This document shows, one piece after another, positions 1 through 28,198 of a stretch of DNA of 28,198 nucleotides. The notes beneath the pieces were generated by a model. That model did not search any database. It was not told the DNA's origin and saw only the letters and a program-made list of their open reading frames with translations. The number at the start of each line of letters is the position of its first letter. The first letter of the stretch is position 1. This stretch comes from a virus. Lineage: Duplodnaviria; Caudoviricetes. Made by a program: the position numbers and the translations under genes. The DNA lies in IMG/VR virus record IMGVR_UViG_3300017777_000785, positions 1 to 28,198 of that record; one strand, given 5' to 3'.

Positions 1-2154
1 AAACCAGGAGTTAACCGAGATCAAACTGATTATGCCTCAGAAGGCGGTTGGTATGACATGGACAAAGTTCGCTTCCGTTCAGGCTTCCCTGAAAAACTAG
101 GTTGATGGACTGTTAAAACTTTTGATCAGTACGAAGGCTCCGCACGTAGTCTATTTACATGGGCTGCTATTAGTGGAGCTAAGTTAACAGCTATTGGCAC
201 TAATGAAAAAATATATGTTAATACAGGTACCGCACTCTACGATATAACACCTCTTCGTGTTACCTATACCTCTACAACAACGCCTTCATCTACTGATTGT
301 TTTAAAACTACATCAGGTTCTAACCTAGTTGAAATATTAAATATTACTGCAGGTATAGAAGATGGTGAGTGGGTAACATTTAGTGGTGTAACTGTTGCCG
401 TAGGTGGTGTGCCCGCTGCAAACTTTAATAACGAATTCCAAATTACTATTGTAAGCGGTACACCTTATATTGCTGTAGCTACAACTGCAACTTCTACTGC
501 TACATCGTCTGGTAATTCAGCAATCATCGCTCAATTTGAAATTAATATTGGTTTTTCTATTGTAACAGCAGGCTATGGTTGGGGTGCAGGTACATGGTCT
601 CGTGGTACTTGGGGCTCTGGTTCTGTCACACCTATTTACTTCCCAGCTCGTTTAGAATTCTTTGATAACTTTAATCAGAACTTAGTCTTTAATATTAGTG
701 GTGCTGATCTTTATTATTGGGAATATGATGACTCTTTTACAACTCGTGCTGTAACATTACAGTCTATAGCAGGTGCTATCGCGGTTCCTAGAGAAGTAGA
801 TTATGCATTGTTTGCGTCATCAGGGCATTATGTAGCACTAGGTTGTACTAATTATGCAGCTACAACTGTAGCGGGTGTATCCATGTCAAGCTTGACACGT
901 GGTGGTACAGGTAACTTAACAGCTACAGTTACAACGTCTACGGCGTATGGCTTATTATCAGGTGATTACATTACTGTAACAGGATGCATACCTACCCAGT
1001 TTAATGGTACTTTCCAAATTACTTATATTGATGCTACGCATTTTAGCTATACTATGTTAACAGCGCCCTCTGGTAACGCTTCAACTGTAGGAACATACGT
1101 ATACAATAATTATACTGGCAGCTATGATCCACTACTTATTCGTTGGGCAAACGTTGATGCAACGATTGGTCCTGAGCCTGAAGTATGGCAACCGACTGCT
1201 ACAAATACAGCAGGGTTCTTACGACTTCAATCAGGTTCTAACATAGTAGCTGCAATAAATTCAAGACAAGAAATGTTGATCTTTACAGATACTTCACTGA
1301 CATCTATGCAGTTCTTAGGTACATCAGAAGTGTTTGGTTTACAAGAGTTATCACATAATATTTCTATTGCAGGACCTAATGCTGTAGTAGGTATTAACAA
1401 TGTAGTTTACTGGATGGGACGTGATAAGTTCTTCACATACTCTGGTCGTGTGGATGCATTACCTTGTACACTACGTCAATACATATTCTCTGATATTAAC
1501 TATAACCAAGCACAACTATTCTTTGCGGGTACTAATAATCAGTTTAACGAAGTTATTTGGTTTTATTGTTCAGGTACATCTAATGAAATTGATCGCTATG
1601 TGATATATAACTACTCAGAAAGTATTTGGTACTATGGTCAACTAGAGCGAACTTCGTGGCTAGATTCAGGTGACTTCACTAATCCTATTGCAGCGTACGA
1701 TGGTTGGATCTATGATCAAGAAAATGGTGTAGATGATGGTCAACCTAATGGTGCAGCGCCGGTAGCTATACAAGCTTATATTCAGTCTGCGAGTGTTGAT
1801 ATTGATGATGGTGATAAATATATGTTAGTACGTCGTATTATTCCAGACATTAACTTTACACAATCAGAACAAATTAATCCTGTGACAGGTTTGCCTAATA
1901 CTATTCAAACTACAATTACTGTAGGGGTTCAAAACTTCCCAGGTGCTGCAACGGCTACTACAAACGCATCAGGTATATCTACTGCTCGTAACATAGTAAC
2001 GGCAACAGCCACAGTGGATCAATATACAAACCAAGTATATGTAAGATGTCGTGGTCGTCAGATGAGCTTTAGAATTGAGTCAAACGATGTGGGAACTCAG
2101 TGGCAACTAGGTATGCCTAGAGTTGATGCGCGTCCAGATGGAATGAGAAACTAA
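1..2154 (+). CDS. Virion tail protein (tail nozzle/stabilization-protein-like), 5'-partial; reading frame extends to base 1 but contains one in-frame TGA at 103-105
   Basis: Frame 1 reads KPGVNRDQTDYASEGGWYDMDKVRFRSGFPEKLG*WTVKTF... and is otherwise open into the listed 409..2154 ORF. It has a WG repeat (GWGAGTWSRGTWGSG), beta-rich composition and a C-terminal RGRQMSFRIES...WQLGMPRVDARPDG, and lies just upstream of ejection-type genes. Confidence 0.65.
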
Positions 2155-2456
2155 TGGCTGAAATAAATATAACAACTACTAAAGCACCGGCGTTAACATT
2201 AACACCTACGCAGTTTTCTCAAGTGCATTTTGATTTACTTAATGCTCAACTACGAGTCTATTTTAATGCAGTGGACTCTGTAAATAATCAAATACAACAA
2301 GCAGTTAATACTTTATCAATCCCCAGTTCAGGAACTACAGCTTTACGCCCAACTACTAGTTTACAAGTGGGACAGTATTATTTTGACACTACATTAACTC
2401 TACCTATTTACTGGACCGGAACTAATTGGATAAATGCTGCAGGAACCGTGGTTTAA
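2154..2456 (+). CDS. Small virion/tail-associated protein
   Basis: 100-aa ORF coupled to the upstream gene by a TAATG overlap. N-terminal APAL..P..F.Q..FD.LN.QLRVYFN motif and C-terminal GQYYFDTTL..PIYW.GT.W motif of the kind seen in tail-fibre-associated proteins. Confidence 0.55.
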   Translation: MAEINITTTKAPALTLTPTQFSQVHFDLLNAQLRVYFNAVDSVNNQIQQAVNTLSIPSSGTTALRPTTSLQVGQYYFDTTLTLPIYWTGTNWINAAGTVV

Positions 2457-2459
2457 TCT

Positions 2460-2489
2460 TTGTTTCTAGGGTTTAAACTATGATATTAT
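2460..2489 (+). promoter_or_regulatory. Putative sigma70-type extended -10 promoter for the ejection-protein operon
   Basis: TTGTTT(2460-2465)-N18-TATTAT(2484-2489) preceded by TG (TGATATTAT) in the only sizeable intergenic gap of the late module. AAGGA RBS precedes the ATG at 2515. Confidence 0.4.
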
Positions 2490-2514
2490 TACACTATATT
2501 AAAAAGGACGTTTT

Positions 2515-3822
2515 ATGGCAACACATCAACTAGCACAAGGCTTAGCTTCTCTCGGTAGATATGGTGATTCCATGCTTATGCATGTTAGCCCAGCTGAAGT
2601 AGAGGGATTAAGTGCACTGGGTAAAATGACAGGTCATAAACTACATACTAATCCTCATACAGGTATGCCTGAAGCGTTTGACTTTGGTAGCTTTCTTGCT
2701 TCTCTTTTACCTACAGCTGCAGGATTTATGGTAGGTGGTCCAGCAGGGGCTGCTATGGGACTTAAAGGTACAGCCGCAACACTTGCTCCGATTGCAGCAG
2801 GTATGGCTACTGGTGCCGCAGTTGCTGGTGCTAAAGGCGATGATTTGCTGACGGGTACTTTAATGGGCGGACTTGGTGGATTTGGCGGTGGTAATTTAGC
2901 AGGTACGTTTGGTAAAATGGGCGCAGGGAATGTTGCTACTGCGGGTGGTGCAATACCAGAAAATGCTATTGCTGCTACTCCAATCGACGCTACACAATTA
3001 AGTCAACAAATAGGTGGCGCTAATTTAACAGGAGCAGTTGCTCCAGGATCGGCAGTTGCTACTGCCCCTATGACATATTCAGAGGGTCTTGGACAAATGG
3101 GTAAAGGTGTTGGACAGTTAGCATCTGATCCATTTGGCACAGGATATAAAGCATTTACTGATGCGGGAGGTTCAGCGTTTGATTTAGCAGCTCCTGTAGG
3201 TATGGCAGGTTTAGCAGGTATGCAAGGAGATATGTATCCTGAAATGGATACATCATTAGAAGAAAAACGTAAAGCTGAAGAAAATAAATATAGAGACCCT
3301 AGAACAGGTTTATTAAATCTAGCTCAAGCTTCTCCAGGTTTAAGATTAGCTACAGGCGGTACTGTTAATAATAATACAAGTACTATTTCATCAGGCGGCA
3401 TTCAAGATTTATATGGCACAAATGATCAAACAACAGGCACACAAGATTTAAGTAAAGATGGTTATGGTATTGGAAGACTTGAAAATTTAGCTTCACAAGG
3501 TTCTAATGCTAAAGCCGCAGACTCATTTTATGCTATGGGCGGTCCAATTGCTTTTGCTAAAGGCGGACATCAAGGTTATTTAGATGGCGCTGGTGATGGT
3601 ATGTCAGACTCAATCCCTGCTACAATAGAGGGTAAGCAACCAGCTCGTTTAGCTGATGGTGAATTTGTAATTCCTGCTGATGTAGTAAGTCATATTGGTA
3701 ACGGCTCTTCTAAAGCAGGTTCAAAACAATTATATGCGATGCTAGATCGTATTAGAAAAGCAAGAACAGGTCATACTAAACAAGGTAAAGAAATCAAACC
3801 TAATAAATACATGCCTGCATGA
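2515..3822 (+). CDS. Internal virion (ejection) protein, Gly/Ala-rich
   Basis: 435 aa. N-terminal GRYGDSMLMHVSPAEV...TNPHTGMPEAF motif, hydrophobic Gly-zipper segments, and a C-terminal GAGDGMSDSIPA...LADGEFVIPADVV motif typical of tape-measure/ejection proteins. Confidence 0.6.
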   Translation: MATHQLAQGLASLGRYGDSMLMHVSPAEVEGLSALGKMTGHKLHTNPHTGMPEAFDFGSFLASLLPTAAGFMVGGPAGAAMGLKGTAATLAPIAAGMATGAAVAGAKGDDLLTGTLMGGLGGFGGGNLAGTFGKMGAGNVATAGGAIPENAIAATPIDATQLSQQIGGANLTGAVAPGSAVATAPMTYSEGLGQMGKGVGQLASDPFGTGYKAFTDAGGSAFDLAAPVGMAGLAGMQGDMYPEMDTSLEEKRKAEENKYRDPRTGLLNLAQASPGLRLATGGTVNNNTSTISSGGIQDLYGTNDQTTGTQDLSKDGYGIGRLENLASQGSNAKAADSFYAMGGPIAFAKGGHQGYLDGAGDGMSDSIPATIEGKQPARLADGEFVIPADVVSHIGNGSSKAGSKQLYAMLDRIRKARTGHTKQGKEIKPNKYMPA

Positions 3823-4229
3823 AACAAATACAATTAGTAAGTCCAGACTTTGTAACTACACTCTGGGATAAAATACAACCTTTTTTTGATGCGTCATTTA
3901 AATATAGTAATGATGATTATAGTATTGATCAAATTAAAATGTTGTTAGTAAATGGTCAACAAAGACTTTTAGTTGCAGTTGAAGACGAAAACATTATTGG
4001 TGCTTCAGCAGTTGAGTTTATTAATTATCCTAATCAAAGAGTATTACATATTACATCGATGGGTGGTAAAGCATTAATTGAACCTGATATGATTAAGCAA
4101 TTTGAAGACTGGGCTAAATCACAAGGCGCCACAAAGATTAGAGCATTTGCACATGACGCTCAAGCAAGATTATATAGAATGAAAATGGGTCTTAATACCG
4201 TAACGCACGTGGTGGAGAAAACAATATGA
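3819..4229 (+). CDS. GNAT-fold acetyltransferase-like virion-module protein (positional analogue of T7 gp13)
   Basis: 136 aa with a GNAT-like pattern (LLVAVEDENIIGASAVEFINYP..RVLHITSMGG...FEDWAKSQGATKI). ATGA overlaps on both sides; lies between tail and ejection genes. Confidence 0.6.
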   Translation: MKQIQLVSPDFVTTLWDKIQPFFDASFKYSNDDYSIDQIKMLLVNGQQRLLVAVEDENIIGASAVEFINYPNQRVLHITSMGGKALIEPDMIKQFEDWAKSQGATKIRAFAHDAQARLYRMKMGLNTVTHVVEKTI

Positions 4230-5326
4230 AATTATTTAATATATTTAACTGGGTACAAAACCTAGTAGAAGCATTTACTTTCTATTCCGGAGGCGGGGGC
4301 GGGGGTTCACAAACTTCTACAGGTACTACATATACTTCTAACTTACCAGAATATGCTAAGCCTTTCTTTGAACAGGCAATGGTAGAGTCTGCTAAGAATG
4401 TATTTACGACAGGTCCTGGCGGTGAAGTTACAGGCATCAAACCGATGCCTACTTATACAGGCGAAAGAGTTGCAGGATTTACTCCGGGTCAAGTAGATGT
4501 CCAAAGAAATATTGCGGGGCTTACTCAACCAGGCGGTTTTGCAGATGCAAGAACTGGATTAGGTATGGGCTCAGGTATGGGCTATGGTACTGCTGGTGCT
4601 GGATTATCAGGTGCTTTAGGTTATAGACCTGCTTCAGTGTATGGGGGCACATTTACTCCCGGTATGGCTGAATATTATGGTGATCCATATCAACAACGTG
4701 TCACTGATATTGCACTAAGAGAAGGTCGACGTCAAGGTGACATTGCTGCACAACAAGGCGCTATGGGCGCTATTAAACGAGGTACATTTGGTGGAGCTCG
4801 TCAAGCATTAATGCAAACTGAACTAGAAAGAAACTTACAACAAAACTTAGCAGATATTCAAGCTAAAGGAAGCCAAGCTGGGTTCCAATCTGCACAACAA
4901 CAATTTAATGCCGATGCTGCAAGACAATTACAAGCACAACAAGCTAATCAACAAGCACAGCAAGGTGCAGCTCAATTACAATCTCAAGTAGGACTTGGTG
5001 GATTATCAGCTGGACTACAAGCATCTAAAGATCAAGCTATGACAGCAACTGCAGAACAAACAGCTAATCTTGAAAGACTTAAAACTCAGGCGGCTAGTGA
5101 AGGCGAGAAACAAGCACTGCAACAAAAAATTAATGATCTTCAATACCAAACAGCGATGGAACAACGCGATTATGAAAAGAAACAACTCGAGTTCTACAAT
5201 GCAATGCTTCGTGGAAGTCCTGGTTTGGCTCAAACACAAATTCAATATGCACCTCAAGTTTCTGGTGTATCACAGCTTGGTGGACTTGGTTTAGGTGCAC
5301 TTGGTCTTTCTAAAGCACTAGGATAA
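4226..5326 (+). CDS. Internal virion/DNA pilot (ejection) protein, P22 gp7-like architecture
   Basis: 366 aa. Leader followed by SGGGGGG, then LPEYAKPF, a GTFGGARQAL motif, Q/A-rich coiled coil and a C-terminal GGLGLGALGL glycine zipper. Confidence 0.6.
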   Translation: MKLFNIFNWVQNLVEAFTFYSGGGGGGSQTSTGTTYTSNLPEYAKPFFEQAMVESAKNVFTTGPGGEVTGIKPMPTYTGERVAGFTPGQVDVQRNIAGLTQPGGFADARTGLGMGSGMGYGTAGAGLSGALGYRPASVYGGTFTPGMAEYYGDPYQQRVTDIALREGRRQGDIAAQQGAMGAIKRGTFGGARQALMQTELERNLQQNLADIQAKGSQAGFQSAQQQFNADAARQLQAQQANQQAQQGAAQLQSQVGLGGLSAGLQASKDQAMTATAEQTANLERLKTQAASEGEKQALQQKINDLQYQTAMEQRDYEKKQLEFYNAMLRGSPGLAQTQIQYAPQVSGVSQLGGLGLGALGLSKALG

Positions 5327-5335
5327 GGATAAAGT

Positions 5336-6874
5336 ATGAACCTCTTAAAAATACAAGACATGCTCAAAGGTGCGCCTGATCAAACATTAGTAGGCTATGT
5401 TCAAAACCCTAGTGGTCAAGTACCTACGTATTTAGCGTTAAGTGAATTGCAACGTAGAAAAGAAATGCGTGCTTCATACCAAGCTACTAAACCAGAAGAT
5501 AAATCAGTTGCAGAAGACTTAGTTCAAGAATCCCAACCGGGTGTTATGGGCTTACCTGCAGGACAACCTATGCAACAAGCAATGCAACCACCACCAGAAA
5601 TGCCTGCAGAACAAATGGCTCAAGGCGGTTTAGCAGAACTTAATGTGGGTGATATGTATGATGAAAACAATTATGCTAACGGCGGTATCGTTGCGTTCGC
5701 TGATGGTGGTGATGTTCAAAACTACGCTGAAGGTGGCACTTCTAGAATAGGTGATTTTTTTAGATCTAAGATGGATAAATACGACATCGATAGACAGATT
5801 AATGAGCTTATGTCTGAAAAAAATAAATACAGATTTGATTATTTAGGTTCATATACACCAGAACAACGTGCGGCGGCGGAAGCTAAAAACCAACAGATTG
5901 ATGCGCAGATTGCGGACTTACAATCTAAACGAGGCTCTACATCACAAACTGCTGCAAGTACTACACCAGGTGGATACGTATATAAACCAGGAGAAAGCGC
6001 AGTTGTTGGAGGTAATGCTCCTGTTGATAACACAGTTAAGTTTGCAGATTTACCTGTTCAACCTAAATCTAATAGTAACTTTGGCGCACCTAAATTAAAT
6101 ATTCCTGAGGCGCTTACTATAGATAAAGCTATGGAAGATCGTAAGAGAGCTATGGAACTAGCAGGTGTACCTACAGACTTTTACTCATCAGAAGCTGAAA
6201 GAAATAAAGCTGATCGTGAAGCATTAAAAGAAGATAAAGAAAAAGCAAAATACTTTGCGGTAGCAAAAGCAGGATTTAAAATGGCTTCTCAAAGACCTCA
6301 ATACGGTAAAGGACAAAGTGCTTTTGCTGATATAGCAGAAGGTGCTGAAGCAGGTCTTGAACAATATGGCAAAGATGTTAAAGATATTAAAGCTGAAGAT
6401 AGACTTCTTAAACAAGCTGATCGCAAACTTGCTGAAGCTCAATACCTACAACAACGTGGTGACGCTGAAGGTGCGATGAAAAAGATTAGTGAACGAGAAG
6501 CTCTTATACAAGACTATAATAAATTACAATACTCAGGTGGTGTTCAACTTCAAGCCGCTAAAATTGCCGCATCCAGACCTACTGATATGGGCATGTTGCT
6601 TGACGAAGCTAGAAAAGATCCTAAATATTATACTAAGAAAGATGGTAAAGCAACGTTTGATCTTTCTAAAGCGCTCGATGATATCAAAGGATATGGAAAT
6701 AAACTTGATATAGCTTCATTAAAATCACTTACTGACGAACTTAAAACTACATTTGATCCTATTAAGAAAGCAGAAATTCAAGCTAAGATTGAGGCAATCA
6801 TATCTGGTGGCGGTAGTGATGGCTCAATGAGTTCAGCAATTCCATCAGGTGTTAAGGTAACAAGAACTCAATAA
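5336..6874 (+). CDS. Internal virion (ejection) protein
   Basis: 512 aa, helical and charged, with four [MYF]AxGG motifs. AAGGA RBS; second-to-last gene of the ejection cluster. Confidence 0.55.
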   Translation: MNLLKIQDMLKGAPDQTLVGYVQNPSGQVPTYLALSELQRRKEMRASYQATKPEDKSVAEDLVQESQPGVMGLPAGQPMQQAMQPPPEMPAEQMAQGGLAELNVGDMYDENNYANGGIVAFADGGDVQNYAEGGTSRIGDFFRSKMDKYDIDRQINELMSEKNKYRFDYLGSYTPEQRAAAEAKNQQIDAQIADLQSKRGSTSQTAASTTPGGYVYKPGESAVVGGNAPVDNTVKFADLPVQPKSNSNFGAPKLNIPEALTIDKAMEDRKRAMELAGVPTDFYSSEAERNKADREALKEDKEKAKYFAVAKAGFKMASQRPQYGKGQSAFADIAEGAEAGLEQYGKDVKDIKAEDRLLKQADRKLAEAQYLQQRGDAEGAMKKISEREALIQDYNKLQYSGGVQLQAAKIAASRPTDMGMLLDEARKDPKYYTKKDGKATFDLSKALDDIKGYGNKLDIASLKSLTDELKTTFDPIKKAEIQAKIEAIISGGGSDGSMSSAIPSGVKVTRTQ

Positions 6875-6877
6875 AAA

Positions 6878-9800
6878 ATGCCTTCATACAAAATTGAAAT
6901 TCCGGGTCAAGGTTCTTTTAATGTTGACTCTCCCACGGAATTAACTGATGATCAAGCCTATCGAGCTGTTCAACAACAGTTACAAATAGAAGCTCAACCC
7001 CAAACTGCCGGTATAGGTGAAGCCCTAAAAGGTGGAACTAAACGCCTAATAGAGTCTATCCGTACTGGTATAGAAGCCCCGTTTATTGGTGGTGAAGAAG
7101 CGGCTACAAAAGGTCTTGCTCGTCAAGAAGCAATTACAGAACGCCCCGCTGCAAGTCTAGATGAAATTAAACGCATCTATGAACAAAAAGGTTTGCTCCC
7201 CGCAGCTAAAGAAGCCGTATCCCAACTCCCCGCAAGTATAGCCGAACAAGCTCCATTTATTGGTACTATGATTGGCGGTGCTAGATTAGGTTCAATGGCA
7301 GGATCTGCATTTGGTCCAGTAGGTACTGTTGTTGGTGGATTAGCAGGCGCTGCAATATCTCCATTCCTTTCTGCTGCGGGTTCTAATATTGAACGTCAAG
7401 CTCAAGAGGATTTAAAATCAGGTAAACCTATTAGTATTGATAGGACTAGAGCGTATTTAACTGCAATACCGCAAGCAGCTCTTGATGTAGGTGCTATGGA
7501 GATAGGCTTAGGTAGAGCTTTAGGTATTTCTAAAATGGGTACTGAAGCTGCAGAAAAAATGGCGACAGAGTCATTAAAAAAATCTATTGCTATAGGTATT
7601 GGTAAAACTGCGCTAGCTGAAGTTCCTACAGAAGTTATTCAACAAATGTTAGAAAGATCCCAAGCTGGACTTTCTTTAACTACTCCAGACGCAGTAAAAG
7701 AATATAAAGACACGGCATATCAAGCAGTATTATTATCTCCGTTAGGAAGCGCGGCACGTATTGTAGAACGAGGAGAAGCCAAACAAAAAGTAGAAGCGCT
7801 GGCTAATCTAGGCGCAGACCAACAACGAGCTTACGAAGAATCAATTAGAGCTGAACAAGTTGCTAAGCTTAAAAATGACGTTGAAGAAATGCAGAGACAA
7901 AAAGCAATTCAAGATGCTATTCTTCCGCCAGAACAATATAAATTATTAGCTGCCCCTAAACAAGAACCAATTGTAGCTACGTCAACAGAAGCTTTAGGCA
8001 CAGAAAAACAAATAGAAGAGTATTTAAAAACTGTTCCAGAAGATCAACAAGTTGCAGAACGCGCAAGACTTATGGGTATGGCACCACAGCCTATTCAATC
8101 AATTATTTCTGACACTACATTACAAGATTTAGGTATCGGTAAATCAGCTATAATTAGAAAAAATGGAATACTACAAAATTTAGATTTAACTAATCCAGAA
8201 AAAGCTCAAGAAGCTGTAGATATTTTAACTGCGTATAAAGATACAACAGGCGTTAATAAGAATACTAAAGCTAAAGTTGAAGAATATATTGCTAACATTC
8301 CTAATTTAATAGAGGCAGCTAAAAATGAAAGATTGGTCACCGCAGGATCTAGAGATAATCTTCAAGTATCTGGACAACCCGTATCAGGAGAAGTTTCCCC
8401 TACAGCTCAAGGAGAGCTCGGAAATGGAGTTACTGACCTTGCAGACGTTACTGGAAGACTTGAAGGACGAACAGAGGCACAGCCCGCTGCACTAGCACCT
8501 GAAACTACAGAGGTAATGAAATCCGCAGAAGAGCTTGCACCTACTACGGAAAAAAAGATTGAAGATGCTAAAGGATTAGCTAAAGAATTAGGTGGAGAAT
8601 CCGCTCAAATATTACAAGCACCTTTTGATAATCCCGGATATAACTATACTACTAAAGACGAAGTTGAAGTTACCTTTAGACCAGAGGGCAAAATATTTGA
8701 ACTAGTTCCTGGAGATGAATCTACACAAGTTGGAAGTGACGTTCATTTAGATTACATAGGAAGTAAAATAAAAAACCAAGGACTTGCAAGTAAAGAGCTA
8801 GATAGAATTATTAAAAAAGCAGACCAAAATAATTTATCACTGTCTATAGAAGTTGCAAAACAAGATGAAGAAGGCTTATCAAACGCTCAACTTAAAAAAT
8901 GGTATGAAAGAAAAGGATTTATTTTTCCTGAAGGGTATGATTCAGAAGTTGGGTATAGACCTAGATCTGATGAAGACATATCTCAATATCAACAAAAAAC
9001 AATCGCTGTTGCAGATAATAAAATTTTACCTATACAAAATCAAATTAATGGTGATCTAAGAAACAGAACTTTTTCTGAGCCCGATTCATTTTTTGGTCAT
9101 TATGGTAATGGCGATTTACTTACAGGTTATCATGCGGTACCTTCTTATGCTACTAAATTTGATGACATTTATTATTATGACGGTAAAAATAAACCTACTA
9201 AAGTTGGTAACTTAAAAACTGAATATGATTCAGCCTTAAGAAAATTGATTGTTGGTCGCATAGGAGCAAAAGAATCTCGTACTGAAAGTGCAACTACAGG
9301 GTCAACTGTAGCAGATATAATATCTGCATTAAAACAAGAATTTGGTAATATTATGTCCGGTATTAATAGAGGTCTTATTAATATTCAATCAACTACTGAA
9401 GCACCTAAAGAAATACGAGATCAAATTGGTCCTACTACAAAAGCTTTATTTTATAAAGACAAAGTCTATATCTTTAATGATAGAACAACACCTAATGAAG
9501 CTAAACGTGATTTACTACATGAACTTGGTGCGCACTATGGATTACAAGGTATGCTTGGTAAAGCTAAGTTTAAAGAAATACTACAACTTTTACGCCAAGG
9601 TAAAATTAGTAACCCTGAAATTAAAGCAGTATGGGAAAGAACGCGCAAAGTTTATCCTGATATTGCTGAGTCAAGCGATTTATATGCAGAAGAAGTTCTA
9701 GCTAGGTTATCTGAGACTGCGCCTAATAACACATTAGTACGTCGTGTCATGGGCTACATAAAACAATTCTTAACTAAGTTAGGGTTTGGTTGGAATACAG

Positions 9801-12598
9801 ATAAAATTACACCTAATGATATTAGAGACATGGTGCAACACTCTGTACGCTTAGCACTAAGAAACAAGATTAAACCAAGTGAATCTACAATTGCAAAAGA
9901 ATCTAGAGAATCACGAGAAATAGATCCCGAATACCAAGGTACAAGTATCTTTGCTCCACCAAAAGAAAAAGAAGGTGGTAATTTTAAAGAGCATGTAGAA
10001 GATTTTAAAAACTTTAAGTTTGATAAAGATACAAGAGAAGATCTATTCTTAAAAGGCAGAATTAAAGTTGCTTATTCAGGAGCAGGCGTACAAAGTAAAT
10101 TAATGGATGACTTTAATGGCGCAGTAAGTGATGCGTTGAAAGGTGTTCGTGCTGATGTATTAATGAGCCAAGCTTTAAATAGTAATATTCTAGGATCTGA
10201 ATCAGCCAAAACAGGATACGTAGATTTTGATGATCTCAATGTGGCACGTGTTATATCTAACGAAAATAATTTAGCTAACATCAATGAAGAGATTTCTAAA
10301 CTATCAAAACAAATTGGTCCTGAAAATGCTAAGCATGTAACTCAGGCTTACTTATTAGGACTACGTTATCAATATGAATTAGATGAAAATAATAGACTCG
10401 AGACACAAGCTAAAAAAGAAGAATCAGAAGGTAAGAAAGCAACAGCTGCCAAGACAAGAGAAGGTAAAACTAAAATAACAGAAGAGCAGCAAGCAGCAAT
10501 TCCAGAAGCATTAAGCTATGGGGAGAAGTATTCTGAAGTAAAACGCGTTGCGGAAATGTATAAAGTTTTCAATGATAACGATACTAACATGCTAGAAAAA
10601 GCAGGTATCTATTCTAAAGATCAAGCAGAACGCTACAGAAAAACAAGAGGCTACGTACCCCTATTTAGATTAATGGATGAAATGGAAAGATCTAATCCTG
10701 GCGCACGTCAATTTTTTAGAGGCTTTGCAGATGTAGGTCGTGAGTATGCATTTGAAGGTTCTGAAAGACAAGTACTAGATGTATTTGATAATATGTTAAC
10801 GCGTCATATGTGGGCGGTTAATGCTGCTGTTAGAAATAAAGCTAATCAACAAGTTGCTAAACAGCTTGCAGTAAGAAATGAAAACAATAAGGTAGAACTT
10901 CATGAATATATTAATCCTGAAAAAATTGATAGAATGGCTCCGGTCTTTGTCAATGGTCGACGTAAGTTTGTTGAGTATACAGATCCTAATTTTGCTATTG
11001 CTATACATGGGGCTGAGCCCGCGCTAGGTCCTATCTTAGGTATGTTTGGTACAGCAAGTAGAGCACTTCGTATCGGTGTAACTTCATTACCTCCGTTCCA
11101 AGTTTATCAAGTATTTAATGATGCAACTCGTGCAGCTATGTTATCAGGCGTTAAGAGTCCATTTAAACTTATGGCTAGAGTTATTGGAAGCTTCGGCACA
11201 ATTCTCAAAGATCAAACAAATGACCCTATCTCAATTGAAATGAGGCGATTAGGCATTAGTGGTGGCTATGGTCACACAGCGTTAGAAGTCTCTGACAAGA
11301 TGCGCCGTGATCTAAATTTAAAAACAAATACATTAATGAAGCAAGCTTTAGATAAAGCAGAGAAATTTGCAGCTGCATCTGATATGGCACAACGTAGAGC
11401 TATTTATATTCAAACTTTATTAGAATCAGGCGGTACTCAAAACCCTGACGGCTCTATATCAGGTGGCAATAAAGTATTAGCTATGCATCGTGCTATGGAT
11501 ATTATTAACTGGCAAAAGCATGGAACGTCCGGCAAGCTAAGAATTTTAGCTCAAGTCGTTCCGTTTATGAATGCATATATCCAAGGCATGGATGTTTTAA
11601 TTGGTGCTATGCGCGGAAAAGCAATTAGTGGTACAGCGAAGAAAGAAGCTCAAGCTCTATTTTTACAGACAGCTATTAAAATTGCAGCGCTATCCATGCT
11701 GTACTCAATGTTGATTGCGGATGATGAAGAGTATCAAAAATTAGATGATAGAACTAAAGTAAGATCCTTTATTATCCCTGGCGCTGGAGTTAAGATCCCT
11801 GTGTCTGCTGAAGTTGCACTGTTAACAAAAGCAATTCCAGAACTTATGTATCAGTATATTACTCGTGAGGGTACAGCAAGCCCGATGGACGCTACTAAAC
11901 TACGTAATGAACTTGGCGTAGCTCTTCTTGATGGATTGTTAGGTCCTAACTTATTACCACAAATTGCGCGTCCTACATTAGAAGCCATAACTAATTATAA
12001 CTTTTTAACTGGTAGTCCTCTCGTAGGTAGAGGGTTAGAGAATTTAAGAACCTCTGATCAGTTTACAGAGAATACTTCTGAACTTGCTAAACTTATTGGT
12101 AAGTCTGGTATTATTTCACCATTAAAAATAGATCATTTAATGAAGGGGTACGGAGGCACTGCAGTTTCAGGTGTACTTTACGGTACCGATGCAATAGCTA
12201 ATGTGTTCTACGAAGATAAATTACCTACAACTCCATTACATAAAGTTCCAAGTATCGGCTCATTCTTCTATAATCCTAATGGTAAAGATCAACTCAATGA
12301 TTACTATGACCTTAAAGACAGAGTAGCAGAAGTAGTAACTACATATAACCGACTAGTGAAGTTTGGTCATCAAAGTGAAGCATTAGAATACGCACAAGAA
12401 AATAAAGAAATGCTGTCTATCAAAACTCAAGTTAATGCTATTAATACAAACATGACTAAGCTCCGTGATTTCCGTAAAGCTGTAATTAATAGTAATATAA
12501 GTTCAGATGCGAAACGCGACCAGCTAGATAAAATTGATCTTCAGATTAATGCTATGGTTAAAAACATAGGAATGCTAAGGGTTCAAGCAGGACTTTAA
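6878..12598 (+). CDS. Large polyvalent virion/ejection protein: DNA-transfer-like N-terminus, GNAT domain, zincin metallopeptidase, LPD38-like C-terminus
   Basis: 1906 aa. Gly-zipper N-terminus (GAR.GS.AGS.FGPVGTVVGGLAG). GNAT motifs HLDYIGSKIKNQGLASKEL and LKKWYERKGF (~8740-8920). LLHELGAHYGL (9512-9544) plus a downstream AEEVLA. C-terminal VVPFMNAYIQGMD...DDEEYQKLDD...IPVSAE pattern resembling LPD38. Confidence 0.75.
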   Translation: MPSYKIEIPGQGSFNVDSPTELTDDQAYRAVQQQLQIEAQPQTAGIGEALKGGTKRLIESIRTGIEAPFIGGEEAATKGLARQEAITERPAASLDEIKRIYEQKGLLPAAKEAVSQLPASIAEQAPFIGTMIGGARLGSMAGSAFGPVGTVVGGLAGAAISPFLSAAGSNIERQAQEDLKSGKPISIDRTRAYLTAIPQAALDVGAMEIGLGRALGISKMGTEAAEKMATESLKKSIAIGIGKTALAEVPTEVIQQMLERSQAGLSLTTPDAVKEYKDTAYQAVLLSPLGSAARIVERGEAKQKVEALANLGADQQRAYEESIRAEQVAKLKNDVEEMQRQKAIQDAILPPEQYKLLAAPKQEPIVATSTEALGTEKQIEEYLKTVPEDQQVAERARLMGMAPQPIQSIISDTTLQDLGIGKSAIIRKNGILQNLDLTNPEKAQEAVDILTAYKDTTGVNKNTKAKVEEYIANIPNLIEAAKNERLVTAGSRDNLQVSGQPVSGEVSPTAQGELGNGVTDLADVTGRLEGRTEAQPAALAPETTEVMKSAEELAPTTEKKIEDAKGLAKELGGESAQILQAPFDNPGYNYTTKDEVEVTFRPEGKIFELVPGDESTQVGSDVHLDYIGSKIKNQGLASKELDRIIKKADQNNLSLSIEVAKQDEEGLSNAQLKKWYERKGFIFPEGYDSEVGYRPRSDEDISQYQQKTIAVADNKILPIQNQINGDLRNRTFSEPDSFFGHYGNGDLLTGYHAVPSYATKFDDIYYYDGKNKPTKVGNLKTEYDSALRKLIVGRIGAKESRTESATTGSTVADIISALKQEFGNIMSGINRGLINIQSTTEAPKEIRDQIGPTTKALFYKDKVYIFNDRTTPNEAKRDLLHELGAHYGLQGMLGKAKFKEILQLLRQGKISNPEIKAVWERTRKVYPDIAESSDLYAEEVLARLSETAPNNTLVRRVMGYIKQFLTKLGFGWNTDKITPNDIRDMVQHSVRLALRNKIKPSESTIAKESRESREIDPEYQGTSIFAPPKEKEGGNFKEHVEDFKNFKFDKDTREDLFLKGRIKVAYSGAGVQSKLMDDFNGAVSDALKGVRADVLMSQALNSNILGSESAKTGYVDFDDLNVARVISNENNLANINEEISKLSKQIGPENAKHVTQAYLLGLRYQYELDENNRLETQAKKEESEGKKATAAKTREGKTKITEEQQAAIPEALSYGEKYSEVKRVAEMYKVFNDNDTNMLEKAGIYSKDQAERYRKTRGYVPLFRLMDEMERSNPGARQFFRGFADVGREYAFEGSERQVLDVFDNMLTRHMWAVNAAVRNKANQQVAKQLAVRNENNKVELHEYINPEKIDRMAPVFVNGRRKFVEYTDPNFAIAIHGAEPALGPILGMFGTASRALRIGVTSLPPFQVYQVFNDATRAAMLSGVKSPFKLMARVIGSFGTILKDQTNDPISIEMRRLGISGGYGHTALEVSDKMRRDLNLKTNTLMKQALDKAEKFAAASDMAQRRAIYIQTLLESGGTQNPDGSISGGNKVLAMHRAMDIINWQKHGTSGKLRILAQVVPFMNAYIQGMDVLIGAMRGKAISGTAKKEAQALFLQTAIKIAALSMLYSMLIADDEEYQKLDDRTKVRSFIIPGAGVKIPVSAEVALLTKAIPELMYQYITREGTASPMDATKLRNELGVALLDGLLGPNLLPQIARPTLEAITNYNFLTGSPLVGRGLENLRTSDQFTENTSELAKLIGKSGIISPLKIDHLMKGYGGTAVSGVLYGTDAIANVFYEDKLPTTPLHKVPSIGSFFYNPNGKDQLNDYYDLKDRVAEVVTTYNRLVKFGHQSEALEYAQENKEMLSIKTQVNAINTNMTKLRDFRKAVINSNISSDAKRDQLDKIDLQINAMVKNIGMLRVQAGL
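8325..8495 (+). CDS. Putative overprinted small protein (56 aa) in the +1 frame inside the polyvalent protein gene
   Basis: AGAGG(8311-8315)-9 nt-ATG(8325)...TAG(8493-8495). Translation MKDWSPQDLEIIFKYLDNPYQEKFPLQLKESSEMELLTLQTLLEDLKDEQRHSPLH; the host frame is a low-complexity linker here. Confidence 0.55.
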   Translation: MKDWSPQDLEIIFKYLDNPYQEKFPLQLKESSEMELLTLQTLLEDLKDEQRHSPLH

Positions 12599-12795
12599 GC
12601 AATACGCCAAGCTCTAACCCCAAGACATTCGTCTTTTATAGTTACAAACGCTTTTACTTTTACTCCCGCTCGTTTGGCACCCGATTCTAATGCATAGATC
12701 ATAGGTGAAGGCTTTAAGGTGGGGACAAAGAAACTATCCCCTACACTCATTGCATCAAACGGAAATATCCACTCAGGTTCAGTAAGGTGACTCAG
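12595..12795 (-). CDS. Small conserved-looking phage protein (66 aa, FPFxxMxVGDSFFVP...GVRxWR type, putative DNA-binding); missed by the ORF track, probable CTG start
   Basis: Reads (M)SHLTEPEWIFPFDAMSVGDSFFVPTLKPSPMIYALESGAKRAGVKVKAFVTIKDECLGVRAWRIA*. AAGGA at 12803-12807 lies 7 nt before CTG (12793-12795); an in-frame TAG at 12799-12801 bounds the ORF. Confidence 0.7.
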   Translation of the reverse strand: MSHLTEPEWIFPFDAMSVGDSFFVPTLKPSPMIYALESGAKRAGVKVKAFVTIKDECLGVRAWRIA

Positions 12796-15634
12796 AATCT
12801 AATCCTTTTACATCGTTTGGAATTGTATTTAAATCTATCTTATATACACGAGTAGTTGACTTACCTACATCTTTCCATCCTGCTGACATACGTTTAACTG
12901 AGCTCTTACCTGCATCAATATCAATACCTAGAGCCATGATCTGGAATATAAACTCTTTCGTACTAATACTCATCTCATGCAAGTACTTATCAAACTCTGT
13001 TTTAGATATATACATGGTATGAATATCATTCTCAACACGAATAACAAACGATGTGCGAGGTTCCATAACAATCTTATTATCTTTAAATGCAAGGATACCT
13101 GTTTGGTTTCTATTAATGTAGTCTGAAAGTATGGACTCATAGTTAACGCTATTAACTTTAACTACGTTGTCTCTGATGGCTACCATCTCAGCTACAATCT
13201 TGTGATAGATTCTTTCCAAGTCAAACTGAGTAATACCTGCAGCATTAGTTAATTCACCTGCTGTCATTGCAACGGATACTACGTTTTCATAGAATCGATA
13301 CGCAGTATCTTCTCCAAAGTTTTTCTTAAAGCGTAGGCACCATTTGTCGACAGCCTTGCTAATACCTGATTCACCTAACTCGTATACCGCTTTAATAAAT
13401 TCAGGTCCTGCCCATCCATAGTTAAATCTAAATTGATCAAATATATCTCGACCTAATGCAGAGTCATTTCTAAATGCTTCTGGTTTTCTTACAGTAAGTT
13501 CAATCAATCGTGCAACCTCACCGTTAGGATCTTTCTTCAACGTAACTAACTTATCATATAAAGATTGGTTTGATGTAAAGATTGCAACTAATGAAGCTGA
13601 CATCTCGTGATCTCGTTCTGCGTTAACAGAAGCTTGCATTCTAATCTTTGATTTACCTTGTGATATTTTATGGATCAGTTGAGACAATGTTTTAGGTAAG
13701 ATGTTACCTACTTCGTCTAACCCAAATGGAATATTATGTAGACCTAAGTATCGCCCAGTCATACCGTTTTCCGTTGCTTCTAACACAGATAAGTCTTTAG
13801 GATTACCCCATACACTTAGTGCAGCATATAAAGCGCCTGTCTTAGCTGCACCTGATTCACCTGTTAAACATATAGTGACACCTGATGTCGATGTATAGTC
13901 CATCAAAGCCGAGCCAAACCCTGTCAACATTGTAAATGCGTGGAGTTCTAAACTTGGTGTATTAAGTTTGTTTGCTGCTTCCTTCCATGCTTCGTATGTA
14001 CCTGCTGCTGCTAAATGCTTAGCGATACCCCGGCAAAGCGGAGAAGTCGGAGACGATACTTCTTTGCCATCTCGTAAATACTCCGTAGCACCAATTACAA
14101 ACGATTCTCTATTAGGTGTCCAACCCATTTGCATACGCATGATTTCTGCGGGACTTTTGTTCATGAGGTATTGACCCCATTTAATTATGTAACTCATAAG
14201 ATAACCTACTTCCTTGTTTCCTGGATTAAATAACACGCCGTTACTAGCAATGACCTCTTTAAATTTCTCTAGTGCATAAACATGCTTAATGGGCAACAAG
14301 AATTCTCTATCAGGGTCATTGGGTAACATGGCTTTCATAAGTAAGCATTCGCCATCACTGACACTAAAGATGCGTTTGACTGGATAGATGTCATACAAAG
14401 AAACGATAGTAGGTTCTTTAGGAATCGGTACACCATCTCCATCATATTCCATAGGAGGCATGTAATAAATCCCCCCATTCTTTCCATATACAAACGGTTG
14501 AAGTTCTTGCGGAAGTCCGTTCAATCTAGTTAAAGCTTTAGATTCTGAATGGACTTGAATTTGTTGTACAACTGTTTCTTCTACTGGTTCAGCAGGTTGA
14601 AATTCTTTTCCAATATTAATTGGAGTATTAACTTTTGTTTTAAATGCGCATCCTTCGCATCCGCCTGGATTAACTTCTTCCATCGTTTTACAATAATAAG
14701 GTTTTAATCTACCGCCATCAGGTAGAATTGTTTTTCTAATTGTAGCGTCGCGAGTATAACCTGGATGATCCTCTGACATCATATGAATAGCTTCATCACC
14801 ATCACTGCAGTTCACAGCAATAGATAACCCTGCTCTCCATACAGGTTCAGTTAGATTCTTTGAGTTCTCTAAAATAAACTTAATCTGATTACAGCCTTCA
14901 CCATTTAAAGACTTGATAGCTAGATCAGAAAATTTAGTTTCGTAGTTATCAAGTTTAGCGGCTTTTCTTTGTTCTTCTGATAAGTTACCTCTAGGAATAG
15001 ATGCAAGAATATCATCTTGACTTTGTACTATTTCACCTAAGAAGTCTTTAAACTCATCAAACGAATAGATAGGCATCTCTGTACCTATTACTTTAGTGGG
15101 TGTAGGGGGTTCAGTCTTTTGATTGAATGTGTCTGGGCATCGTAGAATCCGAGCCAAGTCTGCAGTGACTACAGGATCGATGTTAAGTCCGTGAGATAAG
15201 CAGAAGTTCTTAAACTTTTCAGCGTAAGGTTTCCATTCATCTGCAGGAATATCTTTATCAAATATCCAGTAAGCATGAACGCCACCACCTGAATCAATAC
15301 GAACTGGCGGAGGTAATTCATTTGCTTCTATAAATGTATCAATTGCATCTAATGCATCTTGCTTAGTATCATATCCTTTACCTACGCCTACATCTAAGTC
15401 TACAAAGAAAGACCTTACAGATTTAGCTTCATCTGCTTTACGGCTATAGCCTTTGAATGAACTCATGGCTACAAAGATATTAGTTTTGGTATCTTTCTTA
15501 GAGGTTACAAACTTTTCTAAGTCGTCAATTGATTCTACAAATTTGTGTTTTGTTGTTTTGTCAATCGGATCTATGGTTGCTACACAGTAAATGCCAGTCG
15601 AGGGTAATGCTTTTTTATAAAATTCTTTAATCAT
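12779..15634 (-). CDS. Primase-helicase fusion (RepB/prim-pol-like N-terminus + DUF927 + P-loop helicase)
   Basis: 951 aa. FFVDLDVG and SGGGVHAYW primase motifs, ARILRCPDTFN, Cys cluster YCKTMEEVNPGGCEGC, MQMGW DUF927-like motif, Walker A-like GESGAAKT and Walker B-like FGLDEVG. Confidence 0.85.
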   Translation of the reverse strand: MIKEFYKKALPSTGIYCVATIDPIDKTTKHKFVESIDDLEKFVTSKKDTKTNIFVAMSSFKGYSRKADEAKSVRSFFVDLDVGVGKGYDTKQDALDAIDTFIEANELPPPVRIDSGGGVHAYWIFDKDIPADEWKPYAEKFKNFCLSHGLNIDPVVTADLARILRCPDTFNQKTEPPTPTKVIGTEMPIYSFDEFKDFLGEIVQSQDDILASIPRGNLSEEQRKAAKLDNYETKFSDLAIKSLNGEGCNQIKFILENSKNLTEPVWRAGLSIAVNCSDGDEAIHMMSEDHPGYTRDATIRKTILPDGGRLKPYYCKTMEEVNPGGCEGCAFKTKVNTPINIGKEFQPAEPVEETVVQQIQVHSESKALTRLNGLPQELQPFVYGKNGGIYYMPPMEYDGDGVPIPKEPTIVSLYDIYPVKRIFSVSDGECLLMKAMLPNDPDREFLLPIKHVYALEKFKEVIASNGVLFNPGNKEVGYLMSYIIKWGQYLMNKSPAEIMRMQMGWTPNRESFVIGATEYLRDGKEVSSPTSPLCRGIAKHLAAAGTYEAWKEAANKLNTPSLELHAFTMLTGFGSALMDYTSTSGVTICLTGESGAAKTGALYAALSVWGNPKDLSVLEATENGMTGRYLGLHNIPFGLDEVGNILPKTLSQLIHKISQGKSKIRMQASVNAERDHEMSASLVAIFTSNQSLYDKLVTLKKDPNGEVARLIELTVRKPEAFRNDSALGRDIFDQFRFNYGWAGPEFIKAVYELGESGISKAVDKWCLRFKKNFGEDTAYRFYENVVSVAMTAGELTNAAGITQFDLERIYHKIVAEMVAIRDNVVKVNSVNYESILSDYINRNQTGILAFKDNKIVMEPRTSFVIRVENDIHTMYISKTEFDKYLHEMSISTKEFIFQIMALGIDIDAGKSSVKRMSAGWKDVGKSTTRVYKIDLNTIPNDVKGLDSESPY

Positions 15635-15733
15635 AATTGCAGTGACTTTCTATTTTTTTAGTCAACAGTTCTCCGACGCACAAATGTACGGTTTTTTTGG
15701 TTTATATCGGAGCAAATCTATTTTACTACGTTT

Positions 15734-16045
15734 TTATATTCTGTCGATAACTTTCGCATCAATAAAGTTTTTAGCTTCGTTTAGTGACATAGCAGGTAAT
15801 CTGCCGTTGTCAAGATCCAGCTTAACTAACTCTATAAATTTAGCTATCTTCTCATAATTCTTTTCTCTAACGTATTGACCTCTGAACCAACTATGTATAG
15901 ACATTCTTGATACATCGAAGGCTTTAGCTACGTAAGAGGTAGGAAGGTTTGCTTTCACACAAACCTTACCTAGTTGAACTCCGATCCTTGTGGGATCAGC
16001 TTTGTTTAAATCTAGTAAGAATCGTTCGCTATAAGGACGTGCCAT
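15734..16045 (-). CDS. HTH (XRE/Cro-like) DNA-binding protein
   Basis: 103 aa with TSYVAKAFDVSRMSIHSWFRG helix-turn-helix signature. Confidence 0.7.
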   Translation of the reverse strand: MARPYSERFLLDLNKADPTRIGVQLGKVCVKANLPTSYVAKAFDVSRMSIHSWFRGQYVREKNYEKIAKFIELVKLDLDNGRLPAMSLNEAKNFIDAKVIDRI

Positions 16046-16054
16046 ATTATCCCC

Positions 16055-16936
16055 TTATGACTTTACAGACCATTTATTGATGATGCTACTAACATCAGCT
16101 TTAGGTGCCTGTGGTTGTGCAACGGTTGATTCTCTTAATACAGGTTCAGCTACATCTGTCACCGGCGCAGTGGGTGTTGCTTGCGTAGTGGCTGGTGCTA
16201 CCGCTGCTTGAGGCGCTTCAATCTTTAATAGATCCTCTTCAGGTTGGTACACGCTTAATTTAATATAATTTTCCGCAGCTGTGCTTTGTCCTACTTCTTC
16301 TATCACTGGTATCACTTCTGGCGATACTGCGCCTGTAGCTTGGAAAAGAATACGTGGATGTTGAACTGCTGTGTCAAATTGCATACGCGTCACTACAACA
16401 TTATTGCTAATACCATTTGAAGCCAAGTATCTAACATAAGGCTGGAACGGACGACGACCTGCTTCTTCTGAGCCCCAACATGATTTACCTGGGATCACTA
16501 ATTGCATAACTTCTTTTGGATCGTTTGGTAAAACAACTGCTGTTCTCCAGTGTAGACGACAGCCTGGGTTTGCACCTTTGATACTATGTGCACATTGATT
16601 ACATGCAGGTGCTTGAGGTTCTTTAACTTCTTTATCAGGCACGCGTGAATCTGATGACCAACATGAAGGGGTTACTTTCTCTCCTTCTTTATATGATGAT
16701 GCATAGAATATTCTGTGTGGGTTATGTGCCATACGGACGAAGATAACATCCATAAAGCGTTCATCAATCGCACCCATTTCTTTACCATTAACATATTTTC
16801 TGAACACTCCGCCTTTGATAGAGATACGTTTACTGTTTGAACCGGCACCGCCAGCGACAGCTAATGTATCTTCGTTAAGACCTTTAGTAACTAATTGCGA
16901 ACTTTGTTGTAACTGACTAATTAAATCTGTACTCAT
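16055..16936 (-). CDS. Putative ssDNA-binding/annealing protein
   Basis: 293 aa in the replication module. RISIKGGVFR N-terminal strand, CWSSD and CNQC Cys motifs, low-complexity P/A/T-rich tail ending in a Trp-containing motif (IINKWS). Function inferred from context. Confidence 0.45.
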   Translation of the reverse strand: MSTDLISQLQQSSQLVTKGLNEDTLAVAGGAGSNSKRISIKGGVFRKYVNGKEMGAIDERFMDVIFVRMAHNPHRIFYASSYKEGEKVTPSCWSSDSRVPDKEVKEPQAPACNQCAHSIKGANPGCRLHWRTAVVLPNDPKEVMQLVIPGKSCWGSEEAGRRPFQPYVRYLASNGISNNVVVTRMQFDTAVQHPRILFQATGAVSPEVIPVIEEVGQSTAAENYIKLSVYQPEEDLLKIEAPQAAVAPATTQATPTAPVTDVAEPVLRESTVAQPQAPKADVSSIINKWSVKS

Positions 16937-16945
16937 AATAACTCC

Positions 16946-17383
16946 TTATCGACTCGTTGGTTTTCTAACTATGATGCTATATTCTCTAACAGAACTAATA
17001 CCTGGTGGTAGTCCTTCTGCTTCCTTGCCTTGCATATACTCTTTAAAGTTACCATTGTGTATACGTTGTTGCAGTAACTCTAATGCGTTGTGTTCTATAA
17101 TATACTGTTTGAACTCATCCCAATTACTACAGTTGTATTGCTCTTTCACTGTCTTAGTAATAGTGCCGTTGTTTGTTCTTAAGCTTTCTACCTTTAGCTC
17201 ATTACATTCATCAAGCATAAAGTGTTCTAGCTGTTTCATTTCTGATTCTAGTTCTTCTTTCTTCAGCATATATTGCCTATATAGACTATCACTTGCATTA
17301 CGTATTGTCAAGTACGCTTTGACTAATTCATCAAGTTTAGGACTTTCTTGTATCGGCTGTTCTACTACTTGTTCTTCGCTCAT
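16946..17383 (-). CDS. Coiled-coil phage protein (Gam/Gp157-like architecture)
   Basis: 145 aa. N-terminal coiled coil, then SLRTNNGTI, NWDEFKQYI, LLQQRI and LPPGI motifs. Confidence 0.45.
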   Translation of the reverse strand: MSEEQVVEQPIQESPKLDELVKAYLTIRNASDSLYRQYMLKKEELESEMKQLEHFMLDECNELKVESLRTNNGTITKTVKEQYNCSNWDEFKQYIIEHNALELLQQRIHNGNFKEYMQGKEAEGLPPGISSVREYSIIVRKPTSR

Positions 17384-17385
17384 AA

Positions 17386-17817
17386 TTACTCCTCTATTTT
17401 TTTACCGTGACTAAATAATAACTGTTTGGGTACTAGGAATGCTTTCTTTGATGCGGTATCCCCAGTGCCTACAAACTCTACGAACTTTAACTTATTTAAA
17501 AATATACAATTTACTATGTCCATGGGCTTCATAATTACAAAATCAATATCATCATGAAAGACCCAGTAGTCTGCAGTCGTTGACATAAGCCCCGATGGTT
17601 TACCAAACATTTCTATTTCAACTACTATGTTCCCTGTGTTATTACTCATCGGGTCATACTTAACTTCTACAGATTCATCTAACTCAGGTACCCAAACATC
17701 GTACCCTTTATACTTATGTATCAATGAGGCTGAAGGATACTTCTTCCTAATCAAGTCTAGAAATTTTAACTCTATCTTAATACCTCGTTGCAAATCTTCT
17801 TGGAATGTGTTAGCTAT
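17386..17817 (-). CDS. PD-(D/E)XK restriction-endonuclease-like protein; probable ATA start at 17817
   Basis: GYDVWVPELDESVEVKYD...TGNIVVE...SGLMSTTADYWVF motif. The frame extends 8 codons upstream of the TTG at 17793 to an ATA placed 8 nt after GAGGAG. Confidence 0.65.
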   Translation of the reverse strand: MANTFQEDLQRGIKIELKFLDLIRKKYPSASLIHKYKGYDVWVPELDESVEVKYDPMSNNTGNIVVEIEMFGKPSGLMSTTADYWVFHDDIDFVIMKPMDIVNCIFLNKLKFVEFVGTGDTASKKAFLVPKQLLFSHGKKIEE

Positions 17818-19379
17818 GATTCGATCTCCTCTCGATAAAGGTCAACTAGTTTAGTATGCATATCTACTTTACCTTGTAGCATAGCGTACATCTTCTTCTC
17901 TACTTCTGAACCCTGTAAGTGTACTACTGTCATCTTGTTCTTCTGTCCTACACGATCCATACGTGCGATACATTGTAGATACGTTTCAACCGACATCACC
18001 GGAGACCAAAAGACTACCGTGTCAGCACGCGTTAGGGTAACGCCATGAGATGCTGATTGAGGTTGAACTACTAGGACTCTAGGTTCATCCATGGTTTGAA
18101 ACATATTAATAATTTGTGCACGTTGAGTGGCTGATACATCGCCTTGAATGACTGCGATGCTGACGTTTTTCTCTGTTAAATGTCTTGCTACAACTTCAAT
18201 AGTGTGCCTATATGGAACAAAGACAATAACCTTGTGATCTGTTTCTTCGATGACTTCATCTAACGCTTTAAGTCTTGTACTAATATCAAACTCAATGACT
18301 TCTCTCTTATCCGTGTAGACTGCACCGCCTGAGATCTGGAGTAGTTTATTAAGTCCTGCCGCGGCATTCACAGCACTGACTTGTGTACCGGCTGTCTCAA
18401 TCATCATTTGTTCTTTTAGCATCTTGTAATACTTCTGTGCTTGTGGTGTGAGTGGTACTTCTCGTGTTTGATACATGACGTCAGGTAAGTCCAAGCAATC
18501 ATTTTTAGCAAACCGAATCGCCGGCTGTAATACTTTAAATACTTCGTGACGTGCGTTTGTTTTGGGTATCCATTTAAATCTTGTAATCTGAGTCATAACC
18601 TTATCACGCCAAGCCATACTAAATTTAGGTACGTTCTGCGGGCACACTAAGCGAGCAAGACCATAAGCATCTACAGGAGACTGGGATGCGGGGGTACCGG
18701 TTAACATCCATAACATGGTTTCAGGTTTAAGTAATTTAGCCAGCGTCTTCCAGCGCGTAGTAGAAGGACTTTTATATGCATTAGCTTCGTCGACCACAAT
18801 CAAATCAAAGTTACCTTTTTCTATATCTTCGCGAACAATCTGAACGCCATCATAATTAATCACCACGAATTCGTAGCCACCATCAATAATCTTTTTACGT
18901 TTGTTAGCTGTACCATGTGCAACCGCGATGGTTCGATGCATAGCTGTGTTCATTACATCTGATTGCCACGCTGAATACATAATAGATAAAGGACATATCA
19001 CAAGCACTCTTTTAACTAAGCCTTGTTGCATTAAATAATCGGCAGCCCAAATAACAGACGAAGTTTTCCCAGTGCCTGCTTCGTTAAAACAAAATGCACG
19101 ACGATTGATACTTAAAAATTCTGAGGTAGTTCTTTGGTGATCGAAGGGTCTATATAGACCTGGGAAATTATAGTCTCGTGAAATGGGAGAAGGAAGATTA
19201 CTTCGGAATGAAACGAGCTGGTTTAACTTCGTCATCTCAGGTACACCCCAGAAGACAATCATGTCTACTAAGTTACCACGCCATTCGATAACTTCTGACT
19301 TCTCAATATTGCTAGTGATATGTGGAACGATGTGTTCCGGTACGGTGATTTTTAATGCAGTATTTTCTATAAGTTCCAT
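17814..19379 (-). CDS. SNF2-family (superfamily II) helicase
   Basis: 521 aa. EAGTGKT (motif I), VVDEAN (motif II), LTGTP (motif III), SHGVTLT (motif V) and QCIARMDRVGQ (motif VI). Confidence 0.9.
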   Translation of the reverse strand: MELIENTALKITVPEHIVPHITSNIEKSEVIEWRGNLVDMIVFWGVPEMTKLNQLVSFRSNLPSPISRDYNFPGLYRPFDHQRTTSEFLSINRRAFCFNEAGTGKTSSVIWAADYLMQQGLVKRVLVICPLSIMYSAWQSDVMNTAMHRTIAVAHGTANKRKKIIDGGYEFVVINYDGVQIVREDIEKGNFDLIVVDEANAYKSPSTTRWKTLAKLLKPETMLWMLTGTPASQSPVDAYGLARLVCPQNVPKFSMAWRDKVMTQITRFKWIPKTNARHEVFKVLQPAIRFAKNDCLDLPDVMYQTREVPLTPQAQKYYKMLKEQMMIETAGTQVSAVNAAAGLNKLLQISGGAVYTDKREVIEFDISTRLKALDEVIEETDHKVIVFVPYRHTIEVVARHLTEKNVSIAVIQGDVSATQRAQIINMFQTMDEPRVLVVQPQSASHGVTLTRADTVVFWSPVMSVETYLQCIARMDRVGQKNKMTVVHLQGSEVEKKMYAMLQGKVDMHTKLVDLYREEIES

Positions 19380-19424
19380 ACTAATCCAATTAACTAATGT
19401 ATTAACTCGTTATACTAATCCTGT

Positions 19425-19454
19425 AGTATATCAGTCCTGCTTTTATAATGTCAA
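19425..19454 (-). promoter_or_regulatory. sigma70-type promoter upstream of the helicase/replication operon
   Basis: Minus strand TTGACA(19454-19449)-N18-TATACT(19430-19425) with a TG extension (TGATATACT), in an intergenic gap. Confidence 0.75.
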
Positions 19455-19468
19455 GTATAACTTAACAC

Positions 19469-19723
19469 TTATTTCATTGAGCTATCTTTATTTCTTTTGA
19501 ATGATCTGTTCTTACTTGGAGCTTGTAATTTAATTCCGTCTTTATTAGATCCACCTTTTGATAGCGCTTTAACATGGGCTACATCTTTACCTTTACGTGC
19601 AACACCTTTAGCATCAAGCTTACGACGTGCGCGTTGTCTTTCCATACGGGCATCGTGTTCACCACGTTCCACCTGTTGGGAGTATTCGAGTTTATAGGGT
19701 CTTGGTTTTTTAGTAGTAGCCAT
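19469..19723 (-). CDS. Small HNH-like endonuclease
   Basis: 84 aa, basic, with the GKDVAHVKALSKGGSN...NRS pattern of minimal phage HNH proteins. Confidence 0.6.
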   Translation of the reverse strand: MATTKKPRPYKLEYSQQVERGEHDARMERQRARRKLDAKGVARKGKDVAHVKALSKGGSNKDGIKLQAPSKNRSFKRNKDSSMK

Positions 19724-19728
19724 GCTCT

Positions 19729-19737
19729 ATTATATCA
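19729..19737 (-). promoter_or_regulatory. Extended -10 promoter (TGaTATAAT), probably giving a leaderless mRNA for the HNH gene
   Basis: Minus strand TGA-TATAAT-agagc-ATG. A perfect -10 ends 5 nt before the start codon and no SD is present. Confidence 0.55.
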
Positions 19738-20391
19738 TGCGCGATTAAAGTCGCAGGACTTGACTGGACAATATTTGCATAATGGTGTAGGGTTTGGCGC
19801 CCATACATTATTGTCATATGAGCTATCAAGGCGCTCTAAAGGTCCATAAAACTTTTCCCATGATTTGTCAATATCTTTTCTTTCATACTCTTCCGTGATA
19901 AATGAATTGTGCATAACAAAGAGAAGTCCCGCTTTAATCTTATTGACTTGGGGGAAATGAGCAAACGTCATGAGAGACATAAGCCTTAACTGTTTAGGAT
20001 CGGGATACTTATTACTGCCAGTTTTATAATCCACAATAAAAGCGTAGTCGTTATCAACGATAAGTAAATCAACAATGCCACGAACCCAACGTTTAGGATC
20101 AGCAAAGTCACATACCGTGCGGTCTTTATTAAGAGCCATTTCATATTCAGGATACTTAACACCAGGAATAGCAATAAGGCTATCAACTGAATTTTTAAAT
20201 CGGAGATAATTGGATGCAAGTTCTTTTCCATCTTTAACATAATCTTCCAGAGCCTTGTGAACTTCTGTACCATATATCATTTTTTCTGACGGGATGATTG
20301 TGTAATTTTGTGCGACTTTAATTTCGTAGTATTGTTTAGGGCAATTTTGATATTGCTTGAGAGATGAGTATGACCACGTAAAATCAGCCAT
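19735..20391 (-). CDS. PD-(D/E)XK exonuclease, Cas4/RecB-like
   Basis: 218 aa. WSYSSLKQYQNCPKQY, GTEVH, RGIVDL, IVDYKTG and C-terminal CKYCPVKSC (1+3 Cys, Fe-S-cluster type). Confidence 0.85.
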   Translation of the reverse strand: MADFTWSYSSLKQYQNCPKQYYEIKVAQNYTIIPSEKMIYGTEVHKALEDYVKDGKELASNYLRFKNSVDSLIAIPGVKYPEYEMALNKDRTVCDFADPKRWVRGIVDLLIVDNDYAFIVDYKTGSNKYPDPKQLRLMSLMTFAHFPQVNKIKAGLLFVMHNSFITEEYERKDIDKSWEKFYGPLERLDSSYDNNVWAPNPTPLCKYCPVKSCDFNRA

Positions 20392-20558
20392 TATTCAGCT
20401 TTCTTTTGAACTTCACCTGTTGATTTATTAAGTTCATATTCTACTTCTTCAGGTTTCTTCTTCCTAAAGATTAAGTCAAAGTTCTTTTCAAATTGTTCTG
20501 AGTTTGGTTTAGACTGCATCCAATCTCCTGTCACATCATTTCTTGAAGTCTTCTTCAT
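20391..20558 (-). CDS. Small hypothetical protein (55 aa), missed by the ORF track
   Basis: MKKTSRNDVTGDWMQSKPNSEQFEKNFDLIFRKKKPEEVEYELNKSTGEVQKKAE*. AAGGA RBS, TAATG coupling to the exonuclease gene, exactly fills the gap. Confidence 0.7.
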   Translation of the reverse strand: MKKTSRNDVTGDWMQSKPNSEQFEKNFDLIFRKKKPEEVEYELNKSTGEVQKKAE

Positions 20559-21042
20559 AGTTGTCCTTTATATCTTTTACAAGGTTATCAAAACTTAACT
20601 CATCTTTGTCTTTAACAAATTCAACACTCATAAGATACCGAGTGGTTTCAAAATTATATACTGTGTGTGGCACTTGTGTATTAAATATATAGTATGTCGC
20701 GGGCTTATATTTTAATTCTTCTATTTCAAATACAATTCCATCTTTATTGGGAGCAAATGCACAAACACTTCTATCGAACGGAGTCAGTAACATATTAATA
20801 CCTACACCACGTCTTGTATCTGTGTGCCAATCATAACAAGTATAAGGGTCTAGTTTTAATACACCTACTACAAATCCATATCTTGCATGTAGCCATCTAA
20901 AAAAGTTGTCTTGGGCTATTAACTCTGTAGGTATAGGTTTAACATTAAAATTATAGTGAGAAAACCATGGCTGAGGATTAAAGGCATAGTCATATAGTTC
21001 TTTAGCTATAGTAGATTTAGTTTTTATTTCATAATAGTTCAT
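20536..21042 (-). CDS. 2OG-Fe(II) oxygenase / cupin-fold (double-stranded beta-helix) protein
   Basis: 168 aa. HxD motif (WHTD), distal His (FNTQVPHTVYN) and a downstream Arg (TTRYLMS). Confidence 0.7.
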   Translation of the reverse strand: MNYYEIKTKSTIAKELYDYAFNPQPWFSHYNFNVKPIPTELIAQDNFFRWLHARYGFVVGVLKLDPYTCYDWHTDTRRGVGINMLLTPFDRSVCAFAPNKDGIVFEIEELKYKPATYYIFNTQVPHTVYNFETTRYLMSVEFVKDKDELSFDNLVKDIKDNYEEDFKK

Positions 21043-21045
21043 TAC

Positions 21046-22911
21046 TTAGCATTCTCCATAACTTGATCCGTCATGTGCTTCACACGCTACAGGTAGCCCT
21101 GTTGCCCAGCTAGGAGGAGTTGACATAGTGGACGTAATAAAGGAGAGGGCTTCATCCACTTCTGTCTCTGGAACAACATTGACTACCGCATCGTGAACAG
21201 TGAGCACAGGTCGATACTTCTTATTAATCTCTATCATCTGTTCGCCTACAATAATTCGTGCTAGTGCTTGAACTACATTCTCAACAACCGATCCACCCCA
21301 TATAGAATTGACACCACGTCTAGACTTATAAGTGAATTTAGATTTAGCTTCTGAGGTATCCCATTTAAGATCAGGGTAATAAATATAAAGACCGTTAGGT
21401 AACTTAATACCTTTAGGTGTAATGAGTAAGGACTTGTGTGCATCTAAGTAATAGGGTTCTTTACCGTCTTTCCATAACGACATATCTTGTAGTGCGTCAT
21501 CACATGCTTTCCATAAGTCAATCACTTTATTATTTACCTGGCGATACACACCGACTAAGCGTTTACATTCTTGATCATCTAAATCCACACCTGCCGATAT
21601 CTTAAGGGTCTGTTGCAGTTTAGTCCATCCAGTGCCATAGCCTAGTCCTAGAATACAAGTCTTGCCTACCGCACGTTCAGTCTTATCATCTTTAGTAATT
21701 GTCTTGCCGTAGATTTTAGTTGCAAACTCTGAGTATACATCTCGACCTTCTCTATACCATTCAACAATATCATCTTGACCGGATAACCATACAAGAACCC
21801 TTGCTTCAATTTGGGATGAGTCACAGTTAATAACACGATGCCCTTCGGGTGGGATAATGGCATTCTTTAAGGCTTTCTTTTTCTTATCTCTTGCTGGTAA
21901 GTTTTGGAAGTTAACTTTGTCCGATCCTGCCCATCGACCCGTATGTGCGCCGTAATACTTAAGAGGAATAGGCAACTTGCCCTTATTACGCGACCCAATA
22001 CCGATGAACCTTTCAATTCTACTCTCCTCAATAGTTGACTTCGTGCCTAACCTTACCCGACATAGTTCTTGAATGAAGGGGTCTTCATGTTCACATAAAT
22101 CTAGGAATCCTTGATCGCCTTTAGCTAGAGCGAAGGTATCTTTTCCGTTGGCAGGAGATATTTTAGTAGGCACCACAACGCCCAATTCTGTTAATATCTC
22201 AGCGAATTGTTTGTTACTTGCAAGCTTTGCTCTAACGCATTCCTCAGTCTCACACTCCATCCGAATCATTAAACCTTTTAATAACTCAGACTTTTCAAGT
22301 TGGACTTCTTCTAATCTATCTTGCAATAAGCCATCGTCGACTTCTAAGACTGGCTCTGTATACATGCGTAAGGTTATATCAATCAGTTTGATCTCTGACT
22401 CTGGGAATTCTGGGGCTAACACTTGGAATAATTTGTAGGTAAGATCTACATCGTTCTTGCAGTATGAACCGTATTGCGCTAAGTCAGTCATACTAAAGTC
22501 TTCTAGTCGTTTACCTTTAGCGTCAACGACCTCTGTTCCTTTGCGACCTAGATTGTATTTCTCCACAAGAAAAGCAAGGCTTCCACCCACGTCCACGCCA
22601 TGCTTAGCGCGTGCCATAGACAACGTATCCAAATAGATAGCAGGAATGATATTAAAAATGAATGAAAGAATACCTCCGTCGAACTGCGTGTTGTGACATA
22701 AGAGGACAGAGCTTTTCCAATCGATTGTATCCAGCTCTTGCTTGATCGCATTATGTGTGCCTGTAACCCAACGTGATTCACCATCATCAATCTTAATACC
22801 AACGCCAATGACTTGGAATCTTTCATGTCTTATGTATTCTTCTGTGGTTAGATTAGTTAGTGAAAACCCTGTTTCATAAAAGGTTTCGAAATCCAGTGTG
22901 ACTAGTTGCAT
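21046..22911 (-). CDS. polA: DNA polymerase, family A, with 3'-5' exonuclease domain
   Basis: 621 aa. ExoI DFET, ExoII HNTQFD, ExoIII YCKND; TGRW; motif A DSSQIEAR, motif B RAVGKTCILGLGYG, motif C VHDA. Confidence 0.93.
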   Translation of the reverse strand: MQLVTLDFETFYETGFSLTNLTTEEYIRHERFQVIGVGIKIDDGESRWVTGTHNAIKQELDTIDWKSSVLLCHNTQFDGGILSFIFNIIPAIYLDTLSMARAKHGVDVGGSLAFLVEKYNLGRKGTEVVDAKGKRLEDFSMTDLAQYGSYCKNDVDLTYKLFQVLAPEFPESEIKLIDITLRMYTEPVLEVDDGLLQDRLEEVQLEKSELLKGLMIRMECETEECVRAKLASNKQFAEILTELGVVVPTKISPANGKDTFALAKGDQGFLDLCEHEDPFIQELCRVRLGTKSTIEESRIERFIGIGSRNKGKLPIPLKYYGAHTGRWAGSDKVNFQNLPARDKKKKALKNAIIPPEGHRVINCDSSQIEARVLVWLSGQDDIVEWYREGRDVYSEFATKIYGKTITKDDKTERAVGKTCILGLGYGTGWTKLQQTLKISAGVDLDDQECKRLVGVYRQVNNKVIDLWKACDDALQDMSLWKDGKEPYYLDAHKSLLITPKGIKLPNGLYIYYPDLKWDTSEAKSKFTYKSRRGVNSIWGGSVVENVVQALARIIVGEQMIEINKKYRPVLTVHDAVVNVVPETEVDEALSFITSTMSTPPSWATGLPVACEAHDGSSYGEC

Positions 22912-22920
22912 GTATGCTTT

Positions 22921-23190
22921 CTATATAATAGAAAGAACGACTACAAACGCTAAGAATAATCCAAGCACAATTCTGTTAGTTATTTTTTCTTCTTTCTCTA
23001 ATTGGTCTTCGCTATGATATGTGCCGCCCCATGCTTCATAGGATGAACGCGGTGTTTTCTTTTCGAAGGTATCAGGATTAAAAAATCTCCAGCCTTTCTT
23101 GGCATTCTTTTTAAATACTTTCATTTGCCAATCTTCAAATTCTTTTATTGCTAACCGTGCAGATGGATCAAAGTTATTAGTTGTTTCCAT
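22921..23190 (-). CDS. Hypothetical protein with C-terminal transmembrane helix (89 aa; start revised)
   Basis: AGGAG RBS before the ATG at 23190 (METTNNFDPS...). Hydrophobic tail IVLGLFLAFVVVLSII. The listed longer start would overlap the Zn-finger gene. Confidence 0.6.
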   Translation of the reverse strand: METTNNFDPSARLAIKEFEDWQMKVFKKNAKKGWRFFNPDTFEKKTPRSSYEAWGGTYHSEDQLEKEEKITNRIVLGLFLAFVVVLSII

Positions 23191-23191
23191 T

Positions 23192-23401
23192 TCAATTCTC
23201 CTTTTTCTTTTGATAGCTTTCAAATTCATTCCGGCATTCAATTGAGCACCAACGTCTGTCGTCTTTGATTGGGTTCTCACACCATATACAGTTCCCTGTT
23301 TGATTAGAAGGTTTTTTGATTTGATCATGTGCGTTCCTTATTCCAACATCGATGGCGTGTTGCATTAAATCATTTGCTACGTCGGCATCATCTCCCATCA
23401 T
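23192..23401 (-). CDS. TraR/DksA-like C4 zinc-finger protein
   Basis: N-terminal MGDDADVA (DxxDxA), a helix, then CIWC-x10-CSIEC. Confidence 0.7.
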   Translation of the reverse strand: MMGDDADVANDLMQHAIDVGIRNAHDQIKKPSNQTGNCIWCENPIKDDRRWCSIECRNEFESYQKKKEN

Positions 23402-23655
23402 ACTGAATACTTTGTGTTCTTCCTTGATGGATTTGTTTCTGAAGCCCTATTAAAATATCCATTCCAATTAGTATTTGCCCCTTTGGGTAAGGCTTTAGGT
23501 AGTTGAATTAAACCTTTTTTATCTAGGTTTCTGACTCTTATGGCACTGCCTGTCGCATGTAATACAATTTGATTACGAGTTGCATTTGGATGCTTTTCCA
23601 TGTATTGATTTACCATTTCAATAAGTTCTTCATCTGTCTTTACTTTGCTATTCAT
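23398..23655 (-). CDS. Hypothetical protein, possible winged-helix DNA-binding (start revised)
   Basis: MNSKVKTDEELIEMVNQYMEKHPNATRNQIV...VRNLDKKGLI. TAATG overlap with the upstream gene at 23655. Confidence 0.5.
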   Translation of the reverse strand: MNSKVKTDEELIEMVNQYMEKHPNATRNQIVLHATGSAIRVRNLDKKGLIQLPKALPKGANTNWNGYFNRASETNPSRKNTKYSV

Positions 23656-23837
23656 TAAAACAAACACTCCCCTACTAGTTTAAATAAGTCTTCTTTAACT
23701 TCTTTTACTTTCTCAAGTCTGATTACTTTAGCATGAGGATTGTTATCTGTAAACCATTTAGCTTCCTTGACAGACCATCTATGTTGGCGTATAACCTCAC
23801 CCTCATCGTCCACTACTGCGTAACTAAAAGGAATCAT
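23655..23837 (-). CDS. Hypothetical protein (60 aa)
   Basis: Tightly packed ORF with ATGA and TAATG overlaps. Confidence 0.6.
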   Translation of the reverse strand: MIPFSYAVVDDEGEVIRQHRWSVKEAKWFTDNNPHAKVIRLEKVKEVKEDLFKLVGECLF

Positions 23838-24049
23838 GGCACTAAAGTCTTTTGTTCAAAACATTCTAAGTGCGACTTCACAAACATATTAGTTCTTACT
23901 TCTTCATAGAGTTCACCTTGTATACACTTAAGGTTTGTCTTATATTTTGTTTGTGGTTGGTTATACTTCATAATTCCCCAAGTAATGCAACACCCTACAA
24001 TTAATCCTACTAGCACAAACCCTGTGCCTTCGTAATTTTTATCCATCAT
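23834..24049 (-). CDS. Small membrane-anchored protein
   Basis: N-terminal hydrophobic stretch GFVLVGLIVGCCITWGIM; AGGAG RBS; a Cys pair in the soluble part. Confidence 0.6.
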   Translation of the reverse strand: MMDKNYEGTGFVLVGLIVGCCITWGIMKYNQPQTKYKTNLKCIQGELYEEVRTNMFVKSHLECFEQKTLVP

Positions 24050-24258
24050 ACTCTCCTATATTGTCTATATATTCTACACATTTTATTGCCTTGCATCACG
24101 TTATATAAATTACATCTTACAATAGGTTTATTACGCGATATTAAATACTGCTCGCCTGTGTATTGCACACCCGCCTGTGTAGCTACACTTGTAGCAAGAG
24201 AGACACACCCACTACTAAAGACCATTGTAAGCATCAGTAAGGCGTTGCGTAGACTCAC
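24046..24258 (-). CDS. Putative lipoprotein (start revised to GTG 24258)
   Basis: (M)SLRNALLMLTMVFSSG-C resembles a signal peptide II with lipobox; AGGAG upstream. Confidence 0.5.
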   Translation of the reverse strand: MSLRNALLMLTMVFSSGCVSLATSVATQAGVQYTGEQYLISRNKPIVRCNLYNVMQGNKMCRIYRQYRRV

Positions 24259-24466
24259 GGTAACTTTTAACTCCTGTAATTTTTTCAGCATTTGCTTCAT
24301 CTTTATATAGTGGGGTGATCACGATGTGGTGTTTCTTATTAGGTAGGTCTCGTATCCACGATAATTCTTTAGGTCTAAATTGTGTTATCGACGACCACAC
24401 TAATTCACCATTGACATTGAATTCTTCTGTTGACCATGCGTATGGTTGTTTAAGGGTTTCTTGCAT
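24215..24466 (-). CDS. Hypothetical protein (start revised)
   Basis: AGGTGG RBS before the ATG at 24466 (MQETLKQPYAW...ITPLY). Confidence 0.55.
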   Translation of the reverse strand: MQETLKQPYAWSTEEFNVNGELVWSSITQFRPKELSWIRDLPNKKHHIVITPLYKDEANAEKITGVKSYRESTQRLTDAYNGL

Positions 24467-24836
24467 ATTTGCTACCACCTTGTTTATAAAATATTAGGTT
24501 CGACCATTTTACTACAGGTTGCAATCCTGTCCATGATCTTGGTTTCTTTATTGTTGTGTCATGAAAGTGAGTTGATCCATAACTATAATCTACTTCTAAT
24601 CTATGTAATACTTTGTATGCTATGTCTTTATATTGTTGTCGGATTACCGATGGCGGTTTAACTAATCCATACCAACTAAACTGCGCGGGTCTCTTCATTT
24701 CATAACATACGTTCTTATGGTTAAAATCTGCTCTACGCATTAAAACGTAGCCTACGGCGATTTGCGCTTCGCGTGGCTCATGAGCGGACTCCATGTAAAT
24801 GGTTGTGGCTAGGCACAATAAGGCTTGGTCAAGCAT
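24450..24836 (-). CDS. Cell wall hydrolase, SleB/Hydrolase_2 family
   Basis: CLATTIYMES (catalytic Glu), QIAVGYVLMRR, VC...AQFSW and GSTHFH motifs. Confidence 0.85.
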   Translation of the reverse strand: MLDQALLCLATTIYMESAHEPREAQIAVGYVLMRRADFNHKNVCYEMKRPAQFSWYGLVKPPSVIRQQYKDIAYKVLHRLEVDYSYGSTHFHDTTIKKPRSWTGLQPVVKWSNLIFYKQGGSKYARNP

Positions 24837-24877
24837 AAGCTTCCCCCTTCTTCTTTATCACTGGTTTCAGTAATCTT

Positions 24878-25165
24878 TTAGGATTGGTTCTCTTCGTGAG
24901 AAATTAATTTGTCTAGATACCATCGGGCTTTTTTTAAGTCCTCGATACCGTTCTTGAATTTGTATCTCCAAATATACTTAATGACGTTAGCTACGCAAAC
25001 TGCGCTGATGCCTATCAATCCTTTAGTAGATTCTTCAATAGCGTCGATGCACTCGATCTTGCCTTGAGTGTAGTGTGATGGGTGGTTAATACTATCTCCC
25101 GCACCCGGGTGTTTTACTTCTTTACTTCCTGTGTAACTACTCAATATCTTCTTTAACCTAGTCAT
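24878..25165 (-). CDS. DUF3310 (SaV-like / T7 gp1.7-related) protein
   Basis: DSINHPSHYTQGKIECIDAI...NVIKYIWRYKFKNGIEDLKKARWYL signature. Confidence 0.9.
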   Translation of the reverse strand: MTRLKKILSSYTGSKEVKHPGAGDSINHPSHYTQGKIECIDAIEESTKGLIGISAVCVANVIKYIWRYKFKNGIEDLKKARWYLDKLISHEENQS

Positions 25166-25449
25166 TCAATCTCCTTTACTAGAGTCAATAGAGCCTCTAT
25201 ATTATCCTCATTTACCACGATTGCCAAGCCCTGATTGCGTTGTATCTCTTTTATGTTGTGTTTTTGCAACAACGTTGGCTCGTTCTTTCCGGCTTTACAT
25301 TCAATACCAATGAACATTCCTTTATAGCAAGCGATAATATCCGGCACTCCGCTTCTACCAAACCCCCCACTCATTGGGGAAAAGTGATACGCACCAATGT
25401 CATCTAATATCTTCTTGACTTGCTTTTTAACTTTGGCTTCGGGTTTCAT
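25162..25449 (-). CDS. VRR-NUC domain endonuclease (Holliday-junction-resolvase-like; start revised)
   Basis: MKPEAKVK...GRSGVPDIIAC..G.FIGIECKA...PTLLQ. ATGA overlap at 25446-25449. Confidence 0.85.
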   Translation of the reverse strand: MKPEAKVKKQVKKILDDIGAYHFSPMSGGFGRSGVPDIIACYKGMFIGIECKAGKNEPTLLQKHNIKEIQRNQGLAIVVNEDNIEALLTLVKEIE

Positions 25450-25718
25450 ATGGTAGGTATTATATTTAACTCTGATTGACTCGACGTCCATATTGCACCG
25501 GCTTCGTTACCTTCATCGTCACTCATAGCTACTATCCAATGACCATCTTCAAACTCAATCACAACACCGTTCTTAGTCCATGCCAAGTCCTCAGTCTCCC
25601 TATCGTTTAGGTATCTCACACGTCGAATGGTTTTACCGACGAGAAAGTTACTTGCTAGGTTACCCCAATGTTCTCTAAGTTCTGCTTTGTTTTGATCAAC
25701 TAGTTCGTTCTGTTCCAT
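25446..25718 (-). CDS. Hypothetical protein (90 aa)
   Basis: AAGGAG RBS; conserved-looking LVGKTIRRVRY...MSDDEGNEAGA motif. Confidence 0.7.
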   Translation of the reverse strand: MEQNELVDQNKAELREHWGNLASNFLVGKTIRRVRYLNDRETEDLAWTKNGVVIEFEDGHWIVAMSDDEGNEAGAIWTSSQSELNIIPTI

Positions 25719-25851
25719 CTTGTTTCTCCTTTTTAAATCGTTCTGCGCCTGTTGTTATCATGCGGGCGTATGCACTTGCGTCTTCCAACGCACTATCTTC
25801 AAAAAATGATTGCTCTTGTATCACATACTCTAAGTCTTGATCAATCTTCAC
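25696..25851 (-). CDS. Small hypothetical protein (51 aa), missed by the ORF track
   Basis: GTG start after GGTGG; (M)KIDQDLEYVIQEQSFFEDSALEDASAYARMITTGAERFKKEKQDGTERTS*. Fills the gap between neighbours. Confidence 0.5.
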   Translation of the reverse strand: MKIDQDLEYVIQEQSFFEDSALEDASAYARMITTGAERFKKEKQDGTERTS

Positions 25852-26122
25852 AGACACCACCAATACATGCGCGTGCTATGAGTTCATTCTCTATATCGTT
25901 GTATGCGTCTGCTTGCACGAGGTGGTCTACATATTTCTTTTGTCTGTCATATAAACTATGCTCAACTTCCGTTGCATATGCCTTGACAACCATGCCCTTT
26001 TCTCGTAACGGCTCTGCGATGATGGTAGTGACATGATCACTCGGTTCTACACCCCACGTCTTAACTTCTTCATACTTTGTTTCTTCCATGCTTACTTCGA
26101 CTACTACGCTAAACTTAACCAT
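25841..26122 (-). CDS. Hypothetical protein (start revised)
   Basis: AAGGAGG RBS before the ATG at 26122 (MVKFSVVVEV...); ends ARACIGGVCED. Confidence 0.6.
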   Translation of the reverse strand: MVKFSVVVEVSMEETKYEEVKTWGVEPSDHVTTIIAEPLREKGMVVKAYATEVEHSLYDRQKKYVDHLVQADAYNDIENELIARACIGGVCED

Positions 26123-26132
26123 GACTTCCTCC

Positions 26133-26348
26133 TTAATGTATTTCATCTTCTGATAATTTTGCTAATTCTTCTCTTGCATCTATCCATGCCATTGTTTCTT
26201 GCTTGCAGGCTTCTATGTCTTCAACTGATAACCGGCTAGCTATCTCGTCTGCTATCTCAACCACTTGTTGTAGCTTGTGATCGGGTGCGGTGACTGCTAA
26301 GATTAATGCATGGGTCAATGCTTGCTTGTCGTCCTTAATCATCGCCAT
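26133..26348 (-). CDS. Hypothetical helical protein (71 aa)
   Basis: AGGGG RBS; ALILAVTAP motif; in the tightly packed early region. Confidence 0.65.
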   Translation of the reverse strand: MAMIKDDKQALTHALILAVTAPDHKLQQVVEIADEIASRLSVEDIEACKQETMAWIDAREELAKLSEDEIH

Positions 26349-26357
26349 GTCGTTCCC

Positions 26358-26549
26358 CTATCTAATTAAAGTCACTAGCAATATAAAGGCACTGATACCC
26401 CATGCAATAACCTCTGTAATAATTAGTCTACGAAGTCTTGCCTTTGGTATCGTCACATACTCACTCATGTAAACTTCCCTTTCATAATTTTTATAGCTTG
26501 GTGAATTTGGTGTTTTAAATATTGTTTGTTTCATTCTTTTTCTCCTCAA
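26358..26549 (-). CDS. Hypothetical protein with C-terminal transmembrane helix (start uncertain)
   Basis: Hydrophobic tail LIITEVIAWGISAFILLVTLI; alternative ATGs with RBS inside the ORF. Confidence 0.5.
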   Translation of the reverse strand: MRRKRMKQTIFKTPNSPSYKNYEREVYMSEYVTIPKARLRRLIITEVIAWGISAFILLVTLIR

Positions 26550-26760
26550 AGTTTTTTAATGATTGTATATACTGATTTGTTGCAAAGTTAATACCTCTTA
26601 CTACTCCGAGCCTCATGGCATCGTAAAACATCTTGGCATCTTTCTCTGACCTTGTTCTCTTATGCGCCTCGACATACTCGTAATACTCAGCTACCGCTAC
26701 TTCTATAATGTCTTCCTCAAACTTACGTTTCTTTTCTTCGTTGATCTGATGTTGTGTCAT
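26515..26760 (-). CDS. Hypothetical protein (81 aa)
   Basis: GGGGAG RBS; ATGA overlap with the upstream gene. Confidence 0.65.
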   Translation of the reverse strand: MTQHQINEEKKRKFEEDIIEVAVAEYYEYVEAHKRTRSEKDAKMFYDAMRLGVVRGINFATNQYIQSLKNFEEKKNETNNI

Positions 26761-26978
26761 GCCGGTAACTCCCCGTTTAAAAATCGTTGGTCTAGATCAT
26801 TGTAGTAATAATCCGGAAAGTCGCACGGCTCACTCTCGAACGCACAATGATAGCAAGTAATACTCTTTAAACTTTTCTTTATCTTGTGAAACATCAACTC
26901 CCCGCAATGACCACATGTCACCGCGTTAAGCCTCGCCTTCTCTAATATTACTTGGCTTGCTAAATGATTTGTATTCAT
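26757..26978 (-). CDS. Zinc-ribbon protein
   Basis: CGHC-x15-CYHC; AAGGAGG RBS. Confidence 0.7.
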   Translation of the reverse strand: MNTNHLASQVILEKARLNAVTCGHCGELMFHKIKKSLKSITCYHCAFESEPCDFPDYYYNDLDQRFLNGELPA

Positions 26979-26989
26979 AGTGCCTCCTT

Positions 26990-27011
26990 AAAAGAGGGGG
27001 CTTGCGCCCCC
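26990..27011 (-). terminator. Rho-independent terminator-like hairpin
   Basis: Minus strand GGGGGC-GCAA-GCCCCC-TCTTTT (6-bp GC stem, GNRA loop, imperfect U tract), 6 nt after the stop of 27018..27248. Confidence 0.7.
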
Positions 27012-27017
27012 GTTTAC

Positions 27018-27248
27018 TTACTTAGGTTTTGGATATTGACCTAGATATACTCTACCCTCTACTTGAGGTGTAAAATCCTCAATGTTATAGTTTTCTTTTT
27101 CTTCCAATGGAATCATCCAAAGGTTATATGGATATTTTTGTCTCTCCATATATTTAATTACCTTCCTAATATCCTCATCAACTTTCCACTCACAAAATGA
27201 TGTTGCGAAAAAATGATGTGTTGAGGCGAACTTTGGTTTGTGCCACAT
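27018..27248 (-). CDS. Hypothetical protein (76 aa), apparently its own transcription unit
   Basis: AGGAG RBS; flanked by a consensus promoter and a terminator. Confidence 0.7.
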   Translation of the reverse strand: MWHKPKFASTHHFFATSFCEWKVDEDIRKVIKYMERQKYPYNLWMIPLEEKENYNIEDFTPQVEGRVYLGQYPKPK

Positions 27249-27312
27249 TTTATTTCTCCTAGTTTGTTAAAGATCAGAATACCGTCAGACAGATTTCCGA
27301 CTGACGAAATAC

Positions 27313-27341
27313 ATTATACACTGAAACTTTACAAATGTCAA
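27313..27341 (-). promoter_or_regulatory. Perfect-consensus sigma70 promoter
   Basis: Minus strand TTGACA(27341-27336)-N17-TATAAT(27318-27313), intergenic. Confidence 0.9.
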
Positions 27342-27368
27342 TCCCCCTTCTCTCGCAAGGGTTTCGGG

Positions 27369-27533
27369 CTACCCGTATATCCTCCCAACTCCATTTAAAA
27401 TACTCTGTAAATCTTTTGCATCGAAGTCAGTCTTGTTAAATGCGAACGGCGATTTCCTACCATTACCATGTTTAACGTAGCCTGTTACTATTACTTGTTC
27501 TACAATAATTTGTTTTTGTTTTTTATCTGTCAT
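27369..27533 (-). CDS. Small hypothetical protein (54 aa), missed by the ORF track
   Basis: GAGGA RBS; MTDKKQKQIIVEQVIVTGYVKHGNGRKSPFAFNKTDFDAKDLQSILNGVGRIYG*. Abuts the upstream stop. Confidence 0.7.
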   Translation of the reverse strand: MTDKKQKQIIVEQVIVTGYVKHGNGRKSPFAFNKTDFDAKDLQSILNGVGRIYG

Positions 27534-27776
27534 TTAATATTCCTCTTGTGGCTCACCATACTTTTGTGCCATCTCTTGATTAATCTCGCAATTAGCTTCG
27601 TATTCAACTTCATCTAAGTATCCCTCGATGTCTTTACCCGCTTGTCTAAATGCTTCCGGTAATGCTAGGTCTTCTATTCTACCATCGTCCCACTTGATTG
27701 TGATCCACCAAGATTTTATTTTTACATTTCTTGGGTCTTCTAATGGCGGGTCTATGTCTCTTTCTAATTCAATCAT
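27534..27776 (-). CDS. Hypothetical acidic protein (80 aa)
   Basis: AAGGAG RBS; KIKSWWITIKWDDGRIE motif. Confidence 0.7.
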   Translation of the reverse strand: MIELERDIDPPLEDPRNVKIKSWWITIKWDDGRIEDLALPEAFRQAGKDIEGYLDEVEYEANCEINQEMAQKYGEPQEEY

Positions 27777-27777
27777 C

Positions 27778-27996
27778 TTATAAACTCCTTAAGTAATCGT
27801 TATAATTTTGTATCTGCTCTTTAGATAGTTTGTTTTTAATTGACTCATCATGGAATTGGCTATCATTAGTTTTATCTACACATACCACACTTAAAAAATG
27901 ATTTCCAAATCTCTCGCATAATTCTTCCATGAAGGCTTTAGTATCTAAGTCTCCATCTCCCTTTGTATTCGCTACATCTAAAATAAATCTTGGCAT
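27778..27996 (-). CDS. Hypothetical protein (72 aa)
   Basis: GGGGAG RBS; 1-nt spacing to both neighbours. Confidence 0.7.
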   Translation of the reverse strand: MPRFILDVANTKGDGDLDTKAFMEELCERFGNHFLSVVCVDKTNDSQFHDESIKNKLSKEQIQNYNDYLRSL

Positions 27997-27997
27997 T

Positions 27998-28198
27998 TTA
28001 ATATCTCCCCTGTAAAGATTCTTCCATTAATCTATCGTGATTGTGGTATCGCTTTGTTGCCTCATCAATAATCTCTTGCATTAAATTTAAATAATCCATG
28101 CCCGACACACCTTCCATTTCCTCTGCGTCTTGCATAGCGTCCTCTACATTACCATATATTTGTTTGGCTCTGTCTGATAGCTTTTCATAGTTAGTCAT
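27998..28198 (-). CDS. Hypothetical protein (66 aa; start at window edge, may be partial)
   Basis: Open frame to the last base; AMQDAEEMEG...DYLNLM motif. Confidence 0.6.
   Translation of the reverse strand: MTNYEKLSDRAKQIYGNVEDAMQDAEEMEGVSGMDYLNLMQEIIDEATKRYHNHDRLMEESLQGRY

Follow-up and report, generated by a model that had tools for sequence, protein, structure and literature searches.

Can the linker of a giant phage protein conceal a second, separately translated gene and, if so, what might its product do? The question arises for a stretch of viral DNA of 28,198 nucleotides (hereafter, the window), a 28-kb virus record that is 44% complete. Its nearest cultured phages, judged by polymerase and primase, infect Proteobacteria (Pseudomonas and Rhizobium) and show only 23-36% identity. 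A first-pass annotation of the window had singled out an open reading frame (ORF) overprinted on a polyvalent protein gene and had interpreted the product as the immunity partner or inhibitor of enzymatic domains encoded downstream. Table 1 lists the features involved.

Table 1. Coordinates of the giant gene, the nested gene and the associated signals in the window
Feature	Position	Strand	Remarks
Giant host gene, 1906-aa polyvalent protein with LPD38	6878..12598	+	
TAA TAG closing the +1 frame four codons 5' of the nested start	8307..8312	+	
Shine-Dalgarno-like AGAGG	8311..8315	+	9-nt spacer to ATG
Linker of the host protein (aa 483-540), spanning the nested gene by read-through, weakly constrained	8324..8497	+	pN/pS 2.2
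Nested 56-aa gene	8325..8495	+	+1 frame of the giant gene; helices predicted at 6-17 and 33-52
C-terminal end of the nested gene, S-P-L-H-stop	8481..8495	+	Family tail [LVI][HQN], like a Lon C-terminal His degron; Lon recognition putative
GNAT-like insert, host aa ~590-697, lineage-specific cargo	8645..8968	+	
Zincin-like metallopeptidase region with HExxxH, host aa 809-998	9302..9871	+	
LPD38 domain of the host protein	11723..12241	+	aa 1616-1788, Pfam E=6.3e-24

The giant gene and its second frame

The giant gene lies 3' of an acetyltransferase gene and two unnamed genes. We infer that its product is the largest ejection protein, packaged in the virion and ejected, because of podovirus gene order, which we take to place the giant gene in this role, and because of a proposal made for another phage protein. 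That protein, gp47 of phi24B, contains LPD38 and has been put forward as an ejection protein (10.64898/2026.04.10.717836). The giant protein belongs with the phage polyvalent proteins that combine MPTase and LPD38 domains, for the peptidases of which the HEXXXH variant has been described; in the main text of that paper, the word 'overlap' is absent, and 'nested' and 'reading frame' are used for other matters (PMC5512222). Residues H73, E74, H78 and E131 of the metallopeptidase region, for which Pfam gave no match of a peptidase type, are invariant in 23 aligned rows, in agreement with the MPTase motif. The GNAT label that the first-pass annotation had given to the insert is weak, the Pfam match to Acetyltransf_10 (E=0.2) falling below the cut-off. 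A second insert, without a Pfam match, lies between this GNAT-like domain and the peptidase (~8975-9301, host aa ~700-808). In the Pelagibacter phage HTVC010P (L085:5455-10576, KC465898.1), the giant-protein region is annotated as several short genes, possibly reflecting either a split or a sequence error.

The ORF itself is as the first-pass annotation described it: AGAGG, the spacer, ATG and TAG (8493-8495) are all present in the +1 frame, the translation is exactly the one quoted there, and the peptide is acidic, with a net charge of -6. The overlapping segment of the giant protein, by comparison, is G/S/P-rich only to a modest degree (26% vs 18% in the whole protein, a share reached by 8% of windows of the same length). 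The Shine-Dalgarno (SD) pairing of the nested gene in the window is moderate, at -5.8 kcal/mol, with values of -5.9 to -6.4 for the neighboring genes, and 4.7% of the 106 other +1 ATG or GTG codons have an equally strong SD. The +1 frame of the window also holds two longer open stretches, of 122 and 69 codons. When the giant gene was recoded synonymously, 51 of 1000 recodings created, at some place in the gene, a +1 ORF with an SD and a length of 56 aa or more; only 2 of 1000 did so at the site of the nested gene. By itself, the window makes an only suggestive, marginal case for a nested gene; it is the comparison with relatives that is decisive for the reality of this gene.

The nested gene among relatives

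A host-first scan, based on an alignment of the host protein, confirmed 543 stretches, the best 77 of which were analyzed; these 77 loci show 28-98% identity to the host protein in the best segment. A hidden Markov model (HMM) that was built iteratively, starting with the peptide, and run on 1672 alternative-frame segments converged on 52 segments, namely the window and 51 of the best 77 loci, all of them in the +1 frame and with E-values of 4e-13 or better. The 26 loci without a match include 19 that are cut at the 5' end, one of which (L057) contains a cut family member, and 7 that are full-length; the nested ORF is present in 45 of the 52 full-length giant genes among the best 77 of the 543 stretches, a few of these loci being duplicates. 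Its site is the end of the N-terminal module, 5' of the variable cargo. Peptide-first scans, which used sub-alignments of the peptide, yielded 117 loci on contigs partly shared with the host-first set; at 116 of these, a long ORF encloses the peptide in its +1 frame, and the remaining one, truncated where its contig ends, has an open host frame. All 104 distinct peptides have an SD and a start codon, the start being picked by the best SD. Thus, as the first-pass annotation had anticipated for a real gene, the ORF lies nested in the +1 frame in relatives, with the start, stop and SD conserved. Furthermore, the peptide profile matches 424 gene-called clusters (at 50% identity) among 1.84 billion representatives; of the 20 clusters that were looked up, not one has an informative name, and short contigs are the source of many.

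Known families gave little. Comparison of 40 members with Pfam, PHROGs and NCBIfam produced no match of note (the best, DUF6794, with E=2.6e-4 in 2 members), and no PHROGs family matched any of the 40 at E below 0.01. There was no convincing match among PDB sequences (best E=0.11), no match of note in the ESM Atlas and none in a word-indexed search with a single peptide as the query, and the sole match in a scan of genome contigs (L206) turned out to be false. No family member was found in cultured phages by tblastn, by blastn or with a broad HMM run on stretches of 10 phage records, and no description of genes nested in polyvalent or ejection genes was found among the papers that searches of the open-licence literature listed. 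On one 526-bp contig (P0184), the family domain stands behind a helix-turn-helix-like segment; this fusion is possibly a chimera, and only its family part was found in viral contigs. At several loci (P0020, P0027-P0032, P0035, P0036, L199, L201 and L202), the host segment around the nested start is present as a short tandem duplication, and the SD and ATG in use sit on the downstream copy.

Across 16 disjoint pairs, pN/pS is 0.24 in the nested frame and, for these same bases read in the host frame, 2.2, compared with 0.22 for the last 600 host codons; because these values come from simple counting, which is biased in overlaps, it is the contrast that counts and not the absolute values. In a host-guided alignment, 56/28/16% of the changes in the overlap fall on host codon positions 1/2/3, compared with 25/21/54% in the 60 codons 5' of it, and position-1 changes outnumber position-3 changes in 16 of 16 pairs. 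The expectation of the first-pass annotation that the second frame is under selection is therefore borne out: judged by these patterns, the nested gene is the constrained frame, and the giant gene reads through the overlap. The initiation signal points the same way. The median SD pairing is -8.5 kcal/mol at the nested starts (n=46) vs -1.5 at 5492 other +1 starts, and even when the best start was chosen in each of 177 other +1 ORFs, the pairing was weaker (median -3.3); the folding of the start region of the nested gene is weaker as well. We did not find internal promoters above chance (5 vs 6.4 expected) or a drop in synonymous changes upstream of the nested gene.

Two readings in which there would be no separate gene have to be weighed against this evidence. 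A shadow ORF, generated by the codon usage of the host linker, would be in keeping with the marginal statistics of the window, but such an ORF would hardly invert the selection in the overlap. In only 1 of 46 loci just before the nested gene, and in 1 of 46 just after it, does the +1 frame stay open for a stretch of equal length; the +2 frame is open in 0 of 46, and free-standing copies, with the other frames closed, also exist; we regard a shadow as exceedingly unlikely. Hardly more credible is an alternative C-terminus of the host protein reached by +1 frameshifting. The +1 frame is indeed open for 0 to 127 codons 5' of the start, depending on the locus, and a run of A precedes the ATG in the window; however, an SD and a start codon accompany every distinct peptide, some members have zero open codons upstream, and the free-standing copies have an SD of their own. 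Enclosed completely by another gene that is read in a different frame, with its start and stop kept and under purifying selection, the ORF at 8325-8495 is almost certainly a real gene by the measure of sequence comparison. Its translation as a separate product is very probable as well.

The nested gene is also gained or lost as a cassette. The host proteins of loci L069 and L080 are 93.5% identical over 2100 columns, and in L080 the SD-to-stop segment of L069 is replaced by an unrelated Pro/Glu-rich linker; a decayed remnant of the nested gene in L080 is ruled out by this clean replacement. Because such a near-identical pair differs by replacement of the cassette, the cassette looks accessory. 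Two free-standing copies are located 17 and 34 nt 3' of the giant-gene stop, and in one record (G001, 100% complete) the free-standing copy is the sole one. The 7 records without a nested copy, which are 26-75% complete, gave no match elsewhere in the record. In a tree built by a quick method from 106 rows and 60 columns and rooted at the midpoint, both free-standing copies fall among the nested ones, a placement that does not give the order of change.

The peptide and its possible partners

AlphaFold2 predicts two helices with a mean pLDDT of 88, so the product would be a small helical hairpin, soluble-looking and acidic. The conserved columns are hydrophobic helix positions and Pro25, followed by E49, S53, L55 and H56; the window copy departs from the family at the Trp/Leu positions 4, 31 and 36. 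A Foldseek search of viral structures with the peptide model gave no match at E<=0.001, and the best fold match, VIA (Z 5.0, rmsd 3.2, 51 aligned), is to a common helical arrangement.

The tail is shared across the family: [LVI][HQN] closes each of the 104 distinct peptides, 81 of which end in [LVI]H and 23 in Q or N, compared with 4.3% and 1.3% of 5457 shadow +1 segments that end in [LVI][HQN] and [LVI]H, respectively. Among the host-first members, 49 of 52 end in His; profile searches favor His-ending matches, and these members score far above the threshold. Over the penultimate tail residue, the host frame encodes many different residues, so the tail is not dictated by the host frame; at the terminal position, where the host frame has Leu in 43 of 45, this is less clear. 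The tail of the window copy, -PLH, has the terminal His after L/I/V and departs from the strict x-[L/I]-[L/I/V]-H motif by the Pro at -3; only 4 of the 104 peptides conform to the strict motif, position -3 being mostly Q, T or P. Elsewhere in the window, a 71-aa ORF among small minus-strand genes (26133-26348, minus strand) also ends in Ile-His.

The interpretation of the first-pass annotation, in which the peptide is the cognate immunity protein of the GNAT-like insert, has adjacency in its favor in the window alone. The insert is present in 1 of 120 host proteins and 1 of 78 host translations, or in 3 of 195 when the peptide-first loci, many with cut hosts, are added (the window, what appears to be its own record, and L199), and locus L004 has a peptide 98% identical to that of the window and no insert; this pairing is largely refuted, and we consider it the least probable reading of all. 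The annotation had also named the peptidase as a possible target. In its general form, this would be an inhibitor of the zinc metallopeptidase that caps the zinc with its terminal His or carboxylate until it is itself removed by Lon. All 52 hosts with a nested ORF have, by pattern, HExxH (27) or HExxxH (25), the giant gene beside a free-standing copy has HExxH, and autoproteolysis by these domains has been proposed (PMC5512222). Against this, among the 42 pairs whose peptides are at least 80% identical, 17 differ in motif type; in these 17 pairs, which form three independent groups, peptides 82-97% identical accompany peptidase regions only 6-23% identical. Switching of the peptidase type under near-identical peptides is not the behavior of cognate immunity, which makes a cognate inhibitor unlikely. 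Similarly, the window and L004, with peptides 98% identical, have peptidases 37% identical, and 7 full-length hosts have the peptidase or an HExxH motif and no nested ORF, so that even a general inhibitor appears improbable. The predicted complex of the peptide with the metallopeptidase and zinc scored 0.00 in two runs, a score that is no evidence either way.

The reading we prefer, with a probability of about 0.35 for the mechanism as a whole, is a late-made decoy for the host protease Lon. Translation of the nested gene would start from a ribosome-binding site of its own within the late mRNA, the hairpin product would bind Lon through the conserved C-terminal L-H tail, and the Lon-bound peptide would compete as a decoy, so that the giant ejection protein made alongside it is shielded while virions assemble. 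A group of Lon degrons ends in His, the preferred terminal residue; -VTLH and -FTVH degrons work, and those ending in -TLH, -TVH and -SLH depart from the strict motif too (PMC11986505). Through a tail that ends in His, LarA binds Lon and activates it (PMC10665427). We lean towards recognition of the tail by Lon, as a candidate only, and assign about half of this likelihood to Lon engagement being the purpose of the tail and not a timer. A host target would fit because the nested gene is independent of the cargo, of the C-terminal module (LPD38 or LPD39) and of exact position, and is dispensable. The giant protein would presumably be Lon-sensitive; the literature searched yielded no report on this point. 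Several considerations run counter to a decoy. The tail may only set the half-life of the peptide, given that ~4% of bacterial proteins share such tails (PMC11986505). A degraded substrate, unlike the undegraded PinA of T4, would be a poor inhibitor. Moreover, the strict motif is rare, 23 of the 104 peptides end in Q or N, and even the nearest cultured phages show only 23-36% identity. The free-standing copies adjoin the giant gene, which fits a direct partnership equally well.

Such a partnership, almost as probable as the Lon decoy, would make the product an accessory chaperone or regulator with a conserved binding partner, be it a scaffold region of the giant protein, a further ejection protein or some host factor other than Lon; the His tail would only shorten the life of the product, with Lon thus timing its action. 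The gene is always within or directly 3' of the giant gene, its nested site at the end of the N-terminal module is fixed, and conserved hydrophobic positions are many for a 56-aa hairpin. Against this, only 66 of the 117 peptide-first hosts yielded the upstream domain, which also went undetected in the giant gene of L208, the C-terminal modules differ (among 18 peptide-first hosts scanned, LPD38 in 3 and LPD39 in 11, some of them weak), and L080 does without the cassette in a nearly identical host.

In its broadest form, which we consider doubtful, the Lon-decoy model would make the 424 clusters an undescribed phage family of Lon decoys, a movable SD-to-stop cassette in ejection-gene linkers and the counterpart of comS in srfAB; every late mRNA for unfolded cargo would also encode its protease shield, and the family would be one member of a hidden gene layer in polyvalent linkers. 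Other SD-led +1 ORFs were observed in giant genes of cultured phages. Aeromonas phage phiARM81mr (L083:2762-2956, KT898134.1, host aa 434) has an unannotated 64-aa +1 ORF in a giant LPD38-type gene, with an SD of -10.1 kcal/mol and a terminal His, which can be tested because the phage is cultured; it was rejected as a family member (hhalign probability 0.3%). Vibrio phage VvAW1 (L086, JQ801337.1) has three such ORFs, at host aa ~291, ~359 and ~545; one, with a terminal His, is similar by eye to the phiARM81mr ORF, and one of 109 aa looks like a folded protein and has no Pfam match. Vibrio phage 1.232.O (L082, MG592596.1) has one of 131 aa at host aa 985, matched by the family HMM at E=0.027, a match that a broader HMM did not recover. 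ORFs of 68-69 aa are found in Synechococcus phage MinM2 (L084, host aa 738) and Achromobacter phage CF418P1 (L087, host aa 1204).

The nested family is widespread in uncultured, aquatic-type podophage contigs, with most copies missed by annotation. It shows that behind some 'low-complexity linkers' of polyvalent proteins there stands a real gene, of which the linker is the read-through shadow; this alters the way in which such linkers should be read. The nested, free-standing and absent states of the cassette form a natural series for the study of overlap formation. Should the tail prove to be a functional ligand of Lon, the peptide would be a new small Lon modulator and would offer insight into the protection of very large virion cargo from host proteolysis.

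Comparison with known systems

Embedded genes are a known kind of arrangement, and the nested 56-aa family is without a match in the libraries and folds searched. In phage lambda, Rz1 is nested in the +1 frame of Rz. The Rz/Rz1 spanins resemble the present case as a same-strand embedded phage gene; they differ in being two interacting membrane proteins, both constrained, whereas in the window the product is acidic and looks soluble, and constraint on the host frame is almost absent (PMC6139136). With the His degrons of Lon and with LarA, the family shares a chain end in which a helix leads into a short unstructured tail and a bulky hydrophobic residue precedes the final His (PMC11986505, PMC10665427). 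It differs from them in the rarity of the strict motif (4/104) and in the Q or N ends (23/104), and its degradation is putative.

Among phage proteins aimed at Lon, T4 PinA and T7 gp4.5 are encoded by stand-alone genes. Lon does not degrade PinA, and the likeness of the nested family to the two proteins lies in the proposed target, the libraries giving no convincing match (PMC8835725, PMC10286901). A close parallel in organization is comS of Bacillus subtilis, a gene inside srfAB: in both cases, a small protein is encoded in a separate frame of a giant gene, and ComS competes for an AAA+ protease system, MecA/ClpCP (PMC12915044). ComS is chromosomally encoded and its action on MecA/ClpCP was shown experimentally, whereas the window holds a phage late gene with a Lon-type tail, for which the decoy role is proposed from sequence.
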